Positions 1 to 64,000 of a stretch of DNA of 64,000 nt are shown here, one piece after another. The stretch covers positions 310,001-374,000 of the IMG/VR virus record IMGVR_UViG_3300023174_000033; one strand, given 5' to 3'. The notes below the pieces were generated by a model that was given only the letters and a program-made list of their open reading frames with translations, had not been told where the DNA came from and did not search any database. The translations under genes were made by a program, and so were the position numbers. The number at the start of each line of letters is the position of its first letter. Within the stretch, counting starts at the first letter, position 1.

Positions 1-546
1 AGATAATTTAGATCCTAAATAAGCATATACATCAATTCTTGAAGGAGTGCCAGATATGGTATTTTCATTTTGATAAAATACCCCACTAGAATATTGATAT
101 AGCCAATCTCTACTACTTAAAGGATAAATTCTATTATTACTCTCATCATAGGGAATTGCAGCATATGATTCACCGTTTGAGTCAGAAATCAAATTAGTCA
201 TCTTCTGACCGGCAGATACACCCATCAAAGATCCATATCCATATGCGTATGTCAAACCAGTTTTAAAGTCAAATCCCGTTGGTGGTTGAGTTGGCCAATA
301 TGTTAAAAAGGCTCTATTATTTGTACCTGGTATAAGACCTAATGAAGCACTCACACCAACGGCAATACCTTGTTCAACACCTAGTGAGGCTGTAACAGGT
401 AAATTATCCATATAAATATTTTTTGAAGGAATATTAAATGAGAATCCAATAGTTTCTTCTAATAAACTTTTGTTCAAATCCGTTTGTGATTTACCAGAAA
501 TGTTTTTGAAGGATATTTGAGATAGTACGCTACTTGTTAAAGCCAT
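1..546 (-). CDS. Virion structural protein, partial (runs off the left edge)
   Basis: ATG at 546, open to position 1 (MALTSSVLSQISFKNISGKSQTD...). S/T/G-rich and co-oriented with the upstream structural genes. Not in the ORF track. Confidence 0.65.
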   Translation of the reverse strand, partial: MALTSSVLSQISFKNISGKSQTDLNKSLLEETIGFSFNIPSKNIYMDNLPVTASLGVEQGIAVGVSASLGLIPGTNNRAFLTYWPTQPPTGFDFKTGLTYAYGYGSLMGVSAGQKMTNLISDSNGESYAAIPYDESNNRIYPLSSRDWLYQYSSGVFYQNENTISGTPSRIDVYAYLGSKLS

Positions 547-574
547 TTTGTTTTGGATTTTCTATTTTATATAT

Positions 575-3265
575 TTAATTTGTGTTTACTATTGCTGATA
601 ATATTTCACCATTATAATTTGGACCAGAAGTTATTCTCATAAGTATCACACCATTTGAAAAGTAAGTGTTTTTTAAACCAAAAGTTACTGCTACTGAACT
701 AGTTCCACTATTTGTTTCATCCCAACATCCAGATCCATTCTCATATTGACCTGGTAGAAAGCCTTTAGCAGCGTCCAACCAACCAGTTACCCCACCATCA
801 CTCACAGTACCTCCGGGTGGGATTTCAGTTCCCTTATATGGTAACTTAAATTCTAAATAAACTTGACTTGTGCTTGTATTCAAACTTGTTCCAACGGGAA
901 CTACAGTTGTATTAACGGTTCCTAAATTCAATCTTATTGATGATCTTTGAGTTGGTACCACATAATATCTTGTGTAACTCCTACTAAATGATCCGTGTAT
1001 GTTATTAACAGTTGAACTAGCACAAAGTGAGTAATTACTATAAGACAATCCATAATTTTTATTTGTTATCACATTTCCAAAATTTGAAAAATTAATTTTA
1101 GGATATACTAAACTACCACCTAAAACTTGTAATGCGTCTCTATAATTGTTTGATAAATATAAACTATTTTGACTATTCCATTGACTAGATGATAAACCAG
1201 ATACTAAACTATGAGAAGCATACCCACCATTTATCAATCTATATTGTTCATCTTCAAAGCTCTCTATTAATACAGTTGAGGATGTTGCAAATGTGTCAAT
1301 CAACCATCCAACGACAGACAAAGTTCCACCAATTGTTGTACCTTGAACTGTTCTTTTAGAACTAACATTTACAGTAATTGGTTGATTTATTCTTCTTCTT
1401 GAAGTTTTTATAGTATATGTAGTTGAAAATGTGAATGATGAACTAACACTACTTGGTACTGGAAGTGATTGTGATGCAGGATTTGGGGTAACCAAATCAA
1501 TTGGGTCACCAAAAACACCGGCATCAAAATTCGGATAGTAAGTATTTCTATAAATATCCAATGCCTCAATATCATATTTGAAATTCATGTTATCAATATG
1601 CCTCAATCCAGATATGAATTTGAATGTTGTATTATAATTAGTACCCTGTGGTGTAGCGTATGTGGTTTGAGTATTTGAACTATCGGATATAAATTCAATT
1701 TTATTTAAACTGAAAGCTGTAGTTCCTATATTGTGTACTACTTGAATTGAATTCAAACCATCAACAAAAAATCCACTATCTCGTTTTATAAGATAGGTTC
1801 CAGACCTATTCCAATAATTATTCAATTCACTACCTTGTGGGTATTTTGATGTTGTCGCAGACGATAACACAAATCCAGAAGTAAGACCAGATGTTGTGCC
1901 TGATATAGTAGTGTCAATTGCCAACGAATGAGTAGTACCTAGATTTAATGATGATACAGTAAATGAATTTAAGTATAAATAAAGACTACCAGTTATACCA
2001 TAATTAAAAGAATAAGTACCATAAGCTGGTGTTGGTAAAGATGGGTGATTTACTACATCGGAATTTAACCTACCAAATATATCTTGATAATATTGAGTAC
2101 CAGTTATTGGTTGTAAAACTCTTGATGTTACACCTAAAACATAACCACCAAAAGAACCACTTGCAAACAATCCTCCAGTCGCGGTTGGATTCCAAAATGA
2201 AGCAGTACCAGGTGTGAAACCACCAGAACCACTAAATGAAATTTTACCACTTGTGAATTGAGATTGACTAGCATTCCAAGAACTTAAATTTGGAGCTGCT
2301 GGTGGTAACATTTGCTTGAATAAAAAGTTAAATCTATCAACCGCAGTTCCTATTGGAGTTGATGTAGTGAAATCTTCAAAAAACCCATCAGTATATCCAC
2401 CACTTTCAGCTATACCTATCGTTGAAGCGCCGTCCAATGGTAATGTGATTTGAAATCCTTGTGGGTCATAGGTCATTTGATATTGTATACCTGTTTGAAT
2501 ATCACCACTTACAAGGCTAACAAGAGTATTTGAAGATACTTTTTTAACATCCACAAACTCTAACCCATCAATTGATAAAGAAACTGTACCAGTATTTGCA
2601 GTTGCAAACGAAGCATAATAAACTACATTTGAATAAGTAAATAATTGAGATTGAGTTATTGATGTGAAACTAAAAGACAAACCATTTGCAGACGTTGGTT
2701 GAATATACCTAACAGCATTTTGATATTCTCTAACCCAACTACCCGAAATACTTTGTGTACCATAAAATATAGCTAATTGATTAGGATGGTTCAATATTCT
2801 CACGGTAGTTTGATCTACCGGCTCAATAAACTCCCAACCACTTAAAACAGAACTATATACTGCTATATAATTTGATTGTGTTAGAAAAGCTCCAAAGCTT
2901 GGACTTCCTATAATATATCTATCACCGTCATTTGGTGATCCTGGAACACTTGATATAAAATCAATAACATTTTCCGACCAAATTGACATATCTGTATTTG
3001 GTTCGTATTGAACCCAATTTGAATTTTCATTCAAATCAGAATCAAAATAATTCAACTTTAATTGGTAAGTTCTATTTTCATCAATTACGTGACATAACAT
3101 ACCCCACTGTCTTCTGTCTGGGTAAATACCGTCTCTATCTGTACTTGAAGTAACTGAATGAAATCCACCTCTAATTTCATTTGAATAAGCTACTGAATAA
3201 ACATCCGTATCAAACTGTGGTCTTATCGGTGCTACAACTAAAATTCCTTCATTCTTCATTGCCAT
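575..3265 (-). CDS. Tail fibre/virion structural protein with a DUF2793-like segment
   Basis: 896 aa, S/T/G-rich. The segment SVPGSPNDGDRYIIG...GAF...IAVY...GWEFIEP resembles DUF2793 of phage tail proteins. Confidence 0.6.
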   Translation of the reverse strand: MAMKNEGILVVAPIRPQFDTDVYSVAYSNEIRGGFHSVTSSTDRDGIYPDRRQWGMLCHVIDENRTYQLKLNYFDSDLNENSNWVQYEPNTDMSIWSENVIDFISSVPGSPNDGDRYIIGSPSFGAFLTQSNYIAVYSSVLSGWEFIEPVDQTTVRILNHPNQLAIFYGTQSISGSWVREYQNAVRYIQPTSANGLSFSFTSITQSQLFTYSNVVYYASFATANTGTVSLSIDGLEFVDVKKVSSNTLVSLVSGDIQTGIQYQMTYDPQGFQITLPLDGASTIGIAESGGYTDGFFEDFTTSTPIGTAVDRFNFLFKQMLPPAAPNLSSWNASQSQFTSGKISFSGSGGFTPGTASFWNPTATGGLFASGSFGGYVLGVTSRVLQPITGTQYYQDIFGRLNSDVVNHPSLPTPAYGTYSFNYGITGSLYLYLNSFTVSSLNLGTTHSLAIDTTISGTTSGLTSGFVLSSATTSKYPQGSELNNYWNRSGTYLIKRDSGFFVDGLNSIQVVHNIGTTAFSLNKIEFISDSSNTQTTYATPQGTNYNTTFKFISGLRHIDNMNFKYDIEALDIYRNTYYPNFDAGVFGDPIDLVTPNPASQSLPVPSSVSSSFTFSTTYTIKTSRRRINQPITVNVSSKRTVQGTTIGGTLSVVGWLIDTFATSSTVLIESFEDEQYRLINGGYASHSLVSGLSSSQWNSQNSLYLSNNYRDALQVLGGSLVYPKINFSNFGNVITNKNYGLSYSNYSLCASSTVNNIHGSFSRSYTRYYVVPTQRSSIRLNLGTVNTTVVPVGTSLNTSTSQVYLEFKLPYKGTEIPPGGTVSDGGVTGWLDAAKGFLPGQYENGSGCWDETNSGTSSVAVTFGLKNTYFSNGVILMRITSGPNYNGEILSAIVNTN

Positions 3266-3271
3266 AATACT

Positions 3272-4294
3272 TTATTGTTGTTGATTTAATATTGTAATTT
3301 CTGTAGTTCCTTGTGGTGTGTAACTCATATAAATATCATAGAAATCACCATATCCATATATGTTCTCTAAATAATAATTTGATTGTATTTTTTTAAACAT
3401 ATTTACATAGAAATTATTATAGATGGTTTTTGGAAATTCAGTATAAGCCCAATCTGTAGTTGGCCAAGCTACCACTAAATGACTAGCGGTACCTATCATA
3501 TTAATACTTGTTCCGATAATTGTATATGGACTAGTTGATAAATCTGGCAATCCATTTGGACCAGTTAAGCCAAACCTATTACTAATAAGACCATCAAGTT
3601 GAACTGATTGACTAGCGGTGATAGTTCTTAAATCTGCATATGGACTTATAGAAGATAAATCAATTGAACCGTAATATCTACTATTAAACCAACTCATAGT
3701 TACAGATATTTGTCTTCCACTCATACCAGTTGTACCATCATAATCACTCACGGTGAGTGTATAAGTTGATGTTGTATTTGGTATTACACTTGCTTGAAAT
3801 GTAGAAACAGTAGTGCCGGTTGTAGGTATAGTAGGATTTACCGTATTTGGCAAATCATTCGGTACTGATAACGTACAAGAAACTATTGCGTTTGTATTTT
3901 TCGTTAGAGTTACTTGCAAATCAACCGTGGCAGTTCCACCAGGTAGGTAACCATATTCATACATAGGTGGGTTTGGTGAAACTATTTCCAATTCATACCC
4001 AACATCTTCAAATTTTAAAAACATTTTATCTAATAATTCCTGTAAAGGAACATAACTAAAAGTAGTACCTTTTGGAATACCACCTAACTCTACGGTTGAC
4101 GGTGTTAAACTTGTATAAGAGAAACTCCAAGTAGAAATTCCATAAATTTCCTCCCATAGAGTAAAACTAACATCACGTAAATTTCTGGCAGTAATTGAAC
4201 CCGTATCTTGGGATGGCAGTGTTGCCATAATTTCATCTAAACCAGTTAGTGTTTCAGAATATGTAGGATCCCCAGGAACTCCGTAAATTGCCAT
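3272..4294 (-). CDS. Virion structural protein (Ig-like/beta-rich)
   Basis: 340 aa, T/S-rich, with a TSTYTLTVSD-type strand. TAATATATA motif upstream. Confidence 0.5.
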   Translation of the reverse strand: MAIYGVPGDPTYSETLTGLDEIMATLPSQDTGSITARNLRDVSFTLWEEIYGISTWSFSYTSLTPSTVELGGIPKGTTFSYVPLQELLDKMFLKFEDVGYELEIVSPNPPMYEYGYLPGGTATVDLQVTLTKNTNAIVSCTLSVPNDLPNTVNPTIPTTGTTVSTFQASVIPNTTSTYTLTVSDYDGTTGMSGRQISVTMSWFNSRYYGSIDLSSISPYADLRTITASQSVQLDGLISNRFGLTGPNGLPDLSTSPYTIIGTSINMIGTASHLVVAWPTTDWAYTEFPKTIYNNFYVNMFKKIQSNYYLENIYGYGDFYDIYMSYTPQGTTEITILNQQQ

Positions 4295-4340
4295 ATAGAT
4301 TTGATTTATACCTATATATTAATAAGGATAATCTATCTTT

Positions 4341-5069
4341 TTAATTCTGAACAATCTTCCAAATTTTATAACCGTTACTATCAGTAATAAATTTTAAATC
4401 AATATTTCCTAACTCAACAATATCAGAATTATTTAAGAAAAATTCAAAATATTTTATACATGATTCGGAATTTATACTCTCATCTAAAAAAACTGATAAT
4501 TTTGTATCATCAATAAACTTATTCAAATTCAAATTAGAATTTTCGCCTATAAAATTTTCAACTAGTGGATCAAATTGAATTTTTTGTGAAATAATTTTAT
4601 TTGTCAATAAATTTTTTAGTTTTGTCCTAATTTGATTTAAATCATTTTCCGATAAACAAGTCACGAAATAACTTTCATCAAAATCTTTTACCTGATAAAT
4701 ATTCAAATCTTGGTTTATAGTATCAATATGTCCAGAACTTATATGAAAAAAATCAGCTAAAATCTTTTCTTTTCTCACGTTATTGGATTTTAAATCGGAG
4801 ATGTCCTCTAAAACACTTGAAAACCCCTCAAAAGTTAAAATATTATCATCCTGTAAAGATTTTCTATGTTCAATAACATCAGATACAACTCTTTCAATCC
4901 CAACAACTTCGGATAATTTATTATTATCCAAGAATTTACGCATATTCTTATTTATGTATACATAAACTTCTTTTGGTCTCGCATTCGTGTTATCAATAAA
5001 CTTATCAATAATTTCATTGACAATTTTATAATATTTGTTTGCGTCTTCTCTATTTTTTAACTTTATCAT
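4341..5069 (-). CDS. Hypothetical protein
   Basis: 242 aa ORF with TAATATATA immediately upstream. Confidence 0.6.
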   Translation of the reverse strand: MIKLKNREDANKYYKIVNEIIDKFIDNTNARPKEVYVYINKNMRKFLDNNKLSEVVGIERVVSDVIEHRKSLQDDNILTFEGFSSVLEDISDLKSNNVRKEKILADFFHISSGHIDTINQDLNIYQVKDFDESYFVTCLSENDLNQIRTKLKNLLTNKIISQKIQFDPLVENFIGENSNLNLNKFIDDTKLSVFLDESINSESCIKYFEFFLNNSDIVELGNIDLKFITDSNGYKIWKIVQN

Positions 5070-5195
5070 CAGTGTATATATTATTATTTCAAAAAAACAA
5101 ATTTTAAAAAAAAATATAAAAAATCCAGAATTTTAAAACAAACGTTTTTTTCTTTCATATATACAAAGTATTAAAAATTAAAAAATAAAAAAATT

Positions 5196-5417
5196 ATGAA
5201 AAAATTATTTGTAATGTTTGCTTTTGCATCGCTCGTAGTTTCTTGTGGAACAAAAAATGAAGAAACCACAACTCAAGATTCAACTTCTGTATCTGTGGAT
5301 TCATCAGTAGTAACTCCAAGTGATTCAGCAGCAACTACAGTCCCAAGTGATTCTTCTGCTTTTGACACTTGTACCAAACCTTGTACCGAAACTTGTAAAA
5401 AAGCAGCTGGTAAATAA
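5196..5417 (+). CDS. Small lipoprotein
   Basis: MKK, hydrophobic core, lipobox VVSC, then an S/T/D-rich linker and a C-terminal Cys cluster. Confidence 0.7.
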   Translation: MKKLFVMFAFASLVVSCGTKNEETTTQDSTSVSVDSSVVTPSDSAATTVPSDSSAFDTCTKPCTETCKKAAGK

Positions 5418-5481
5418 AAAAGTTTATTTGTTTATCTCTAAAACAAGTTGGTGGAATGTCAACCGTACTGGTGGGTCCCTT

Positions 5482-5510
5482 AAAAAGTCAAGTTTATACT
5501 TGACTTTTTT
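5482..5510 (+). terminator. Rho-independent terminator (bidirectional shape)
   Basis: AAAAAGTCAAGT-TTAT-ACTTGACTTTTTT inverted repeat with a T tract. Confidence 0.8.
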
Positions 5511-5544
5511 ATTTTACACCAATTCCTAAATAATATATACATTG

Positions 5545-6447
5545 ATGAATCTCCGTGATGTAAGAACCTTTTATAATACCAAACCTGTTGAGTATGTAAT
5601 TAAAGAAAAGTATGAACTCAAAGAGGATAGGACTTATGTGCCACGTTTCAATCTAAAAAACGCAACTCAAATTGCTAAAATTCCTATAAATGAGCCAATA
5701 AAACCTACCGAAGAAATTTTCATCAAAGCCATAAAATATGGGATGGTATTTCTTATAAACTACAAGGGTGCTAAAGATAAACACTTTGCTGGCCACGAAA
5801 GGGTTATTTATCCAATGGTTTTAGGTAAATCGTCAAAGGGTAAAATATTATTGAGAGGTTATCATTTAAATGGGTGGTCTGTTTCTGCAAATAGACAAAT
5901 CAATAAGATATGGAGAATGTTTAGGGTTGATAGATTACTTTCAATCACATTCACTGGCTCATTCTATAGACTACCTCCGGCAGGTTATAATATGTTTGAT
6001 AAAGGAATGAGGGGTGGTATTATCGCTAGAGCTGATTTTAACGAAATTAGAAAAAACCAACAATCTTTGGTTAAAACACAAGAAATTCAAAATAAAGAAG
6101 AGATTACCTTAAGCGAAGAAAAGAGGGAATTTGTCACCGTAAGAGTAAAAACGACAAATACAAAATTGGATTTAAATAAACCACTGGAAAATGCTTACGT
6201 GAATAATATGAAAGATATAGCTAACGTAAGGGTTTCTTTTTTGAAAAGCATTTATGGAAATAAATACCTTTCAATTTTAGGAGCATTGGGGCAACCCGGG
6301 AACACTGTGAAGGTTTTAGATGATAAGGGAACAAATCTAGGTGTTTTCAAAGTTATGGATTCTATCGCTGGTGAAACTTTGAAGAAAATAAAAAACGTCA
6401 AAGGTAATGCTGTGTTTGATGTTTATTTATTTGACAAGAAGGTTTAA
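5545..6447 (+). CDS. WYL-domain-like protein
   Basis: INY...ERVIYPMVLG...LLRGY...WRMFRVDRLLSI matches the WYL pattern (R.i.P...FRxDRi). ATG at 5545. Confidence 0.6.
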   Translation: MNLRDVRTFYNTKPVEYVIKEKYELKEDRTYVPRFNLKNATQIAKIPINEPIKPTEEIFIKAIKYGMVFLINYKGAKDKHFAGHERVIYPMVLGKSSKGKILLRGYHLNGWSVSANRQINKIWRMFRVDRLLSITFTGSFYRLPPAGYNMFDKGMRGGIIARADFNEIRKNQQSLVKTQEIQNKEEITLSEEKREFVTVRVKTTNTKLDLNKPLENAYVNNMKDIANVRVSFLKSIYGNKYLSILGALGQPGNTVKVLDDKGTNLGVFKVMDSIAGETLKKIKNVKGNAVFDVYLFDKKV

Positions 6448-7403
6448 ATACTTAAAATTCTACTCACAATTTCGTCAGTTGAGTCCTTCCAATCCATCTT
6501 GACAACTTTACTTTTTTCAACAAAATTTTTAATATCAGAAATCTCTCCAGACATAACACCCTTTTTTTCTAATGATATTGCATTACAACTCTGTTCATAC
6601 TGACCATATGTTGGAACTAACATCAATTTCTTACCCAAATAAAGTGCCTCAACCGAAGTTTGAAAACCACCAGCTGTTACTATACCGTGACAATTCCTCA
6701 AACTTTCCTCAAATCTATCTTTATCAATTGGTCTAACAACATTATTTTTGAAAAAAATTGGTTTTTTAATATTTGTAAAAATCTCAAATTTTACAGATCT
6801 TAATTGAGACACCTCTTTTACAATTGTTTCTATATCATATGTTGGTAAATAAACTGTATAATGTCCATAATCGTTTGGACTTATATACATCAAATTATCT
6901 CTTATGATCGGAGTATAAATAAAATCATCATATGATTCAAAATGTAAACCTATTGGGTGAGTTACCGGTACTAATTTTTTAAGTAATAATTCGCCAAAAA
7001 GATTTTTGTTTTTTGGCCTTGGTGTTTTATTGGATAAAAAAGAACATTGATTACTTAACCCAATACAGATTTTATCTTGTCTTTTAGCGGCCCAAGCAGT
7101 TATTGGTTCGTAATCGGAAATTATCAAATCATAATTACTTAAATCTAATTTGATATCACTCAAGAATTCTTTAATTTTCAATTCTTTAAAAGTCTTCCAA
7201 TAATTTATACCCCCTTTGCCATTATAATAAAAAGTTAAACCTCTTAAATTCCACTTTATTGGAAAGGGGAACTTGACCTGTGAGTTATTACCAGACGTTA
7301 ATATATCTACCATACAACCCATTTTTATCAGTCTGTTTATTACTTTTGCTGATCTTGTTAAGTGTCCGTTACCAGTTGATTGAATTCCATAAAGTACCCT
7401 CAT
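6444..7403 (-). CDS. Glycosyltransferase, MJ1255/VC2487-like (GT-B)
   Basis: MRVLYGIQSTGNGHLTRS, ISDYEPITAW, AGGFQTSVEALYLGKK and GQYEQSCNA motifs. Confidence 0.85.
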   Translation of the reverse strand: MRVLYGIQSTGNGHLTRSAKVINRLIKMGCMVDILTSGNNSQVKFPFPIKWNLRGLTFYYNGKGGINYWKTFKELKIKEFLSDIKLDLSNYDLIISDYEPITAWAAKRQDKICIGLSNQCSFLSNKTPRPKNKNLFGELLLKKLVPVTHPIGLHFESYDDFIYTPIIRDNLMYISPNDYGHYTVYLPTYDIETIVKEVSQLRSVKFEIFTNIKKPIFFKNNVVRPIDKDRFEESLRNCHGIVTAGGFQTSVEALYLGKKLMLVPTYGQYEQSCNAISLEKKGVMSGEISDIKNFVEKSKVVKMDWKDSTDEIVSRILSI

Positions 7404-8128
7404 TTTACGAATTTTAATTTTATATTACCATCAAGATCTTCAATGATATAAGAACAACTTTCACAAAAATCCCCAGTGTTGTAATATTCACCTTCTTCAA
7501 TTTCAGGACTGTGAGTGTGTCCTATCATAATTGCATCGCAATTTTTTTCTTCAATTAAAGTTTTGGATACTTTCTTATACTCTGATAAGAATTTTATAGC
7601 ACTCTTTACTTTTGACTTCATATAGGCAGAAAAAGACCAATATTCCAATTTAAATAACCTTCTAAACCAATTATAAATCTTGTTTATAGTTATTGATAGT
7701 TCGTAAGAAACATCACCTAACCAGTATAGCCAAGGACTAATTCTAACGAATCCATCAAAACAATCACCGTGGGTTAGATAAATCTTATCACCCTTGACAG
7801 AATCGTAAATATATTCATTGCAAATAAGTATATCACCGAAATAAATATTTTGCTCATCTATAACACTTCTCACATAGTAGTCATGGTTTCCAAGGATGTA
7901 AACAACTTTAACACCTTTCCTTGATAATCTTAAAACTTTTTGTATAACTGTAGAATGATCTTTATGCCAATAAAACTTTCTTTTCAAATAAGTCATATCA
8001 ATAAAATCACCCACAATAAACAGGTTTTCAAATTCATATTCCTTGAAAACATCAAGTAATTTAGTTGCTTGGGAATTTGGATTTCCAAGGTGTATATCAC
8101 TTATGAAAAGAGTTTTAATTTTATCCAT
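7400..8128 (-). CDS. LpxH/YbbF-like metallophosphoesterase (UDP-2,3-diacylglucosamine diphosphatase family)
   Basis: Calcineurin-like motifs SDIHLG, GDFID, GNHD, HGDCFD, GHTH and NTGD. Confidence 0.85.
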   Translation of the reverse strand: MDKIKTLFISDIHLGNPNSQATKLLDVFKEYEFENLFIVGDFIDMTYLKRKFYWHKDHSTVIQKVLRLSRKGVKVVYILGNHDYYVRSVIDEQNIYFGDILICNEYIYDSVKGDKIYLTHGDCFDGFVRISPWLYWLGDVSYELSITINKIYNWFRRLFKLEYWSFSAYMKSKVKSAIKFLSEYKKVSKTLIEEKNCDAIMIGHTHSPEIEEGEYYNTGDFCESCSYIIEDLDGNIKLKFVK

Positions 8129-8172
8129 AACTTAATAATTCAATCTATATATAAATATAAATCCAAATTTTT

Positions 8173-8664
8173 ATGAACCTGTATCCTCAAGAAGAACTTG
8201 ATAGAATTAATAAAGTAAAGGAAACTAATGATAAATTAGAGGAATATTTCAATCAAAGAAGAGACGAGTGGAACAAGAATTTGGAACCTTTATTTGAGGT
8301 TATTAGAAACCGTTTAACGATTGATAATTCTTCAAAAGTATTTGAATCACAATCAATCGCTTTGAGTTTTAGGCAACAGATAAATGAACAAATTTCATTT
8401 TTTCTTAACAAACGATCAAAGGAAGAAGTTAAGATTAAAAGAATAAGACAAGATAAATTTGTATTTTACGCTCTTGGAATTGGTTTAAAAACAAATGCTG
8501 GTGAAAAATCTACTTTGATAGATGCCCATTTGGCTGAAAATGATAGAACTATACTCTTAATTGATAACTATGTGGAATTTTTAAGGAGTTGTTCCAAGAA
8601 TCTTGAGAGTCTTGGTTATACTATCAAGAATATTATTGAACTTATGAATTATCTTGGTGGATAA
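8173..8664 (+). CDS. uvsY: UvsY-like recombination mediator
   Basis: Helical 163 aa protein. C-terminus YVEFL...LGYTIKNIIELMNYLGG resembles the T4-like UvsY C-terminus, and UvsW is in the same window. Confidence 0.55.
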   Translation: MNLYPQEELDRINKVKETNDKLEEYFNQRRDEWNKNLEPLFEVIRNRLTIDNSSKVFESQSIALSFRQQINEQISFFLNKRSKEEVKIKRIRQDKFVFYALGIGLKTNAGEKSTLIDAHLAENDRTILLIDNYVEFLRSCSKNLESLGYTIKNIIELMNYLGG

Positions 8665-9798
8665 TTAGAGTTGAGATAATGCTTGATCTACTAAATCATG
8701 ATAACCTTGATAATCATTGTCTCTTTTTATATCTTCCAACATCACTTTTAATAACTTTCGTCTGCTATCAAAATCTGGATAATAACTGTCACCACTAGTA
8801 GAAGTTAATTCAATACAATTTTTACCTGGTACATTGTGTAGTTTTCCATTAGTAGTATTCAAAAGTGCTAATGTGTCTACAAAGGGATAATTTTTGAAGG
8901 TCCAATTTTCAAGTTGAACATTTATATGTGATAAATAAACCTTGTCGTTGTAATTGAAAAATACAGATTCCCAAGCATCGGACGAGTTTTTATTTTTCAT
9001 AACCCACCTTTTTTCCTTAGCATAGTTTTTGAATTTTAACATATCACTATCATTTGCACAATAAATTCTATCCATAAAATATTCAGCAGGACACCCATCT
9101 ACTTTCTTTTCCAATTTCCAAACTAAAGCTCTTCCCAAAACTTTATTATCTTGATTTACATAAACAAGTAATTGACAAACCTCTGGATTTTCTTTGTAGA
9201 TACCAAAATATCGTTGACAAGGTGTGTATCTCATACAAGAAGCTCCTAATTGACCTTTGTCTGGATAAGCATAATTCATAAAATCATAATAGTAAGGTAT
9301 TTCATCACCCTTTACTATTTTGAAATCATTAGATACTACTACAAATTGAGATTTATATAAATTTACAAAGTCTTCATAATCTTTTGGGGTCAAATCTTTT
9401 AGATCAACATTCAAACTTGACATTTCTAAATCTCCAATAACATCAGGATGGGTTAGTAATGAACGAGCAAATCTACCAACACCAACAGTTCCTCTGCCTG
9501 GTGCTTCATAAAATTTTGACTCATCTTCATCCCATTGCATCGGTGTTCTTTTAGCTCTTTGGTCTGATAAAAATGAAACCATTTCCGGCTCATTAGTCAC
9601 ATCAATCCAATTTTGTGGAAGATCTTTAGCAATATAATATTCATCGCTAAAAATAACATATAATATTTCAGCTATTTTACTTTTATCTCTTATCTTATTT
9701 AATCTTGTTAAAAATTCATGAGATGCATTCAAATCGTTTTCTAAAATCAAAGAAATGACTTGTTTCTCTAAAATGAACCCATCAAAATTATTTATCAT
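8665..9798 (-). CDS. Phage protein of the SCM/GRALxW/MDRIY/YPxxDT family (paralogue of 10992-12239)
   Basis: GQLGASCMRY, LGRALVW, FMDRIY and YPFVDT. Likely ATG at 9798 just after the TAATATATA motif. Confidence 0.7.
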   Translation of the reverse strand: MINNFDGFILEKQVISLILENDLNASHEFLTRLNKIRDKSKIAEILYVIFSDEYYIAKDLPQNWIDVTNEPEMVSFLSDQRAKRTPMQWDEDESKFYEAPGRGTVGVGRFARSLLTHPDVIGDLEMSSLNVDLKDLTPKDYEDFVNLYKSQFVVVSNDFKIVKGDEIPYYYDFMNYAYPDKGQLGASCMRYTPCQRYFGIYKENPEVCQLLVYVNQDNKVLGRALVWKLEKKVDGCPAEYFMDRIYCANDSDMLKFKNYAKEKRWVMKNKNSSDAWESVFFNYNDKVYLSHINVQLENWTFKNYPFVDTLALLNTTNGKLHNVPGKNCIELTSTSGDSYYPDFDSRRKLLKVMLEDIKRDNDYQGYHDLVDQALSQL

Positions 9799-9829
9799 AA
9801 ATTTATATATTATTTTCAAACTTTATTAA

Positions 9830-10040
9830 ACCAACGGAGTAAAACACTTGTCAATTAGGATAGTGTAAAAACAGTTCTCGGAAACTTACGGGATATAAAT
9901 AGCACAGAATGTCTGACCCTGGCTATAGATCCTACATCATGCTTGTAGGAACGTTCAAGTTGAGGTAAAAACCGTTAACCCTCGCAACTAATTAGACACC
10001 CTTACCCTCTAAAAGTCTGAAAGAAATTTCAGACTTTTTT
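9830..10040 (+). ncRNA. Candidate structured non-coding RNA
   Basis: ORF-free, GC-enriched intergenic segment with five hairpins, two possible pseudoknots and a strong terminator. Not recognised as a known family. Confidence 0.5.
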
Positions 10041-10045
10041 TTTTG
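10011..10045 (+). terminator. Rho-independent terminator
   Basis: AAAAGTCTGAAA-GAAA-TTTCAGACTTTT followed by a long T tract. Confidence 0.85.
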
Positions 10046-10072
10046 TTTTAATAAATCTTTGCGTTACCTTTG
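10042..10072 (+). promoter_or_regulatory. Bacteroidota-type primary sigma promoter
   Basis: TTTG (10042-10045), 19 nt, TACCTTTG (10065-10072). Confidence 0.75.
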
Positions 10073-10094
10073 TACTACCAAATAAAAATACAAT

Positions 10095-10970
10095 ATGTCA
10101 ACATTCCTAACATCACGCGGATATACTAAATACAACAAGGCTCTTCTTTTCAACAAGATTGATGCTATTGAAATCTTTCAACAAGGTTCACAGGTAATTA
10201 CCAAATACTTCAATAGGATTATTAATAATACTCCGGTATCAGACCGTTATGAGATTTTTGATATCCGATCATTTATGAAGTCAAAAATTGATTATCTTGA
10301 ATCAAATTTCAACATCACTTATTCAAACCTACGAATTCGTGGGGGTATTCAAGAATTGATCCTCCTTTCTGACGAGGTTGAAATTGCTGGAATAAATTTC
10401 CATAAAGCTTTTTTCATTCTTAATTCCACTGATAAATCTCGTCGTTTGAGTATGAATCTTGGTCTTTATCAGGCCGATAATGGTGTATATCTTGTAAATT
10501 CAATCAAGAATTTCTCACTTATCACCAAACACCTTAAAGGTATTACAGATAAAGCTGAAACAGCAGCTCAAAACATTGATGTTGAAACGTTTGACGAACA
10601 AATTCAATCAATCAGGTCACTTGTTGGTGAAAGAGTAATGATGTCACAAGTGAGGAATATAATCATTGACAAAGACCAAAAAGTCAATCATAATAAGTTT
10701 GATGCTCTTAAAAACAATCTTCGGTGGAACCATTCAAAGCAGTTCACCAAGGAACAAATTGGTGTACTTACTACCCCTAGTGAGAAGTTAAATTTTGACC
10801 CAAGTATTGATTTTTCAATTGATGCTTTTCAAGTATTCCAAGCTTATATGAATGTATTCAGAAACCAAGATTCTTATGTTGTCCGTAAGGAAACTGAAAA
10901 GATTTTGAATATCACACAGTGTTTTATTCGCGATGAAAAATTAGCACAACTTTTTGATTTGTTTGATTAA
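10095..10970 (+). CDS. DUF932/DUF945-like phage early protein
   Basis: FILNSTDKSRRLSMNLGLY...NG...KHLKG resembles the DUF932 NSHDG..GxxR.vC.NG..H pattern. Confidence 0.45.
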   Translation: MSTFLTSRGYTKYNKALLFNKIDAIEIFQQGSQVITKYFNRIINNTPVSDRYEIFDIRSFMKSKIDYLESNFNITYSNLRIRGGIQELILLSDEVEIAGINFHKAFFILNSTDKSRRLSMNLGLYQADNGVYLVNSIKNFSLITKHLKGITDKAETAAQNIDVETFDEQIQSIRSLVGERVMMSQVRNIIIDKDQKVNHNKFDALKNNLRWNHSKQFTKEQIGVLTTPSEKLNFDPSIDFSIDAFQVFQAYMNVFRNQDSYVVRKETEKILNITQCFIRDEKLAQLFDLFD

Positions 10971-10983
10971 TATTCTATATTTG
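10953..10983 (+). promoter_or_regulatory. Bacteroidota-type primary sigma promoter
   Basis: TTTG (10953-10956), 19 nt, TATATTTG (10976-10983); ATG at 10992. Confidence 0.7.
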
Positions 10984-10991
10984 TAACCACT

Positions 10992-12239
10992 ATGTCATAT
11001 ATAAGAAAAACTGCCGATATTATAACTTCAAATGAGTTAGACTTTGTTTTACATCAAATAAAAGACCATTCTTTGGTTGCTAAATTGCTCTTGAAGCAAA
11101 GACACCCAATTGAAGATTTGGTGGATGGTCATGTGAACTATATCTCAATTTCTAATTCAGATAAAACAAAGATTTCTTATCTGACAAAAGAGAGGGCTGA
11201 ATCAATAATACAATCTTCTCCATATGGTGAGGGCGCTGATGAACTATGGAGTTCAAGTCGGAGGTTCCATGTGAAGCCGGGATCTTTTATCAGCAAAATA
11301 TTTAAAAAAGTTTCGTTAGAGGAAGTTCAAAAATTTTCAATTCTTTTCAGAAATATTCAAAATAAAATTGAATATAACTTCAATGTAGTAGATGGTTCAA
11401 AATTATCCCATTACTACCATTTCAATTCCTATCTTTCGGAAAGTGGATCACTTGGTTGTTCTTGTATGAAATACGATCAGTGTCAAGATTATTTGGATTT
11501 ATACACCAAAAATTCAGATATTATAAAAATGTTGGTAATGACTGCTGATAATGGTCAGTTGATTGGTCGAGCACTTCTTTGGGAATTTAATGGTAATAAA
11601 ATTATGGATAGGATTTATACGATTGATGATGATACTTATCAGTATCAATTCAAAAAATGGGCGGATAATAATGAATATTTATATAAAAAGGAGCAAAAAT
11701 GGAATAATGGATTATTCTTTGAATCAAATGGTAAAACGATTTATAAGGAACTATCTGTTAAATTAGAAAATACCAAATTTGAATACTATCCATACTTGGA
11801 CACATTTAGGTTCTTGGATACTAAAACTGGCACACTTTATAACTACAAACCAACTGACACAACCACTCTTTATAATATCAAAACTTTATCATCCGCAGAT
11901 GGTTCTACCTATGGTTACGATCATTTGATGTTGTGTGATAAGACTAAACAATTCTTCCCTTATGCAGACACAACATATCTTGAATATTGTGGAATACGTG
12001 TGTGTCATAATATATGTGTTTACTCCGATATCTTTGATACAAGTATTTTGAGAGAAGATGCTCTCTATGATCCAAATGTTAATGATTGGATTTTTAAAGA
12101 CCCAGAATTTAATAATGAAATTCTTTTAGATAGTGTAAGAAAAACAAAAAAAGAGTTTGGTTCAGTGATGGAAAATTTTTACCAAGATATTTCACGAGCA
12201 GTAGACGAGACTGTTCAGATTGTTGAATCTCCATTCTAA
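10992..12239 (+). CDS. Phage protein of the SCM/GRALxW/MDRIY/YPxxDT family
   Basis: GSLGCSCMKY, IGRALLW, IMDRIY and YPYLDT; paralogue of 8665-9798. Confidence 0.7.
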   Translation: MSYIRKTADIITSNELDFVLHQIKDHSLVAKLLLKQRHPIEDLVDGHVNYISISNSDKTKISYLTKERAESIIQSSPYGEGADELWSSSRRFHVKPGSFISKIFKKVSLEEVQKFSILFRNIQNKIEYNFNVVDGSKLSHYYHFNSYLSESGSLGCSCMKYDQCQDYLDLYTKNSDIIKMLVMTADNGQLIGRALLWEFNGNKIMDRIYTIDDDTYQYQFKKWADNNEYLYKKEQKWNNGLFFESNGKTIYKELSVKLENTKFEYYPYLDTFRFLDTKTGTLYNYKPTDTTTLYNIKTLSSADGSTYGYDHLMLCDKTKQFFPYADTTYLEYCGIRVCHNICVYSDIFDTSILREDALYDPNVNDWIFKDPEFNNEILLDSVRKTKKEFGSVMENFYQDISRAVDETVQIVESPF

Positions 12240-12270
12240 ACAAATAGATAATGTTTTGTATATACATTAT

Positions 12271-12999
12271 ATGAAAGATTATGTTTTTGATAAATTAAAA
12301 TTTTTTGACGAAAATCCAAAATTTATTTTTAATGAAAAATATCATAGTTATACTTATGATGGGAATAAATTAACATCAGTAACTAAATTTATTCAAAGAT
12401 TTAAAAAAGAATTTGATTCCGAGGGAATTTCAAAAAGAATATCCGACGAAACTGGATTGAGTCAAGAAGCAATATTGGAGGATTGGAAAAAAATCAACGA
12501 TAGAGCTAACGAAATAGGACATGCGACACATGCTTGGATTGAGAATTTCTTCAAAGGAGTTTATCAACCAATACCAAGAGACTTTGAAATTATTGACAGG
12601 ATTGATAAATTTAATAAAATTTATTACGAGAAAATACATAAACTAACACCTATCAAATTTGAACAGAGAGTATTTTCAACAAAGTGGAATTTAGCTGGAA
12701 CCTTTGATGCTTTGTTTTCATATCAAGATAAATTAGTTATTGTAGATTGGAAAACAAACAAAAAGTTTGATACATCAAGTAATTGGAATAAAAAGTTACT
12801 AACCCCCTTTGATAGTGAAGATGAATGTAAATTAACTGAATATTCCATTCAGATTTCTTTGTACGCTTTAATGCTGGAGGAAGTTGGTTTAGAAATAAAA
12901 AATGGTTTAATCCTACATATCGGACCAGAAGGTGAGCCAAACCTTTACAAATTCAAAGACTATCGAGAAATATTGAGAAATTATTTAGATGGTTTATAA
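12271..12999 (+). CDS. PD-(D/E)XK exonuclease (lambda-exo/RecB/Cas4-like)
   Basis: SVTKFI, GHATHAWIE, E...AGTFDAL, IVDWKT and Q..LY motifs. Likely ATG at 12271. Confidence 0.8.
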   Translation: MKDYVFDKLKFFDENPKFIFNEKYHSYTYDGNKLTSVTKFIQRFKKEFDSEGISKRISDETGLSQEAILEDWKKINDRANEIGHATHAWIENFFKGVYQPIPRDFEIIDRIDKFNKIYYEKIHKLTPIKFEQRVFSTKWNLAGTFDALFSYQDKLVIVDWKTNKKFDTSSNWNKKLLTPFDSEDECKLTEYSIQISLYALMLEEVGLEIKNGLILHIGPEGEPNLYKFKDYREILRNYLDGL

Positions 13000-13698
13000 T
13001 TTCAGTATATCAATTGCTAAAGAATATTTCTGTAACAAGCTTTTTGACCCATCTGTAATTTCAATAAAAGAGAAGTTTGGAAATATTGACTGTGTGAAAT
13101 AAGTTGAAAAGGTTGGAGTTATCTCACTCTTTTTACTCCAAGTAAAAGAAAGAATACATTCGTAAATTTTATTCTCGTAGCTTACCTGAGATTGGGTTAC
13201 ATAAAAGAAAGCTTCCTCTGGTATATCTCCAAATTTGGGTATGGAGGCAAAGATACTATTTGACGATCCTCTTATTACATTCAAATCTGTCTGTAAATTT
13301 TGCCATGGTCTAAAATCCAATAAATATAAGCCATTTTGATATTCGGGAGTAACTTCAACTATATCACCTAAATATTTTGAATTTTCAATATTGTAAAAGT
13401 GTGTACCCATACAATAAACAGATTTTTCTTTAAAAAGTTTATCATATTGAATTTGTGTATCTGATTTAGTTTTATTTTTTATTTTCTTAAAACTATTTTT
13501 CTTAAAGTCTTGTATACTCCAAAATTCACCGATTTCTATTTTGTATTTTGTTATCAATACATCACTCAATATTTGATATTTGCCCTCATCAATCAAATCA
13601 TCAATATATTGATAGTAATCATAAATTGCTAAATCACCATCCTTTGCTAATTTGTTTATATTTTGATAAATTCGTTCAACCTCTTGTCTGTAAGTCAT
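12994..13698 (-). CDS. Hypothetical protein
   Basis: 234 aa ORF, TAATATATA upstream. Confidence 0.55.
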   Translation of the reverse strand: MTYRQEVERIYQNINKLAKDGDLAIYDYYQYIDDLIDEGKYQILSDVLITKYKIEIGEFWSIQDFKKNSFKKIKNKTKSDTQIQYDKLFKEKSVYCMGTHFYNIENSKYLGDIVEVTPEYQNGLYLLDFRPWQNLQTDLNVIRGSSNSIFASIPKFGDIPEEAFFYVTQSQVSYENKIYECILSFTWSKKSEITPTFSTYFTQSIFPNFSFIEITDGSKSLLQKYSLAIDILKL

Positions 13699-13714
13699 AA
13701 TCTATATATTAAAA

Positions 13715-13735
13715 AACCCCACTAAAAGTGGGGTT
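13715..13735. terminator. Rho-independent terminator
   Basis: AACCCCACT-AAA-AGTGGGGTT with flanking A/T tracts. Confidence 0.7.
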
Positions 13736-13742
13736 AGTTTTT

Positions 13743-14795
13743 TTATGCTAATAACTTTTCAATTTCTGATACTTTATCTGGCTTTGATACCACCCCCTTC
13801 ACAATTTTATTTATTGTGTCCATTTGTTTAGGGTCTTTAATTTCACCCAACGTCTTTTTCAACTCATCCTCTGGTTTTACAGATGAATCACCCGTTTTTA
13901 AATTTGGAACTTCTTTACCATCTTGTGTGATTTTCTCAATAGCACCGGTCTCATATTGTTTCAATGGGTCTGGCTTACCATCTCTTTCCATCTCGGTCAT
14001 CATAACTTTGTCACCCACTTTTATTTCAGCAGGTATTTTTACAAATAATTTCTGACCTTCTTTAAATGCTACTTTTTTACTATTTGTAGATACAACTTGG
14101 TAAAATCCTGGCTTTTCTTCTGATGGTTTGATAGTAGCTTCAACATCCCCCCAATCCAAAATAATTTCACCTTTGCCACCAGTTGGTGATTCGGTAATCT
14201 TTTTCTCTTCTTTATATTCTGCTACCTTATCTTCAATTAGTTTAGCATCTTGAATTTTCTTTTTTGCTCCATTCACTGTGTTTTTCAAAAATGTGATCAT
14301 TTCAGCTTTTTTCTTGGCTAAATCTTTAGCAGCTGCAAACTTTTTCTCGAATTCAATGGATAGTCTATTATATTCATCTTTCAATAATCCAAATAAAACT
14401 CTACCACCAATCATAGCATCTTGAATTTTACCTTCGTTGATACTTCTTGATTCTTTTATTGATGCGATACTTTTATCAAAATCAGCCATTTGTGAATCAA
14501 TATTTTTCACAAATGTTTCTTTCATTTGTACTAATTCACTTTCTTCCTTTGCGGTATTAACATTCTTGATTGTGCTAGCTAATATGGTATCAAGTGATTT
14601 TGACATTTTACTTTTTGCCTCCTCCAAAGAAAGCCCTTTTTGAAAATCGGCTTTGAAGTTTTTGAAAGGAGCAGATATACCACTAAAAAAGTTTTTAACA
14701 GCTCCAGTAGCAGCCTTCAGTACATCCATAATTCCTTCATTAGTTACCTCTGAACTTTGGCTTCTAAAAGCTCTATAATTCTTTAAGTGTTCCAT
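13743..14795 (-). CDS. Hypothetical protein, probable internal virion protein
   Basis: K/E-rich and helical, N-terminus MEHLKNYRAF...NE, TAATATATA upstream. Confidence 0.5.
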   Translation of the reverse strand: MEHLKNYRAFRSQSSEVTNEGIMDVLKAATGAVKNFFSGISAPFKNFKADFQKGLSLEEAKSKMSKSLDTILASTIKNVNTAKEESELVQMKETFVKNIDSQMADFDKSIASIKESRSINEGKIQDAMIGGRVLFGLLKDEYNRLSIEFEKKFAAAKDLAKKKAEMITFLKNTVNGAKKKIQDAKLIEDKVAEYKEEKKITESPTGGKGEIILDWGDVEATIKPSEEKPGFYQVVSTNSKKVAFKEGQKLFVKIPAEIKVGDKVMMTEMERDGKPDPLKQYETGAIEKITQDGKEVPNLKTGDSSVKPEDELKKTLGEIKDPKQMDTINKIVKGVVSKPDKVSEIEKLLA

Positions 14796-14903
14796 GTATA
14801 AAATTAAAATTTCTTTATATATTAAAAAAAAAAGATTTTTATAAACGATTTATAATAAACCTTACCTTGAAATAGGGATATAAAAAAAAACTAATTAAAT
14901 TTA

Positions 14904-16064
14904 ATGAAAAAACCTTATAGATTAGCCATCTCACAAATTGTAAAAGATGAGGCACACGTTGTTGAACGTATGTTGAATTCAATCAAGAGTATTATTGATT
15001 GTGCTGTTTTTGTGGATACTGGCTCAACCGATGGAACTCAAGATGTGATAAAAAAATGGGGGGAGAAAAATAATATTCCGGTTTTTGTTTATGAAAGGCC
15101 ATTTGATAATTTTGAAAATTCAAGAAATTATGCAATGCAAATGGTTAAAGATAAATCTCAATATGCTTTCTGGCTCGATGCTGATGAAACTATTGAGGTA
15201 AGCCCAACCTTTGATAAAAATAAATTGGACAAGGATTTGTATATGTTCAACACTTACATTAATGCGATGAAGTATACAAGGAACGAATGTTGGAACACCG
15301 ACAAAAACTTCAGATGGTATGGCCCAGTACATGAATTTATCATTAGTGATGATCAAAATATTTCATCTGGCCTTATGGATGGAATCGTTGTAAGAGTTCA
15401 GATGGATGGTGGTTCTTGGAAGGGAAATATTCCAGACAAGTATAAAAAACATTCAATGATTCTTGAAGATTATATTGATAACAAGGACAGAAATGCAAGA
15501 TGGGTTTTCTATACAGCACAATCTTATCACGATTCCGCTTCAATTCCCGATAATAAAGCAGAAAATGAAGAAAGATTGAGAAGATCGGTGAAATATTATA
15601 GAGAAAGGATTGGTAGATTTGATGGGTATGAAGAGGAAAGATTCTACTCACAGTTTCGTGTTGGTACAATTTCAAAAGTTTTGGAAGAACCTTGGTATAA
15701 AGTTCATCAAGAATTACTCAAAGCTTATGCAATGGACCCTCTCCGTGGAGAACCTATCAAGGTTATATGTGACCATTACCTAAACAATGGAGAATGGCAC
15801 CTAGCTTATCTTTATACAACATTCGCTATGGCTAATTTCCACGGAAAAAATCCATATCCGACTAGATTACTTTTCGTTGATGAATCCCTTTATGTTTGGA
15901 GGTTCCTTGAAATCCATTCAGCAGCTTGTTTTTATACAAACAGATTGGATGAAGGTAAAAAAACCTACAAAGAACTTCTTGATACTATTAAGAAAACTCC
16001 TGAACACTTTACTAGAGAGGATATAAATAAAATTCAGTCAAACGCTCAATTCTTTGGAGCATAA
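14904..16064 (+). CDS. GT2 glycosyltransferase with TPR-like C-terminus
   Basis: IVKDE, VDTGSTDGT, SRNYA, WLDADE and GPVHE; helical repeats C-terminally. Confidence 0.85.
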   Translation: MKKPYRLAISQIVKDEAHVVERMLNSIKSIIDCAVFVDTGSTDGTQDVIKKWGEKNNIPVFVYERPFDNFENSRNYAMQMVKDKSQYAFWLDADETIEVSPTFDKNKLDKDLYMFNTYINAMKYTRNECWNTDKNFRWYGPVHEFIISDDQNISSGLMDGIVVRVQMDGGSWKGNIPDKYKKHSMILEDYIDNKDRNARWVFYTAQSYHDSASIPDNKAENEERLRRSVKYYRERIGRFDGYEEERFYSQFRVGTISKVLEEPWYKVHQELLKAYAMDPLRGEPIKVICDHYLNNGEWHLAYLYTTFAMANFHGKNPYPTRLLFVDESLYVWRFLEIHSAACFYTNRLDEGKKTYKELLDTIKKTPEHFTREDINKIQSNAQFFGA

Positions 16065-16093
16065 AAAAAGGGGGATTAAAATCCCCCTTTTTT
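16063..16093. terminator. Bidirectional terminator between convergent genes
   Basis: AAAAAAAGGGGGATT-AA-AATCCCCCTTTTTT. Confidence 0.85.
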
Positions 16094-16277
16094 ATTTTTT
16101 ATATTCTTTAAACCAATAAAAAAACGAAACAACAAAAGATATCAAAAGGATATATGTTGATTCGGATCTTTCTATTTCACCATATCTACTAAAAATTAAT
16201 GATGATATAAAAGATGTAACAATAAAAATTATTGCGGTGTCATGAATTTGACTACCAAAAATCTTCAAATTAGGCAT
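16092..16277 (-). CDS. Small two-TM membrane protein
   Basis: Two hydrophobic stretches in 61 aa. Confidence 0.5.
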   Translation of the reverse strand: MPNLKIFGSQIHDTAIIFIVTSFISSLIFSRYGEIERSESTYILLISFVVSFFYWFKEYKK

Positions 16278-16278
16278 A

Positions 16279-16896
16279 TTATTTACTCAAAAGTTTTATT
16301 AAATCCTCGGTAATAATACTCAACATTTTCTTACCATCAAGTTCTAAATGTGGAATATTTTTGATCCAAGAGTATTTATCATTTCCATCAATATCAATTG
16401 ACTCAATCAGTTTACAAACTTTACTATTATTTGAGTTTTTCTTGATATAGTATGATTTCAAATCATTAACGAATTTTGACAAGTCAACACCTTTCTTATG
16501 GTTATATTTAACCATTTGCAATTCGTTATTCTGTTTTTCAATTAACAAATACCATACGGAACTTTTTGAAACTTTTAAATTCTCTAGAAAATTATAACCC
16601 TTTGAAGCTTTAACACCTTTTGGCAATTTTGCAACTTTACCTATGAATTCAACTTGTTCTTCTACTTTGTCATTTGAAAGTTTTTTTGGTTTCAAGTGAC
16701 TAGTGTCCATGAATTTCTCGGTTTTTTCTTTTTTGTTCCTTGAATTTGGACCCTGAGGCATATCTTTATCTGAAAATGGCATAACTGAATCTTCGTATTC
16801 CTCTTCATGTTTTTTATTACCAGTAGATAAATCCGAAAATTTCTTGAAAGAAACTAATTTCTTTTCTTCCTTTGATTCATTATGCCCTTTTATCAT
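16279..16896 (-). CDS. Hypothetical protein
   Basis: 205 aa ORF, TAATATATA upstream. Confidence 0.55.
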   Translation of the reverse strand: MIKGHNESKEEKKLVSFKKFSDLSTGNKKHEEEYEDSVMPFSDKDMPQGPNSRNKKEKTEKFMDTSHLKPKKLSNDKVEEQVEFIGKVAKLPKGVKASKGYNFLENLKVSKSSVWYLLIEKQNNELQMVKYNHKKGVDLSKFVNDLKSYYIKKNSNNSKVCKLIESIDIDGNDKYSWIKNIPHLELDGKKMLSIITEDLIKLLSK

Positions 16897-16951
16897 GTTT
16901 TAGAACTTTTTTATTATTAATTATATATTAAAATTAATTTTTTTGTTTTTT

Positions 16952-17209
16952 TCAATTCTTTTGCTTGTAATAATATTTATCAACCATGTAATTTTTGAAG
17001 TTTTTTACTATATTGACATTGTCAAAAAATATTGATATTAGTCGTTTAAATCTGTTCAAGAATTCACCCAAAAAATCATTATAATACAAAAACGGACTTA
17101 ATGACTTGTCCAAAATAGATTTTTCATAATCAACAAAATCTTTATCGGAATCATTCCTGTGTTTTATTTGATATATTTCATCAATGTATTTATCTTGATA
17201 ATGATACAT
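16952..17209 (-). CDS. Hypothetical protein (baseplate-associated?)
   Basis: 85 aa, directly downstream of the gp6-like gene. Confidence 0.45.
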   Translation of the reverse strand: MYHYQDKYIDEIYQIKHRNDSDKDFVDYEKSILDKSLSPFLYYNDFLGEFLNRFKRLISIFFDNVNIVKNFKNYMVDKYYYKQKN

Positions 17210-17217
17210 AAATCAAA

Positions 17218-18936
17218 TTAAATTTTTTGTCTCTTTGAGGAGTCTACCGTGCCTTTATGGATAATATTTACAGTTTTTAAACCCTTCTCATTTATATTAT
17301 CAGAGTAGTAAAAATTATTTCTATCATACCACCCACCTCTTATGATGGGGACCTCACTTGGCTCAAAAAGAATATCACCCAACACCGGATCTAACCCCAC
17401 CATAGCTGATGGATTATACTTTGGATTTGGTGTTTGATTTTGAACTGCCGTCTGTGAAGCGTAAGAACTCGCAGCATTTATATCGTCTAATTTTGCTTGT
17501 TTGTGATATTCTTCATTTTTTCTAGACATAAATGATATATCAACTGAATGTATCTCTTCAATTTTAGTGAGTTCTGATATTATTTCACTTTTTGGAATTC
17601 TATCTGTTCTTGTTAAATTTAGAAAATATTCTGAAATTCTGTCAAGTATTTGAGAATTCACCGAATCCTGTTGAGCATCTGAATAACTTATAACAAATAC
17701 ATTTATTACATAGTATGATAGAATAGGAGAATCAATACGATACTTTTTAGTTAATTGTATGTTACCACCACTTTTGAGATAAACATCAATTTTTGATTTT
17801 TCATAGTCATCTAAATAAAAAGCATCCAATTCAACTGCATAGTAATCTTCATTTTTCCCTTTGAAAAGTTTAATATTTGGTGTGGCAACTATTAGAATAA
17901 CCCCACCGACTTCATAAGCATTAACATGGGAAAATACACCCAACCTTTTTAATTGGTATGCATACTGTTGGGGCAGTCCAAGAACAAAATTATTACTTAC
18001 AATTGGTAAAATATTCTTTGTGAATTGTGGTGTTTCTTTATCCGCTCCAAAATTTATTGGTGTAAAGACTGAAACATCAAAAATATTTGTTACATCGACT
18101 CCTTCACCATTTCCGTCTAATGCCTCGTCTATAAACGTCCAATCATTTAATAAAGAATTAAATATTGAACCGTTTGCTCCGTCACTAACTAGATAATTTA
18201 TTTCAATTACACTTGCAACTATTGGAATCATTCCAAAACCAGAATTGCCAAATATAACATCAATACCACCATCAAATCCAGTTCTAACTACACAAGCTTT
18301 TTCATCTGGTAATAAATCATAAAGATGCTTTTTCAAGGTCCAATATTCTCCATTCACTAGGACTTCATAATTGAAATTCTCTACTTCTTTTGTATTTCCT
18401 CTCACTGCGACTTGATACGTTTGATTTGCCTCACCAGTTCCAGTAAAAAATATTCTTTCCCATTTTCCTTGAATAACCGGTATATAGAATTTTGAATTCT
18501 GATTAACAAAATAAGAAACTTGATCAGTACCGATATTGACTGCATATTCTAGTCCGTTGCTCTTATTCTTCAAAGCTTGTCTATTTGTAAATGTTATTTT
18601 CCCACCTGGTAACTCTTCTTGTAAATCCACAGAGGTTTTTACCGAAAATTGTAATGTTCCAGTAGCACTTATAGCTCTCCCTGGTATATGTCCAGCGAAA
18701 ATCGCAGCATTTCTAATGGCTCTCACATTAACTGCATCGGGACTTAACATATCCATCTGTACTATACTGTTTTTCAAGTATAACATAGATAATTGATATA
18801 AATTTTCAACTACAAACAGCACCTGTCCTAATGGGCTGGCATTTGAAAATATAATATTGGATTTTGAGTATTCTTTCCTAAGATAACTTTCTATTTGTTC
18901 TTTAACTCTTGAAAAGGTGATCTCCGTTAAATTCAC
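17218..18936 (-). CDS. Baseplate wedge protein, T4 gp6-like
   Basis: VIFGNSGFGMIP, EINYLVSDGANG, FGADKET and an N-terminal A...G..P.R..SA pattern typical of gp6/baseplate J. Confidence 0.8.
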   Translation of the reverse strand: MNLTEITFSRVKEQIESYLRKEYSKSNIIFSNASPLGQVLFVVENLYQLSMLYLKNSIVQMDMLSPDAVNVRAIRNAAIFAGHIPGRAISATGTLQFSVKTSVDLQEELPGGKITFTNRQALKNKSNGLEYAVNIGTDQVSYFVNQNSKFYIPVIQGKWERIFFTGTGEANQTYQVAVRGNTKEVENFNYEVLVNGEYWTLKKHLYDLLPDEKACVVRTGFDGGIDVIFGNSGFGMIPIVASVIEINYLVSDGANGSIFNSLLNDWTFIDEALDGNGEGVDVTNIFDVSVFTPINFGADKETPQFTKNILPIVSNNFVLGLPQQYAYQLKRLGVFSHVNAYEVGGVILIVATPNIKLFKGKNEDYYAVELDAFYLDDYEKSKIDVYLKSGGNIQLTKKYRIDSPILSYYVINVFVISYSDAQQDSVNSQILDRISEYFLNLTRTDRIPKSEIISELTKIEEIHSVDISFMSRKNEEYHKQAKLDDINAASSYASQTAVQNQTPNPKYNPSAMVGLDPVLGDILFEPSEVPIIRGGWYDRNNFYYSDNINEKGLKTVNIIHKGTVDSSKRQKI

Positions 18937-19024
18937 TTTTAAATTTATTTTTTATGATGCTCTTTATATATTAAAAAAACAATCATCTAACTGTATTTTT
19001 AAAATATTAAATAATATATACTTT

Positions 19025-19741
19025 ATGGAAATAGGAAATTTATTTGATTTCATGCAAGATTGGGGGGTTGGAGCAACAACAATTTTAACCATTATTCTTT
19101 GGATATTGGATAGAACTTTGAAGGTCCCACCAAGTGTGAAAAAATTCTTTGATAAAATACTATCTTATGTATTAAAAATAAGAGTTAAAGACGTTGAAAT
19201 AACTCAATTCAAAAGTATAAAGGATAGTGATGTGACTAGTCACGATATTTTTAATTATATTGATTTTTGGACATATTCAAAAGTGCCTACTTTTAGGTTT
19301 TCCACTGATTATAGGACTGTAGTTTTTAGAAAATATTTAACAATTTTTTTGAAACAACACAAATCTAATTTACAATCTTGGATTGAAGATAAAAAATTTG
19401 AGACTATGGACGATGCTCAACTTTGGACAAGCTCATTAGCTTTAATAAATAAAATCATATATGATTATGAAACCGAAATGATTAAAAGTGACATACCACC
19501 AATAATTATTGAAAAAATGAAGGTAAGAAACAACGAAAGTATTTCATTGACTATTGATTTGCTTGAAAGTATTTGCTCAAGTCAACATTACTCGTCTGAA
19601 AGAAATCTACTAAAAATGTATTCAATACTCAATGTTCTACTATCAATATTAGAAAGTACAATTTCTTCATCTCTCTATATATGTAACACCATAAATGGTC
19701 AGCTAAAAGGACTCACTATGGATGGACACACTGAACCCTAA
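19025..19741 (+). CDS. Single-TM membrane protein (holin-like?)
   Basis: ATG at 19025 after TAATATATA. N-terminal TM (WGVGATTILTIILWIL) followed by a large soluble domain. Confidence 0.4.
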   Translation: MEIGNLFDFMQDWGVGATTILTIILWILDRTLKVPPSVKKFFDKILSYVLKIRVKDVEITQFKSIKDSDVTSHDIFNYIDFWTYSKVPTFRFSTDYRTVVFRKYLTIFLKQHKSNLQSWIEDKKFETMDDAQLWTSSLALINKIIYDYETEMIKSDIPPIIIEKMKVRNNESISLTIDLLESICSSQHYSSERNLLKMYSILNVLLSILESTISSSLYICNTINGQLKGLTMDGHTEP

Positions 19742-20271
19742 TTCATTAGATCATAAATCCATTCGGCTTCAAACTCTGGATCAGTAATTGATAAATCATA
19801 CTTCCTAAAATTTTTAAAATCTTCGGAGTCTGCTTTGATTCTTCTTTCTATGGAATCATTGTTATCATTTCTTTCCAACAATCTATTTTGCCTTGTATCT
19901 TTGTCAATATTTAAAAAAACAACAAAACAAGATTTTAATTCATCCTCTGATAATTGTTCTATTTCATTTGGTGTCATTATGAATAATTGATTATTTTCCC
20001 AATTCTCAGTTGTTAGCCCGTAATACCAATTTACACCATTTATTACAAAACTTTGGCAAGTTTTCACTTTCTTATTTTCGTGTAATTGCACATAAAGATT
20101 ATGATCTATAAAATCGTAATCCTCTCCGACTTTTTCATTTATTCTTTGAGGTCGTGTTGTGAATTTGGGTGAATATTTCAAACCCAACTTTATCAATTCC
20201 CTCCTTAAAAAATCTTTACCAGATCCAGACGGTCCGGTAATAATCATTTTTTCTTGTTTAACATTATACAT
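19738..20271 (-). CDS. gmk: Guanylate kinase
   Basis: GPSGSGKD P-loop, TTRPQR..E..G.DYDF and WYYG. Confidence 0.85.
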   Translation of the reverse strand: MYNVKQEKMIITGPSGSGKDFLRRELIKLGLKYSPKFTTRPQRINEKVGEDYDFIDHNLYVQLHENKKVKTCQSFVINGVNWYYGLTTENWENNQLFIMTPNEIEQLSEDELKSCFVVFLNIDKDTRQNRLLERNDNNDSIERRIKADSEDFKNFRKYDLSITDPEFEAEWIYDLMN

Positions 20272-20304
20272 AGCAAATGTTATAATAAGAAAATAAATAT
20301 AAGT

Positions 20305-20862
20305 TTATTGTTTAACTCTTGTAACTTTGTTAAATTCATCCTTACTGAACTTATCAAAATCCATTATTTTACCATGTCCCTTTGAAGTACTTTGATTGTT
20401 GGTATAATCTTGCTTCATTGAAAATATATTTTTCAATCCACCGAGTAATTTCCCCTTTCTTCTTTTTGAAACTCCCTTTCTATTATCCGCATTGGCGGAT
20501 AATTTCTGAAATACTTTTTTCTTACCACCTGGGTTATATGGAACACTTACATCTCCTGAACCTACTTGTCCACCACTAGCAGAATATCCTGGTTCAACTG
20601 TCGTTCCAGCAAACATTGATGGTTGTGGTGAAACCACATTTCCCATTCCACTAATTGATGCATTAGCATAAGCCACTCCAGAAGCACCAACACCACCTGT
20701 GACAGCACCAGATGGACTACCTGTGCCTGATGTGTCTTCGGATAAATATTCCAATTCTTTTTCAAAAATTAATTTTTCAATTAATTCCACATCTTGTTTT
20801 TGTGTGATGAGTTCTTCCTTTATTGAATAAAGTGTTTTTAAATCAAGGTTTTTAAGTTTCAT
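20305..20862 (-). CDS. Hypothetical protein with a Gly/Ser-rich central region
   Basis: 185 aa ORF, TAATATATA upstream. Confidence 0.55.
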   Translation of the reverse strand: MKLKNLDLKTLYSIKEELITQKQDVELIEKLIFEKELEYLSEDTSGTGSPSGAVTGGVGASGVAYANASISGMGNVVSPQPSMFAGTTVEPGYSASGGQVGSGDVSVPYNPGGKKKVFQKLSANADNRKGVSKRRKGKLLGGLKNIFSMKQDYTNNQSTSKGHGKIMDFDKFSKDEFNKVTRVKQ

Positions 20863-20899
20863 AAATTATATATTAAAATTGAGGGTGAATTAATAGTCT

Positions 20900-21499
20900 T
20901 TGAATATATATTCCGTGGAAAAATTAAGAAAATTAGAAATTATTAAGTTACTCAAAGAATTGGAGTATATAGAATCTGATCTTAATTTGAAAATTGAAAC
21001 CATCAAGGAAATAGATGAAAAATTCAACATTGAAATTGAAACCTTTATAAACGATCATCCGAAATTAAAACACTTACTTGATGAGAAGAAAGAGTATGAA
21101 TCAAAAAATAAAGATGAGATAGTAGAAAATGTAGAATTATCAGATGATAGTGAAACTATAACCGAAGTTAAAAATCAAAAGGTAAAGAAACTTTATAGAA
21201 ATATAGCCAAATTAATACATCCTGATAAGATAGGGGATCAAAATCTAAAAGATATTTTTATTCAAGCAAAAAAAGCATATGATGAGAATAGCTTATTACC
21301 TATAATCTCATTGTGTGATAGATTGAATGTTCCATATGATTTAGATGAAGAAGAGGTGAAATTATTGATGGGACAAATTGAAAATTATAAAAAAAGATTG
21401 AAATTTTTAGAAAGTACTTATACTTGGCAGTGGTTTGTTAAACCGGAAAAAAAGGAAGAAATATTTTTATCCTTTATTAAGTCACAATTGACTAAATAA
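20900..21499 (+). CDS. J-domain (DnaJ-type) co-chaperone
   Basis: KKLYRNIAKLIHPDKI...F..AKKAY with the HPD motif. True start may be GTG 20915. Confidence 0.75.
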   Translation: MNIYSVEKLRKLEIIKLLKELEYIESDLNLKIETIKEIDEKFNIEIETFINDHPKLKHLLDEKKEYESKNKDEIVENVELSDDSETITEVKNQKVKKLYRNIAKLIHPDKIGDQNLKDIFIQAKKAYDENSLLPIISLCDRLNVPYDLDEEEVKLLMGQIENYKKRLKFLESTYTWQWFVKPEKKEEIFLSFIKSQLTK

Positions 21500-22130
21500 T
21501 ATTGATATTTAATTTCCTATCATTGAGAAATTTCTCAAATTCGTCTTTCCTAAAATACTTTTTGAAAATATCATTTTCTTTATCTGGATTTTGCAATATC
21601 CACTCATTATTATTACTTGTATTGTAAATGAATTTATCACCGTTGTCATCTATTTCTATAACTTTAGATGATAGTTTGTCGTAAAAGTTCTTTATATTAC
21701 CTGTAATTTTAAATAATCTGCTGTCACTCCACTTACCAATCAAGTCATTCCAAGATTGGAATATCATAAATTCTGGATTTTCTAATTCATTTGCTTCCAT
21801 TCTGTAAATAAGAGTGAATCTACAAGGTTTGCTCAAGAAAGTTTCAAAATCTTCTGTATTAACTACACTGGTGTTTTTTAATCCAATACTTGATAGAGAA
21901 TTCACAAATTCAGCATTAGTTGATAGTAAATCTAAATTCAATTTATCAGCAAACTCATCTTTAGGTAAGTGAAAAGTCTTGTAAATATCCATTTCCTCTG
22001 CTCCAATTGACTTTAATATGTTATCGTATAGCAATCCAAGAGACTCATTCAAATCTATTTGAATAAGAGCAACATCAATTTTTAAAGACTCTTGAAATTT
22101 TTTAAAGGATTTAATGTAATCCATGGTCAA
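21492..22130 (-). CDS. Hypothetical protein
   Basis: N-terminus MDYIKSFKKFQES. Confidence 0.6.
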   Translation of the reverse strand: MTMDYIKSFKKFQESLKIDVALIQIDLNESLGLLYDNILKSIGAEEMDIYKTFHLPKDEFADKLNLDLLSTNAEFVNSLSSIGLKNTSVVNTEDFETFLSKPCRFTLIYRMEANELENPEFMIFQSWNDLIGKWSDSRLFKITGNIKNFYDKLSSKVIEIDDNGDKFIYNTSNNNEWILQNPDKENDIFKKYFRKDEFEKFLNDRKLNINII

Positions 22131-22182
22131 AATGATAATATCTGAATTTGAATATATATATAAAATCTGAATAATATCAATA

Positions 22183-23610
22183 ATGAAATGGATAAAAGGT
22201 TGGGAGTTATTTGTTGAGAAAAAAGATGAATTCGGTCTACAAGTTCAAAAAGAAGTAGAATCAAAATCGTTCTATAAGCCAACTAATCTTATAACTGAAA
22301 TTTGTGTTTCAATGTGTTTATTGAATAATGAATTTTTGGATAATGTTCTTGATAGAGGGCAGAAAGCACGATACACTGAAAATTCAAGTGTGTTTCTTAC
22401 CGATTTGAAGAATTTACTATTGGCTAAAAATAGATTGGAATTGGGTAAATTTGAAGGTAATGTTTGTGTGACAGATAATGATATCTCAAAGATAAATGGT
22501 TTTTTTGATGAAGTTAATTTTGAAATTGAAAAAGATTGGAATAAATTAATTGACTCAAGAATTATTTCTAGAAACATAATTGATAAATGTCTTCCAGATG
22601 AAAAACTATCCGAGAATTTAATAAAAACTATTTATTGGATTGGCCCTAATAAAAGTAAGGAAAATTCTGAAGATATAGTAATTGAACTACACTCTGGTAA
22701 TCAAATGAGCTTTTATTTGACAAAGGGATTGAGTGTACAAAGAAGTGCTTCCTTCAACACTTTTGCTGATGACTTAATTGGTAGTGAGATTGAGCAAATT
22801 CATAACGAAGAATACAAAAAGAAGTGGGATAAGTTATGTCAAGTTTGGTGTAAAACTATCTATGAGGGAGCAAAAAAGAATTTCCAAGTTCACATTGAGA
22901 AGTTTATTGAACCTGAAAGGATTGATACAATCTCTTATTTTGAGTATTTTGATTTGAAACATAAAGATATGAGGTTTAAAAATCTCGGTGAACATATTGA
23001 AGAATTTGACGAAAACATTCTTTATTTTTCTGACTTAATGTCACAGATATGGAAACATAGAGATACTTGTCTTACAGACCCTCAAAGAGTTTATAACGAT
23101 TGGATGGAAGCTAAAGTTTTTATTTTGAATTCTAAAATACTTGAGCATCTTTTCACGGAGTCATTGATGAAAAATAATATGGAGGATGTTAAGAAGTTAG
23201 ATGATGGGTACAAATTAGCTAACGGAACTATTAAAATGAAGTTTATAAAAACAATCGTTGAAAAACTCGGTTGTACTGAAAGGGCAGTTTACTATTTAGG
23301 AAATAAAGGCAACACATTCCACAAATTACCCCCAAGAAAATTTTTCAGAGATAATTATGATAATTTAAATGTTAAATTTGATTATCATGTTAAATTGATG
23401 GTGAATCAAGAAGACGAGGAGAAAAATGATTTCATAATAAAAGTCATTTTGGAAATGAATAATAGTGAATTATTGAAATGTGATATTAATATTAAATTCA
23501 CCGGTGGTGAAATGTCAAGTAAATTATCCGCTAAATATAAATTCACCCCATCTGACCAATTTAATTCTTTAATATCAGATAAATTTGTCGGTGAAGAAGA
23601 TGAAGATTAA
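22183..23610 (+). CDS. Hypothetical protein
   Basis: 475 aa, N-terminus MKWIKGWELFVE. Confidence 0.6.
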   Translation: MKWIKGWELFVEKKDEFGLQVQKEVESKSFYKPTNLITEICVSMCLLNNEFLDNVLDRGQKARYTENSSVFLTDLKNLLLAKNRLELGKFEGNVCVTDNDISKINGFFDEVNFEIEKDWNKLIDSRIISRNIIDKCLPDEKLSENLIKTIYWIGPNKSKENSEDIVIELHSGNQMSFYLTKGLSVQRSASFNTFADDLIGSEIEQIHNEEYKKKWDKLCQVWCKTIYEGAKKNFQVHIEKFIEPERIDTISYFEYFDLKHKDMRFKNLGEHIEEFDENILYFSDLMSQIWKHRDTCLTDPQRVYNDWMEAKVFILNSKILEHLFTESLMKNNMEDVKKLDDGYKLANGTIKMKFIKTIVEKLGCTERAVYYLGNKGNTFHKLPPRKFFRDNYDNLNVKFDYHVKLMVNQEDEEKNDFIIKVILEMNNSELLKCDINIKFTGGEMSSKLSAKYKFTPSDQFNSLISDKFVGEEDED

Positions 23611-23911
23611 GAAATTTTTTGAAATGTTCAAAAGTTATGATTATGAAAAGATCATAAACATATTAAATAAATCACATGGATGGGGGTTAGGTATATCAAA
23701 TAATATAGGTGATTTTGAAAATAATGAAGAGTATTTCAAAGAACCAGTTGACGATAATGATTATTCAGAACAATTTCATATTTACTTAACCGACTTACAA
23801 TCAGGTAGATTAAGGGGTGAAATGAATAGAAATTTTTCACTCAAAACAGGTAAATGGCGGTTAGGAATACCAGTTTTTTCACCCACCAGTATATACAATA
23901 AATTGACCTAA
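23600..23911 (+). CDS. Hypothetical protein
   Basis: ATG at 23600 (MKIKKFFEMF), overlapping the upstream stop. Confidence 0.55.
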   Translation: MKIKKFFEMFKSYDYEKIINILNKSHGWGLGISNNIGDFENNEEYFKEPVDDNDYSEQFHIYLTDLQSGRLRGEMNRNFSLKTGKWRLGIPVFSPTSIYNKLT

Positions 23912-23950
23912 ATTTTCTGAATAGAGCTCATGAGGTCGGATATATAATTC

Positions 23951-26900
23951 ATGGGATTCGCTTTTTCAATACCTCCATATCCTGATTTTTTCAGCACAAC
24001 ACCAAACAAGATGCCGATTCTATTCGTGCCAAATATCAAATTTATAAAAAAATTTATAAATGGAGATTTGGGAATAGCCAAGAAATTAAAATCAACGGCA
24101 TACATGACCATCCTACAATCAATACCTAGTGTTGTTGCGGATATTAAGCCAAAGAGTTTTGATGGTGAGAAAGACGCTTTGAAAGTGTTCACCAAATCAC
24201 AGAAGGATGTGTTAGATATGTTTTTGAAAATTAGCAAAGCAAACATAGGTGAAAACATTGATCAAAATTTTGTAGATGGGGTGTTTAAACCACCTAGTTC
24301 AATTGGATTCAATGGTATACCAGGGGACCTTGGTGGGTTTGAGTCACTTGAGAGAGCAATGATTCAATCAATTTTTGAGACAAAAAAACCTTACTTTGAA
24401 ATTGCAAAAATTGTAATTGACCACTTTGTTGATATTGAAGATATTATCGCAGTGATACTTGGTGTAATTATGAGTTCAAAAAAACCAAGGGGGAATCCAA
24501 GAGCATTGGGATATCAAGGAACACAAGATGGTGGGGGAGCAGGTGCCGGCATGAATAATCTTGGACAATTTGCTAAAAAAAGGGGTCCGAAAAACAAATT
24601 ATCGGATAATGCAATTACTGCCGATAACATACCAACAGCTCCTTTACCAACATCTCAACCAAATTACCCAGGTGTATATTCCACATTTACACAATCAGTA
24701 GTTTACTCCACTGGTGATTTCAGATCTGATTATCAATACACTTATATTTATAATGACATTATTGAAGATGAGTTTGAATTGAAGCCAGGTACAGTTTCAA
24801 CTGCAATAGATGAGGATTCTGACGATGATAAGGATGAAACAATAATTCTCGGCGTTTATGATAGTGAGTGGCTACCTGTCAGTGCACAGGAAATCAACGA
24901 TGTTATTCCTTGGGTAAAGGCAAAATACATTCTTGGAAATGAGTGGCCTTTGATTAAATCTGGGCAAGATTATGATTATGTTTACGAGGGATTTGTAAAT
25001 GTACCTAACATTGGGTCATATAAACTACAAGAGTACACCGGTACTGATGGTAGACCATCGGAATACAACTATGGAGTTGGTGTTGTGCCAATTGACTGGA
25101 GAATTAAAAGGTATAAAGAAGAAGGTCCATCAGTAGTTGTCAATATTCCAGACCAAGATTCACAAGTAAAATATTATAAAGATGGGTTTCCAGTAATAGC
25201 TTATAATAATAGTAAACTAAATACCACTTTTGAGTTTTTCAAGAATTATTATTTGGAATACGCAGACCAAAAAATCACAAGTGGTATTGGTCAGAACGCT
25301 GGAACAATTGAGGATGATGATGGTCAACAAGTTGACATAAGAGAATATTCACGAAAAAGATTCAATGAGATGTTTAGTGATTTCTCAAATGGTGGTATGT
25401 TATCAACTGATTTTGAAGGATTACTTGAAAATAATTTCTTATATCTTTCAAAAGATAATACTGATGGATTACAAAATAAAGATAAATTTGGTAGACTTAC
25501 TTTCCCATTGAAGCCAGTTAAAATAAATGGTGTTTGGTACAGTCCAGAAAAAGACTATGATATGAAAATATTAAAAGTTGATTCTACAACCAATATCACT
25601 TATGCCGAAAACGTTGATAATCCAGAAAAGACCGCTGTAATTAAAAGATTTATAAGAAAAGCTTTAGAAATTTCCACACCAGAAGGTCAAAGTTTTGGAT
25701 ACTTCATTAAAAAGGATAACAATGAAACTCTGGTAGTCACAGACCAAACAACACTCAAAGTGGATTGGTTGTTAGGTGAGCCTCCACAGAAGTTTAAAGT
25801 GATAGAGTTAGAGGATTTTGCTGAAAGTTCTAACACATTCACTGTGGCGGAAAATTCAGAATTTCCTGTTGAAGTTATTGATACCAAAATACCCCAAGAA
25901 TTTCTTGATGGGACCACCCTATCACCAATATCCACCGATACCGAAGCTAAAGATAAATGGTATTTTGCACCATTTAACGATTCTTATAAATTATCAAAAG
26001 ACGAGTTTAGGAGAGAACTCAGTCAATCTGTTGGATTTAAACCAAACTCCGGAACTTGGTCTTATGATGTAAAATATAATTCAGCAGAACTCACAACTGC
26101 CCAGATATTGGTGACTAGTACGGATATACCAGATAACATAAAAAATTTAACGGGTGGTGAAGTAAAGTTATTACAGTTTAAATTTTTTGACAAAATTGGT
26201 TTCATGATAGGTGATAATAGTGTTGATTCAAAAGGATTCGCGAGAAATAAATTCACCTTTTTCTGCTTGTATAAAGGAAAGCCATTTGTAAATATAATAC
26301 CGAGTGAGAATCAAATTAATATCATATCTTATGATATTAATGATAATCTAGCTACCATTCTTTCAAGTCAGACTCCTCCAAATTTGATTAGGGTTGAAGA
26401 TACAAGCACAGGAACTGCCAAAGCAAGAATCATATCAAAGGTTAATGTAACAAATCCACAGCTACAAACGAATAAACCAATTGGTAAGACACCATATGGT
26501 TCTCCAAATCCGAATCCGGAACCTAAAGAAGCTACTAGACAGAGTGTAGAACAAGTTTTCAGATATCAAAGAACAATTGATGATACTAAAACTTACTATG
26601 TTATAGAAGCTATTTTGAAATCAAAGAATCTTAATGCATTATTATCCGAAGCAGAGAATGAGGAAAATGTAAAAGGAGGTGGTGTGAGGGGAAGTCGTAG
26701 AGGTGGAGGTGGATCATATGGCAAATTTGATATATTCAAAGTTGTTACAAAATTTATAAAACTAGTCATCAAGATTTTTGCAAAATTATTTCCAGCTATC
26801 CAACAATTAATTACTCTAATAACAAATCCAATTAAATTTATAACTGATATTATAATAGCTAAATTAGGAGATGATTTCGGAGCAGAAGCTCCAAAGTTTG

Positions 26901-28444
26901 GATTTTATTCCAAAGAGTTTCTTGCCCAATTGAAAGAATTAACAGATTACCTAGACCAAATCAGACAAGTTAAAGACCAACCAAAAGATGTTAGAGATGA
27001 GGCTTTTGATAGAATGGAAGCTTTTTGGAAAACATCATTACTTGAAAAGTATGTATACATCCCCAAAGGATTTCCGAATGTGCCACCCTCATTTGTTTTT
27101 GATGGAGCTGCAGTTTTAAAATTATTTGGAAGTGCTCCTATATTACAAGGACTACCGAGTTTAACTTTTGGAATTGAAAGTAACTTGGGTTCACTACTTA
27201 CACCAACTCCAAAAGTCCCATTCAAATTAATTTTTGAATTTAGTGGGTTCAAACAAGGAGGATTCAGTAGTCTTGATAAGGCGAAAAATGATACTGCTGA
27301 CAATTATAATCAACAGATTTTAACTAGTTCAATATTTAATTCCAAATTTGATCCGGCTCTTGCTGTTAAAAATCAAATTGTAACAAATGTTGCCGGTCAA
27401 ACTCATGTGCAAGAAGTATCGGTTGTTTATTCAACTGGTGTTTTCAGACCAGATTATCAATATACTTACACACTAGTAACCGAAGAAGTTTTAGATTTGA
27501 TAGCAAAGGCAACACAACTAGAATCAGCTGGTGATGAAGAATCACTCCGTTTAGCACAACGTTTGTTAGAGGAAGCCAGTAGAAAAGATCCAGACAATGA
27601 GTTTATAAAACAAAAGATTAAGGCAAATCAAAAATATCAGAGATCAATTTCTAGCCATCCACTTTTTGATTTTATATTGAACATTGTGGCTTTACCCTTG
27701 AAAGTAGTCATTGGTATTATAAAATTTATCTTGAATTTCTTTAAAAGTCTAACTAATCCATTCAAATTGCCAAGCGCTATTGTTAACTTCTTGTCATTCA
27801 AATGGATACTAGATTTTTTTAGTCCAATTAGTCCTAATAGTATGTTTGCTATGGCAGGACTGCTAATTGATTTGGAAACACTTTTTACTGTTTGGTTGCC
27901 ATCCATAAGTCTTGGTATAAAATTTGAATTTGACATGAATGATATTGTAAAACTGCCTTGGGCAACTTTACCAACATATACATTACCACAAATGAAAGAT
28001 TTATTATTTGGAATGGGATTGAGTGGACCTAAAAAATTTAAATTTCCATTTTTCGGATTGATAACTATGATACTTTGTTTGATTGAATCAATAATAAATT
28101 CAGTTATTGATTTGATTTGGTCAATATTTGGTTTAATTGATCCAGAGTCTGGTAGATGGATTATTTTGGAACCACCATATTTGAAATTATGTAGAAGCGC
28201 AAATGCAAACAATCAATTCACGGTGAAGGATATGGCGGATATATTTTCTGGAAATTTTGTTCCACCAAAGCCATCGGAAGACGGTGCTAGATCTGGGACA
28301 GCTTCAAATCCAGCAACACCATCTTATAATTTTATTTACGATATAACTACATCAGACGGTAGAAACTTGAAAGAATTAAATCAAACACAGCTTGATCAGT
28401 GGGTGGAAGAAAATAAAGATTTAGATTTCAATTTTAACTTTTAA
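23951..28444 (+). CDS. Large (1497 aa) virion-associated protein with amphipathic/hydrophobic helices
   Basis: Long ORF with an internal duplicated motif and several hydrophobic helical segments. Confidence 0.55.
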   Translation: MGFAFSIPPYPDFFSTTPNKMPILFVPNIKFIKKFINGDLGIAKKLKSTAYMTILQSIPSVVADIKPKSFDGEKDALKVFTKSQKDVLDMFLKISKANIGENIDQNFVDGVFKPPSSIGFNGIPGDLGGFESLERAMIQSIFETKKPYFEIAKIVIDHFVDIEDIIAVILGVIMSSKKPRGNPRALGYQGTQDGGGAGAGMNNLGQFAKKRGPKNKLSDNAITADNIPTAPLPTSQPNYPGVYSTFTQSVVYSTGDFRSDYQYTYIYNDIIEDEFELKPGTVSTAIDEDSDDDKDETIILGVYDSEWLPVSAQEINDVIPWVKAKYILGNEWPLIKSGQDYDYVYEGFVNVPNIGSYKLQEYTGTDGRPSEYNYGVGVVPIDWRIKRYKEEGPSVVVNIPDQDSQVKYYKDGFPVIAYNNSKLNTTFEFFKNYYLEYADQKITSGIGQNAGTIEDDDGQQVDIREYSRKRFNEMFSDFSNGGMLSTDFEGLLENNFLYLSKDNTDGLQNKDKFGRLTFPLKPVKINGVWYSPEKDYDMKILKVDSTTNITYAENVDNPEKTAVIKRFIRKALEISTPEGQSFGYFIKKDNNETLVVTDQTTLKVDWLLGEPPQKFKVIELEDFAESSNTFTVAENSEFPVEVIDTKIPQEFLDGTTLSPISTDTEAKDKWYFAPFNDSYKLSKDEFRRELSQSVGFKPNSGTWSYDVKYNSAELTTAQILVTSTDIPDNIKNLTGGEVKLLQFKFFDKIGFMIGDNSVDSKGFARNKFTFFCLYKGKPFVNIIPSENQINIISYDINDNLATILSSQTPPNLIRVEDTSTGTAKARIISKVNVTNPQLQTNKPIGKTPYGSPNPNPEPKEATRQSVEQVFRYQRTIDDTKTYYVIEAILKSKNLNALLSEAENEENVKGGGVRGSRRGGGGSYGKFDIFKVVTKFIKLVIKIFAKLFPAIQQLITLITNPIKFITDIIIAKLGDDFGAEAPKFGFYSKEFLAQLKELTDYLDQIRQVKDQPKDVRDEAFDRMEAFWKTSLLEKYVYIPKGFPNVPPSFVFDGAAVLKLFGSAPILQGLPSLTFGIESNLGSLLTPTPKVPFKLIFEFSGFKQGGFSSLDKAKNDTADNYNQQILTSSIFNSKFDPALAVKNQIVTNVAGQTHVQEVSVVYSTGVFRPDYQYTYTLVTEEVLDLIAKATQLESAGDEESLRLAQRLLEEASRKDPDNEFIKQKIKANQKYQRSISSHPLFDFILNIVALPLKVVIGIIKFILNFFKSLTNPFKLPSAIVNFLSFKWILDFFSPISPNSMFAMAGLLIDLETLFTVWLPSISLGIKFEFDMNDIVKLPWATLPTYTLPQMKDLLFGMGLSGPKKFKFPFFGLITMILCLIESIINSVIDLIWSIFGLIDPESGRWIILEPPYLKLCRSANANNQFTVKDMADIFSGNFVPPKPSEDGARSGTASNPATPSYNFIYDITTSDGRNLKELNQTQLDQWVEENKDLDFNFNF

Positions 28445-28477
28445 TCTGAAAGAAATATAATCTAAAAATCAAAAGTC

Positions 28478-28723
28478 ATGGGTAAAGTAAGAACAAAAAA
28501 AGAACACAAAAAAAGAGTAGCAAAGAGAAATAATATTCTGAATCAAGAAAGAAAAAGATTTGAGAAGGATCAAAAAAATTTCATACTAAAATTGATTGAA
28601 GAGGAAAAAAATAAAGGTCTCTTTGACAATCAGCCAATTTCACACGAACAATTATTTCCATCAAACGATGTGCCTTCATTAATTCAACCAGAAGTTGGTT
28701 CATTTAATGGTCCTCGGATTTGA
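28478..28723 (+). CDS. Small basic protein
   Basis: K/R-rich N-terminus. Confidence 0.55.
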   Translation: MGKVRTKKEHKKRVAKRNNILNQERKRFEKDQKNFILKLIEEEKNKGLFDNQPISHEQLFPSNDVPSLIQPEVGSFNGPRI

Positions 28724-28858
28724 TATCCTATCTGTTAAAGCCTCATTGATTTTTGAGTGAAAATATTTTTTCACCAAATTAAATCTTTCAGGATCGTCTT
28801 TAACCATAGCTAACATCTTTCCAGCGAAGAGGATATCTTCTTTTTGGGATTTTGTCAT
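28700..28858 (-). CDS. Small hypothetical protein (52 aa, below the ORF-track cutoff)
   Basis: MTKSQKEDILFAGKMLAMVKDDPERF...PRTIK* fills the intergenic gap; TATATA upstream. Confidence 0.45.
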   Translation of the reverse strand: MTKSQKEDILFAGKMLAMVKDDPERFNLVKKYFHSKINEALTDRISNPRTIK

Positions 28859-28897
28859 CTTTTAAAACATTTTTCTTAACCATATATATAAAAAAAT

Positions 28898-29968
28898 ATG
28901 AAAAAAACTTTAAATATAAATATCAACAAAGATGACCAAAATATAAATGATTATCTCATATGTTGGTCTGAATTGGACGAGAGACCAAATAAAATCTCTA
29001 TATTCCATAGTATTGATTCAAAAAAATTTAATGATATTATTGATCCAAAATCAATAAAATATAAAACTATTACTTCAGAAATCTATCCATCTTTTGGAGA
29101 CACTCTGGAAAATAGAAAATGCTTAATAAAATTGGATAATGATGTTTTCATTAGCTATGTGGTATACGACCATCGGTCCGAGGATGGTTTTGTAGGAGAT
29201 ATTATAATTTACTTTCTCTCAAAATCTAAAGACTTCGTTGAAGATATTGTCTTACAAATTGAATCAAGCTTTGATGATGTTATAGATGAAGGTGAAGAAC
29301 ATTCCTTTTTTTGTTTGGGATTGGATAATACAGGTTTTGAAATATTACCAATCAATTATCTAGAAGCTGACTATGAAAATATTGATTTATACTTCAATGA
29401 TCAAGTTTTAAAATCTGCAAAAAAATTAACTAATAGGATAAACGAAAAATCAAAAGGGTTATCCATAATTTATGGGGAAGTAGGAACTGGTAAATCCACA
29501 TTAGCATCCTATATCTCGAAAAATTTGGAAAAGAGAGTAGTATTCATACCATCTACTATGGTTGAGACAACAATTAATTCCTTTGATTTCAGAAGTTTCC
29601 TGTCAAAAAATAAAAATATTGTTTTGATTATAGATGATTGTGAAAGTTTTACAACCGATGTTGTTATCAAAACAAATAATTTTGTAAAAAATTTAGTTCA
29701 GATTGTTGATGGTATTGATTCAGATAATTTTCATTCACAGATACTTCTGATTTTCAATTTATCTGAACAAGATGAAATAGATGAAAATTTTATTGAATGT
29801 AATAATTTATTAGACATTATAAATGTTGGTGAATTGAATCTTGAAAAATCAAAAGAATTGTCAAAACTTCTAAAAAATAGAAAAAAAATAAAAAAAGAAA
29901 CAAAGCTTATTGATATTCTACAAAAGAAAAGAAGATTTGATAAAGAAAAATCATTTGGATTTGAATAA
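28898..29968 (+). CDS. AAA+ ATPase
   Basis: Walker A GEVGTGKS and Walker B LIIDDCE. Confidence 0.8.
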   Translation: MKKTLNININKDDQNINDYLICWSELDERPNKISIFHSIDSKKFNDIIDPKSIKYKTITSEIYPSFGDTLENRKCLIKLDNDVFISYVVYDHRSEDGFVGDIIIYFLSKSKDFVEDIVLQIESSFDDVIDEGEEHSFFCLGLDNTGFEILPINYLEADYENIDLYFNDQVLKSAKKLTNRINEKSKGLSIIYGEVGTGKSTLASYISKNLEKRVVFIPSTMVETTINSFDFRSFLSKNKNIVLIIDDCESFTTDVVIKTNNFVKNLVQIVDGIDSDNFHSQILLIFNLSEQDEIDENFIECNNLLDIINVGELNLEKSKELSKLLKNRKKIKKETKLIDILQKKRRFDKEKSFGFE

Positions 29969-29982
29969 AATTTATTTTTAAT

Positions 29983-30312
29983 GTGAAAACTTATAACGAT
30001 GAAGATTTACTTGATTTTTTGATGACCTCTGAATTTGATGAGGTTTTTAGTCCAGATGATTATAAATTTTTTCTAAAAAAATTTAGAAACTTTTATAGAG
30101 TTGTAGCAAATAGTATTGATTTTCAAAAAGATAGAATGTCACAGGCAATTTCAGAAAAGGAAGAAATGTCTAAAAATTTAAACATCAAAATTGAAGAATT
30201 CAATAATGAAAAGTCAATTTTAATAAATAAAATAAATAATATTCTATCAAGAAAGTTAACACTAAAAGAGAGGTTATTAGGAAAAATTATAGAAAAAAAT
30301 GAAGATAAGTGA
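29983..30312 (+). CDS. Hypothetical coiled-coil protein
   Basis: 109 aa ORF within an operon. Confidence 0.55.
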   Translation: MKTYNDEDLLDFLMTSEFDEVFSPDDYKFFLKKFRNFYRVVANSIDFQKDRMSQAISEKEEMSKNLNIKIEEFNNEKSILINKINNILSRKLTLKERLLGKIIEKNEDK

Positions 30313-31426
30313 ATTTAAAAAATTAGAAGAATCTGTTAAAGAACAAGACTTCAATAAAAGTTTCAAGAACATCAATAGAGTGATGTTTATGTTGTCCATA
30401 TTTGGGCATTTTGCATCAATTTTTCTCGCTTATTTTCTAATATCAAAAATATTAGCAGGGGCCATAACTGATAATCCTGTACTCGTAGGAATAGCATCTA
30501 TAATTTTATTGGGAGGTTTGGAATTATTGAAGAGGGAAATATTTGATAAATTTTCCCTCCAACAGATTAAATATAAAAGTGTCACAAAACCAGATGTGCT
30601 ACCATTAATGATAGTTAGTATGGTTATTGTTTCAATATCATTCTACGCCTCAATAAAAGGTGCTCAAGAATTTTCATCAAAGTCCAAAGAAATTGATGTG
30701 AACATTGAATCAAAAGTTCAAAGTTATGAGGATAGTCTTAGATTAAACGAAAAGAATGAATTAGTTAAATTAAAATCAAGAATTGATGCAATTGATACTA
30801 AAATTGATGAAAAGGATAAAGAACAAACAGAACTTCAAAACGCACCAGACCTTAATAGACAGGGTAAAACAAGAATAAAAGATTTGAGGACTCAAGTTAA
30901 AGATTTGAACATTGAAAAAACATCACTAAAAGTAGAAATTGACTCGCTAGAAAAGAAAACAGAAAGGAAAATTCTTGTGTTCAAGAAACAAGAAGAGTTG
31001 AAAGGAACAGAGAAAAAGGCTGAAAATAAAGATAATTCATTCTTTTTTGTTATAATATCCACTCTTATTGAATTAGTTATATTATTTGGTGTTTATTTTA
31101 ATGAGTATTTCAAATTCAGATCTTATTCAGATTTCAAATCTAAAATTGAAAAAGATGAAAATTTCCAAAAATGGCACAATTACAATAATTTATTAGATAT
31201 AATCTACAATAGTGATACAAAAATGAATGATAAGATACCCAGTATGAAAGTAATCGGTGATTTATGTAAAGTTAATGGGACAATTTTCCTTACTAAAGAC
31301 CTGACCACTGCCTTCAAATTATTCGGCACTCTTGGTATTATTAGAACTGGTGGTAGTACAAAATACATTTCCAAGTCAAAAGATTCGGCTATTGAATTAC
31401 TTAAAAGACATTTCAACGTAGAATAA
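30299..31426 (+). CDS. Membrane protein with 3+1 TM helices and a long coiled coil
   Basis: Three N-terminal hydrophobic helices, a K/E coiled coil, then a fourth TM. Confidence 0.65.
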   Translation: MKISEFKKLEESVKEQDFNKSFKNINRVMFMLSIFGHFASIFLAYFLISKILAGAITDNPVLVGIASIILLGGLELLKREIFDKFSLQQIKYKSVTKPDVLPLMIVSMVIVSISFYASIKGAQEFSSKSKEIDVNIESKVQSYEDSLRLNEKNELVKLKSRIDAIDTKIDEKDKEQTELQNAPDLNRQGKTRIKDLRTQVKDLNIEKTSLKVEIDSLEKKTERKILVFKKQEELKGTEKKAENKDNSFFFVIISTLIELVILFGVYFNEYFKFRSYSDFKSKIEKDENFQKWHNYNNLLDIIYNSDTKMNDKIPSMKVIGDLCKVNGTIFLTKDLTTAFKLFGTLGIIRTGGSTKYISKSKDSAIELLKRHFNVE

Positions 31427-31478
31427 ACCAAGGGAAATTTGAAATTTTCATATATAATTAAAAAATAAGTTTTTAGTT

Positions 31479-31709
31479 ATGACTACGGAAAATATAGAAC
31501 TTGTTGACAAGTATGATCAACTACTTAAAATTCTCACAGAAGAAGTTGAAGTAGATGGTAAAAAAGTCAAATTGAAAGACGATTTTGAAAAGTTTTTCAT
31601 CAAATCAAATAAAACTGCGGGTGTGAGAATTAGAAAAATTATGCAGATTTTGAGGAAAAACGCTGAAGATATTCGGATTGATGTGCAAAATCATAAAAAA
31701 ACAATTTGA
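31479..31709 (+). CDS. Histone H1-like Hc1-family DNA-binding protein
   Basis: DFEKFFIKSNKTAGVRIRKIMQILRK.A..IR..VQ matches the Hc1 family common in Bacteroidota. Confidence 0.75.
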   Translation: MTTENIELVDKYDQLLKILTEEVEVDGKKVKLKDDFEKFFIKSNKTAGVRIRKIMQILRKNAEDIRIDVQNHKKTI

Positions 31710-31718
31710 AAAAAAAAT

Positions 31719-31749
31719 AAATTCCACATATTTTTGTGGAATTTTTTTT
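31719..31749 (+). terminator. Rho-independent terminator
   Basis: AAATTCCACA...TGTGGAATTT followed by a T tract. Confidence 0.7.
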
Positions 31750-31761
31750 AATATATAAACC

Positions 31762-32379
31762 ATGGAAAAATTTAGTAATATCACTAATCAAAAAATTAAT
31801 CAAGTTCCTCAATTAATTGAGGATAAAGATATAGTCAAATTACAAGCTATAAAGGCAGGTATTACAAAGTTAATGGATAACTACCTAACCATCAGGTCTT
31901 ACGGCGGAGCTAAAACAGAACAATTGATGAGCTCCGTGAAGATAAGTGGAAAAGAATTATTTATTGAAGCCCTTATTGACTTTATAAATGATAAGTCTAT
32001 TCAAGATCAAATTGAAACTTTGGAATCAATTAAAAGTCAGACAAGAGATTGGCAATCAATTGATGGTAAAATAACTGAATTAAGTAATATAATAACAGAG
32101 GAAGTAGAATTTAATAAAAATTCAAAACAAATAAGTAAAATTAAAACCCTAATTGATACTTATGGTGATGATGAAAGATTTGAAACTATTTTAGAAGCGT
32201 TAGTAAATAGAACAAAGACTAGTGAAGAAGCCGAGACATTATCATTTGTAGCAAGTAAAATGACTAAAAATTTTAAATACCTAGAGTACTCTAAAAGCCA
32301 ATTGAGATTGATATCTGAAAAGTTTTACCAAAAATCAAAAGAACTTAATTTTAGAGAACATGGAACTGGTCAAAGATAA
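31762..32379 (+). CDS. Hypothetical protein
   Basis: 205 aa, TAATATATA 4 nt upstream. Confidence 0.55.
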   Translation: MEKFSNITNQKINQVPQLIEDKDIVKLQAIKAGITKLMDNYLTIRSYGGAKTEQLMSSVKISGKELFIEALIDFINDKSIQDQIETLESIKSQTRDWQSIDGKITELSNIITEEVEFNKNSKQISKIKTLIDTYGDDERFETILEALVNRTKTSEEAETLSFVASKMTKNFKYLEYSKSQLRLISEKFYQKSKELNFREHGTGQR

Positions 32380-33127
32380 AACCTCATTCGTAGAAGAAAT
32401 AACAAAGTTAACCTCTTTGAACGAATTCATTGAGACCATCTTTGTTGATGAACCAAAAGGAACCTTATCATTTTCCAAAACAATTGCTACTGAAAATGGA
32501 ATTAAAAATCTGAATAAGGAAATTGATTATAAACTTAAATCCACAAGACTTACAATTAAATCCTGTAAGTTATTTGAAGGTAAAATAATGATTTCTGATC
32601 TTATCAAAGAAGATAATACAATTGGAATTGGAAAGTCAAAATGTGAGTGTATCACAAAGAATGTTGGAAATATGTTCTCATTGGAATTCTCTAATTTTAC
32701 AGATTTGAATATCCAAACCTTTAATTTATTTAAACAAAACATAATAAAGAAAGTTTTCAATCCAAACACTGAAGAGAAGTTATATAAGAAGATTATTGGA
32801 ATGTCCGAGGGTAAAAGTTGGATTTTGATTCCAGAAAATTTAACTTATCTTTTTGAAAATAGGGAAAATTTCACAAAAATGGATAAAATCCAAAGGAAAT
32901 TAATATTTCCAATTGGAAAACTAGGTGAGACAATAATTTATGTTAATTCGGAAGAGGTCTTGAAGGTTTATTTTGGGAATTATGATTCAATAACATTGAT
33001 TTTAGGTAAGGAATTGAAAATTGAAAATATCAAATCAATACAGGAACATTATCAAGACGTGACGAGGATAACAATTGATTATCAATTCATTCAGAATGAA
33101 CAGATAAGTTGTTTACAAATCTCCTAA
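32360..33127 (+). CDS. Hypothetical protein
   Basis: 255 aa ORF overlapping the upstream gene. Confidence 0.5.
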   Translation: MELVKDKTSFVEEITKLTSLNEFIETIFVDEPKGTLSFSKTIATENGIKNLNKEIDYKLKSTRLTIKSCKLFEGKIMISDLIKEDNTIGIGKSKCECITKNVGNMFSLEFSNFTDLNIQTFNLFKQNIIKKVFNPNTEEKLYKKIIGMSEGKSWILIPENLTYLFENRENFTKMDKIQRKLIFPIGKLGETIIYVNSEEVLKVYFGNYDSITLILGKELKIENIKSIQEHYQDVTRITIDYQFIQNEQISCLQIS

Positions 33128-33994
33128 TATTTGTAACAAAGCGTCTTCTCTTAAATTACTTACTGTTTCAAACAATCTATAAGGATAAGACCTTCTAGTA
33201 CCCACATCGTTTGTTATTTGAACTTGTAGCCTACCTGATACAATTTCCTTGTCTAAAACCTCATATACTTTACCAAAAGTCAAAGCACCATAGTAGTCAG
33301 TATTTTCAATAAGTTTCACAGATTCACCTTTTTCAATATTAACTAATTTCTTTTTTAACTCTTCTGTCAAGAATTTAGATACGTGTTCAACATTGAGTCT
33401 TTTAAAGTCATGTGGTGAGTTTTGCAACTTTTCAACCATAAAATTTATTAGATCATAAGTCAGACCTAATTCTTTTTTCAAAGAAATATCAATTTCAGCT
33501 AGAGGTGATCGATAATAATCAGAGATTCTATAATGGTCCAAAACATCAATCTCATTTTGAATGCAAAAGTTTGCAATAATCGGAGCAGACATTACAAAAT
33601 TATCATTGTATCTAACCCCACCCCTTCTTCTTCTATTACCTGAATACAAATCCCACTTGGGTGAATTTATAAATTTAGCAAATGAAATTTTACCCTTTGA
33701 TTTTAAAATCTTCTTTACAGTTTCATCAGTGGCGTTTTTCATTAAAACTTCCTTGAACTGTGGTATCTTAATTTTATTTTTATAAAATATTTGTTGTCCA
33801 CTTTTTATAGCATATCTTTCAAAGTCAAGAAAATTTATATAAGAATGTAAACCATATGATTTTGCTTCATCCCACAATTGTTTCAAAATATTATGGTCAT
33901 CATACTTACAATAGTCTGATAAGATAGAAAAATCTTTTTTGGCTTGTTCAACCCTTTCAATATTTAATTGTATTATTTCTGATTTTATAACCAT
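33113..33994 (-). CDS. Early protein with a C-terminal SH3-like LTxGKxY domain
   Basis: ALTFGKVYEV...ITNDVG..RSYP..LF is shared with 51323-51592. Host-type promoter directly upstream. Confidence 0.55.
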   Translation of the reverse strand: MVIKSEIIQLNIERVEQAKKDFSILSDYCKYDDHNILKQLWDEAKSYGLHSYINFLDFERYAIKSGQQIFYKNKIKIPQFKEVLMKNATDETVKKILKSKGKISFAKFINSPKWDLYSGNRRRRGGVRYNDNFVMSAPIIANFCIQNEIDVLDHYRISDYYRSPLAEIDISLKKELGLTYDLINFMVEKLQNSPHDFKRLNVEHVSKFLTEELKKKLVNIEKGESVKLIENTDYYGALTFGKVYEVLDKEIVSGRLQVQITNDVGTRRSYPYRLFETVSNLREDALLQILGDL

Positions 33995-33998
33995 AAGG

Positions 33999-34030
33999 CA
34001 AATATAAACTTAATAGGAAAGATTTCCAAA
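33999..34030 (-). promoter_or_regulatory. Bacteroidota-type primary sigma promoter
   Basis: On the minus strand: TTTG, 20 nt, TATATTTG, 4 nt before ATG 33994. Confidence 0.7.
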
Positions 34031-34073
34031 CCTTAATAAATAATATATATCTAATAAATAAAAATTTTGAGAT

Positions 34074-34406
34074 ATGGAAAAATTCACCCAAGTAGTAGAG
34101 GCTAAAAGGTTTATGCCAGACCCAAGTGTACTTAAAATGTATGCCTCCTTCATTATTCCCCTTTATGTTATTGGGAAATTAAAATGTGATGAAAAGTTGT
34201 TAGACGAGTATTTGGAATTAAATAAATCAGCTAATAAATATAAAAACGTCAGTGTAGTTTGTGATTTAGAAATAAACGCAATAAAAAACATCATTGAAAA
34301 CCCACTTTCAATAAGTGGATTCGCAAATTTAAAACAAGATATTAAACAAAAATTCCCTAAATTACAAAGTTTTTTAAGGAAATATTTACAATCTGACCTT
34401 GATTAA
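34074..34406 (+). CDS. Hypothetical protein
   Basis: 110 aa, TAATATATA upstream. Confidence 0.5.
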   Translation: MEKFTQVVEAKRFMPDPSVLKMYASFIIPLYVIGKLKCDEKLLDEYLELNKSANKYKNVSVVCDLEINAIKNIIENPLSISGFANLKQDIKQKFPKLQSFLRKYLQSDLD

Positions 34407-35791
34407 TGAAAACTTATTCTGAAAAATTCCTTAATGATTCAAGTATATTAAAAAAATCAAGAGTGGGTCTTGAGTTTGAATTTTATATGAAGGACCTTTC
34501 ATATTATAAAACCCTTGAAATTCTCAATCAATATCTCAATCCAATTAAAGTTTGGGGGTTTAGAAAATATCACTCAAATTTCACACCTGATAATAAGAAT
34601 TTCAAAATTGAACCCGATTTATCTGGAGGGTCAAACATGGTTGAATTAGTTACGGGTCCTATGGAATATTTTGAAGCAAAAAATACTTTAGTCAAGTTAC
34701 TAAAATTCATACAAATGTATGGTTATACAAATGAGAAATCATCAATACACTTTAATATTTCTTTCAATGAACAATCTGACAAAAATTTGAATGATTTGAA
34801 TGCTTTGAAATTAATACTAACTATTGATGAGGATGAAATATATCAAGTTTATCCTAGTAGAAAAAGCAACGTTTATGCAAAAACTATAAAGAAAATAATC
34901 CCATTCAAAGAATATGATTTCTCAAGTATACCAATTGATGTTGTTAAAAACAATTTGAAATTACCTGACGATAAGTATTATGGTGTAAATTTTCTACATA
35001 TCACTAATCCGAAAGAATCACAAAGACTTGAATTTAGGTATATTGGTGGAAAAGATTATGAGAAGAATATAGGACAAATTTCATATTTTCTTGATAAATT
35101 CATAATTGACGTTTACAATTCTATTGATGCTAAATTTGATAACAAAGATGTTGATATGTTGAGTGATTATTTGGAAGATAATATAAACAATTTTAAAAAC
35201 TTTTCCAAATATGATAATTTCTTGATTGATTTTCCACAAGTTACACTACAAGTTGACCAAAATTATAACTATGATGTTGTAAATGCTTATTATGATACAA
35301 TCTATCCAGAACTCCATGTGTTAGTTGACTCTACTGATTCCCTAAAGGACTGTATAATTAATTTTGTCACTATGACACAAAGGATTGAAGTTATTGACGC
35401 AAACATAAAACTCACTCAAAATATTAAAAAGATTGATTTTATAAATTGTATTATGGGTGATGGTATTTTTGAAAGTTGCAATATAGTGAATTCTGAAGTA
35501 ACAAACTGTCAATTATTGAAATCTAGAGTCCATGGGTGTGAAGTTAGAGGTACTAAAGTTTTGAATTGTGAGGTTGAATCTTCGGAACTATATGATTGTT
35601 TCTTTATGGGTGGATATCTGAATGGAAACATGCACGCAGGAGTTTGGAGAAATGGTAGATTGGGTCCTTATGGAAATATAAGTTCCGAAACAAAGATTGT
35701 TTCGGAAACAGGTAATTTCTTTGATACCAAATATGATGAAGATGAAAGTGTAAAGAAAGATAAGGGTGTTATGAAAAATTATAAGATTTAA
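34406..35791 (+). CDS. Putative amidoligase (COOH-NH2 ligase, glutamine-synthetase-like fold) with a C-terminal beta-helix
   Basis: GLEFEF, IEPDLS, ELVTGP, SSIHFNIS, KYYGVN and LEFR; Cys/Asn pentapeptide-like repeats C-terminally. Confidence 0.75.
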   Translation: MKTYSEKFLNDSSILKKSRVGLEFEFYMKDLSYYKTLEILNQYLNPIKVWGFRKYHSNFTPDNKNFKIEPDLSGGSNMVELVTGPMEYFEAKNTLVKLLKFIQMYGYTNEKSSIHFNISFNEQSDKNLNDLNALKLILTIDEDEIYQVYPSRKSNVYAKTIKKIIPFKEYDFSSIPIDVVKNNLKLPDDKYYGVNFLHITNPKESQRLEFRYIGGKDYEKNIGQISYFLDKFIIDVYNSIDAKFDNKDVDMLSDYLEDNINNFKNFSKYDNFLIDFPQVTLQVDQNYNYDVVNAYYDTIYPELHVLVDSTDSLKDCIINFVTMTQRIEVIDANIKLTQNIKKIDFINCIMGDGIFESCNIVNSEVTNCQLLKSRVHGCEVRGTKVLNCEVESSELYDCFFMGGYLNGNMHAGVWRNGRLGPYGNISSETKIVSETGNFFDTKYDEDESVKKDKGVMKNYKI

Positions 35792-37248
35792 TCTCCTATA
35801 TCACCCTTTCTATAAATTTTACCACTTGGTAATACTTTAGTCACCTCTTCAGCTCCAATAACCTTATTATCCATCTCAGGATCTTTGCCCTTGAACTCTT
35901 TTGGTTCAGACCATTTTATATTAAGGTTAAATGGAACTCCTGATAGATCAGTTATGATTTTGTTTTTAAACATATCAACGAACCTCTGACCAACATATGG
36001 CTCTTTATTACATTCTCCAAATATATTTGAGATAGAACCAATTCCACCATGTCCACCAGATACAGTGATTTCATCTTGGCCGATTGATGTATCTGGATTA
36101 TGATAACCCAAATGTTGTTGAAAGTTCTTCAATAGACTTGTCATATAAGCTCCCAAATCGTTCACAGGTTCACCGGATTTAAATTTTGGTAACTCGTCAC
36201 CATATTCTTCCATCGGTTTGTAGGAGCAAACCTGTAAAGTCCCACCGTATTGCAAAAGAATAAATTTAGGCTCTTTTGAAATTTTACCTTCTGATAATTC
36301 CTTTTCTATAATTGACCTAGCTCGTAGAGCGTTTGCCCAAGTACCGGTTGGTATGAAAGCTAAATCACCAATAACTTGATAACCATCTAATTGTATGAGT
36401 CCATTTCTTTGGAAAGCTGATAAGAATTCATCTTGTGAGTTAAAAACTTGTTTCTGACCTCTTCCCCTTACTCTCCTACCCATCTCACCCAATCTCCACG
36501 TTGAATCTTCAATAAATTCTTTCTTATCTCCATATCTACCAACATTATGTTCTGGATAAAGTCTTTTCATAGTGTTGAATATTGCGTAAATTGAAGCGTC
36601 ATTACAATTATGAATTACACCAATTATGGTCTTTGTGTCTGACCTTTTAAGGAATTGGTTAAAAGCGGCTGCAAATTCAAGTCTTTTATTTTCCGATTTC
36701 TTTATATCTGATAAATTAAAATCAAGTAATCTTTGCCATGAAACACCATACTGTTGATATTTAGCTGAATCAATCATGTCAATAACTGAAAGAGTTAAAG
36801 TGTCCATAGGAACACCCAATGATTGGCAAATTGCTTCATAAGCAGAACCAGTTTTCTTTTTTTGTACTGGTGATTTCATGTATTTCTTGATTTGTTCTTC
36901 AGTAAAGGATCCATGGTGGTCTAGGTAGTAATCAATCATTTCATCCCTTTCATCACCAGGCATATTAGCAAAATCAACTACTACGTTAATCAATTTTGGA
37001 TTGAGTGTGGTATACTTCCACCCCTCGGAGTAGTTCAAAACACCGTATTTTACGATTTTGAATCCAGCGTTTAATAAATATTTTTTCACTTCAATTGCGG
37101 AAAATATACCATCCATATCATCATGGGTATATAGGGCAACATTTTTACCATCTTTCCCCCTTTTTTTCCAATAATCCTCATTTTTTGGTAACCTTGGAGA
37201 GGCTTCCTCAAAAATTTTCTTCCAATTGTTAAAATCTTTTATTATCAT
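35788..37248 (-). CDS. DHH-family phosphoesterase
   Basis: HDDMDG, VVDF, LDHH and a C-terminal GGH. Confidence 0.75.
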   Translation of the reverse strand: MIIKDFNNWKKIFEEASPRLPKNEDYWKKRGKDGKNVALYTHDDMDGIFSAIEVKKYLLNAGFKIVKYGVLNYSEGWKYTTLNPKLINVVVDFANMPGDERDEMIDYYLDHHGSFTEEQIKKYMKSPVQKKKTGSAYEAICQSLGVPMDTLTLSVIDMIDSAKYQQYGVSWQRLLDFNLSDIKKSENKRLEFAAAFNQFLKRSDTKTIIGVIHNCNDASIYAIFNTMKRLYPEHNVGRYGDKKEFIEDSTWRLGEMGRRVRGRGQKQVFNSQDEFLSAFQRNGLIQLDGYQVIGDLAFIPTGTWANALRARSIIEKELSEGKISKEPKFILLQYGGTLQVCSYKPMEEYGDELPKFKSGEPVNDLGAYMTSLLKNFQQHLGYHNPDTSIGQDEITVSGGHGGIGSISNIFGECNKEPYVGQRFVDMFKNKIITDLSGVPFNLNIKWSEPKEFKGKDPEMDNKVIGAEEVTKVLPSGKIYRKGDIGD

Positions 37249-37339
37249 AGAACATATATATTAATTTATTTATTCACAAAACCCTCTTGGGGACGTTTTG
37301 ATTTAATATAAATAAGAAAATAAGGATGATATTTTCGGA

Positions 37340-37744
37340 ATGGATTTTTTCTGTGTGTATGTAAGAACGAGGAAAAAGTTAGACAAGTACATGAAATCTA
37401 ATAAGATTAAAAACAAGTACGTAGTTGACATAAAGAAGATATTCGAGGAAGATATAAGTTCCGAAAATTCAAGTTTTGAAACAGCGAAACCTTATTTAAA
37501 AATTCTTGTTCATAAGAAAATACAGGAAGCAATTGAAAAGAATAAAGATGTTTACTACGTTCCCGATTTTGACCAAGATTTCTCAATAACAAAATTATTA
37601 AATATAAGACAACTTCTCGGCATTGAGAATAATTTCAATATTTTAGTTTTTTATAATGATTTTAGGAAGGATAAAAAGATTTTAGATGATGTCAATGATA
37701 ATTTGACTAAATTTTCTAATTCTCTTATCATAAAGGATTTCTAA
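37340..37744 (+). CDS. Hypothetical protein
   Basis: 134 aa ORF. Confidence 0.5.
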   Translation: MDFFCVYVRTRKKLDKYMKSNKIKNKYVVDIKKIFEEDISSENSSFETAKPYLKILVHKKIQEAIEKNKDVYYVPDFDQDFSITKLLNIRQLLGIENNFNILVFYNDFRKDKKILDDVNDNLTKFSNSLIIKDF

Positions 37745-37778
37745 CAATTAAATATATAAAAAAAAATATTTAATTAAT

Positions 37779-39614
37779 ATGTCATCACCGGTTGGTTTTT
37801 CATTAAATAATAATGGATCATTATTTCCGAAATATACTGTATATGATGCTGGTCAAATTACAGATAAAAACGGAAATAAAAAAACAGCAGGTCATAAAAT
37901 TAAATCACTATTTGGTAGATCTGTATTTTCCCCATTTCCACAATCAATTGACGATAAAACAGGGAATGTTCGGTCAATAAGTGGTATCAGAACGGTCCAT
38001 AGTGATGATACTTATGATACTTCAATAAACTCACTAATTGAATATACAAACAAAAAAGGTAACAAAGCCATGCGACTATCAGCTGCGGATTTTGCTTACT
38101 TAAAAAAGGTTGGGGTTTATCCAAACAATAGATTGATAATTGCAAGAAGATTCCCAGGACCTGTTGGTAATGATTTAACAAAGGTTGGTTCAAGACCATT
38201 ATCAACTATGATCACGTGGTTTGATGAGGGTGATACGGATTTCTTCACACTGAATTATAACGAAGAATGGACAGAAGCGGATGCTGATTTTACTAATGTC
38301 CTTAATGAGATGGGGGAAAGTAGAAAATTATCTGGGGATTCTGATAACAAGGGTCTTTTGGGTAATTTCATGAGCGCTGGTTTGAATATCTTACCTTTTG
38401 GTGGGTTTAGTGAACCATTGCAAAGAGTTGTTTTCGAAAAACTTGGCCTTTTGTCTGACCCCTATAACTTACCATTAGGAAACCCTAATTTGATTAGAGA
38501 GGCTAAAAGAAGACAAACAGTTAGTAAAGGAGAAGCAGGTAGCGGATTAGCTTGTTCCATCACAGTAAAAATGGAAGTTGAATATGAGCAAAAATTCATA
38601 AATGGGGTTGATCCAACTTTGGTTTATTTGGATATAATCCAAAATGCTTTAACTTTTGGAACTTCCGATGCTTCATTCCAGTTCGGTAGTGGTTTTGGTA
38701 ATATAACATCAAAACTTATACAAAACCTTGTTAGTGGTAATTTCTCTGCTATATTTAATGCGCTTAAAGAAGTAGTTACTTCCTTATTTGAAAAAGTGAG
38801 TGGATTTGTAAGTGATGTGGTAAAATTTTTAACAAATCCACAAAATTTAGATTTTAAGAAAATTGGAGGCACTATTGTATCTATTGCACAATCGTTTTTT
38901 ACAGTTACTCAAAAAAGTGTTTCAGCTATTGTAGGTAAATATAAAGTAAGGTTGATGGGTATAATAAACGCTTTGACTGGTTCTCCATCTTGTCCTTGGC
39001 ATATTACTATTGGAAATCCAAAAAGACCAATTTTTTCTTCTGGTGATATGTTATTAAAAACAGTAGATGTTACTATGGGGTCTACTTTAGCATTCAATGA
39101 TTTACCAACTACAATTAAATTCGCATTGACTTTTGAAAATGCTAGACCACTTGGAGCTAATGAAATATTTAACAGATTAAATTGTGGTAAGGGTAGAAGT
39201 TATATAAAAGTAAATATTCAAAAGGAAAACATTGAAAATGATACCAATGAAAAAGAGGATAAGGACATAGCAACCTCAACATTCGAAGAATTTCCATATA
39301 ATGAGGATGGTAAAAGTGGTAAGGGTAAGGATAATGCTGATACAATTTACTCAAAATTCAAAGTTGCCGAAAATCCAAAAGAATATGATTGGTATCAATT
39401 CCAACCACCAGATGATCCCAACGATCCACCATCATATACAAACACAGGAACTGAAAAAAATGATGCAAAAACTTCTACCGAAAATAAAAAAGCCCAAGAA
39501 AAATCAAAAGCAGCTACTGGCAAAGGCGGTGGAAATAATGCAGGAAAACAGAATACTTCAAAGAAGAGTACAAAATCCGCTAGAAAGCCACCAAGTCCTA
39601 AAAAGAAAAATTAA
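37779..39614 (+). CDS. Baseplate-tail tube initiator/cap, gp48/gp54-like
   Basis: PWHITIGNP..PI...GD.L...V......NDLPT.IK..LT....RP; first gene of the baseplate operon. Confidence 0.55.
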   Translation: MSSPVGFSLNNNGSLFPKYTVYDAGQITDKNGNKKTAGHKIKSLFGRSVFSPFPQSIDDKTGNVRSISGIRTVHSDDTYDTSINSLIEYTNKKGNKAMRLSAADFAYLKKVGVYPNNRLIIARRFPGPVGNDLTKVGSRPLSTMITWFDEGDTDFFTLNYNEEWTEADADFTNVLNEMGESRKLSGDSDNKGLLGNFMSAGLNILPFGGFSEPLQRVVFEKLGLLSDPYNLPLGNPNLIREAKRRQTVSKGEAGSGLACSITVKMEVEYEQKFINGVDPTLVYLDIIQNALTFGTSDASFQFGSGFGNITSKLIQNLVSGNFSAIFNALKEVVTSLFEKVSGFVSDVVKFLTNPQNLDFKKIGGTIVSIAQSFFTVTQKSVSAIVGKYKVRLMGIINALTGSPSCPWHITIGNPKRPIFSSGDMLLKTVDVTMGSTLAFNDLPTTIKFALTFENARPLGANEIFNRLNCGKGRSYIKVNIQKENIENDTNEKEDKDIATSTFEEFPYNEDGKSGKGKDNADTIYSKFKVAENPKEYDWYQFQPPDDPNDPPSYTNTGTEKNDAKTSTENKKAQEKSKAATGKGGGNNAGKQNTSKKSTKSARKPPSPKKKN

Positions 39615-39623
39615 TTATTAAAT

Positions 39624-40082
39624 ATGAAAATTTGGGATTTAGATAAGTTGGTTAGAGATGCGAATCAAGATGATTTATATGATTTTTTTGCCCAAACTTA
39701 TAAATCACAATCTGACTATCAATTTGAAGAATATATCGTTGGGATAGAAGAAGAAATGCGAATAGATTTAATTTCACAAAAGCTTTACGGTAATGTGGAC
39801 CAAGTTCCTTTCCTACTGCACTTCAATGAAATTACAAATCCCTTAAACATTAAAGCAAATGACATTATAAGATATTGTAATTTGGATGTTCTGTCTGAAT
39901 TTCAAGAAAGTCCTGAGAGTAAGGATATTGCTCCGAAAATTGTTGGAACTAATAAATCAACAAGAAAAGATCCTAATCGTCAGAAATTTGTTGAAAATGA
40001 TTTTGCATTACCTCCAAATCTATTAGATGCCCCGCAATCTTCAATTAATATTGTTGGCAATAAATTAGTTATCGGAACTTGA
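39624..40082 (+). CDS. Baseplate wedge protein, gp53/LysM-like
   Basis: RIDLISQKLYGN....LLHFNEITNPLNI. Confidence 0.7.
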   Translation: MKIWDLDKLVRDANQDDLYDFFAQTYKSQSDYQFEEYIVGIEEEMRIDLISQKLYGNVDQVPFLLHFNEITNPLNIKANDIIRYCNLDVLSEFQESPESKDIAPKIVGTNKSTRKDPNRQKFVENDFALPPNLLDAPQSSINIVGNKLVIGT

Positions 40083-40086
40083 TTAT

Positions 40087-41412
40087 ATGGCGAATGGACC
40101 ACAGTTTATTAAAAGAATTTTAGAACCAAAAATTAAACCAAAGGAAATTACCTTTGAGATGCCGCCTGATACCGCGTATCAAAAAGAATTTATTGAGGGA
40201 TTGGGATTTCTACCATTTGTTTGGTATAATGCCTTTCAGATTGAAAATCAAAACATATCATTTTTCAAATTATACACAATTGAAAATTTACCAACACTGG
40301 AGATTTCATTCAAAGATGTTTATGGAACTATGAAAAATCAAGGAACTCCTCTTGATGATTCAATTTTGACCGTCTATATAAACCCCAGAACAAAAAATCT
40401 TAAACCAATTCACATGGATTTCAAGATTGTATCTTTTAGTGAATTGAGTGGTTTATACAAAATTACAGGTGTTGTAGATGTTTCACCTCTTTATATAAAG
40501 GGATATAAATCATATTCAAAGAAAACCTCATTTGGTCTATTCAAAGATGTTTGTAACGAACTAGGGTTGGGATTCAATAGTAATATTGATGATACAGATG
40601 ATAAAATGACTTGGATCAATACTGGTGATAGATTAATAACGTTTCTAAATACCGTTTTACAAAATGTATATAAATCAGATGAAACATTTTTATACGCTTA
40701 CATGGATTTCATGTATGCTTTCAACTATGTAGATATAGAAAAAGAATTGAAAAGAGATATAAAAGAAGAATTGGGAGTATCCAATACTGGTATCCAAGAA
40801 TTGACAAAAGTAAAAGATTCAGAGGCAACTAGTCGTCTAATGCTAACAAATGACGCGAATTTCATAGAAACAAATATTTATTTTGAAAAATATGAAATTA
40901 TTAATAACTCTACAAGTATATCTCTAAAAAAGGGTTATTTAACAAAATTGAAATATTATGACGAGTTAAGTAAAAACTTTTTAGTTTTTAATGTAGATTC
41001 ACTTATGAGTGATTTGAGTACATCCATACCGTTGAAAGGAAAAGTGAAAGATGAAAACTTTTGGAAGCAAAATATAAACTTGGTTTATGAGGGAAAGTTT
41101 GATATAGACAATGTTCATAAAAATTTCAAATACGCACCGATTCAAAACCAAATAAATTATGCTGAAATGGACAAAATCAAAATGATTTTGACAATGAAGA
41201 CCCCTAACTATAATTTATATAGGTTTCAGAAAATATTTGTTTACTTATCAAATCAAGTTAATAGTATGTCAAGCCCCTTGGTAAATCCAAGATTAACAGG
41301 TGAATGGTTGATTTCAGACATAAGTTATGTGTCCGTTGGTTCAAGTTACCGACAAAAAATTGAAGTGACCAGAAGAGATCTTCAACTATCTAAAGAGGAA
41401 TCTGGAAATTAA
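40087..41412 (+). CDS. Baseplate hub protein, gp27-like
   Basis: Lies between gp53-like and gp5-like genes; C-terminal LTGEWLI..I pattern. Confidence 0.5.
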   Translation: MANGPQFIKRILEPKIKPKEITFEMPPDTAYQKEFIEGLGFLPFVWYNAFQIENQNISFFKLYTIENLPTLEISFKDVYGTMKNQGTPLDDSILTVYINPRTKNLKPIHMDFKIVSFSELSGLYKITGVVDVSPLYIKGYKSYSKKTSFGLFKDVCNELGLGFNSNIDDTDDKMTWINTGDRLITFLNTVLQNVYKSDETFLYAYMDFMYAFNYVDIEKELKRDIKEELGVSNTGIQELTKVKDSEATSRLMLTNDANFIETNIYFEKYEIINNSTSISLKKGYLTKLKYYDELSKNFLVFNVDSLMSDLSTSIPLKGKVKDENFWKQNINLVYEGKFDIDNVHKNFKYAPIQNQINYAEMDKIKMILTMKTPNYNLYRFQKIFVYLSNQVNSMSSPLVNPRLTGEWLISDISYVSVGSSYRQKIEVTRRDLQLSKEESGN

Positions 41413-41448
41413 ATAATCAAGAGTTTATTATAATTAATATATAAACTC

Positions 41449-43701
41449 ATGGGTAATAGTCCTTTTTTTCAGTACGAGAGTCCGAATAATCCTAACAGGA
41501 TAAAAGCTATATCAGATATTAATGCGTCTGTGAATCCTGGATTTAAAAAGGGTAAAAGTACTAGTACCGACGCGAGTGGGAAAAAATATCCGTTAGGATT
41601 TACTCCACCGGTTGATTTTTACGTATCCCAAGCTGATTTTGAATTTAGAACTGGAGATGATGATTTGGGTTCAATAAATCCAAATGATACTGGATTATTC
41701 ATTTCAAAAAGAAAGAAAGGGGGTGTTGATTTGGTGACCGGAAGACATATAGAATATGGTAGAAGTATAACTTATAGAACAGATGATGACCAAATTGCAA
41801 TATTGGGAGTAGGTAACACTGTAAAAACACTTGGTAACGGAGCGCCCATAAATTATTCAAAAAATTATCTTGGACAAGGTGGTCCCGCTTTTTCTCCAAG
41901 AGCTGGATATATTGTTCCTGACCAATATAGTGCACAAGCTGCTGAAAAAGGATTGACTACTTCACCGATTGAATATGGTAATGTTTTTTTACCTAACTAT
42001 TATGATAATCCAAAATTTTGGATACAATCAAAAATTTGGAACAGATTAGAGAGCAAATATGCGGTATATGATAACTCTGCACATTTTTCGAGGAAATATT
42101 TTACACACATACTTGATTATTTCCAAGATGATAATACAAATACTCTAGAAAATTATAGCCTACCAAGTACTCCAAAGTATATAAACGAAACAATTATCAG
42201 AGCTTTCTCTGATAATAAAGCTTTTGATTTGGGACAATTCAATTTTGTTGGCAGTCCATTTTATCTACAAACATCATATGACAACGAGGATCCGACTTAT
42301 TTTGGTTTTAATGTGGTTCTTAAAACAGATAGATCTCCACTTTTTAATCAGGGTGTAGTTAAGGGCACAGAAGGTTTATCAGAATTTTTAACAATTTTCG
42401 GAGATCTAGACGGAGAAATCAATGCTAGAAAAATAATTTACGAAAAATTCCGCAAACAAATATTCAGATTTTTCAATACTAATCAACCTTCGGAAGATGA
42501 TTCAAAAAATGCTAAATCATATTACATACAAAACATCACAGGTCTTAATAAATTAGTGGAAAATTTCACTGATGTTGAATCAAAACAATTTGCTGATTTT
42601 GGTAAAGACTTAATTACATTAGATTTTGTTGAAGATGTTAGTCAAAATATAGGATACTTGGCTAGTCTTTATAGGTTTTTAAGTTATTCAAAAATGAAGG
42701 GAAAGGTTATTATACCTGAAAATTTATTGAGATTTGATGTAGATATTGAGGTTACTGAAATCAGAAATATGAATCGTCAAGTTGTTGACCCGAATGACAA
42801 AACTAGAATGCTTATTTACAGTGATAAGATTTCTAGGTATGTGTATTCTTTATATGAGTGTAAATTAAAATTTGAGGGTATGCCACATGGTGATACTATT
42901 AAAAATGGTGATATTGGTACTGAAGCGGAAACATTCAAGATAAATTTTGACTATAAATTTTCAACCATGAAGTTTGACAAATTTTCTGGAAGAATAAGAT
43001 ATGATGAGGATAACAGAGCAATTATTGAAAAATTCACTATTGATAATGGTGAATATTACAAAGGAAGACTTGGCGATAAAGGATCTGATGAACTTAAATC
43101 CGTTCTAACTTCATACCAAAGAGATACCGGAGACTATTCACCGGTGGAATTCCAAGAGTATAAAATAGAACAATCTCATGCAAATTACATTTCGGATAGA
43201 TTGAACAATGAAAATCGGTACAAGGGTATTGAACCTTTGGAGCCAAAAACACTGCTTGGTAGACCTAGTCAACCAGATGAATTGCCAGCAAATAGAGATG
43301 CTCCAACAGATCCCGATCAAAATGATTTATCATATGGAGAAGAGGAAGGGGAAGCTCAATCTTTGGCTGATATAATAAAGGCACAGAGAAGTAATGAAAG
43401 AGAAAGAAGGTCTGAAATTGCAAATGAGGAATTGAGATATGGTGGATTTTCCAAAGCTTTTGACCAATTAAAAGCAGCATTAGCTAATGCTGCTATACGT
43501 CAAGCAAATAGAGTTATAATTACACAAGCAGCTTTACTAAACAAAACGATTGAAAATATTAGAAATAGTGTACCATACGCAGGTAGAATGAGTGAACCTA
43601 CAAATGTTTATACTGGCAACAATGCTTTCAAAAATGACGCTATCAATGCGGCAAGGGATTTTGCTAGTAACTTAATTAGAGGTGCATTCACAAGAAGATA
43701 A
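41449..43701 (+). CDS. Tail/baseplate structural protein (tube-like domain)
   Basis: 750 aa in the baseplate operon, TAATATATA upstream; YIQNITGL...ITLDF.ED...IPENLLRFD. Confidence 0.45.
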   Translation: MGNSPFFQYESPNNPNRIKAISDINASVNPGFKKGKSTSTDASGKKYPLGFTPPVDFYVSQADFEFRTGDDDLGSINPNDTGLFISKRKKGGVDLVTGRHIEYGRSITYRTDDDQIAILGVGNTVKTLGNGAPINYSKNYLGQGGPAFSPRAGYIVPDQYSAQAAEKGLTTSPIEYGNVFLPNYYDNPKFWIQSKIWNRLESKYAVYDNSAHFSRKYFTHILDYFQDDNTNTLENYSLPSTPKYINETIIRAFSDNKAFDLGQFNFVGSPFYLQTSYDNEDPTYFGFNVVLKTDRSPLFNQGVVKGTEGLSEFLTIFGDLDGEINARKIIYEKFRKQIFRFFNTNQPSEDDSKNAKSYYIQNITGLNKLVENFTDVESKQFADFGKDLITLDFVEDVSQNIGYLASLYRFLSYSKMKGKVIIPENLLRFDVDIEVTEIRNMNRQVVDPNDKTRMLIYSDKISRYVYSLYECKLKFEGMPHGDTIKNGDIGTEAETFKINFDYKFSTMKFDKFSGRIRYDEDNRAIIEKFTIDNGEYYKGRLGDKGSDELKSVLTSYQRDTGDYSPVEFQEYKIEQSHANYISDRLNNENRYKGIEPLEPKTLLGRPSQPDELPANRDAPTDPDQNDLSYGEEEGEAQSLADIIKAQRSNERERRSEIANEELRYGGFSKAFDQLKAALANAAIRQANRVIITQAALLNKTIENIRNSVPYAGRMSEPTNVYTGNNAFKNDAINAARDFASNLIRGAFTRR

Positions 43702-43713
43702 TTCTTAAATGTT

Positions 43714-45222
43714 ATGACTAGAGATGAATTAAAGAAAACAATTTTTGTAGGGGTAGTTGAAGAAAATGATGACCCAAAACGTCAGGGACGAGTAAGAGTA
43801 AGAGTAACTAATATTTTTGATGAAATACCCGTTGAGGATATACCTTGGGCAAAACCTTGGAAAGATTTGAACGGAAATGCTTTTTCAATTCCAGATAAAG
43901 GTAAAGTAGTGAGTGTGGTATTTGATAGTGGGTCAATTTATAGGCCAGAATATATTTACGCGGAACATTATAATATAAATTTAGAAGAGAAGTTAAAGGC
44001 TCTATCAAAAAGTGATTATCCAACTTTTAAGGCTACATTATTTGATCACTCAACTCAAATATACAGGTCAAAATCCGAAGGTTTAAAAATGGACCATGAG
44101 TATACCAACATAAATTTGGACAAAAGTGGAAATATAAATCTGAATTTGAGAGATAACAAATCTTATGTTTATGTAGGTACAAATAAGAGTGACCAAGAAG
44201 CTGTTTTGGGTACACACTTTATGACATGGATGGATAAATTTATGGATGTTATGTCAGCTACTCCTTATATTGGTAATTTGGGAGCTCCAGTGGTTGCTAG
44301 TCCAGCTCTTTTAGCAATTGCAGCAGAATATCGGGCTTCTAAACAACCTTTATTTTTGTCAAAACACATATGGTTAGTTGATAACTTTGCAGTTACAAAA
44401 CAAAAAAGAAAATATGAAGACCAAGCTGGAGACACTTGGAAATCAACGGTCACTCCGAATGAATTGACAAAAAGAAATGTGCCTGTTCCGCCAGATCCAA
44501 ATGAACCTACAGATCCAAATGAAGAGGGCAAACCAAGTGGGGCAGATGAAATTGATAATAATGATGTGAGTCCTGGATTCTTTGAGCCTACAATTAGAAA
44601 TGAGCAAAGAATTAAAACAATTTCAGTTTCAAATTACGAAAATGGTAAAATACCACTTGAAAAAATGGTTGTTAATAAAAACCTAGCTAATTCCCTTACT
44701 GGCACAAGTACATATTTAATGCCAGAAGCTTCTGCGGCATTTGATTCAATGATGGCAGCTTATAATAAGAGTTCTTTCAAAGGAAAACAAGCAGTAACAT
44801 TTACAAGTGGATATAGAACCCTTGAAAAGCAACAACAGCTATCTTCTGGCAAATACAAAGATCAAGCCGCCAAAGCTGGTACGTCTCCTCACGGTTGGGG
44901 ATTAGCAGTTGATTTTTGGTGGGGGGTTCCAACAAATTTATGGAAGAATCAAGATGCTAGAAGAGCTGCGTTCCGCCATCCAGTTTACAAATGGTTTTAT
45001 GAAAATGCTCCAAAATTTGGTTGGTATAATCCAAAAGCTTTGAGAAATGATGACGGACTAGATGAGTGGTGGCACTGGGAATACCATCCAGAATTCAAAG
45101 GTAAATCGCATAATCAAGTACAAGGACAACCACAAAATTATAATGCAGAATTCAGTCAATCAGATGTAGAACTTTTGAGAAATAACGGAGCAACATTCAA
45201 ACTCAAAGGAAATTGGGCTTAA
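43714..45222 (+). CDS. gp5-like baseplate central spike fused to an M15B (VanY-like) peptidoglycan peptidase
   Basis: N-terminal OB fold GVVE.NDDP..QGRVRVRV...IPWA; C-terminal SGYRT..Q, SPHGWGLAVD and EWWH. Confidence 0.85.
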   Translation: MTRDELKKTIFVGVVEENDDPKRQGRVRVRVTNIFDEIPVEDIPWAKPWKDLNGNAFSIPDKGKVVSVVFDSGSIYRPEYIYAEHYNINLEEKLKALSKSDYPTFKATLFDHSTQIYRSKSEGLKMDHEYTNINLDKSGNINLNLRDNKSYVYVGTNKSDQEAVLGTHFMTWMDKFMDVMSATPYIGNLGAPVVASPALLAIAAEYRASKQPLFLSKHIWLVDNFAVTKQKRKYEDQAGDTWKSTVTPNELTKRNVPVPPDPNEPTDPNEEGKPSGADEIDNNDVSPGFFEPTIRNEQRIKTISVSNYENGKIPLEKMVVNKNLANSLTGTSTYLMPEASAAFDSMMAAYNKSSFKGKQAVTFTSGYRTLEKQQQLSSGKYKDQAAKAGTSPHGWGLAVDFWWGVPTNLWKNQDARRAAFRHPVYKWFYENAPKFGWYNPKALRNDDGLDEWWHWEYHPEFKGKSHNQVQGQPQNYNAEFSQSDVELLRNNGATFKLKGNWA

Positions 45223-45224
45223 TA

Positions 45225-46862
45225 TCAAATGTTCATCTTGAGTACCTTATATGGATACTCTCTCTTTTTATAAAACTTTTCTCTTTCCAAGAAATGTTTA
45301 TAGAGTATATTGTTCATATTATTTGAATCAAACACATCCACTAAATCAAAAATCGTTGCAACTTTCTTTTGGTTGTGTTTTCTTAAAGCTCTTCCGATTG
45401 ATTGGATTATTATTTGTTCAGATTTGAAAGAATCAGCAAATATAACATTGAAAATCGCATTTATTGACACACCTGTTGATAATGTGCCATAAGATGCGAC
45501 TAGAACTTTAACATTACCATCAGTTTTTTCCATTTCCTTTTTTATAAACTCTCTTTGTTTATTATTTACTTCACCATCAATATAAAAGAATTCTTTATTT
45601 GATATTTCCGATTTCAATTTATTATAAATTTTGGTTCCATACTCAATCGTATGGAACAATAGGAGAGTATTGGAATCACATTTATCAACAATTTTCTTTA
45701 TAAAATCTAATCTTTTATCAGATTGTTGTATGAATTCTTTTTCAAACCTAAAAGCATCAGCACCAGCTCCCATCTTTTTTATATAGTTCAATCTTTCATT
45801 AATCTCACCGGAATCATGATTGAGGATAACCGCTTTAATATTCATCGGAGTGATTGTGCCAGTATCCACAAGTGTTTTAGCATCAATTTTAGTCACATTT
45901 GGACCCAATACTGATTGTATTGTTAAAATCTCAAGACTATCATCCGATGGAAATGTACCACTTACACCAAACCTATTATAAGCGTGTGTAAATGTCCTTT
46001 TTAATATTGAAGTAAGTGTTGTAGATTTTGCACCGTGAGCCTCATCACAAGCAACTGTGTGAAATTGTTTAAAAAATTCTTTTGGCCATTTTTCTAATGA
46101 TTGATAACAACCAATGTAAATGTTTGGTTGAGTGGGACCTGAATATTTTCGTGGCTTATCACTCATTATTTCTTCCATTCGGATATGACAAGGATTATAA
46201 TTTTCATTTGATTCTTGAATCCTCTCAATTTTATGTTCTCTGAAATCTAATACATCACTAAATTTCTCAAGAAAATTTGAACCATAATTGTATTCCATTA
46301 TATTTTCATAAAATTGTGTAACAAGGGTAATTGATGGCACAATAATTAAAAATTTAGCATCAGGTTCTATGTTTTTCAACACATAAAAAATGATAATTGA
46401 TATAACTAAAGATTTACCACCAGAGGTAGCAACCTCGGCCATACAATATCTATTCTTTAATATTTTATAAGCAGTTTCAATTTGATAATCATAAGGTGTA
46501 AAAGGAATCCATTCACCGGTATTTTTATTTTTCATTTTATGGTCCTTGAAAAATTCTTCACAGAACTCCTTCACGGACTCCAACGTAACATCACGATTCA
46601 GTGGGAATTCATCTTTATTTTCAATTTTGAAACTTACTCCTATTTCTTTACAAGCTTTGAAGCATTCTCTCCACAATCCAAAATTAACCTTACCGTTATC
46701 AAAATAAGATTGTTGACCATTCCAAACTCCCATCTTAAATGCGGGCATAAACCGATAACCTTTTACATGGCGTGTAAGCCAAAGGTTAAGTTGGTGATAT
46801 TCAGTTCTAGTTGATTCTTGAACTAATAATTTTTCTTCATTTTGGTCGTATTTGAGAATCAT
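45225..46862 (-). CDS. uvsW: UvsW-like SF2 DNA helicase
   Basis: PYDYQ, ATSGGKS, DEAH, SGT, STGVSI and QSIGRALR. Confidence 0.9.
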   Translation of the reverse strand: MILKYDQNEEKLLVQESTRTEYHQLNLWLTRHVKGYRFMPAFKMGVWNGQQSYFDNGKVNFGLWRECFKACKEIGVSFKIENKDEFPLNRDVTLESVKEFCEEFFKDHKMKNKNTGEWIPFTPYDYQIETAYKILKNRYCMAEVATSGGKSLVISIIIFYVLKNIEPDAKFLIIVPSITLVTQFYENIMEYNYGSNFLEKFSDVLDFREHKIERIQESNENYNPCHIRMEEIMSDKPRKYSGPTQPNIYIGCYQSLEKWPKEFFKQFHTVACDEAHGAKSTTLTSILKRTFTHAYNRFGVSGTFPSDDSLEILTIQSVLGPNVTKIDAKTLVDTGTITPMNIKAVILNHDSGEINERLNYIKKMGAGADAFRFEKEFIQQSDKRLDFIKKIVDKCDSNTLLLFHTIEYGTKIYNKLKSEISNKEFFYIDGEVNNKQREFIKKEMEKTDGNVKVLVASYGTLSTGVSINAIFNVIFADSFKSEQIIIQSIGRALRKHNQKKVATIFDLVDVFDSNNMNNILYKHFLEREKFYKKREYPYKVLKMNI

Positions 46863-46957
46863 TTAAGTAGCTATGATTTATATAACAAAAGAAAAAATGG
46901 TTTTTTCCGAGGGGAAAGAGATTATTTAAGATATATATAAGAAAATATTGAAAAATT

Positions 46958-47230
46958 ATGGGTTTTTTTAAAAGTTTAAAAAATTTCTTTGGTTTTGGTG
47001 AAGTAGAAACCGAGAAGCAACCTTCAGAAATGGAATATACTCCAAAAAATGAAGAGCAAAATGAGGTGGAAGTTAAACAAGAAGTTGTTACAACCGAAGT
47101 TCAGGTTGAAAACACTACTACAGTTGGGGATATAAAATCTAAATCAAGAAAAAATAAACCATCGGAAGGAACAGAGGGTAAAGAAAAACCCAAAAGACCT
47201 AGGAGAAAACCAAAACCAAAATCTGAATAA
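46958..47230 (+). CDS. Hypothetical protein (amphipathic N-terminus, basic tail)
   Basis: 90 aa ORF with upstream TATATA and a downstream terminator. Confidence 0.55.
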   Translation: MGFFKSLKNFFGFGEVETEKQPSEMEYTPKNEEQNEVEVKQEVVTTEVQVENTTTVGDIKSKSRKNKPSEGTEGKEKPKRPRRKPKPKSE

Positions 47231-47260
47231 AATAAACCCCTATATGGGGGTTTATTTTTT
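47230..47260. terminator. Bidirectional terminator
   Basis: AATAAACCCC-TATATG-GGGGTTTATT between convergent genes. Confidence 0.75.
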
Positions 47261-47911
47261 TCTAATTATATCATCAATCATACCATATTTCAAAGCTTCA
47301 TCGGATGTCATCCAATAATCTCTATCAGAGTCCTTTTCTACTTTTTGATAATCCTTTCCAGTACATTCTGAAATTATAGTGTGCAATTCCCTTTTAAGGG
47401 AATTTATTTCTCTTGCATCAATTTCCAAATCGGAAGCTTGTAAATAACCACCAAATCCAGCTAATGGTTGGTGAATCATAGTCCTTGACCTACGAAGTCC
47501 CTTTCTTTTACCCTTGGTTCCTGAGCATAACAGGACAGCTGCCATACTTGCTGCTAATCCAGTGTTTATGGTCACGATATCTGGCCTCACATACTCCATA
47601 GTGTCCAATAGTCCAAGTCCACTGTAAACAGAACCACCACCGGAATTTATGTAAAGTTTTATATCTTTCTCATCGTCTAATTGCTCAAGATAAAGTAAGT
47701 TTGCTTTAATCAAATCACAATTATAATCTTCAATATCACCAGTCAAGAAAATTATCCTCTCATTCAATAATTTCGCAAATACATCATTTTGTAAACCAAG
47801 GCTCAAATTATCAGAAAGATATTCTGAAGATTTGGACTGGTATTGTTTTAGATATCCAGAATCAACCTTATTTGACTTTAGATATTTTTTATAGTCTGTT
47901 GAATTTATCAT
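47252..47911 (-). CDS. clpP: ATP-dependent Clp protease proteolytic subunit
   Basis: ERIIFL, YINSGGGSV, GLAASMA (catalytic Ser), MIHQP (His) and DRDYWM..EA..YG.ID. Confidence 0.95.
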   Translation of the reverse strand: MINSTDYKKYLKSNKVDSGYLKQYQSKSSEYLSDNLSLGLQNDVFAKLLNERIIFLTGDIEDYNCDLIKANLLYLEQLDDEKDIKLYINSGGGSVYSGLGLLDTMEYVRPDIVTINTGLAASMAAVLLCSGTKGKRKGLRRSRTMIHQPLAGFGGYLQASDLEIDAREINSLKRELHTIISECTGKDYQKVEKDSDRDYWMTSDEALKYGMIDDIIRKK

Positions 47912-48007
47912 CGTAAGGATATATATCTAAAATCTCAAATAAGTCCACTAAAAAAGATTGTGTAAAAAAAGATTTGTTATTTTAATATATAAAAATAAAA
48001 ATTTATT

Positions 48008-48346
48008 ATGAAAACTACAATTGAAGTTGGTGGATACGAAATTATGATTGAGGAGATGGAAGGTAATATCACAGTTTCAGCCTCAAAAGAAGGTGAAGTT
48101 GTTGAAGAATTTGAACTTGCTGCTGAAGATTTTGAATCCCAAGGTGGTGAAATGGGCGACGACGATGAAATGATGTCTTTTGGTGACGAGGACATGGAAG
48201 AAGAAGGTGACTTCGGTGAAGAAGATATGGAAGAAGGTGAAGAAGAAGAGGGCGAAGAATTCGGTGAAGAAGAAGAAGAAGAAGAAGAAGAAGGTGAGGG
48301 CAAATTAGAATCATTTTCATTCTTTGTTAAGAACAGAAAAAAGTAA
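48008..48346 (+). CDS. Highly acidic Glu-rich protein
   Basis: Poly-E/G/D tract encoded by GAA repeats; TAATATATA upstream. Confidence 0.65.
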   Translation: MKTTIEVGGYEIMIEEMEGNITVSASKEGEVVEEFELAAEDFESQGGEMGDDDEMMSFGDEDMEEEGDFGEEDMEEGEEEEGEEFGEEEEEEEEEGEGKLESFSFFVKNRKK

Positions 48347-48347
48347 T

Positions 48348-49442
48348 ATGATAAAACTCTTTGAAGAATTTTCCGGTGGTGTAGAATTGCATTACTACGC
48401 ATTCGATTGGGATGATAATATTCTACACATGCCTACTAAAATCCTTATGGATAAAAAGGTTGGTGAAGGTTGGAAACCCGTATCAGTATCAACTGCTGAA
48501 TTTGCAGAAGTTAGAAATGACAAGGAAAATTATAGATTGAGGGATAATAATCCAACTGTTGCTTTTTCAGAGTTTAGAGATTCTGGAGCAAGAGGTGATG
48601 TGGCTTTTATAGAAGATGTTAAATCTGCTCTTAAAACTAGAGCTTTTGCTCCATCTTGGAATGCTTTTATAAAGTGTTTATCAGAAGGTGCAATTTTTGC
48701 AATAATAACAGCTAGAGGACATGAACCAAAATCTATTAGAGCTGGAGTTGAGCTTGTGATTGATGATATTTTGACTAAAATGCCATCTTTAAATCCAGGG
48801 TTTTCTCTAGCCGATGATATGTATCAAAACTTGAAAAAATACGAGTATTGGTTCACCACTGATCAAAACAAAGAATCATCACAGTTGAAGGGTAAACCAT
48901 CATCTAATCCGATTGTTAAAAAATACTTGGATTCTTGTAGTTTCTTCGGTGTTAGTTCTGATAGTTTCGCTAAAGAATTCGGAGAGGCAAGTGCTTCAAA
49001 TCCGGAAATTGCAAAAGAAATCGCTTTGAATTATTTTGTGGAAAGATGTAATGATTTTGGAAGTAGAATTGGAGCTAAATCAGTATCAATTGGTTTTTCT
49101 GACGATGATCCAAAAAATGTAGAACACGTAGAAAAATTCTTCAAAGAAAAATTGCCAAACATGAAGGGTGGATTCAAATTTAGTTTGATAAAAACCACTG
49201 ACCCAAAAATAAAGGGTGGTGAAATGACAAAATTCACCGAAACATCACACCAACCAACTGGAATGGAAAGTTCAATATTACCATTCACAAAATGGAATAA
49301 CATGACACAAAGGCTTTATCCGTCCTCCAAAGATGCTCCTGCCGATGATTACCATAATCAAATGAAAAATAATATTGGTCAGACAACTGATCTTTTTAAA
49401 AAGTTCGCTTTCAAAAGAAAAAAAAACAAAAAAACAAAATGA
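48348..49442 (+). CDS. HAD-superfamily phosphatase-like protein
   Basis: AFDWDDN (motif I), IITARGH (II), K (III) and GFSDDD (IV). ATG at 48348. Confidence 0.7.
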   Translation: MIKLFEEFSGGVELHYYAFDWDDNILHMPTKILMDKKVGEGWKPVSVSTAEFAEVRNDKENYRLRDNNPTVAFSEFRDSGARGDVAFIEDVKSALKTRAFAPSWNAFIKCLSEGAIFAIITARGHEPKSIRAGVELVIDDILTKMPSLNPGFSLADDMYQNLKKYEYWFTTDQNKESSQLKGKPSSNPIVKKYLDSCSFFGVSSDSFAKEFGEASASNPEIAKEIALNYFVERCNDFGSRIGAKSVSIGFSDDDPKNVEHVEKFFKEKLPNMKGGFKFSLIKTTDPKIKGGEMTKFTETSHQPTGMESSILPFTKWNNMTQRLYPSSKDAPADDYHNQMKNNIGQTTDLFKKFAFKRKKNKKTK

Positions 49443-49822
49443 AACATTTAAAAACTTTTGAATCCTTTGGGATGAATATGTCCAAAGAACAAATGTGTGA
49501 ATATTTATCTAAATGTGGTTACGACATTATAGACTTGGAAGGTTGTTCTGTTGAAGAGTTACACGCTATGTGTATGGGTGAAATGCAATCCGCTCCTATG
49601 CAAGAAAAAAAGAAGTGGATTCAGGATACAAAAATGAAAAAAGGTGCTCTCCACAAGCAACTTGGGTACGACGAGGATGAAAAAATTCCTGCAGGTGTCC
49701 TCAAAAAGATTGTAGATGGTGAAGTTGGTTCAAAAGTAAAAATCAAAGGTGAGGAACATACAATCACCGCCTTAATGAAGAAAAGAGCTAATTTAGCTAA
49801 AACTCTAAAAGGGTTGAAATAA
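49439..49822 (+). CDS. Hypothetical protein, probable internal virion protein
   Basis: MKHLKTFESF N-terminus; KKWIQ...KGALHKQLG...RANLAKTL module. Confidence 0.55.
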   Translation: MKHLKTFESFGMNMSKEQMCEYLSKCGYDIIDLEGCSVEELHAMCMGEMQSAPMQEKKKWIQDTKMKKGALHKQLGYDEDEKIPAGVLKKIVDGEVGSKVKIKGEEHTITALMKKRANLAKTLKGLK

Positions 49823-49827
49823 AAGTG

Positions 49828-49854
49828 GAGAGTCTCAAGATTGAGACTCTTTTT
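49828..49854. terminator. Terminator
   Basis: GAGAGTCTCAA-GA-TTGAGACTCTTTTT. Confidence 0.7.
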
Positions 49855-50158
49855 CATTTAGGATAGTCTCAATATTAATTTCTCGCAGTTTTTCTTTGGT
49901 GATTAACTTGTAAACCGAGTTTCTGGTTCTAAATGTAAATTCATCTTCTATTTTTACAACTTTCGTAGTAGAAAATGGCATTGGTAACATTTTACCAGCA
50001 AGTATTTCTGTAATAATAAAAAAGTTGAAACGTTGCCCCACTTCTGGTTCATCATAATAATACCCATAAAACCTATCACCAACATTTACATTTCGTGATT
50101 CTTTTATGATTTCCATTTTTTCTAACCAACCGTAAGATTGTTCTAATACTGGTTCCAT
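49835..50158 (-). CDS. Hypothetical early protein
   Basis: STTKV.KI....F.T.NSVYKL followed by a C-terminal LREINIETIL. Confidence 0.55.
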   Translation of the reverse strand: MEPVLEQSYGWLEKMEIIKESRNVNVGDRFYGYYYDEPEVGQRFNFFIITEILAGKMLPMPFSTTKVVKIEDEFTFRTRNSVYKLITKEKLREINIETILNEKESQS

Positions 50159-51060
50159 TATATTCTTTTTATTTTTTCTTCTTGTAAAGATAGTAAAAAT
50201 TTCTCAACATAACTCGGATTATATAATTTTTTTATTATGAAGTAGTTTTTTGTCGCAAATTCTCTGAACCAACCTGAACAAAGAGTTGTGCAAATCCTCA
50301 TAAGTGCCCAATCAAAAGCTTCATCACTTGTATATCCCTTACCACCACCGAATAACATAGGTAGTATTTTTCTCTCAAGTGCTATAACATAAGCCTCTTC
50401 TAAAACACATTTACACTTATCTTCATAACTTAAAATTATCCATTTGTTCAAATGGCATTTAGCTTGTGTTTTATCTTCTTGTAACTTTTCATACAGTGGT
50501 AAATCATAATGAGCCATAACCTTATGAATATCGTCATGTATAAAATAAGAATCTACATAGTCTTGTGACTGGTCAAAAAAGTCTTTTACACTTTTATTTA
50601 GTGAGGGTGTTTTTAATTTACCAAGTCTTTTTTCAGTTTCGGAATAATTTATTTTTGTTATATGTTCCAATTCATCAATCCCATCCAACTTATCATTCAA
50701 AAAACAAAAATCATGTATATGTTTTTTAAATTTTATTGGAAAGTGGATATGACTTTTTTTGATTGAGTAAAGAACCTCTTTGGAAGCAAAAGTATTATCT
50801 TTATCATATTCCAAATATAGTTTAAGAGATTGGAAATTTTCAACAAAAATAACTTCCACATTATCTGAATCATAAATATCCGTTTTATTTTTGATATTTT
50901 TCAGAATAGTGGTGTGTTCTGTTTCAATGATCTCAACTGGTTCCAAAAGATTTATTAAAAAATTCAAATCAGATTTGTATCCAATTACATCAATATCCCT
51001 TGTACTCCTAGGGAAATTAGGAAAGTGAAATTTTAAAGCTTTTGAACCTATTATCAACAT
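50158..51060 (-). CDS. Phage nucleotidyltransferase-like protein
   Basis: IIGSKAL...RDIDVI (GS + DxD), LYSIKKSH, FF...HDDIH and EE.YV.ALER. Confidence 0.5.
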   Translation of the reverse strand: MLIIGSKALKFHFPNFPRSTRDIDVIGYKSDLNFLINLLEPVEIIETEHTTILKNIKNKTDIYDSDNVEVIFVENFQSLKLYLEYDKDNTFASKEVLYSIKKSHIHFPIKFKKHIHDFCFLNDKLDGIDELEHITKINYSETEKRLGKLKTPSLNKSVKDFFDQSQDYVDSYFIHDDIHKVMAHYDLPLYEKLQEDKTQAKCHLNKWIILSYEDKCKCVLEEAYVIALERKILPMLFGGGKGYTSDEAFDWALMRICTTLCSGWFREFATKNYFIIKKLYNPSYVEKFLLSLQEEKIKRI

Positions 51061-51326
51061 TATAAAAAAGAATTTTCGTAATCGTAACTTGAATCATCGC
51101 TGTAGTAATCATAATCTTCCTCTTCTCTGAAAGATTTTTCATCATCAAGACGCATTAGAACAATTGGATCTAAAATATCTTTTGATACTTTAACATCTAA
51201 CTTTGAATCTTTAGCTTGTTCAATTAGTTCTTCTAATTTCTTTTCAGCTTGTGTTTGTGAAATGAATTTTTCTCTAGCATCGGTCAGCAATGTTGAGAGT
51301 TTTTTATAAAATTCTATAATTGTCAT
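51060..51326 (-). CDS. Hypothetical protein with an acidic tail
   Basis: 88 aa, translationally coupled to its neighbours. Confidence 0.55.
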   Translation of the reverse strand: MTIIEFYKKLSTLLTDAREKFISQTQAEKKLEELIEQAKDSKLDVKVSKDILDPIVLMRLDDEKSFREEEDYDYYSDDSSYDYENSFL

Positions 51327-51592
51327 TTTTTTAAAATATCGTCTATTATGTGTTTTCTAAATTCATTTTTTGGAACAAATCTCATGTGGTCATACCAAGT
51401 TTTCTCACCAATGTCATTTTCAATTATCAATGTTAATTCATCGCCGTATTTTTCATAAACGTCTTGATTATCTGTTGTGGAATGTCTATAAACTTCAATA
51501 ATTTGGTACTCTTTACCAATAGTTAAAGTAGCTCTTGAGTTTATCACACAAACAACTTGTTCCCCTTTCTTATAAAGTATGTCGGATTGCAT
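51323..51592 (-). CDS. Small SH3-like LTxGKxY protein
   Basis: VVC...LTIGKEYQI...IENDIG...Y...RF. ATG 51592 or GTG 51601. Confidence 0.55.
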   Translation of the reverse strand: MQSDILYKKGEQVVCVINSRATLTIGKEYQIIEVYRHSTTDNQDVYEKYGDELTLIIENDIGEKTWYDHMRFVPKNEFRKHIIDDILKK

Positions 51593-51605
51593 TTTTTTCA
51601 CTCTA

Positions 51606-51636
51606 CAAAAGTATAAAAACTTATTATGATTTCAAA
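51606..51636 (-). promoter_or_regulatory. Bacteroidota-type primary sigma promoter
   Basis: On the minus strand: TTTG, 19 nt, TACTTTTG. Confidence 0.7.
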
Positions 51637-51659
51637 GTATATATCATGAAATTTCCAAA

Positions 51660-52814
51660 ATGGATAAAAATTATTTAAAAAATTGTGTTCAAGACGTACT
51701 TAACAAAGAATTCAAGTCAATCAATAAAAGAAAGATTAATGAATTCAGTGATAGGTTGAATTTCGCTTGCACTTATTGTGGAGACTCAAAATCCGAATAC
51801 AAAAAAAGAGGTAATCTTTATTTCAATAAACTACTTTACATTTGTTTCAACTGTGGTAAAAAAACCAATTTTGATAAGTTTACAAAAGACTTTGGATTGA
51901 GATTAGATCCAGATAAAAAGTTAGAGATAATTGAACATTTGAATTCGCAAATTTCCTTACAAGATGCCGAGGAGGATTTGATGGAAACTGAATTAAATAA
52001 ATTAATTGATTTTACCGAAGTAGAGAGGATATTCAACAATGGTGAAAATGTAATTACAGATTTTAGACCAATTGAGAAAAGAACTGGATTATATCAGTAC
52101 CTAATCAACCGAGGCATACCTGAAAATTTACATAGTAATATTTATGGGGGAAAATATTGGGTCAATGAGGATAAATTTGAACCAGTTCTGATCTTGTTAA
52201 ATCGTAAGGGTTCAAAAATACTTGGTTGCCAAATAAGAAATCTTAAAGATGGTAGGAGAAGAATTTTTAAAATCTATAATTATGAAACCCTATACAAATG
52301 GATTACTGGATTAGATGAGATTGTAGACATTGATGCGAATCAATTAGTAATTTATAACAAATTAAGTTATTACTTTAATATCCTTAATGTAGATTTTAGT
52401 GAGAAAATTACTATATTTGAAGGTTATTTGGATTCACTTTTCTATCCAAATAGTATTGGTGTAGTTGGTGTAAATACGGATATGAAATTCCTTGAAAATA
52501 ATCAACTTGATCTACAGTATTTCTATGATAATGACCAAGCCGGTTATTTAAAATCCGAACAAAAATTAAGATTGGGTTATTCAGTTTTTCTTTGGAAGAA
52601 GCTATTTGAGGACATTGTTGATAAAAAGAATCCAACAGACCCATATTCCCTTTTGTATAGAATTTCAAAAGTAAAAGATTTGAATAAACTTGCCGAATTG
52701 TCTCCGAATCCCTATAGTAAATTTGAGTTGAATAAGTTTTTCTCAAAAGATATAATGGATTTGAAGTGGATTCCAAAAAAAGAAAAGAGGAAATTCAACC
52801 GAGTAATTCTTTGA
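51660..52814 (+). CDS. DNA primase, T4 gp61-like
   Basis: Zinc ribbon CTYCGDS...KKRG...CFNCG; TOPRIM FEGYLDS, YDND and KDLN. Confidence 0.9.
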   Translation: MDKNYLKNCVQDVLNKEFKSINKRKINEFSDRLNFACTYCGDSKSEYKKRGNLYFNKLLYICFNCGKKTNFDKFTKDFGLRLDPDKKLEIIEHLNSQISLQDAEEDLMETELNKLIDFTEVERIFNNGENVITDFRPIEKRTGLYQYLINRGIPENLHSNIYGGKYWVNEDKFEPVLILLNRKGSKILGCQIRNLKDGRRRIFKIYNYETLYKWITGLDEIVDIDANQLVIYNKLSYYFNILNVDFSEKITIFEGYLDSLFYPNSIGVVGVNTDMKFLENNQLDLQYFYDNDQAGYLKSEQKLRLGYSVFLWKKLFEDIVDKKNPTDPYSLLYRISKVKDLNKLAELSPNPYSKFELNKFFSKDIMDLKWIPKKEKRKFNRVIL

Positions 52815-53061
52815 GATTGTCTTTCCTATTTTCCATTTGTTCTAATCTTTTCATGAAATCAGGATTCTCAACAAGTTTATCAATTAACAATCCTTCAGTC
52901 AATTTAAGGGAGGAACTTTCAAAACCCATATCAAGTTTATATTCAAATCCCAAACATTCTATTTTGTATGTGTACCAATAATTTTCTTTATCAAATTCTT
53001 CCGTAATGGTTGAATATTCAAGTATTTTTTTTCTTAAATATTTGAAAACATTCCTTTTCAT
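52795..53061 (-). CDS. Hypothetical protein
   Basis: 88 aa; C-terminal RKDNLKELLG. Confidence 0.5.
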   Translation of the reverse strand: MKRNVFKYLRKKILEYSTITEEFDKENYWYTYKIECLGFEYKLDMGFESSSLKLTEGLLIDKLVENPDFMKRLEQMENRKDNLKELLG

Positions 53062-53538
53062 TTAAATAAATGGATGTCTAACCTTTCTGAATTTTTCATT
53101 TTTACTCCTTAAGTACGCATAAAAATCTGCATCACCTCTATCACTATTACATTTAAGACAACAGACCACTAAATTTACTTGAGTATTATTCCCACCTTTG
53201 GAAATAGGAATGATATGATCAGTATTAGCATTTGTTTGAGTTAATTTCGTATTACAATAAAGACATTTTACATTTTTATTTTTATTTAAAAAGTCTTTAG
53301 CAAATCCACTTGTTCTTCTTTTAACTTTTTTATCGTATTTCTTTAGTCCAATTACTACAATACGTTTTGTAAGTTTGATTTTTTTCCTAAAAATCAAACA
53401 TTTTCTATAGTTTTTATTAAGCCCAACAAGTATATTTAACACAAAAGACCATCTTCTATAAAATTCCCATTCAACAGAAATATAATGCTCATCTTTTTTG
53501 AACAAAATTTCTTTGAATATTTTTAAAACACTACTCAA
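53062..53538 (-). CDS. HNH endonuclease
   Basis: CLYC...DHIIPISKGG.N...NLVVCCLKCNSDRG. Confidence 0.85.
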   Translation of the reverse strand: MSSVLKIFKEILFKKDEHYISVEWEFYRRWSFVLNILVGLNKNYRKCLIFRKKIKLTKRIVVIGLKKYDKKVKRRTSGFAKDFLNKNKNVKCLYCNTKLTQTNANTDHIIPISKGGNNTQVNLVVCCLKCNSDRGDADFYAYLRSKNEKFRKVRHPFI

Positions 53539-53591
53539 AATTCATTTTTTATTTATTTTTATAAGTTTATATATATCAAAAAACGGTTTAT

Positions 53592-53888
53592 ATGGCGTAT
53601 AATAAGTCTGAATTTTCTTGGTCGGAAGCTTTTTCAAATGGAAATGGAAAAACCTCTGGAACCGCTATCTGTGGTATAGTAATCTGTTTTTCAGGAACAT
53701 TGTGTTTTATTTTGGGATGTATTGATAAAATGTTTTTTACAAGCACTATTGATATAGTAAGTCAATCAATATTGTTTGTTGGAATTGGAGCCGGTCTTCT
53801 TGGTGTAAGGAAGGTCGTGGATTCAAAGCGGAGTTCTGAAAGTTCTTCCGATGTTGAGGGGGAACCCACCGAACTAATTAATGGATAA
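53592..53888 (+). CDS. Two-TM membrane protein (holin-like?)
   Basis: Two hydrophobic helices and a charged C-tail. Confidence 0.5.
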   Translation: MAYNKSEFSWSEAFSNGNGKTSGTAICGIVICFSGTLCFILGCIDKMFFTSTIDIVSQSILFVGIGAGLLGVRKVVDSKRSSESSSDVEGEPTELING

Positions 53889-53892
53889 AGTT

Positions 53893-53920
53893 AAAAAACC
53901 TCTCAATTGAGAGGTTTTTT
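53893..53920. terminator. Bidirectional terminator
   Basis: AAAAAACCTCTC-AATT-GAGAGGTTTTTT. Confidence 0.85.
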
Positions 53921-53921
53921 A

Positions 53922-54272
53922 TTATCTTTGTCTTCTTTGTCTTTTTGATTCCAATATCACTTTACCTTGGATAATATCTAAAACTTTTCTTTCAGCTTCG
54001 GCCATTGCTGGATAACCACCTTCAAATGAAATCTTCTGATGTTTTCCTTCTTCATTTGCAACTAAAAAAGCTTTTCCATCAAATTCTGATGGCATTGAAA
54101 TAGTAAATCCATTTATTTTAACTTCAGAAATTTGACCTTTACTTAATTTCTCAAGTTCTGACATTTCTTCTTTTTTAATTTGATACATATTTGGATCCAT
54201 TGGTGGTGTTTTCATAGATTCTTCATCCGAATCGTAATTGTAGAACTCATTGAATTTTTTTAAATTATTCAT
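53922..54272 (-). CDS. Hypothetical protein, probable internal virion protein
   Basis: MNNLKKFNEF N-terminus; TAATATATA upstream. Confidence 0.55.
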   Translation of the reverse strand: MNNLKKFNEFYNYDSDEESMKTPPMDPNMYQIKKEEMSELEKLSKGQISEVKINGFTISMPSEFDGKAFLVANEEGKHQKISFEGGYPAMAEAERKVLDIIQGKVILESKRQRRQR

Positions 54273-54302
54273 AGTAATATTTTTTTTTTATATATTATTT
54301 TT

Positions 54303-54584
54303 TTAGAAATCAAAAAAATCATCGTCAATTTTGGGTCTTTCGTTATTTTCAAATGTTAAATTAAACTCTTCATCAAATAAATCATCAATTTTAATTTCTC
54401 TGTCAATTGATTTATATTGATTATCAATTTTTTCTTTTAAAACCGAATTCATAGAGTATCTAAATTTGAATTGTTCAAATAAACTTTGTGAGATTTTTGA
54501 TAATTCTTTTAAACCATTACTCATTTTTCTTTCATCCAGCCAAAGTAAATATTTAGGATATAGTTCATCATCTTTTATGGACAT
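54303..54584 (-). CDS. Hypothetical protein
   Basis: 93 aa; DREIKIDDLF motif. Confidence 0.5.
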   Translation of the reverse strand: MSIKDDELYPKYLLWLDERKMSNGLKELSKISQSLFEQFKFRYSMNSVLKEKIDNQYKSIDREIKIDDLFDEEFNLTFENNERPKIDDDFFDF

Positions 54585-54648
54585 TAATTGTAAATAATTT
54601 TTTATTTATATAATTTTTTTTGTATACGATTTATTTAATATATATTTT

Positions 54649-55437
54649 ATGGAACAATATTATGACCAAAAAACACTAGGTATCTCTAAACCATATAGAG
54701 ATCATTTCAATAACGATTCTTTTGAGCTTTTCAGAATACATTATCCAAATCTTTATGAAATATTTCCAAATGGATATAGACTTATTTACAAAGATTCACA
54801 AAAAACTGTAAACTCACTTTTTAATAAATTAGGCACAAACTACTCTGCTTATACCTATTTGGTTAATAGTACAATCGAACAAATGGTTAAGACTGGTGTT
54901 GTTGGAAATTCTAGTGAAATAAATCCCTTACAAGAAGATGGGTATAATTCAATAATTGATTATTTAAAGAACAATAAAGAATTCTTTAGTAGTCTTCTTC
55001 CAGAAATGGGTAAGTTAATCAATAGGTCAACTGTTATCGGAGATAGAGCAGAAGTGAGTGCTGAAGAAGTTCTTCGTAAAATATTTGGAAAAGATGTTGA
55101 AATAAGACACACTGCTGGCCTTGGACAAATGGAAGATACCCATGGTGGAAAAGATAGAGTAATTATAAAGAATGGACAGGCATATAATGTTCAAATTAAA
55201 GTTTGTGCAGGAATTGATGAAGAAAATGGAACTTATTATATCAAACATTTAGGTGCTAAATTGTACCCTAACGTAGATATTATGGTTTTCAAAAGAGGAA
55301 ATTGGTTTTATGCTTTTAGAGCAAAAGATGCAAGAGGTATCACAACATTAGAAATATTGGGTAATAGAGAAGGTTATATGATTCCTTCAATTCACAAAAT
55401 TCTGGCGACTAAATTAGAACCCGCTAAAAATATCTAA
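54649..55437 (+). CDS. Putative PD-(D/E)XK (QxK-type) endonuclease
   Basis: G...E...DTHGGKD.......VQIK. Confidence 0.4.
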   Translation: MEQYYDQKTLGISKPYRDHFNNDSFELFRIHYPNLYEIFPNGYRLIYKDSQKTVNSLFNKLGTNYSAYTYLVNSTIEQMVKTGVVGNSSEINPLQEDGYNSIIDYLKNNKEFFSSLLPEMGKLINRSTVIGDRAEVSAEEVLRKIFGKDVEIRHTAGLGQMEDTHGGKDRVIIKNGQAYNVQIKVCAGIDEENGTYYIKHLGAKLYPNVDIMVFKRGNWFYAFRAKDARGITTLEILGNREGYMIPSIHKILATKLEPAKNI

Positions 55438-56645
55438 AACAACACTTAGTCTTTTTGTGATTAGTGGCATACCAAGTGGTTCAATAATTGAATTTATTGG
55501 TGAGAGAATACACTTTTCAAATTGAGTATCCAAGTCAATCTCGGGAGCCATTTCTATTGGATAAGATCCTCTTATAAAAGCAAAAACTTCATTAACACTT
55601 TTATCTTTACAGTAATAATATTTGATTTTATCACCAGATTTAATGTATTCGTATTTGTTTTGTAAAGCTTTATTCTTATTTAATAAGAAATTGTGATAAG
55701 CAGAAGCCTTTACAGCAAAGTGGGCACCACTTACAAATTCTAACTTATCCTTATCGTTCAATACTTTTTCACCATACTTTGAACAAGATGATTGCATACA
55801 AATCTCATCAATTCTATCAGGAACACATAGGTCAAACTCTTTTTTAAGGTTCTTTACAAGTTTTAATAACTCCTTTATATTAAATGAGTCAGGATGCTCA
55901 AAAAGATATTTAACAATACCAATAATCTTATCCCTTGCAAATAGTGGTGTTGATGATCTAACAAGTTCTACACCTTTTGGGAAGATATATGACATCCTAT
56001 CATAAGGAATTCCATCTTCATATACAATATGTTGAATATACTTTTTCTTTGCAATAGAAATAATAGATTCGGAAATCCTTTCAAGTTCAAAATCTTGTTT
56101 ATTCTCAACTCCGTAAGTAGCAGCATGTTCATCTAAACACTTTTTGAAATATCCAGCATATCTATTTTTATCAAGAGCATGGATAAAATCTAACTCTGAT
56201 GAATATTGATGTTTCCACTCACAATGATCCATTGCTGGTTTGAATGATACAAATAATGAATCAGTATCTGCATAAATAGAAACTTCTTCACCCCTTGGAA
56301 TTGGTGTGACATTTTTAAGGTTCATTGCTTGGTGAAGTTCTGTATCTAAGTGCCATTGATTATACCAATAGTCCTCATTTACTTGGTTCATTGTTTGAGT
56401 AAGATTACGACCTTCTGCTGTGATTGTACCAGCTACATAGTTGTTAAACAAAATGAAATAAGGTGCGGCGAATGCTCCGTCCTGTGGTGCCCCCTCACCC
56501 GAAGATGAGGGGGCTAAAAGTAGGACCCATTAAGTACGAGCTTCAATCCGGTCTGTAAAGCGTTGTAATATTCAACATCCCTTTTAAGTTCCGAAGCTTG
56601 TCTTTTTAGGTCCTCTAATTTTTTAATTTTTGACTCTTTTGACAT
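55414..56645 (-). CDS. Family-B DNA polymerase C-terminal subunit (fingers-palm-thumb), interrupted by a 41-nt element: join(56645..56520, 56478..55414), 396 aa
   Basis: The 5' part MSKESK...QTGLKLVLNGSY and the 3' part GAFAAPYF...ITAEGR together give motif B. Motif C YADTDS, KKKY and KGVELVRSSTP are present. Confidence 0.85.
56479..56519 (-). other. 41-nt intervening element (mini-intron or ribosomal bypass sequence) in polymerase motif B
   Basis: TTTTA-GCCCCCTCATC-TTCG-GGTGAGGGGGC-ACCAC-AGGAC. It has an in-frame TAG, an 11-bp cUUCGg hairpin and an AC terminal repeat, and its removal restores TAC GGA (YG). Confidence 0.8.
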
Positions 56646-56711
56646 AGGAATTTTATAAAAAAACACCGAAAAGTTTAACAGGAACCCATGGGGCTTTTAT
56701 ATATATATCTT

Positions 56712-57563
56712 ATGCTTAAATCAGAAAAAATAACAATACCAATATCATATAGAAATGTAAGTCACTACATGAAATTGGGTTATGATGCTAAAATAAATCA
56801 AGACTTGGAAATTTATGTCAAAGACTTACCAGCAGTATCCCATGTGAAGATAAATGTCATTTGTGAAATTTGTAAAATAGAAAAGAATTTGATGTATTGT
56901 AAATATTTAAAAAATAAAAGCATGCATGGGTTTTATGGATGTAAATCTTGTTCGAGACAAAAAGCAGTTCTTACTAGTAGACAGATGTACGGCGTAGATA
57001 ATTGGATGCAGTTAGAAGAATCAAAAAAAATTATAAGTCAAAGAAATATAGAAAAGTATGGTGTTAAAACTACATTATTAGTAAGTGAAACTCAGGATAA
57101 AATATCCAAAACCATGATGTCAAAATATAATACCGATAAATGGTATGAAATAAGAACTCCGAATACGAAAAAATTTGTTTTCAAAAATTTAGAATCCAAG
57201 GAATTCATATTTGAAAATCCAGAGGAACAATATGTAGATATTTATGATGAAAATTACTACACTTATAGAACTGAAGTAAGGAGAATAACAAAGAGGAATC
57301 AAAAAAAATTGTTCAAAGAGTGGGATGGTTACGATCATTATGATGGTGAATACATTAAGGAAAACTTAACATTAACACCGAATCATAAAGATTATCCATC
57401 AGTAGACCACAAAATTTCCATTTATCATGGATACAAAAATAATTTACATCCAACAATAATAGGGGATTTATCAAATTTATGTATAACTAAAATTAAGATA
57501 AATTCAGCTAAAAGGGATTTGATAGAGGAACAATTCTTACAAATTTTTCAAACTCCAAAATAA
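56712..57563 (+). CDS. Free-standing HNH-type (homing) endonuclease with a zinc ribbon
   Basis: CEIC...CKSC, YGVDN/KYGV repeats and a C-terminal SVDHKISI..G......IG..SNL.......NSAK. Likely ATG at 56712. Confidence 0.7.
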   Translation: MLKSEKITIPISYRNVSHYMKLGYDAKINQDLEIYVKDLPAVSHVKINVICEICKIEKNLMYCKYLKNKSMHGFYGCKSCSRQKAVLTSRQMYGVDNWMQLEESKKIISQRNIEKYGVKTTLLVSETQDKISKTMMSKYNTDKWYEIRTPNTKKFVFKNLESKEFIFENPEEQYVDIYDENYYTYRTEVRRITKRNQKKLFKEWDGYDHYDGEYIKENLTLTPNHKDYPSVDHKISIYHGYKNNLHPTIIGDLSNLCITKIKINSAKRDLIEEQFLQIFQTPK

Positions 57564-58888
57564 TTAAAAGGTGTTATCAATTTCAATTCATTTTTAACAG
57601 AATCACTAACCTTTAACCCTTCAATAAAGTTCCAAATATCTGACCTTTCAATTTTATCCCTACCTCTAGTTAAATCCTTGAGAGCTTCATAAGGTTTTGG
57701 ATATTTTTCCCTCCTTAGAATTGTTTGGATTCCTTCAGATATAACTACCCAATTGTTTTCCAAGTCTTCATCTATTTTTACCTTGTTGATTACTAATTTA
57801 TCCAAACCTTTCATTATAGAATTAAAGCTTATTTTAATATGTGACATTGGTACACCAATATTTCTCAAAACTGTGGAATCAGTTAAATCCCTCTGTAACC
57901 TACTAATAGGTAACTTTTCTGACAAGTGATTCAGTAAGGAATTGGAAAGTCCTAGATTGCCTTCAGCATTTTCAAAATCAATTGGATTTACTTTATGTGG
58001 CATTGCTGATGATCCAACCTCACCTTCTTTTAACTTTTGTTTGAAATAATCCATTGAAATATACTGCCAAATATCTTTACACAAGTCCAAAAGGATAACA
58101 TTTATTCTTTTTAGGTTATCAAATAGAGCTGAAAGATTGTCATAATGTTCAATTTGTGTGGTATACTGATATCTCTTCAAACCCATACTTGATAGAAATT
58201 CGTTTGAGAATTTAACCCAATCAACATTTGGATAAGCTACAATATGAGCATTGAAATTTCCGGTAGCTCCGCCAAATTTTCCACGAAATTTAATTTGTTC
58301 AATCATTTCAAGCTGATTTTTTAACCTTTCTACAAAGACCATAAGTTCCTTGCCCATTCTTGATGGAGATGCTGGTTGACCATGAGTCCTTGTTAGTATC
58401 ACTATATCATTTGTATCTTCTGCTAGTGATTCAATCTTATCAATTAACTTATGTAAATCAACAATATAGATATTTTGAAACCATTTTCTAATCATTAGAG
58501 GTATAGCTGTATTGTTAATATCTTGTGAGGTAAGTCCAAAATGAACGAATTCTTTATACTCACCCAAACCTACGGTATTAATTTTTTCTTTTAGAAAATA
58601 TTCAAGAGCTTTTACATCATGATTTATTTCTTTTTCAATTTTTTTGATTAGAAAAGCTTCTTCAAGATCAAAATTATTGTAGATGCTTTTTAGTTGGTTT
58701 CGTTGTACATCTTCAAGTATAAAATCAGAGATAATTTTTTTATCAAATAGTAAAATAAAGTATTCAATTTCAACATACAATCTCCATTTTAATAATGCAA
58801 ATTCAGAGAAATAACTTGATAAAGGTTTGGTTTGACTATTATATCTGCCATCTATGGGTGATATATTGAGTAATTCATTATAATCCAT
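57548..58888 (-). CDS. purB: Adenylosuccinate lyase
   Basis: ISPIDGRY, NHDVKA, HFGLTSQDIN, RTHGQPA, GSSAMPHKVNPIDFEN and SRLQRDLTDSTV. ATG at 58888. Confidence 0.95.
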   Translation of the reverse strand: MDYNELLNISPIDGRYNSQTKPLSSYFSEFALLKWRLYVEIEYFILLFDKKIISDFILEDVQRNQLKSIYNNFDLEEAFLIKKIEKEINHDVKALEYFLKEKINTVGLGEYKEFVHFGLTSQDINNTAIPLMIRKWFQNIYIVDLHKLIDKIESLAEDTNDIVILTRTHGQPASPSRMGKELMVFVERLKNQLEMIEQIKFRGKFGGATGNFNAHIVAYPNVDWVKFSNEFLSSMGLKRYQYTTQIEHYDNLSALFDNLKRINVILLDLCKDIWQYISMDYFKQKLKEGEVGSSAMPHKVNPIDFENAEGNLGLSNSLLNHLSEKLPISRLQRDLTDSTVLRNIGVPMSHIKISFNSIMKGLDKLVINKVKIDEDLENNWVVISEGIQTILRREKYPKPYEALKDLTRGRDKIERSDIWNFIEGLKVSDSVKNELKLITPFNYFGV

Positions 58889-58889
58889 A

Positions 58890-59669
58890 TCAATCTGTTG
58901 AAAAATCTTGTTCAAATGATAACATAAGATTTGATTCATCATCTTTTATAAGAATGAAGTTTTCAAATATGTTGAATTTTATATCTCCCTTATCTAAATC
59001 AATATTAGATAAGTATTTCTTGTTAAACATAATGTGTTGATTTGAAACTTGAACATCATCAACCTCCAATTCCCATTTTGAAATTTCGCTAAAAAAAACT
59101 TTGTTGGTTTGAACATTGATGTTGAGAATTCTATCTTCGTTATTGATTGTAGAAAGTTTTTTTATACTAGTGAAATCTTCCAAACTCACTGTGAAATTCC
59201 ATTTAGATTTTTTCAAATCAAGTTTGGTGTCAATGAATTTCTTATTCAAGTCTCTTATTTTGTGCAATTCAGCTCCTATTGATGAAATCTTTAATTTACC
59301 ATTATGTAAGTGAATAGTTCTAATTTGAAATAAGTTATCTTCATCAGGTACTGTTTTAGCACTTAATTCAAGTTTTATGGATTTTTTTGGGTCAAAGAAT
59401 TTTATATTCTTTACGAATTTAGATGAAGATGTTAAAACAAAATCGTAATTCTCTTCCTCCTCAAAGTTTGAGATATACGTTTTAGTATCCAATAAAAAAC
59501 ATTTCATAGCGGAAACTTGTCCCTCATTACCCAAGATTGAGTAAATCAAGATATGGTCTTTTGAAATTTTCATCTTTATTGTATCTTCAATTCCGGTTAG
59601 ATCTTGTAATTTATCCACAAAAGCGAGGAAATTATCAGAGTTCATAATAAGATTCAGTTTTTTCAACAT
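58890..59669 (-). CDS. Sliding clamp / polymerase processivity factor (gp45/PCNA-like)
   Basis: 259 aa two-domain alpha/beta pattern, in the same strand run as the polymerase. Confidence 0.5.
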   Translation of the reverse strand: MLKKLNLIMNSDNFLAFVDKLQDLTGIEDTIKMKISKDHILIYSILGNEGQVSAMKCFLLDTKTYISNFEEEENYDFVLTSSSKFVKNIKFFDPKKSIKLELSAKTVPDEDNLFQIRTIHLHNGKLKISSIGAELHKIRDLNKKFIDTKLDLKKSKWNFTVSLEDFTSIKKLSTINNEDRILNINVQTNKVFFSEISKWELEVDDVQVSNQHIMFNKKYLSNIDLDKGDIKFNIFENFILIKDDESNLMLSFEQDFSTD

Positions 59670-59800
59670 ATATTTTAATATATTTTTTTACAAAAAGGTT
59701 TAGTTGAAAAAAAAGGTTTTAGATTCCAATTATTAGCTAGGAACCAAGAATATGAAAATTAGTTTTTAATATATAATTCCGTAAAACTACTATCATTTAA

Positions 59801-62800
59801 ATGGCAACAAACAAAATCGTCAATATCCCACAATGGATCACAGTAGCATCGGCATCAACACCAGAACCAGGATTTAGTACAATCTATCCAAAAAACGGAG
59901 AAATATTTTGGTATGTTCTTGATGATACTAGCACAGAAAAAAGGTTAGCTTTAGATTATTATTGGGGAAAAGGTTTCTCTGCAAGTGCTTTATTACCTTC
60001 TCCAAGTCTTTATGGATATCAAATTGATGTATTGTTGGGTGGTGGTTTAACATTTTCTTCACAAAGTGAGATTACTGTATTTGGTATAACACCAAGTATG
60101 TTATCCATAACTGGAAGTTATGTTGATGGATATGTTTTATCAACTTCAACATATAGTGGTCAATTCAAATGGGTTCCTTACAATTCACCAAATGTTTATG
60201 GTGATGCTAGTAGATTAGCAAAATTTAGTGGCCCTTCAACTTTAACATCATCTCTTATAATTGATACTGGTTCAAGTATAATAATTGGACCTACTCCAGC
60301 TTTCGTATCAGCTTCATTTAGTGTTGCTGGTAATGTAAATGTTGGTAGATTTCTTTATTTCAATGATTCACAAACAAATTATATTGAGAATCAATTAAAT
60401 GGTGGTTTTAATATAAGTACCAGTGATGAATTCTCTGTAAATTTAGCGACTAGTGGTTCATATCCTATAATTGATTTTGATTATGATACCGGTGATATCA
60501 AGAGGTTGAGTTTCATGGGTGGGTTGGTAGAAATAAACGATTACACTTATAGTAATTACTTATCTGCATCAAACTTGGATTATGTTAGTTTTGGTAATAC
60601 TGGTAATGAATTCAAATTAAAGTTAATATCTGGTACCCAAGGAGTTTTACAAATACAAGATGGTGGCCAATCAACTTATAGTGTATTAGTTTCTGATGGA
60701 AGTGGTATTGCTACTTGGCAGAAAATTTCTGGATATAACGGATTAACAAATTCTGGTTTAAATATTGGATTAAATTTATCAACTCGTAGTGGATTAATTG
60801 TTTCTGGCGGATCTGTTAGTTTTGATTATAGTAAAATATCATCACCTATTTCAGTTAGTAATACTGGAACTTTATCACTTGCTACAGTTAGCGTTGTTAC
60901 AGGTGTTACATATGGTTCCGCAACGGAAATTGTTAGATTGAGTGTTGATCAGTTCGGTAGAATTATTAATATTTCAACCGCTTCAGTTACTACAACAACA
61001 GGTCCACAAGGTAGAACTGGTCCACAAGGTACTCGCGGAAATACTGGTCCACAAGGTCCGAGAGGACTAATTGGATTAAATGGTACTACCGGAGCTCAAG
61101 GTAATGGTGGACCAACTGGTCTACAAGGTGCAACTGGCCCACAAGGAACTGGCCCACAAGGTCCAACTGGTCCTGTCGGTTCAACCGGTTTACAAGGTTA
61201 TAGTGGACCTCAAGGTGAAACTGGTCCACAAGGTGAAACTGGTCCACAAGGTTTTTATGGTGATACTGGTCCACAAGGATTACAGGGCGAAACTGGACCA
61301 CAAGGTGATATTGGCCCACAAGGTGTTTATGGTGATACTGGTCCACAAGGTTTACAGGGTCAAATTGGTCCACAGGGATACCAAGGAGATATGGGGCCAC
61401 AGGGATACCAAGGAGATATGGGACCACAAGGTTTCCAGGGTGAAACAGGTCCACAAGGTTATCAAGGTGATATGGGTCCACAAGGATGGCAAGGTGTAAC
61501 AGGACCTCAAGGTTTCCAAGGTGAAACTGGACCACAAGGTGATATGGGTCCACAAGGATGGCAAGGTGTAACAGGACCTCAAGGTTTCCAAGGTGTTTCT
61601 GGTCCACAAGGTGACCAAGGTGATATTGGACCTCAAGGCTTCCAAGGTGAAACAGGTCCACAGGGTTATCAAGGAGATATTGGTTTACAAGGTGAAACTG
61701 GTCCACAGGGATTACAAGGTATATCTGGACCACAGGGTTTACAAGGAGAAACTGGCCCACAAGGTGAAACAGGTCCACAAGGTTATCAAGGAGGTATGGG
61801 ACCACAAGGTTTCCAAGGTGAAACAGGTCCACAAGGTTATCAAGGTGAAACTGGCCCACAGGGTTATCAAGGAGATATAGGACCACAGGGATATCAGGGT
61901 GACATGGGACCACAGGGATATCAGGGTGACATGGGTCCACAAGGTGATATTGGTTATCAAGGTGTGTCTGGTCCACAAGGTGACCAAGGTGATATGGGTC
62001 CTCAAGGGGATATTGGTTTCCAAGGTGACACTGGACCACAAGGATTGCAAGGTTTATCTGGACCGCAAGGTGTTCAAGGTGTAACAGGACCACAAGGTAG
62101 AACAGGGCCTCAAGGTAGAACAGGACCTCAAGGAAGACAAGGTTTAGTAACGACTATTAATCAATCTCCGGTTCAATGGAGATATGAAGGATTGATCGTT
62201 GGAACAGGTCCGGCTCAAAGTAAATTTGAGTCTAATACGAATGTTATAAAAAATGTTGCTACATTTAGGTTTAATTACTTTGATGTGAATAATATTGATT
62301 ATTCCGGTTGGTTTGCTGATTTGGATACTTATATTGTTAATGGACAAAGTTCTTACATTCAAGTTTATGAAAGTTCTTTAACAACACAAAATGGTTTATA
62401 CAAAATTACGGGTGTTAGCACGGCTTCAACGACTCCGGTTTCTTATCAATTAACCGTTACAAATGTTGCTGGTGGTGGTACTTTCAGTGTTGGTAGAACT
62501 TATAGTGTTGTTTGGTCATCATTGCCGGTTGGCCCACAAGGAGATAGTGGTCCACAAGGATTAATTGGTGAAACTGGTTATCAAGGTGAGACTGGACCTC
62601 AAGGTGAAATTGGTTTACAAGGTGTGCAGGGTGTCCAAGGTGTCCAAGGTGTTTCCGGCCCTCAAGGTATTCAAGGAGCTGTTTTACCACTTTCACAAGC
62701 GTTTTCAATTTGGAATTTCAATAGTGCTACATTAAGTACTTTGAGTGAATTCAGTACTAATGATGCTACTCTTCAAAATGTTACAAGTTTTGGAATTTCA

Positions 62801-64000
62801 TATTATGATATCTACAATATTGACCACACAAATTGGTTTGCACAAATAGAAAACTTCGTTCAAAATAATCAAGTAACATATTTATACGTTATTGAAGAAG
62901 GAAATAGCCCGGTTAGAGGTTTATACAGAGTAGACGAAGTTTTTGATAATGGTAGTTTGGGATATGACCTAGGTGTATATCCAATAATATTCGGAGGAAC
63001 CTTCACAAATGGTGTTACTTATTCAATTACTTGGGTTGCTAATGGATCAATGGGTACAACTGGTTCACAAGGTGATATAGGTCCTCAAGGTGATTTCGGA
63101 CCACAAGGTGAGATGGGATTACAAGGGGATATGGGTCCACAAGGTTTCCAAGGTGAAACTGGCCCTCAAGGTTTCCAAGGCGATATGGGACCTCAGGGAG
63201 ACCAAGGTGATATGGGACCTCAAGGTTTCCAAGGAATAATTGGTTTCCAAGGTCAAACTGGACCACAGGGTAGAATGGGTAATACCGGTCTACAGGGTTA
63301 TTCTGGGCCACAAGGTGATACTGGTATTCAAGGTGAAACTGGACCACAAGGTTTCCAAGGTGATTTTGGTTTACAGGGTATGCAAGGTCCTTTAGGAAAC
63401 CCAGCACTTAATATAACTTTCGGACCAACAACTTCAATTTCTGTAACACATAGTAGTTCAGTATATCCTTTGATTCAATTAATTGATACATTTGGAAATA
63501 CTTTCATACCAAACAGCATTATACACACATCTACATCTGAATTTATTTTGAATTTTGCTACTGAATCAAGTGGTACTATAATAATTGGAGGTGGAGCTGG
63601 CCCTCAGGGGGAAATGGGTGTTCAAGGTTATCAAGGGGAAATTGGACCTCAAGGAGACATCGGATTCCAAGGAATTAGCGGACCACAAGGTGAAATGGGT
63701 GTTCAAGGTTATCAAGGAGATATTGGTCCACAAGGTGATATTGGTTTCCAAGGTATTAGTGGTCCACAAGGAGATATGGGACCACAAGGTTATCAAGGTG
63801 ATATGGGTCCACAGGGTAACGAAGGGTTACAAGGTGTTTCTGGACCACAAGGTGACCAAGGTTTGGAAGGTCCACAAGGTGATATGGGTCCACAGGGTGA
63901 CCAAGGTTTTCAAGGTGAAACTGGGCCTCAAGGTTTCCAAGGTTTAGAAGGTCCACAAGGAGATATGGGACCACAGGGTGACCAAGGTTTACAGGGTGTT
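59801..64000 (+). CDS. Collagen-like fibre protein, partial (>1400 aa, runs off the right edge)
   Basis: ATG at 59801 after TAATATATA ([12 protein letters not shown]...), with in-frame Gly-X-Y (GPQGxx) tracts. Missing from the ORF track because there is no stop in the window. Confidence 0.9.
61001..64000 (+). repeat. Gly-X-Y coding repeats (ggwccwcaagg units)
   Basis: Four tracts: ~61001-62143, 62531-62677, 63044-63403 and 63599-64000. Confidence 0.9.

What the first reader, a model, noticed from the sequence alone, without database searches (positions are those of the whole stretch)
9830..10040. Unannotated ~190-nt multi-hairpin, possibly double-pseudoknot RNA with its own terminator
Seen: the largest intergenic gap, with no ORF in the track and enriched in GC. 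It folds by eye into H1 9844-9866, H2 9876-9893 (UCUCG/CGGGA), H3 9899-9926 (AUAGC-A-CAG/CUGGCUAU), H4 9930-9950 (UCCUACA/UGUAGGA) and H5 9958-9989 (AGUU-GAGG/CCUC-GC-AACU). The H3 loop UGUCUGA (9910-9916) pairs with UUAGACA (9992-9998), and the H5 loop CCGUU (9972-9976) pairs with AACGG (9833-9837). A palindromic TATATA core lies upstream and a strong terminator downstream, and the next gene has its own promoter, so this looks like a stand-alone transcript. Inference: a ribozyme-like or scaffold RNA; I do not recognise the family.
Basis: partly seen in the sequence, partly recalled or inferred. Interest (0 to 1): 0.75.

Follow-up and report, generated by a model that had tools for sequence, protein, structure and literature searches.

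The report
Structured small RNA of jumbo phages
The gap holds a real gene for a compactly folded, abundantly expressed small non-coding RNA that is conserved in a group of giant freshwater phages, matches no catalogued RNA family, and has an unknown job.

Summary
The window lies in a 464,605-bp freshwater jumbo-phage record. The gap at 9,799-10,094 has no reading frame, and its + strand folds better than shuffles. I found 20 distinct homologues, all on large phage contigs. The core is 84-87% identical where third codon positions of the next gene are 52-54% identical.

A closing stem P1 holds a four-way junction with arms P2-P2a, P3-P4 and P5. P3-P4 carries a conserved 17-nt bulge with a GNRA-type mini-hairpin. 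A pseudoknot joins 9888-91 to the P5 loop at 9972-75. An intrinsic terminator follows in every clade.

H1, H2, H3 and both proposed pseudoknots do not.

Two independent metatranscriptomes cover only about 9864-10005, at word depth up to 89, while the flanking genes read 0.

Rfam 15 (4,227 models), ARAGORN and T4 rnaC/rnaD give no match. Downstream genes differ between clades and carry their own promoter-like motifs. I found no antiterminator signal.

It is most likely a stand-alone, trans-acting structured RNA. Its biochemical role remains inference.

The parts
9804..9811 (-). AATATATA promoter-like motif of the divergent gene, whose likely start is ATG at 9798 on the - strand.
   Evidence: The motif occurs upstream of 99 of 382 ORFs in the genome, peaking 11-35 nt before the ATG. 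Its orientation and distance fit the - strand gene (sequence).
9840..9845 (+). Candidate -10 hexamer of the RNA gene (TAAAAC here; TATAAT or TATAAC in close relatives), 4 nt before P1.
   Evidence: Alignments. This is inference only: the consensus scan found no full sigma-70 promoter here.
9850..9858 (+). P1, 5' strand (GUCAAUUAG). It pairs with 9988-9997.
   Evidence: Each clade has complementary flanks of different sequence (for example AAUCUUG/CAAGAUU and AAAUCUUAG/CUUAAGAUUU). Cognate duplexes average -7.7 kcal/mol against -4.3 for non-cognate pairs.
9863..9866 (+). P2, 5' strand (GUGU). It pairs with GCAC at 9902-9905.
   Evidence: Invariant in 19 of 19 sequences, so there is no covariation. 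RNAalifold predicts it on its own. The U.G pair marks the + strand as the RNA strand.
9873..9886 (+). P2a hairpin (AGUU / loop CUCGGA / AACU).
   Evidence: 97-99% paired. Two pairs switch among UA, CG and UG.
9888..9891 (+). Pseudoknot, 5' strand (ACGG). It pairs with CCGU at 9972-9975 in the P5 loop.
   Evidence: 3-6 bp in all 19 sequences. Four sequences from two clades have GCC(A/U).. with ..(A/U)UGGU in place of CGG with CCG. 84% paired on the unfitted alignment.
9902..9905 (+). P2, 3' strand (GCAC).
9907..9912 (+). P3, 5' strand (GAAUGU). It pairs with ACGUUC at 9951-9956.
   Evidence: 82% paired on the MAFFT alignment and 90% on the model-fitted one. 4 of 6 pairs change on both sides (GC/AU; UG/UA/CG). 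RNAalifold predicts it.
9913..9929 (+). Conserved 17-nt bulge (CUGACCCUGGCUAUAGA) between P3 and P4. It contains a 3-bp mini-hairpin (9919-21 with 9926-28) whose loop is GCAA or GUAA (GNRA type) in most relatives and GCUA here.
   Evidence: CUGG and AUAGA are invariant. RNAalifold predicts the mini-hairpin, and it is 96% paired but nearly invariant.
9930..9950 (+). P4 hairpin (7 bp) with the seven-base loop UCAUGCU (UCAAGCU in L112 and L160).
   Evidence: 96% paired. Three pairs show four pair types. The loop is invariant apart from one base.
9951..9956 (+). P3, 3' strand.
9962..9983 (+). P5 hairpin (GAGG/CCUC) with a 14-nt loop that carries the pseudoknot 3' strand (9972-9975).
   Evidence: The stem is invariant in 19 of 19. 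Loop pairing is shown.
9988..9997 (+). P1, 3' strand (CUAAUUAGAC, with A9994 bulged).
9864..10005 (+). Stretch present as abundant RNA in two independent metatranscriptomes.
   Evidence: Runs X23 and X26 cover only this stretch (word depth 3.7 and 50-89), and the flanking genes read 0. The contigs abut adapter letters at 9864 or 9868 and at about 9998-10005.
10011..10044 (+). Intrinsic terminator (12-bp stem, GAAA loop, T run).
   Evidence: Every one of the 17 homologues examined has a terminator of its own sequence 0-30 nt after P1.
10042..10072 (+). TTTG-N19-TAccTTTG, a promoter-like element for the next gene (ATG at 10095).
   Evidence: CTTTGTA is invariant in close relatives. A similar TATATTTGTA stands before the same gene in relatives where the RNA is not directly upstream. 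The promoter reading is inference.

Best explanation
This is a gene for a stand-alone small non-coding RNA of a clade of freshwater jumbo (myovirus-like) phages.

The primary transcript probably runs from about 9850 to the T run at about 10044 (some 195 nt). It is read from its own promoter and stopped by its own intrinsic terminator. The folded core (9850-9997) is a four-way junction closed by P1:
- Arm P2-P2a.
- Arm P3-P4, with a conserved 17-nt bulge that holds a GNRA-type mini-hairpin, and an invariant seven-base end loop UCAUGCU.
- Arm P5.
- A pseudoknot that ties the internal loop of the P2 arm to the P5 loop.

The order of the helices and the loop-to-loop contact give a cloverleaf-like topology.

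Shown: conservation, the fold, the terminator, the single copy, and high RNA abundance relative to neighbouring genes.

Inferred: the RNA acts in trans as a rigid, shape-specific particle. Its invariant unpaired bases (P4 loop, bulge, GUGUAAAA) would be read by a protein or other partner, as a scaffold or decoy. This is favoured over extended base pairing and over control of the next gene.
For: Conservation:
- 20 distinct homologues, all on large phage contigs of up to 476 kb from fresh water.
- The core is 84-87% identical where third codon positions of the adjacent gene are 52-54% identical.
- No frame is open in the stretch.

Structure:
- On an unfitted MAFFT alignment 92.9% of cells pair, against 31-46% when partners are slid.
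- 12 pairs change on both sides, against 5-6 when slid and 9.1 in shuffles (4 of 500).
- On the model-fitted alignment 22 pairs change on both sides (0 of 500 shuffles).
- RNAalifold on its own returns P2, P2a, P3, P4 and P5.
- P1 cognate duplexes beat non-cognate ones.
- The pseudoknot shows a sequence swap in two clades.

Strand: invariant or frequent U.G pairs, the terminator orientation, and adapter orientation all point to the + strand.

Autonomy:
- A terminator is present in every clade.
- Immediate downstream genes belong to at least five unrelated families, and most have their own AATATATA-like motif just before the ATG.
- There is no antiterminator signal.

Expression: two metatranscriptomes from different studies cover only the RNA.

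Copy number: one copy in the 464-kb genome.
Against: - Nothing here shows a partner or a trans effect, and the host is not cultured.
- The cDNA inserts begin at 9864-9868, so the P1 5' strand is not seen as RNA. They end at about 9998-10005, before the terminator. These ends may reflect processing or the usual loss of ends in library making, and I cannot tell which.
- For the window's own sequence the nested conserved model costs -21.4 kcal/mol against -33.5 for the single-sequence optimum.
- P2, P5 and the mini-hairpin never vary, so they rest on prediction alone.
- The 20 sequences fall into only about seven clades, and no R-scape test was run.
- P1 could not be tested column by column.
Confidence: 0.5

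Rival explanations
1. It is a base-pairing regulatory sRNA. An invariant exposed stretch, such as the P4 loop UCAUGCU (complement AGCAUGA, which would cover a start codon), pairs with phage or host mRNAs, and the rest of the fold only stabilises the RNA.
For: It has its own terminator with a U tail, as in many bacterial sRNAs. The seven-base loop is invariant. The RNA is abundant.
Against: About 50 invariant bases spread over junctions and bulges are far more than a seed needs. AGCATGA is not enriched at gene starts in the genome, and the only second copy of the 11-mer is a chance match inside a coding region. The loop changes to UCAAGCU in two clades. The terminator hairpin, which Hfq-type sRNAs need, is absent from the cDNA. 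The host transcriptome is unknown.
Confidence: 0.15
2. It is a cis-acting riboswitch or protein-dependent attenuator. A P1-closed aptamer is followed by a terminator that gates read-through into the genes downstream.
For: The architecture resembles four-way-junction aptamers: P1 closure, a pseudoknot, conserved junction bases, and a terminator 0-30 nt after P1. The next gene is always on the same strand. In the window and in L071, the P1 3' strand can pair with the terminator's 5' half (z = -1.9 and -2.6).
Against: That alternative pairing is not conserved: z is near 0 in the other 12 sequences, and it is lost in L083, a close relative of L071. Downstream genes are unrelated between clades: DUF932-like, a 363-aa unknown, an 80-aa unknown, a 101-aa unknown, dNMP-kinase-like, and a 138-aa unknown. 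Promoter-like motifs lie between the terminator and the next ATG. No read-through RNA is seen where the RNA itself has depth 50-89.
Confidence: 0.1
3. It is a ribozyme, self-cleaving or otherwise.
For: It has a complex junction-plus-pseudoknot fold with many invariant unpaired bases. The cDNA 5' ends cluster at 9864-9868, just inside a conserved U-R-G-U-G-U element.
Against: No Rfam ribozyme model matches, even at E up to 10. The 5' ends are ragged (9864, possibly 9865, and 9868), and the ordinary loss of 5' ends in cDNA libraries explains them as well. No catalytic core motif was recognised.
Confidence: 0.07
4. It is not an RNA gene. The stretch would be a conserved DNA element (origin, promoter cluster or protein binding site) or a chance fold.
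For: It lies in a replication and recombination neighbourhood: UvsY-like, SbcD-like phosphoesterase, PD-(D/E)XK nuclease.
Against: Compensatory changes keep RNA helices, including U.G pairs that would be A-C on the other strand. RNA-only coverage appears in two metatranscriptomes. A terminator is present in every clade.
Confidence: 0.03

Closest known systems
Phage T4 small stable RNAs rnaC and rnaD (species 1 and 2 RNAs)
   Same: They are phage-encoded, abundant, stable, structured RNAs of 119-139 nt with unknown function, in a large myovirus that also has UvsY-type recombination genes.
   Different: The covariance model finds nothing at rnaC or rnaD. The T4 RNAs sit inside the tRNA cluster, and rnaC carries a tRNA-like GGGTTCGAATCCCGG arm. 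This RNA is about 100 kb from the nearest tRNA gene and has no such arm.
tRNA and tRNA-like modules (for example the tRNA-like domain of bacterial Y RNAs or tmRNA); the comparison of topology rests on general knowledge
   Same: There are four helices around one junction in the order closing stem, arm, long arm ending in a seven-base loop, arm. A tertiary pairing joins the loop regions of the second and fourth arms.
   Different: The core is about 148 nt, not 76. ARAGORN calls no tRNA or tmRNA. There is no T-loop consensus and no CCA-type 3' end. Position 2 of the seven-base loop is C rather than the U expected at the matching position of an anticodon loop (sequence).
Four-way-junction riboswitch aptamers with a pseudoknot (for example SAM-I); general knowledge
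   Same: It has P1 closure, four helices, a pseudoknot from one arm, conserved junction bases, and an intrinsic terminator right after P1.
   Different: There is no Rfam match, no conserved antiterminator, and no common downstream gene function. The next genes carry their own promoter-like motifs.
Candidate structured RNAs (csRNAs) predicted from IMG/VR by Fremin, Bhatt and Kyrpides 2023 (PMC10690425)
   Same: The catalogue holds 8,495 unnamed, uncharacterised covarying motifs from the intergenic regions of the same virus collection. All or part of this RNA may be among them.
   Different: I could not check this: no supplementary files are held, and no paper in the library contains its sequence. 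Their motifs are 29-151 bases long, with a mean of 67, which is shorter than this RNA, and none is described with this fold.
phi29 packaging RNA (pRNA); general knowledge
   Same: It is a phage-encoded, protein-binding structural RNA of similar size that works as a shaped particle rather than by base pairing.
   Different: There is no sequence or fold similarity, and no Rfam hit. The phage type is different, and nothing links this RNA to packaging genes.

Membership tests
Any Rfam 15 family (4,227 models) | Score at or above the family's gathering threshold. | tested here: not met
   There were 0 matches in the whole window and 0 in eight homologous loci. At E up to 10 only terminator-driven chance hits appear, at 25 bits or less against thresholds of 50-100.
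tRNA | Recognised by a tRNA finder, meaning cloverleaf dimensions plus conserved D-loop and T-loop bases. | tested here: not met
   ARAGORN finds no tRNA in the window. It does find 7 elsewhere in the genome, none near this locus.
tRNA | Order of four helices around one junction, with a contact between the second and fourth arms. | tested here: met
   P1, P2-P2a, P3-P4 and P5, with a pseudoknot between the P2 internal loop and the P5 loop. This is a resemblance of topology only.
tmRNA | A tRNA-like domain plus a tag reading frame, as detected by ARAGORN. | tested here: not met
   none found.
T4 rnaC / rnaD | Similarity of sequence and structure. | tested here: not met
   Model R1 with filters off gives no hit at rnaC or rnaD. 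The best score in the 5-kb T4 stretch is 7.5 bits, elsewhere in it.
T4 rnaC / rnaD | Location within a tRNA gene cluster and co-processing with tRNAs. | tested here: not met
   The RNA lies at genome position 319.8 kb. The nearest tRNA genes are at 222.6 kb and 427.2 kb.
Riboswitch (transcription-terminating) | A conserved, complex aptamer-like fold closed by P1. | tested here: met
Riboswitch (transcription-terminating) | Mutually exclusive terminator and antiterminator pairing, conserved across members. | tested here: not met
   The duplex of the post-P5 segment with the terminator's 5' half is no better than shuffles in 12 of 14 sequences.
Riboswitch (transcription-terminating) | Downstream genes share a function tied to one ligand. 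| tested here: not met
   The immediate downstream genes belong to at least five unrelated families.
Riboswitch (transcription-terminating) | Binds a small ligand. | not testable with these tools
   This needs in-line probing or transcription assays.
Small self-cleaving ribozymes (hammerhead, twister, twister-sister, pistol, hatchet, HDV-like, glmS) | A match to the family's core fold and sequence. | tested here: not met
   No such Rfam model matches, even at E up to 10.
Small self-cleaving ribozymes | Site-specific self-cleavage. | not testable with these tools
   The cDNA 5' ends at 9864-9868 are compatible with cleavage but are equally explained by library artefact.
Hfq-type base-pairing sRNA | A terminator hairpin with a U tail retained in the mature RNA, and a conserved seed with targets. 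| tested here: inconclusive
   A terminator is encoded but is not seen in the cDNA. The phage genome shows no enrichment of sites complementary to the P4 loop. The host is unknown.
Intrinsic (Rho-independent) terminator | A G+C-containing hairpin followed by a T run, on the strand of the gene. | tested here: met
   Seen in the window and in all 17 homologues examined, each with a different stem sequence.

The most novel reading that the evidence does not exclude
The RNA would be a new class of functional RNA particle: a cloverleaf-shaped, pseudoknot-locked molecule made in large amounts by jumbo phages. It could be a mimic or decoy for a host factor that recognises tRNA-shaped RNAs (for example a tRNA-cleaving defence nuclease or a processing or modification enzyme). 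Alternatively it could be a ligand-binding or catalytic RNA with no known relative. Weak hints only: in single clades a glutamyl/glutaminyl-tRNA synthetase gene (L074) or a T4 Rnl1-type RNA ligase gene (L160) lies 1-1.4 kb downstream.
Probability: 0.12. Interest if true: 0.85.

Novelty: new variant of a known kind. Interest (0 to 1): 0.6.

Why it matters
Phage-encoded stable RNAs of unknown function have been known since T4's species 1 and 2 RNAs, and very few have been explained.

This case has several things in its favour:
- A well-defined, complex fold: a four-way junction, a pseudoknot and a GNRA-type hairpin.
- About 50 invariant bases.
- 20 natural variants.
- Evidence from the environment that it is among the most abundant transcripts of its phage.

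RNAs of this complexity are usually riboswitches, ribozymes or dedicated protein partners, so it is a concrete and tractable target for structure determination and partner hunting. Jumbo phages of fresh water, probably infecting Bacteroidota, have almost no functional annotation, which adds to its value.

If the RNA proves to be an ordinary sRNA, the gain is a new RNA family and a corrected secondary structure.

Tried and rejected
- Rfam at gathering and at permissive thresholds, on the window and on homologues, gave nothing.
- ARAGORN found no tRNA or tmRNA.
- blastn against 50,697 GenBank phage records found no match.
- T4 rnaC and rnaD were fetched and searched with the model: no match.
- A pattern scan of 185,579 prokaryote species' genomes gave one chance hit in a cyanobacterial MAG that the model does not confirm. 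There is therefore no sign of a cellular or prophage copy.
- Paralogues in the genome itself: none. A second copy of the 11-mer CATCATGCTTG at genome position 427.7 kb is a chance match inside a coding region.
Pseudoknot 2 was rejected because 9833-9837 is not conserved.
- H3 (GC-A-CA with UG-GC) against P2 (GUGU with GCAC): both are invariant. H3 would cross P3 with no linker between the strands, so P2 is preferred. This is inference.
- Antiterminator pairing is not conserved.
- A mini-ORF starting at the AUG in the P4 loop (9 codons) is broken by a stop in L068-type sequences (read from the alignment).
- An all-column scan for further covarying pairs was too noisy with about seven clades, apart from P3.
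- The neighbouring proteins F0 and F1 gave no Pfam or PHROG hit. By language-model features F1 resembles DUF932 and F0 resembles phage-only families. Nothing links them to RNA.
- A literature search by sequence and by topic found no description of this RNA.

Full report
WHERE IT LIES. The window is positions 310,001-374,000 of a 464,605-bp virus record, 98% complete by CheckV. The phage is AT-rich at about 30% GC and myovirus-like, with baseplate wedge and hub proteins. Around the finding it carries replication and recombination genes: a UvsY-like mediator, an SbcD-like metallophosphoesterase and a PD-(D/E)XK nuclease. DNA runs that hold the sequence are lake and other freshwater metagenomes.

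THE OBSERVATION. Between the divergent gene on the - strand and the next + strand gene (ATG at 10095), no frame exceeds 39 codons from stop to stop. GC rises to 0.40. The + strand of 9826-10042 folds at -52 kcal/mol, z = -3.35, and the - strand gives z = -1.43. A 12-bp terminator with a T run lies at 10011-10038.

HOMOLOGUES.
- Searches with the two flanking proteins found syntenic phage contigs in which the intergenic stretch is 78-84% identical.
- Pattern scans of the viral and metagenome collections, filtered with nhmmer and covariance models, raised the set to 20 distinct sequences in about seven clades.
- All lie on phage contigs of up to 476 kb.
- One pattern scan of one genome per prokaryote species found no true copy.
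- GenBank phages have none, and the genome itself has a single copy.
- The core is 84-87% identical to close relatives, while third codon positions of the adjacent gene are 52-54% identical. It remains 66-76% identical in clades whose neighbouring proteins are no longer recognisably related.

THE FOLD.
- H1 is 57% paired, H2 70%, H3 78% with no double-sided change, and outer H5 68%.
- The H3-loop/9992-9998 pseudoknot is 53% paired.
- The proposed partner of the H5 loop (9833-9837) is unconserved sequence upstream of the RNA.

What is conserved is the following.
- P1 (9850-58 with 9988-97). Its sequence differs entirely between clades yet stays complementary. Cognate flanks give -7.7 kcal/mol against -4.3 for flanks from different clades.
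- P2 (GUGU 9863-66 with GCAC 9902-05). It is invariant.
- P2a (9873-76 with 9883-86). UA, CG and UG exchange.
- P3 (9907-12 with 9951-56). This helix is new. It was found in an all-column scan, and 4 of its 6 pairs change on both sides.
- P4 (9930-36 with 9944-50). Four pair types occur, and the loop UCAUGCU is invariant apart from UCAAGCU in two clades.
- P5 (GAGG 9962-65 with CCUC 9980-83). It is invariant.
- A pseudoknot between ACGG (9888-91) and CCGU (9972-75) in the P5 loop. It has 3-6 bp in every sequence. Four sequences of two clades carry GCC(A/U).. with ..(A/U)UGGU in its place.

On the unfitted MAFFT alignment:
- 92.9% of cells pair, against 31-46% when partners are slid by 1-3 columns.
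- 12 pairs change on both sides, against 5-6 when slid and 9.1 in shuffles (4 of 500).

On the alignment fitted to the model, which leans towards it, 22 pairs change on both sides (0 of 500). RNAalifold on its own returns P2, P2a, P3, P4 and P5. It also returns a 3-bp mini-hairpin inside the conserved 17-nt bulge, whose loop is GCAA or GUAA in most relatives.

U.G pairs (invariant in P2, frequent in P3 and P2a) would be A-C on the other strand, so the + strand is the RNA. Single-sequence folding of the window prefers other pairings (-33.5 against -21.4 kcal/mol for the nested conserved model). This explains why reading one sequence by eye went astray.

EXPRESSION. No RNA run holds the phage itself, but four runs hold words of the conserved core. 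When the runs were laid on 9000-11000 at 80% or higher likeness, they split into two kinds.
- The two runs that are probably DNA cover genes and RNA evenly, at depth 2-7.
- The two true metatranscriptomes (a riverine one from 2018 and a freshwater one from 2025, from different studies) cover only about 9864-10005, at word depth 3.7 and 50-89. Every bin over the flanking genes reads 0.

Their contigs, from several sequence variants, run directly into Illumina adapter letters at 9864 or 9868 on one side. On the other side they do so at 10005, or at the equivalents of about 9998-10005. These are therefore short, discrete inserts. The adapter type on the 5' side fits a + strand RNA if the library is of the usual stranded kind.

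The inserts lack the P1 5' strand and the terminator. I cannot tell whether this reflects processing or the known under-representation of transcript ends in cDNA libraries. The stated ends are therefore minimum bounds.

AUTONOMY.
- All 17 homologues examined have an intrinsic terminator, each with its own sequence, 0-30 nt after P1.
- The gene just downstream differs between clades: DUF932-like (by language-model features) in the window clade, a 363-aa unknown, an 80-aa unknown, a 101-aa unknown, a dNMP-kinase-like protein, and a 138-aa unknown.
- The RNA does keep one syntenic position, between a small metallopeptidase-like gene and the DUF932-like/F0/nuclease block.
- Most downstream genes are preceded by a copy of AATATATA. 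This motif stands 11-35 nt before the start codons of 99 of 382 ORFs in the genome.
- In the window clade a conserved TTTG-N19-TAccTTTG element stands there instead.
- The 'TATATA core' upstream of the RNA is the minus-strand copy of the AATATATA motif. It sits 5 nt before the in-frame ATG at 9798 of the divergent gene, so it belongs to that gene.
- The RNA's own promoter is probably the TATAAT-like hexamer at 9840-45, which would start transcription at the first bases of P1. This is inference.
- A test for antiterminator pairing between the post-P5 segment and the terminator's 5' half gave z near 0 in 12 of 14 sequences.

WHAT IT IS. It is a stand-alone gene for an abundant, compact, structured small RNA. 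I hold that much with confidence of about 0.85.

How it works is inference. About 50 invariant bases are spread over loops, bulges and junctions. There is a rigidifying pseudoknot and a GNRA-type hairpin. I found no conserved target complementarity and no cis-regulatory logic. Together these favour an RNA that is recognised by its shape, acting as a protein-binding scaffold or decoy. I give that specific reading about 0.35. The overall confidence of 0.5 blends the two figures.

The helix order and the contact between the second and fourth arms recall a tRNA cloverleaf. It is not a tRNA, however: ARAGORN is negative, there is no T-loop consensus or CCA end, and it is twice the size.

The rivals are a base-pairing sRNA (0.15), a riboswitch or attenuator (0.10), a ribozyme (0.07), and a DNA element or chance fold (0.03).

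COMPARISON AND NOVELTY.
- No Rfam 15 family matches.
- T4 rnaC and rnaD, the closest analogues in kind, do not match the model.
- A 2023 catalogue of 8,495 unnamed candidate structured RNAs from the same virus collection may contain all or part of it. Its files are not held and no paper contains the sequence, so prior listing cannot be excluded. No description of this fold or of its expression was found.
- I file it as a new variant of a known kind, phage-encoded stable structured RNA, and not as a member of any known family.

Noticed in passing
Whole genome (G000); in the window, for example 9804-9811 (-): The motif (T)AATATATA lies 11-35 nt before the start codon of 99 of 382 long ORFs. It looks like a phage-specific promoter with very short leaders, recalling the T4 late promoter TATAAATA.
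   Followed up: partly
Whole genome (G000): Shine-Dalgarno-like sequences are almost absent before start codons (11 of 382 ORFs). TAnnTTTG is mildly enriched, with 23 of its 51 occurrences beginning 11-20 nt before the start codon. Both fit a Bacteroidota host.
   Followed up: partly
L022:8543-9478 (+), contig IMGVR_UViG_3300008459_000008: In one close relative a 311-aa ORF is inserted between the divergent gene and the RNA. It carries a type IX secretion C-terminal sorting domain (Por_Secre_tail, E = 3.8e-08), a domain I take to be typical of Bacteroidota. This is another hint about the host.
   Followed up: partly
window 8665-9819 (-) and 10992-12239 (+): The 384-aa and 415-aa proteins on either side of the RNA and DUF932-like gene pair are paralogues (one blastp family). 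They have no Pfam or PHROG match and resemble only phage proteins. The listed TTG start at 9819 of the first is probably wrong: the in-frame ATG at 9798 follows the promoter motif.
   Followed up: partly
L074:9039-10529 (-), contig IMGVR_UViG_3300027749_000448: A phage-encoded class I glutamyl/glutaminyl-tRNA synthetase (496 aa, E = 4.8e-70) lies about 1 kb downstream of the RNA in this relative. A 627-aa SPFH/Band 7 protein lies just upstream.
   Followed up: no
L160:2486-3808 (+) and L160:118-708 (-), contig IMGVR_UViG_3300042566_002057: A T4 Rnl1-type RNA ligase (440 aa) lies 1.4 kb downstream of the RNA, and an HD-domain (HD_4) protein lies divergently upstream.
   Followed up: no
window 10095-10970 (+) and 12220-12999 (+): The gene after the RNA resembles DUF932 phage/plasmid proteins by language-model features only. 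The third gene downstream is a PD-(D/E)XK nuclease (E = 3.4e-06). With the UvsY-like protein (8173-8664) and the metallophosphoesterase (7400-8128), this looks like a recombination module.
   Followed up: partly
Genome positions 46,112; 122,154; 123,126; 222,412; 222,562; 427,193; 427,324: The phage carries seven scattered tRNA genes: Trp, Cys, Arg, Gln, Glu, Ile(tat) and Met. None is in the window.
   Followed up: no
L073:941-1010 (-), 476-kb contig IMGVR_UViG_3300032236_002285: In this relative the RNA is followed by two intrinsic terminators in tandem.
   Followed up: no

Follow-up and report, generated by a model that had tools for sequence, protein, structure and literature searches.

How does a huge lake phage make its DNA polymerase when the active-site motif of the polymerase gene is interrupted by a stop codon and a change of frame? 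The question was raised by a 64 000-nt stretch of DNA (positions 310,001 to 374,000 of the IMG/VR record IMGVR_UViG_3300023174_000033; hereafter, the window), in which an initial annotation made from the sequence alone noted a 41-nt GC-rich hairpin splitting motif B of a family B DNA polymerase (PolB) gene, and proposed that it was either a mini-intron or the site of a ribosomal hop. Here we asked whether the interruption is real, whether it occurs in related phages, and whether it can be explained by the known ways of skipping a non-coding segment. We find that the observation is correct, and that the insert belongs to a widespread family of hairpin gaps associated with a homing endonuclease gene, which ribosomes most likely hop over.

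Results

The reading frames were examined first. On the minus strand, ATG 56645–56643 opens a first exon of 42 codons (56520–56645; MSKESKIKKLEDLKRQASELKRDVEYYNALQTGLKLVLNGSY), ending ...AAU GGG UCC UAC (UAC at 56522–56520). This is followed by UUU UAG (56519–56514), with the zero-frame UAG at 56514–56516 lying two codons after UAC and followed by C. GGA GCA UUC resumes at 56478 in the −1 frame, and this second exon (55414–56478) stays open for 354 codons to the stop at 55416–55414, giving 396 aa when joined. The extra stretch, 56479–56519, is 41 nt long and consists of UUUUAG, the hairpin and then CACCACAGGAC. The second exon begins GAFAAPYF, the rest of motif B, contains motif C (YADTDS), and was identified as DNA polymerase by Pfam (DNA_pol_B, 8.8e-13) and by PHROG families phrog_1918 and phrog_262. 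The homologous leader encoded by the first exon is present in all relatives. In the uninterrupted homologues LR745206 and LR756502 the sequence ...AAC GGA AGU UAU GGA GCA UUC... is contiguous, so the 41 nt are a precise insertion between the Y and G codons of motif B (KxxxNSxYG). LR745206 (locus L001 in our set of polymerase loci) aligns over this stretch with HSV polymerase region III.

The insert is strongly structured. Positions 56514 to 56489 (minus strand) form an 11-bp stem (G + CCCCCUCAUC / GGUGAGGGGG + C) with one G.U pair and a cUUCGg loop, and the C-run starts 6 nt after UAC. An outer helix, pairing GUCCU (56526–56522) with AGGAC (56483–56479) at the 3′ end of the gap, brings the two junctions together and is part of the minimum-energy fold (−37.4 kcal/mol, z = −2.9, 0 of 200 shuffles as good). 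The insert lies in the most GC-rich stretch of the 31%-GC window (73% over 59 nt); it is unique there, with no other copy and no comparable GC island.

An assembly artefact had been named in advance as an outcome that would overturn the observation, and we looked for it in independent assemblies. Logan contigs from two other studies carry the insert with zero differences: run X2, record 15 (56447–56709), and run X4, records 28 (56324–56508) and 29 (56511–56691). No contig skips it. The presumed source run, X1, returned only diverged contigs over this stretch, and the confirmation rests on X2 and X4. A second, intact copy of the subunit with decay of this one had likewise been listed as a refutation; no second copy of this gene (polC) and no N-terminal PolB subunit gene is present in the window, which is the only part of the 464.6-kb genome that was searched.

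Next we compared homologous polymerase loci for presence or absence of the insert and for covariation of its stem, as the initial annotation had suggested. The insert is not unique. We found 48 distinct gaps of 36–49 nt, at six sites within ten codons of motif B, in dozens of related freshwater huge phages, and removal of the gap restores ALQLALKLVLNGSY exactly, followed by G, in 72 of 72 gap-bearing loci. Both exons are under purifying selection in the gap-bearing genomes, with pN/pS of 0.25 and 0.13. Gap lengths show no bias towards multiples of three (mod 3: 21, 17, 10). All 17 gaps that are multiples of three contain an in-frame stop, and 11 of the other 31 are blocked in both frames, so 28 of 48 cannot be crossed by read-through or a single frameshift. 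Further sites found later are described below.

The gaps share a common anatomy. A C-run/G-run hairpin begins 5–7 nt after the last codon of the first exon, and 38 distinct stem arms all keep pairing; in 14 of 48 an extended stem begins right after that codon. The loops are UUCG or GNRA, as in gene 60 cassettes (Manning & Atkins, bioRxiv 10.1101/2022.08.31.505936). A stop lies one codon into the gap in only 6 of 48 and two codons into it in 34 of 48, so that 40 of 48 have an early stop, which is followed by C in 32 of 40. The 3′ tail is A-rich and varies, with the 3′ junction 0–13 nt from the stem, while the 5′ geometry is fixed. This is expected if position matters at take-off and the landing site is found by pairing. 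All take-offs lie 31–48 codons from the start.

We then tested whether the proposed take-off and landing codons could be decoded by the same tRNA. The last triplet of the gap is synonymous with the take-off codon in 36 of 48, against 0 of 48 at offsets 1–6. In four-codon families the pattern is NNU (take-off) to NNA (landing), and for Tyr it is UAU to UAC. Loci L010 and L027 have nearly identical hairpins and an identical UAAAUGA tail, yet take-off and landing are shifted together by one codon (CUU..CUA against GCU..GCA), and the sites found later also match (GGU..GGU and GUU..GUA). In the window, however, the proposed take-off codon UAC (Tyr42, the last codon shared with uninterrupted homologues; 56520–56522) faces the landing triplet GAC (56479–56481), immediately 5′ of GGA, which is only near-cognate for tRNA-Tyr (positions 2 and 3 pair). 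The family and the window thus give different answers, and for this locus the comparison does not settle the point either way. The closest relatives, L054 and L055, have UAU/GAU and keep the outer helix with one G.U pair. The unmatched landing triplet is a minority variant (12 of 19 at the window's own site, site A; 12 of 48 overall), the non-cognate triplets being GAC, GAU, AAC, AAU, UAA, AGC, AAA and UCA.

Other hops were considered and rejected. In the window, GGG to GGA would delete SYG and UUU to UUC would delete GA, and in either case motif B would be lost. Take-off from the codon next to the stop (UUU, GUU or GCU) has no matching landing triplet in any tail. Take-off one codon earlier was rejected because the triplets at offset 3 never match.

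Beside the polymerase gene, across a 42-bp divergent intergenic spacer (56646–56687), lies a divergently transcribed free-standing homing endonuclease gene on the plus strand (56688–57563, 291 aa). The protein has N-terminal Cys-rich modules and a C-terminal HNH-type nuclease; it matches DUF7487 and phrog_12131 (homing endonuclease, 3.6e-12), residues D240, H241, N263 and N272 are invariant, and its top fold matches are HNH domains. It also hits Lactococcus-phage homing endonucleases but not T4, and NCBIfam gave no match. The endonuclease is present in 47 of 65 gap-bearing loci and 3 of 25 gap-less loci. The gap site follows the endonuclease tree (7 changes, shuffled mean 11, 0 of 200 shuffles as low) but is nearly random on the polymerase tree (34 changes against 38), and L027 and L028 have identical polymerases but different gap sites. 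The endonuclease and the insert therefore show the co-occurrence, co-inheritance and patchy distribution among close relatives of a homing endonuclease with a protective target-site insert, although cleavage and immunity were not assayed.

To see whether the gaps extend beyond polC, we examined other copies of the endonuclease. The homologue in LR756501 lies about 20 kb from polC and has no hairpin gap beside it, and among 80 further homologues from IMG/VR, C-run hairpin gaps were found only beside polC. That scan required a C-run stem, so other gap types could have been missed. No Rfam family matched the insert, and no terminator-like site was found on either strand, which, with gap lengths that are not multiples of three and stops inside the gaps, does not fit an intrinsic terminator (a hairpin followed by a U-run) or a translated in-frame palindromic insert of the RPE type.

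Discussion

The 41 nt are best explained as a coding gap that translating ribosomes skip by programmed translational bypassing, so that one 396-aa PolB C-terminal subunit with an intact motif B is made; we put the probability of this reading at about 0.6. What our data show directly is the anatomy of the gap and its conservation, the matched codons, the link to the endonuclease and the mobility of the gap, while each step of the following mechanism is inferred. In this view the ribosome translates 42 codons, a leader that would be inside or just emerging from the ribosome at take-off. With peptidyl-tRNA-Tyr on UAC in the P site, the very stable C5/G5-based hairpin beginning 6 nt downstream would block further decoding or translocation. 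Hairpins near the mRNA entry channel block A-site tRNA binding whatever the codon (eLife 2020, PMC7282821). The peptidyl-tRNA would leave its codon and pass over the folded hairpin, making the effective hop short, then re-pair at the last triplet of the A-rich tail, a synonymous codon in most family members but the near-cognate GAC in the window, and decoding would resume at GGA. Ribosomes that fail to take off would terminate at the UAG. By analogy with T4 mobA/gene 60, we infer that the gap travels with the adjacent HNH homing endonuclease as one mobile cassette and, by interrupting the highly conserved motif-B DNA, probably makes the carrier genome immune to that endonuclease.

Several features fit this reading less well. 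Metatranscriptome reads across the junction had been proposed as the test between splicing and bypass, but no RNA run examined contains the locus: X23–25, from the same study, share none of the sampled words, X26 gave only scraps of relatives away from the junction, and neither ribosome profiling nor proteomic data for the junction peptide LVLNGSYGAFAAPYF were available, so bypass and splicing were not separated directly. In the window and in 11 other site-A gaps the landing triplet is not cognate. Because the stop is usually at codon +2, the A-site codon at take-off is an ordinary sense codon (UUU in the window), which differs from gene 60, and the hairpin starts 5–6 nt downstream and does not include the take-off codon. 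The likely hosts are Bacteroidota (the nearest cultured relative infects Chryseobacterium) and genes there show no Shine–Dalgarno (SD) sequence, so an SD-assisted landing is doubtful. The matched flanking codons could partly reflect 2–3-bp target-site duplication. Finally, an essential polymerase needs efficient skipping, and gene 60 reaches only about 50%.

The interpretation offered in the initial annotation is partly supported. It was right that the element is a precise 41-nt interruption of motif B that must be skipped precisely, that it is far too small to self-splice, that T4 gene 60 is the right comparison, that UAC and GAC are not cognate, and that a UUU-to-UUC hop or a −1 shift would damage the motif. 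It lacked the family context, which makes an essentially gene-60-like hop the best explanation rather than the new mechanism it had suggested. The group I boundary rule (exon-U| ... G|), which it noted that one register fits, does not hold across relatives; for example, the gap of L011 ends in ...UUUAA.

The strongest alternative, although unlikely, is excision at the RNA level, with the hairpin marking a protein-dependent mini-intron that is cut out by a phage or host endonuclease and rejoined by an RNA ligase. This is weakened but not excluded. It would be consistent with skipping that is precise and independent of frame and length, with the 12 of 48 gaps lacking a cognate landing triplet, with the 8 of 48 lacking an early stop, and with the outer helix that brings the junctions together in the window. 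However, boundary nucleotides are not conserved, and gaps of 36–49 nt without an Rfam ribozyme or intron match are not group I or group II introns, which have a conserved catalytic core of 200 nt or more. The fixed 5′ but variable 3′ distance to the stem does not suit a structure-measuring nuclease or an archaeal-type bulge-helix-bulge motif (two 3-nt bulges separated by a 4-bp helix, with cut sites at fixed positions), the latter compared by eye only, without a dedicated motif scan. Nor does excision explain why the last triplet is synonymous with the preceding exon codon, why stops are kept at codon +1 or +2, or why every gap lies within about 45 codons of the start. No mRNA splicing of this type is known in bacteria or phages.

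It is improbable that translation ends at the stop and re-initiates after the hairpin, to give a 33–44-aa peptide and an N-terminally truncated subunit that assemble non-covalently. PolB is already split into two genes in this clade, and a G-run 5–9 nt before the landing triplet resembles SD spacing. However, the landing triplets are not start codons (CUA, GCA, GUA, UCA, UAC, GAC), break points at six different positions inside one alpha-helix of the active site are implausible for a split protein, and the genes of these phages lack SD sequences.

A −1 frameshift specific to the window, near C UUU UAG, is very unlikely. The exon-2 frame is open for 51 nt upstream of the junction and overlaps the zero frame, but there is no canonical slippery heptamer, the hairpin is only 3 nt from UUU (stimulators lie 5–9 nt downstream), and the product would carry about 15 extra residues between Y and G of motif B, reading ...SYFLAPSSSGEGAPQDGAF rather than NGSYGAF. 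L054 and L055 carry a homologous 39-nt gap with an in-frame UAG that cannot use this route, and neither can the 28 of 48 family members noted above. A dead gene or an assembly or sequencing artefact, suggested on its face by the stop and frame change, is very unlikely given the identical insert in two independent studies, the 48 distinct variants in large intact phage contigs with both exons under purifying selection and no other lesion, and the absence of a second polC copy from the window, although the rest of the 464.6-kb genome was not searched.

Until now, efficient long-range translational bypassing in phages rested on one homologous family, T4 gene 60; a 2022 survey called that cassette unique and found no similar bypassing in other phages. 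Our literature searches found no description of the polymerase case. If our reading is correct, which we consider somewhat more likely than not, this is a second, independently evolved family and only the second such system known in phages, in which an HNH homing endonuclease and a hairpin coding gap move together and repeatedly re-insert at six sites within the motif-B codons of PolB, and in which the ribosome hops over a folded hairpin without needing a stop in the A site and, in a quarter of cases, without a cognate landing codon. If the skipping is instead done on the RNA, the element would be a new kind of protein-dependent mini-intron in bacterial viruses, which would be more novel still. 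A non-homologous family with about 50 natural variants, differing in take-off codon, spacing, loop, tail and whether the landing is matched, and in likely hosts that do not use SD sequences, gives a comparative data set for asking what bypassing really needs. It would also point to a general strategy, in which a homing endonuclease can invade next to an essential, highly conserved motif and protect its carrier by planting an untranslated hairpin inside the active-site codons. In practical terms, the polymerase C-terminal subunit of many huge freshwater phages will be called as a truncated gene or a pseudogene unless the gap is recognised.

Comparison with known systems

The closest known system is the T4 gene 60/mobA cassette, with its 50-nt coding gap in the split topoisomerase II large-subunit gene. 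In both, a non-coding gap of a few tens of nt sits 33–46 codons into the downstream half of a split, essential DNA-metabolism gene (gene 60 take-off is at codon 46), take-off and landing codons are matched (here in 36 of 48 gaps, but only near-cognate in the window) with third-position differences read by one tRNA, a stop at the start of the gap is followed by C, and a very stable stem-loop carries UUCG or GNRA loops. Both are physically linked to a free-standing HNH-type homing endonuclease, and the distribution is patchy and recent-looking, with some genomes keeping the gap but having lost the endonuclease. The differences are that the gene is PolB, interrupted in motif B, rather than Topo2L in its Toprim domain; that no homology to MobA was detected, only the HNH fold class being shared; and that the endonuclease is divergently oriented and intergenic and did not cause the gene split, which is ancestral to the clade. 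There are six insertion sites rather than one (plus or minus one codon), the hairpin starts 5–6 nt after the take-off codon rather than containing it, the stop is mostly at codon +2, and a quarter of the gaps, including that of the window, lack a cognate landing codon. The leader peptide is a native part of the protein, equally present in gap-less relatives; whether it acts as a nascent-peptide signal for take-off was not measured. The likely host is Bacteroidota.

The mitochondrial byps of the yeast Magnusiomyces capitatus, translationally bypassed inserts of 27–55 nt, are also short GC-rich hairpins in AT-rich coding DNA, of any length modulo three, with many variants that look like miniature mobile elements. 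Byps, however, occur at 81 sites in 12 genes of one organelle, are not linked to a homing endonuclease, and have an unassigned or stop codon after take-off, whereas here the gaps are confined to about 10 codons of one gene and none were found beside 60+ other copies of the endonuclease family. Lastly, the frameshift-stimulating hairpins of dnaX and HIV, which dock in the ribosomal A site (eLife 2020, PMC7282821), show that a stable stem-loop at a fixed short distance 3′ of the P-site codon can block A-site tRNA binding and translocation whatever the codons are. Those hairpins act at 11–12 nt from the first P-site nucleotide and cause single-nucleotide shifts, while here the stem base lies at about +9 or +10 and the outcome would be a hop of 36–49 nt.

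A precise insertion within motif B

On the minus strand, ATG 56645 opens 42 codons encoding MSKESKIKKLEDLKRQASELKRDVEYYNALQTGLKLVLNGSY, the last of which is UAC at 56522-56520 and is followed by UUU UAG. After 41 nt in all (56519-56479), GGA GCA UUC GCC resumes in another frame and stays open for 354 codons to the stop at 55416-55414. The second exon matches Pfam DNA_pol_B and two PHROG DNA polymerase families, and an uninterrupted homologue aligns its QLALKLVLNGSYGAF with region III (motif B) of herpesvirus polymerase and its YGDTDS with motif C. The insert folds as described in the initial annotation, into an 11-bp stem with a cUUCGg loop enclosed by the GUCCU/AGGAC helix (z = -2.9), and the observation made there was confirmed. 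It is the most GC-rich stretch of a 31%-GC window, in which it is unique. The contig, IMG/VR 3300023174_000033, is a 464.6-kb phage from lake water.

We next asked whether the insert could be an assembly artefact, which had been set out in advance as grounds for discarding it. The two closest GenBank relatives, the huge-phage assemblies LR745206 and LR756502, read AAC GGA AGU UAU GGA GCA UUC with no break. Assembled contigs from two other studies contain the window's version with zero differences across both junctions, and nothing in the four runs examined skips it, which rules out an assembly artefact, although this is not raw-read evidence and says nothing about RNA. Over 55300-57000, the run flagged as the likely source of the window (X1) returned only diverged contigs (under 95% alike), while the unrelated runs X2 and X4 returned identical ones; the filter applied drops some records. 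An intact second copy of the subunit with this one decaying was also named beforehand as a reason to reject the element; a second copy was sought in only 64 kb of the genome and was not found there.

PolB is split into N- and C-terminal genes across the whole clade, including a cultured Bacteroidota phage, Chryseobacterium phage MA9V-2 (loci L133/L134; OR513085.1 149314-155537). In that phage three genes, one of them a TnpB, separate the halves, while in locus L045 the halves are adjacent; the N-terminal half is not in the window. Many relatives carry an extra segment of about 75 aa in the C-terminal subunit shortly after motif C (3280-3520 in each of loci L001 and L002), which the window's protein lacks, and this is why tblastn matches came in two pieces.

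A family of gaps at related loci

Two collection scans with the exon-2 protein returned 127 related loci. The loci were anchored on the YYN motif upstream and the GGA downstream, and we then asked which split of the 14 intervening codons best rebuilds the consensus peptide. The junction resolved in 108 loci, of which 72 were gap-bearing (48 distinct gaps) and 36 were uninterrupted (29 distinct flanks). In every gap-bearing locus, removal of the gap restores ALQLALKLVLNGSY or a conservative variant. The gaps lie at five sites in this set, after QLA, QLAL, KLV, NGS and NGSY, and a sixth site, after NG, was found later. No rigorous count of independent events was made, and many elements at one site may descend from one insertion. 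Lengths run from 36 to 49 nt with no preference for multiples of three. All 17 gaps whose length is a multiple of three contain an in-frame stop, and 11 of the other 31 are closed in both relevant frames, so that 28 of 48 cannot be crossed by read-through or one frameshift. Both exons are under purifying selection among gap-bearing genomes (uncorrected pN/pS 0.25 and 0.13). We therefore conclude, without RNA or protein data, that the gene is expressed as one reading unit and that the gap must be skipped on the RNA or on the ribosome.

The distinct gaps share a common anatomy. A run of four to six C starts 5-7 nt after the last exon codon and pairs with a G-run, forming stems of 9-16 bp at -17 to -31 kcal/mol, with a median z of -6.4 against shuffles. 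Stem covariation, a comparison that had been proposed when the element was first noted, is evident: there are 38 different stem arms among 48 elements and several Watson-Crick pair types occur at each inner position, so the pairing is conserved and the sequence is not. Loops are often GNRA (18 of 48), while the window's is UUCG. The first or second codon of the gap is a stop in 40 of 48, and that stop is followed by C in 32 of those 40. The 3' tail is 54% A, and the G-run ends 5-9 nt before the last triplet in 41 of 45.

The last triplet of the gap is synonymous with the preceding exon codon in 36 of 48, whereas at any of six control offsets the count is 0 of 48. The observed pairs are CUU/CUC/CUG to CUA (19 of 19), GCU to GCA/GCU (5 of 5), GUU to GUA/GUU (4 of 4), UCU to UCA (1 of 1) and UAU to UAC/UAU (7 of 19). 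Matched codons could partly reflect target-site duplication. In four-codon families the take-off codon ends in U and the landing codon in A, which fits, by inference, one U34 tRNA pairing weakly at take-off and strongly at landing. Two gap-bearing loci, L010 and L027, carry nearly identical hairpins with an identical UAAAUGA tail, yet their take-off and landing codons are moved together by one codon (CUU..CUA against GCU..GCA). A fixed 5' geometry with a variable 3' distance is what a ribosomal hop predicts, and would not be produced by a nuclease that measures from a structure.

For the window specifically, the closest relatives (loci L054 and L055) carry a homologous gap that has diverged much faster than the exons, with a UGCG or UGUG loop and a different tail. 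It keeps the hairpin, the stop, the outer helix and, in two data points only, a take-off/landing pair that changes in parallel, UAU/GAU against UAC/GAC. Judged by eye, Ser at leader position 12 (E-S-L-K) is common in gap-bearing genes and rare in gap-less ones, which mostly have E-E-L-K, while the window has Asp (codon at 56610-56612). This may reflect co-conversion with the cassette or a nascent-peptide requirement.

Association with a predicted homing endonuclease

The ORF at 56688-57563 is transcribed divergently and starts 42 bp from the polymerase-subunit start. It matches a PHROG annotated as homing endonuclease, and its homologues in Lactococcus phages are annotated the same way. It has invariant Asp-His...Asn...Asn residues and four cysteines, and its AlphaFold model (pLDDT 83) finds HNH nuclease domains as its top structural matches, at weak E-values but consistently. 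Homologues sit at the same place in 47 of 65 gap-bearing loci that have enough upstream sequence, and in 3 of 25 gap-less ones (Fisher p = 2e-7, not corrected for relatedness). In those three gap-less loci (L056, L066 and L129) and in three gap-bearing loci (L010, L033 and L070), the endonuclease lies about 330-370 nt from the gap site, or from the equivalent position in gap-less loci, instead of about 110-200 nt. L033, L066, L070 and L129 carry a variant with a different N-terminal domain, which may have a different target; the copy in L010 is fragmented and the ORF of L056 was not listed.

On the polymerase tree the gap state is almost random, with 34 changes against 38 for shuffled labels. 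L027 and L028 have identical polymerases but different sites, and the window's relatives at over 90% identity include loci with none and with gaps at the insertion sites lettered A, C and D. On the endonuclease tree, by contrast, the gap site is clustered, with 7 changes where 5 is the minimum (shuffled mean 11, 0 of 200 shuffles as low). Endonuclease and gap therefore move together, independently of the host polymerase, and some genomes keep the gap after losing the endonuclease. The DUF7487/HNH endonuclease family, with 194 relatives found in IMG/VR, is multi-copy in several huge-phage contigs (3300023174_006137, 3300020576_007232, 3300025121_000023 and others; loci L154/L158, L147/L178 and L181/L183), and most copies lie away from polC and have no hairpin gap beside them.

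A second, classical HNH endonuclease ORF (53062-53538, minus strand; Pfam HNH_5, 2e-13) lies about 1.9 kb downstream of the polymerase subunit and is conserved at the same relative place in loci L007 and L008. An adenylosuccinate lyase (purB) gene (57548-58942, minus strand) sits between the homing endonuclease and a sliding-clamp-like gene (58890-59669), and among relatives appears at this place only in L007 and L008. A long plus-strand ORF of over 1,400 aa starts at ATG 59801 and runs off the window end at 64000. It has a beta-rich N-terminal part followed by several long collagen-like G-X-Y blocks (GPQG repeats) separated by globular modules, and is probably a tail-fibre-like protein.

Mechanism of gap skipping and comparison with known systems

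We think that translational bypassing is the most likely mechanism (probability about 0.6). The interpretation in the initial annotation, of a precisely skipped element acting as a mini-intron or ribosomal hop, was partly supported. The anatomy of the gaps, their conservation, the matched codons and the shared movement of gap and endonuclease come from the sequence comparisons themselves, while the bypass mechanism, the activity of the endonuclease and the immunity of gap-bearing DNA are inferred. RNA excision remains possible, though unlikely. It would account for the unmatched cases, but it does not explain the matched codons, the retained stops or the confinement to the first 45 codons or so, and there is no precedent or recognisable motif. 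A -1 shift is open in the window but not in its nearest relatives or in most of the family. Termination and re-initiation into two polypeptides, and a dead gene, fit poorly.

Full-text literature searches found no description of a coding gap in a phage DNA polymerase. The architecture is that described for T4 mobA/gene 60, in which a homing endonuclease lies next to a split essential gene and a short non-coding gap lies about 46 codons into the downstream ORF. There the gap disrupts the endonuclease's target and is bypassed by ribosomes using matched codons, a stop, a UUCG/GNRA hairpin and an A/U-rich 3' part (Manning & Atkins, preprint; Atkins et al. 2016).

The differences from gene 60 are real. 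The gene is different and so, as far as sequence searches show, is the endonuclease lineage. The probable hosts are Bacteroidota; the nearest cultured relative infects Chryseobacterium and has the same split PolB. Start regions show no Shine-Dalgarno sequence. Twelve gaps, including the window's (UAC/GAC), have only near- or non-cognate landing triplets. The hairpin does not contain the take-off codon, and the stop is mostly one codon further on, so that the A-site codon is an ordinary sense codon. Work on frameshift hairpins shows that a stem-loop near the mRNA entrance can block A-site tRNA binding whatever the codon (PMC7282821), which could explain why no A-site stop is needed, but the spacing here is 2-3 nt shorter.

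Follow-up and report, generated by a model that had tools for sequence, protein, structure and literature searches.

Do a nuclease gene and a short hairpin insert that breaks the frame of a neighbouring DNA polymerase gene in a huge lake phage belong together as one mobile cassette, comparable to the MobA/gene 60 element of phage T4, and if so how could the polymerase gene remain functional? To investigate this question in silico we analyzed a stretch of 64,000 nucleotides from the IMG/VR record IMGVR_UViG_3300023174_000033 (positions 310,001 to 374,000; the window) together with related metagenomic loci. A sequence-only reading had proposed that an HNH-type nuclease starting about 65 nt from the polymerase ATG and under 200 nt from a 41-nt insert cuts insert-less polymerase alleles at the conserved NGSYG codons, and that the insert gives immunity. 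We find that the elements are present as described, and that the co-occurrence test suggested by that reading came out positive. The cassette interpretation is therefore supported, while translational bypass, the cleavage site and immunity remain inferred.

The elements of the locus

The region contains the following features, given in window coordinates.

56688..57563 (+): free-standing homing endonuclease gene, 291 aa, likely start at 56712, with an N-terminal beta/zinc-ribbon DNA-binding region, KYGV repeats (DUF7487) and a C-terminal domain predicted to be HNH-like (DH...N...N)
56647..57535 (no strand assigned): block absent from two related phages (L057 and L060), marking the extent of the nuclease insertion in this lineage
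56520..56645 (−): first 42 codons of the gene for the stand-alone C-terminal PolB fragment (pol-C; MSKESK...KLVLNGSY), ending in the presumed take-off codon TAC (56522-56520)
56479..56519 (−): 41-nt non-coding gap with UUU, a UAG stop (56516-56514), a 10-bp hairpin with a UUCG loop (56513-56490), an 8-nt spacer and the presumed landing codon GAC (56481-56479)
55414..56478 (−): remainder of pol-C, 354 codons starting GAFAAPYF, in a different frame from the first 42 codons, containing motif C (YADTDS) and the thumb
57548..58942 (−): purB (adenylosuccinate lyase), the upstream neighbour, whose 3' end overlaps the 3' end of the nuclease ORF by 16 nt; not part of the cassette

The alignment of 17 nuclease homologues shows an invariant Met at residue 9, which makes 56712 the likely start. 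This position is 66 nt from the polymerase ATG (56645-56643, minus strand), 193 nt from the near edge of the gap (56519) and 199 nt from the hairpin, in agreement with the distances given by the sequence-only reading. The clamp-like gene, purB and pol-C run on the minus strand with the nuclease on the opposite strand. PurB is confirmed by Pfam (Lyase_1 plus ASL_C), and pol-C by Pfam DNA_pol_B and the PHROG DNA polymerase annotation, whereas the “clamp” has no family hit and remains a positional guess.

The nuclease is matched by Pfam DUF7487 and the PHROG “homing endonuclease” annotation. Residues C59, C62, D240, H241, N263 and N272 are invariant in the alignment, and the AlphaFold model reaches a pLDDT above 90 in both terminal domains. 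The five best PDB matches of the C-terminal domain in Foldseek are Cas9 HNH domains and the Gme HNH nicking endonuclease, although E is only 0.06-0.46 (0.06-0.17 for the top hits). One must keep in mind that the HNH assignment is supported only by this fold comparison and by the invariant motif. No Pfam HNH model hits the protein, and a sequence search of PDB chains gave nothing meaningful.

On the minus strand the gap reads TTTTAG CCCCCTCATC TTCG GGTGAGGGGG CACCACAG GAC and lies between TAC (Tyr42) and GGA (Gly43). Removing it restores KLVLNGSYGAFAAPYF, which is what uninterrupted relatives encode. The hairpin has no chance expectation in the window (0 matches in 100 shuffles), its stem of 10-11 bp folds at −18 to −24 kcal/mol, and contigs from two independent lake samples of another study carry the gap with 0 differences, so that an assembly artefact can be rejected. 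No Rfam family matches the gap at E up to 1. It is not an intrinsic terminator, as there is no T-run and no site was called.

A family of gaps in polymerase motif B

We classified 105 of about 130 related metagenomic loci (numbered with the prefix L; the window is L056). They hold 47 distinct gaps of 36-49 nt at six codon positions (codons 33-43), all within 11 codons of motif B. Only 15 of the 47 lengths are multiples of 3, and those checked carry in-frame stops. The presumed take-off and landing codons are read by the same tRNA in 36 of 47 gaps, and the landing codon co-varies with the take-off codon at each site: CUU to CUA in 17, GCU to GCU/GCA in 4, GUU to GUA/GUU in 4, UCU to UCA, GGU to GGC, and UAU to UAC/UAU in 7. 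The repeat is always in codon phase. A stop follows within two codons in 39 of 47 (at +1 in 6 and at +2 in 33), and the hairpin starts 5-6 nt after the take-off codon in 37 of 47. The stems are mostly 9-16 bp with co-varying inner pairs, the loops are mostly GNRA or UUCG, and the 3' spacer is variable and A-rich, with 4-8 nt in 40 of 47.

These codon-level features could be explained by ribosomes that bypass the gap. In the window, peptidyl-tRNA(Tyr) would leave UAC, the stable hairpin starting 6 nt downstream together with the nearby UAG would block normal decoding, and the tRNA would re-pair at the landing codon just before GGA, so that translation resumes with GAFAAPYF. However, the window's own pair (UAC/GAC) matches at only two of three positions, and bypass may be less efficient here than in relatives that use UAU to UAC. 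Its relatives L057 and L060 show a paired change (UAU/GAU), which speaks for bypass, whereas other gaps at the same site (site D) land on AAC, AAU, AGC, AAA or UAA. The stop is one codon removed from the take-off codon, unlike in T4, and only 4 of 43 window genes have a Shine-Dalgarno-like motif against a background of 8.5%, which makes a T4-style internal Shine-Dalgarno aid doubtful. No RNA run was listed that holds this sequence, and the one metatranscriptome contig that aligned lies in purB with 12 differences, so it comes from a relative. Bypass is thus inferred from sequence alone. No phage-encoded tRNA was found in the window.

Reading the stop as sense can be rejected, as the 41-nt gap shifts the frame, other gaps carry TAA, TAG or TGA, and the genome uses the standard code with long ORFs. 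Take-off from the codon just before the stop (UUU to UUC, or GCU to GCA) was likewise rejected, because it would delete the invariant Gly of NSxYG and fails for the many UAU GUU UAG ... UAC gaps.

An alternative is that the gap is removed from the RNA as a tiny ORF-less intervening sequence, cut and re-ligated by phage or host enzymes that recognise the hairpin, with the nuclease homing together with it. The site-D gaps with non-matching landing codons are easier to explain in this way, the flanks GUCCU/AGGAC of the window can pair and bring the two junctions together, and the association and mobility data reported below fit this reading as well as bypass. We nevertheless regard it as unlikely. 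The gap is far below the size of any self-splicing intron, and its boundaries share no sequence signal. The distance from the hairpin to the 5' junction is fixed, but that to the 3' junction varies from 2 to 16 nt, which a structure-measuring nuclease would not produce. The codon phase of the repeat and the synonymous landing codons in 36 of 47 gaps matter only to a ribosome, and such an mRNA splicing pathway does not appear to be known in bacteria or phages.

It is still less likely that there is no recoding at all, and that the C-fragment is made as a 44-aa peptide ending NGSYF and an internally started protein of 354 aa, or that the gene is dead and another polymerase does the work. PolB is already split into separate genes in this clade and in Chryseobacterium phage MA9V-1, which makes a further split conceivable, and a TTG lies 10 codons after the gap in the window. 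The N-terminal PolB fragment was not found in the window or in the 5-kb flanks, except in the distant locus L044. On the other hand, no start codon is conserved after the gap in relatives, and the break would fall inside the invariant KxxxNSxYG helix. Both halves are under strong purifying selection over dS of about 0.8-2, with dN/dS of 0.03-0.06 downstream of the gap against seven relatives and about 0.09 upstream of it against L057 and L060, so the gene is not dead. The co-varying codons and the fixed hairpin spacing would also remain unexplained.

Association and joint exchange of nuclease and gap

Homologues of the nuclease lie divergently upstream of pol-C in 36 distinct gap-bearing loci and in only 5 gap-less ones, while 10 loci have a gap but no nuclease and 23 have neither (Fisher p = 5e-7, not corrected for phylogeny). 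A phylogenetically paired sign test was not significant (median p 0.125, only 6 pairs). By our reading, all nucleases with both the standard N-terminal domain and the C-terminal HNH domain sit next to a gap. The five loci with a nuclease homologue next to an uninterrupted pol-C (L058, L068, L080, L121, L132) carry variant-domain nucleases; L080, for example, has the standard N-terminus but a different C-terminus. The motif-B DNA of L058 is nearly the same as that of the nuclease-less L059, and those enzymes must therefore cut elsewhere, be inactive, or be tolerated.

Further support comes from the mobility of the elements. On the pol-C tree we counted at least 10 changes of gap state and 12 of nuclease state. 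Near-identical phages differ by the presence of the cassette (L030 against L031), and sister phages differ in gap site (window site D against L006 site A; L023 site D against L026 site A2). Clean nuclease insertions of 860-890 nt are seen by blastn of the window against L057 and L060, which have purB followed directly by pol-C, and in L031 against L030 (about 860 nt). PurB is also found next to pol-C without a nuclease in L006 and L059. The 126 nt between nuclease and gap are co-converted with them: L031 and L030 are 80% identical in this segment against 92-98% in the flanks, L031 and L032 are 91% identical here against 83% downstream, and similarity between L023 and L027 resumes only at Gly43. 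In L014 a GIY-YIG plus NUMOD3 gene replaces the HNH gene at the same place.

One might argue that nuclease and gap are independent selfish or regulatory elements which both happen to accumulate at the start of pol-C, the gap being a hairpin repeat or attenuator. The loci with only one of the two elements, the loose correlation between nuclease phylogeny and gap site, and a similar C4/G4 hairpin between genes at 13717-13733 point in this direction. We consider this improbable given the strong overall association, the co-converted segment, the single copy of the gap in 64 kb, and the restriction of all gaps to 11 codons of one gene in dozens of phages. Loss of the nuclease with retention of the gap is the expected decay path, and is also seen for MobA.

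Taken as a whole, nuclease gene, first 42 codons of pol-C and hairpin gap co-occur and are exchanged together among related huge freshwater phages, as a cassette of about 1.06-1.09 kb. We infer that the nuclease cuts or nicks gap-less alleles in this highly conserved stretch during co-infection, that repair copies nuclease gene and gap into the recipient, and that the gap protects the carrier by interrupting the target at a place where the protein sequence cannot change, with bypass keeping the gene functional. We assign this combined explanation a probability of roughly 0.6. As gaps occur at six positions, any target is the wider motif-B stretch and not specifically the NGSYG codons favored by the sequence-only reading.

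Relation to known bypass and homing systems

The closest system is the MobA/gene 60 cassette of phage T4 (Bonocora et al. 2011; Manning & Atkins, bioRxiv 10.1101/2022.08.31.505936). That element is 1097-1106 nt, has a 44-45 aa N-terminal extension before the gap, loses or swaps its nuclease, and its gap blocks MobA nicking. In both cases a free-standing HNH-type nuclease lies next to an essential replication gene that exists as a separate gene fragment, with a gap of a few tens of nt about 42-46 codons after the start of the downstream fragment. A stable UUCG or GNRA hairpin at the 5' end of the gap, an element size of about 1.1 kb including the 5' coding segment, and a gap that persists when the nuclease is lost or swapped for GIY-YIG are also shared. 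A nearby stop and matched codons are found in most gaps of the family (39 and 36 of 47), but the window's own codon pair matches at only two of three positions.

The nuclease is, however, not a MobA homologue. Aligning the 17-member profile with hhalign gave a probability of 0.1% both against intact MobA of phage T4T and against T4 gp60.1, the HNH motif is C-terminal here and N-terminal in MobA, and the gene is transcribed divergently. The host gene is the family B DNA polymerase C-fragment and not topoisomerase II, and the gene split predates the cassette, since gap-less, nuclease-less relatives are split too. The gaps sit at six positions rather than at one position plus or minus one codon, the hairpin starts 5-6 nt after the take-off codon rather than containing it, the stop is usually at +2, and the host probably does not use Shine-Dalgarno sequences.

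Long-range bypass of a coding gap is known in only two settings, T4 gene 60 with its MobA-linked homologues in topoisomerase genes, and yeast mitochondrial byps. The 2022 survey of gene 60 homologues found cases in topoisomerase genes only, and our literature searches found no polymerase case. It is somewhat more likely than not that the gaps represent a second, independently evolved family of programmed bypass elements in phages, with a non-homologous HNH (sometimes GIY-YIG) nuclease that uses the gap as an immunity insert in motif B, operating in ribosomes of a probably Shine-Dalgarno-independent (Bacteroidota-like) host, and offering 47 natural variants including near-cognate landings. If bypass is confirmed, endonuclease plus bypass gap would be a recurrent evolutionary solution for invading sequence that cannot tolerate change, and the rules of take-off, hairpin spacing and landing could be tested on dozens of natural variants, and bypass could be studied in ribosomes that do not use Shine-Dalgarno pairing. 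Gene callers will report these polymerases as truncated or as pseudogenes.

Two further systems can be compared. In the collaborative homing of F-CphI with the ORF-less group I intron of cyanophage psbA, a nuclease encoded outside the interrupted gene appears, as inferred here, to target the uninterrupted allele, and the intervening sequence to protect the carrier and to be co-inherited with the nuclease. The intervening sequence here has no ribozyme fold and shows codon-level features. The mitochondrial byp elements of Magnusiomyces capitatus (Lang et al. 2014) are, as far as is known, short (27-55 nt) GC-rich hairpin inserts in an AT-rich genome with matched take-off and landing codons that are mobile between sites. 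Byps are scattered through many genes and seem not to be linked to an endonuclease, while here there is one gap in 64 kb, always in pol-C, and linked to a nuclease gene.

Gene context and anatomy of the interrupted polymerase gene

To place the observation in its context we first examined the gene content of the window, which is part of a 464,605-bp viral contig from a lake metagenome. Its closest database relatives are uncultured ‘huge phages’ of 630-735 kb. The window has about 30% G+C and uses the standard genetic code. G+C rises to 41% at 60000-64000, where ORFs are open in all six frames with a triplet periodicity. As the related locus L001 encodes a 1477-aa protein with long G-x-x (GATGSQGIQ) collagen-like repeats, the window probably has a similar collagen-repeat structural gene. 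The features considered here are the following:

58890-59669, minus strand: a gene termed a clamp in the sequence-only reading, which has no family hit
57548-58942, minus strand: purB (Pfam Lyase_1 plus ASL_C)
ATG at 56645, minus strand: a family B DNA polymerase gene (pol-C) that encodes only the C-terminal part of the enzyme, starting about 35 codons before motif B
56519-56479, minus strand: the 41-nt gap in pol-C
56688-57563, plus strand: the nuclease ORF, 291 aa
54649-55437, plus strand: a 262-aa ORF that converges on pol-C and overlaps its 3' end by 24 nt
53062-53538, minus strand: a second, classical HNH endonuclease gene (Pfam HNH_5/HNH), 158 aa

The split of the polymerase is ancestral to the group. 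The relatives L001 and L002 encode it as an uninterrupted 474-aa ORF that begins MT(R/K)..EK...LKLVLNGSYGAF, and Chryseobacterium phage MA9V-1 also has separate N- and C-terminal polymerase genes.

Forty-two codons after the polymerase ATG the frame reads AAT GGG TCC TAC TTT TAG, and after 41 nt it resumes in another frame with GGA GCA TTC (GAFAAPYF...). Deleting exactly these 41 nt restores the motif and the spacing seen in uninterrupted relatives. The gap contains, in order, a UAG stop, a 10-bp hairpin with a UUCG tetraloop (CCCCCUCAUC UUCG GGUGAGGGGG; −18 kcal/mol alone and about −23 to −24 kcal/mol for the whole gap), an 8-nt spacer and the codon GAC. The hairpin sequence has no chance expectation, matches no Rfam family and is not terminator-like. 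The only other C-run/G-run hairpin in the window (CCCCACTAAAAGTGGGG, 13717-13733) lies between genes and is flanked by T/A runs on both strands, like a bidirectional terminator; the gap hairpins resemble it in style. Contigs from two independent lake samples of a different study contain the gap without a single difference, and no gap-less joint was seen.

The nuclease ORF starts divergently and lies 66 nt from the polymerase ATG if it begins at the conserved Met9. The sequence-only reading, which had described an HNH-type zinc-ribbon gene starting divergently about 65 nt from the polymerase ATG, is therefore accurate in its description.

The predicted HNH-type nuclease

Pfam recognizes only DUF7487, the KYGV repeats, in the nuclease, while PHROGs gives ‘homing endonuclease’ for the N-terminal half. 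Seventeen homologues align well and share an invariant CxxC...CxxC zinc ribbon and a C-terminal block, YP(T/S)(I/V)DHK.S...G..N....I...NLCITK..IN..K. An AlphaFold model built on that alignment is confident in both terminal domains, and its best PDB matches are HNH domains (GeoCas9, NmeCas9 and the Gme HNH nicking endonuclease), albeit with weak E-values of 0.06-0.46. We therefore accept the designation ‘HNH-type zinc-ribbon endonuclease’. It is not a MobA homologue, as profile comparison with intact MobA of phage T4T gives 0.1% probability and MobA has its HNH motif at the N-terminus.

The second HNH gene of the window (53062-53538) is conserved at about 50% identity downstream of pol-C in many relatives, whether or not they carry a gap, so it behaves like a core gene rather than a mobile one. 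The 262-aa ORF at 54649-55437 has no homologue in the first 50 related loci. L001 and L002 have unrelated ORFs of 239-251 aa at the same place, whose sequences hint at PD-(D/E)XK-type nucleases, so this may be another variable selfish-gene slot.

A family of gaps and selection on the polymerase gene

To investigate whether the gap is an isolated case we fetched 47 related loci from IMG/VR and 80 from metagenomes, and classified 105 of them. They hold 47 distinct gaps of 36-49 nt, which all lie in the same 11 codons: after codon 33 (Ala), 34 (Leu), 37 (Val), 41 (Ser), 42 (Tyr) or 43 (Gly). The gaps share a common anatomy. The take-off codon is followed by 5-6 nt and then by a C-run/G-run hairpin, mostly of 9-16 bp, whose inner pairs co-vary and whose loop is usually GNRA (UUCG in the window). 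After the hairpin comes an A-rich spacer, 4-8 nt long in 40 of 47 gaps, and then a landing codon. A stop is the first codon after the take-off codon in 6 gaps and the second in 33. Only 15 of 47 gaps have a length divisible by three, and those examined contain in-frame stops. The landing codon changes with the site, always in codon phase.

Take-off and landing codons in 36 of the 47 distinct gaps
Take-off; landing; number of gaps
CUU/CUC/CUG; CUA; 19
GCU; GCU/GCA; 4
GUU; GUA/GUU; 4
UCU; UCA; 1
GGU; GGC; 1
UAU; UAC/UAU; 7

Codon phase and synonymy matter only to a ribosome carrying a peptidyl-tRNA, and a splicing enzyme or a target-site duplication would not respect them. Removal of the gap at the RNA level remains the main alternative to bypass by the ribosome, although we regard it as unlikely. 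One must keep in mind that the remaining eleven gaps, all at the Tyr site, land on UAA, GAU, GAC, AAU, AAC, AGC or AAA. The window (UAC to GAC) is one of these, and its landing codon is only near-cognate. Its nearest gap-bearing relatives, the loci L057 and L060, have UAU to GAU, a paired change that keeps two of the three positions matched.

Between the window and seven relatives dN/dS is 0.03-0.06 for the 354 codons after the gap, at dS 0.8-2.5, and about 0.09 for the 42 codons before the gap. No start codon is conserved after the gap. Both parts are therefore translated, and a simple pseudogene or a second gene split is unlikely.

Co-occurrence, mobility and potential mechanism

The sequence-only reading had proposed co-occurrence of the HNH gene and the insert across related genomes as a test of its cassette hypothesis. 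We counted distinct loci with enough upstream sequence to judge the presence of the nuclease.

Co-occurrence of gap and nuclease in distinct loci
State; nuclease present; nuclease absent
Gap present; 36; 10
Gap absent; 5; 23

Fisher's exact test gives p = 5e-7. The 36 include one locus (L014) where a GIY-YIG plus NUMOD3 gene occupies the place of the HNH gene, and one (L101) with only a remnant: L101 keeps 25 aa of the standard nuclease, but has an unrelated HNH-like ORF of 248 aa further upstream (L101:1522-2268, minus strand). The five exceptions, in which a nuclease is present without a gap, are the loci L058, L068, L080, L121 and L132. All have a different N-terminal or C-terminal domain from the standard type; L080, for instance, has the standard N-terminal DNA-binding half fused to a different C-terminal domain of about 300 aa, beside an uninterrupted pol-C (L080:860-2359, minus strand). 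Every nuclease with both the standard N-terminal domain and the C-terminal HNH domain sits beside a gap. While these counts are not phylogenetically independent, the gap state changes at least 10 times and the nuclease state at least 12 times on the pol-C tree. In the independent pairs that differ in gap state the nuclease goes the same way in 3-5 and never the opposite way, but with only six pairs the sign test cannot reach significance. The nuclease phylogeny follows the gap site only loosely.

Mobility is shown by closely related phages. The loci L031 and L030 represent almost the same phage (92-98% DNA identity in the flanks), and differ by a clean nuclease insertion of about 860 nt between the upstream IF3-like gene and the pol-C start, and by a 39-nt gap. 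A phage-encoded translation initiation factor IF-3 homologue (Pfam IF3_N plus IF3_C) lies directly upstream of pol-C in part of the clade (L023:4245-4763, also L029, L030, L034 and L036). The 126 nt between nuclease and gap are only 80% identical between L031 and L030, but 91% identical between L031 and another carrier, L032, which is only 83% identical downstream. Likewise, similarity between the loci L023 and L027 stops upstream of the nuclease and resumes exactly at Gly43. So the nuclease gene, the first 42 codons and the gap are exchanged as one block of about 1.1 kb, which is the size and layout described for the MobA element. In the lineage of the window, the relatives L057 and L060 have purB followed directly by pol-C, and this delimits the nuclease block to about 56647-57535.

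By analogy with MobA/gene 60 we infer that the nuclease may cut gap-less alleles in the motif-B stretch, that repair may copy the cassette into the cut allele, that the gap could protect the carrier because this DNA cannot vary at the protein level, and that ribosomes may hop the gap. The arrangement differs from that in T4 by a different gene and a non-homologous nuclease on the opposite strand, by six insertion positions, by a hairpin that begins after the take-off codon rather than including it, and by a stop usually at +2. In addition, the genome shows no Shine-Dalgarno usage (4 of 43 genes), which argues against a T4-like internal SD aid and, by inference, points to a Bacteroidota-like host. 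The only survey of gene 60 homologues found them exclusively in topoisomerase genes with MobA, and in full-text searches of the literature we found no polymerase-linked bypass.

The same small polymerase gene is hit by at least two kinds of selfish element. Several relatives (L011, L012, L015, L049, L077, L079 and L109) carry an intein-like insertion at its motif C, between YADTDS and LFVSF (…VEVDD.THTFIANDILVHN followed by SLFVSF), and the loci L040-L043 have an interruption of about 1.9 kb there. The window itself has no tRNA genes, while the start of L079 (L079:1-80), just upstream of the intein-like segment of pol-C, looks by eye like a tRNA gene.
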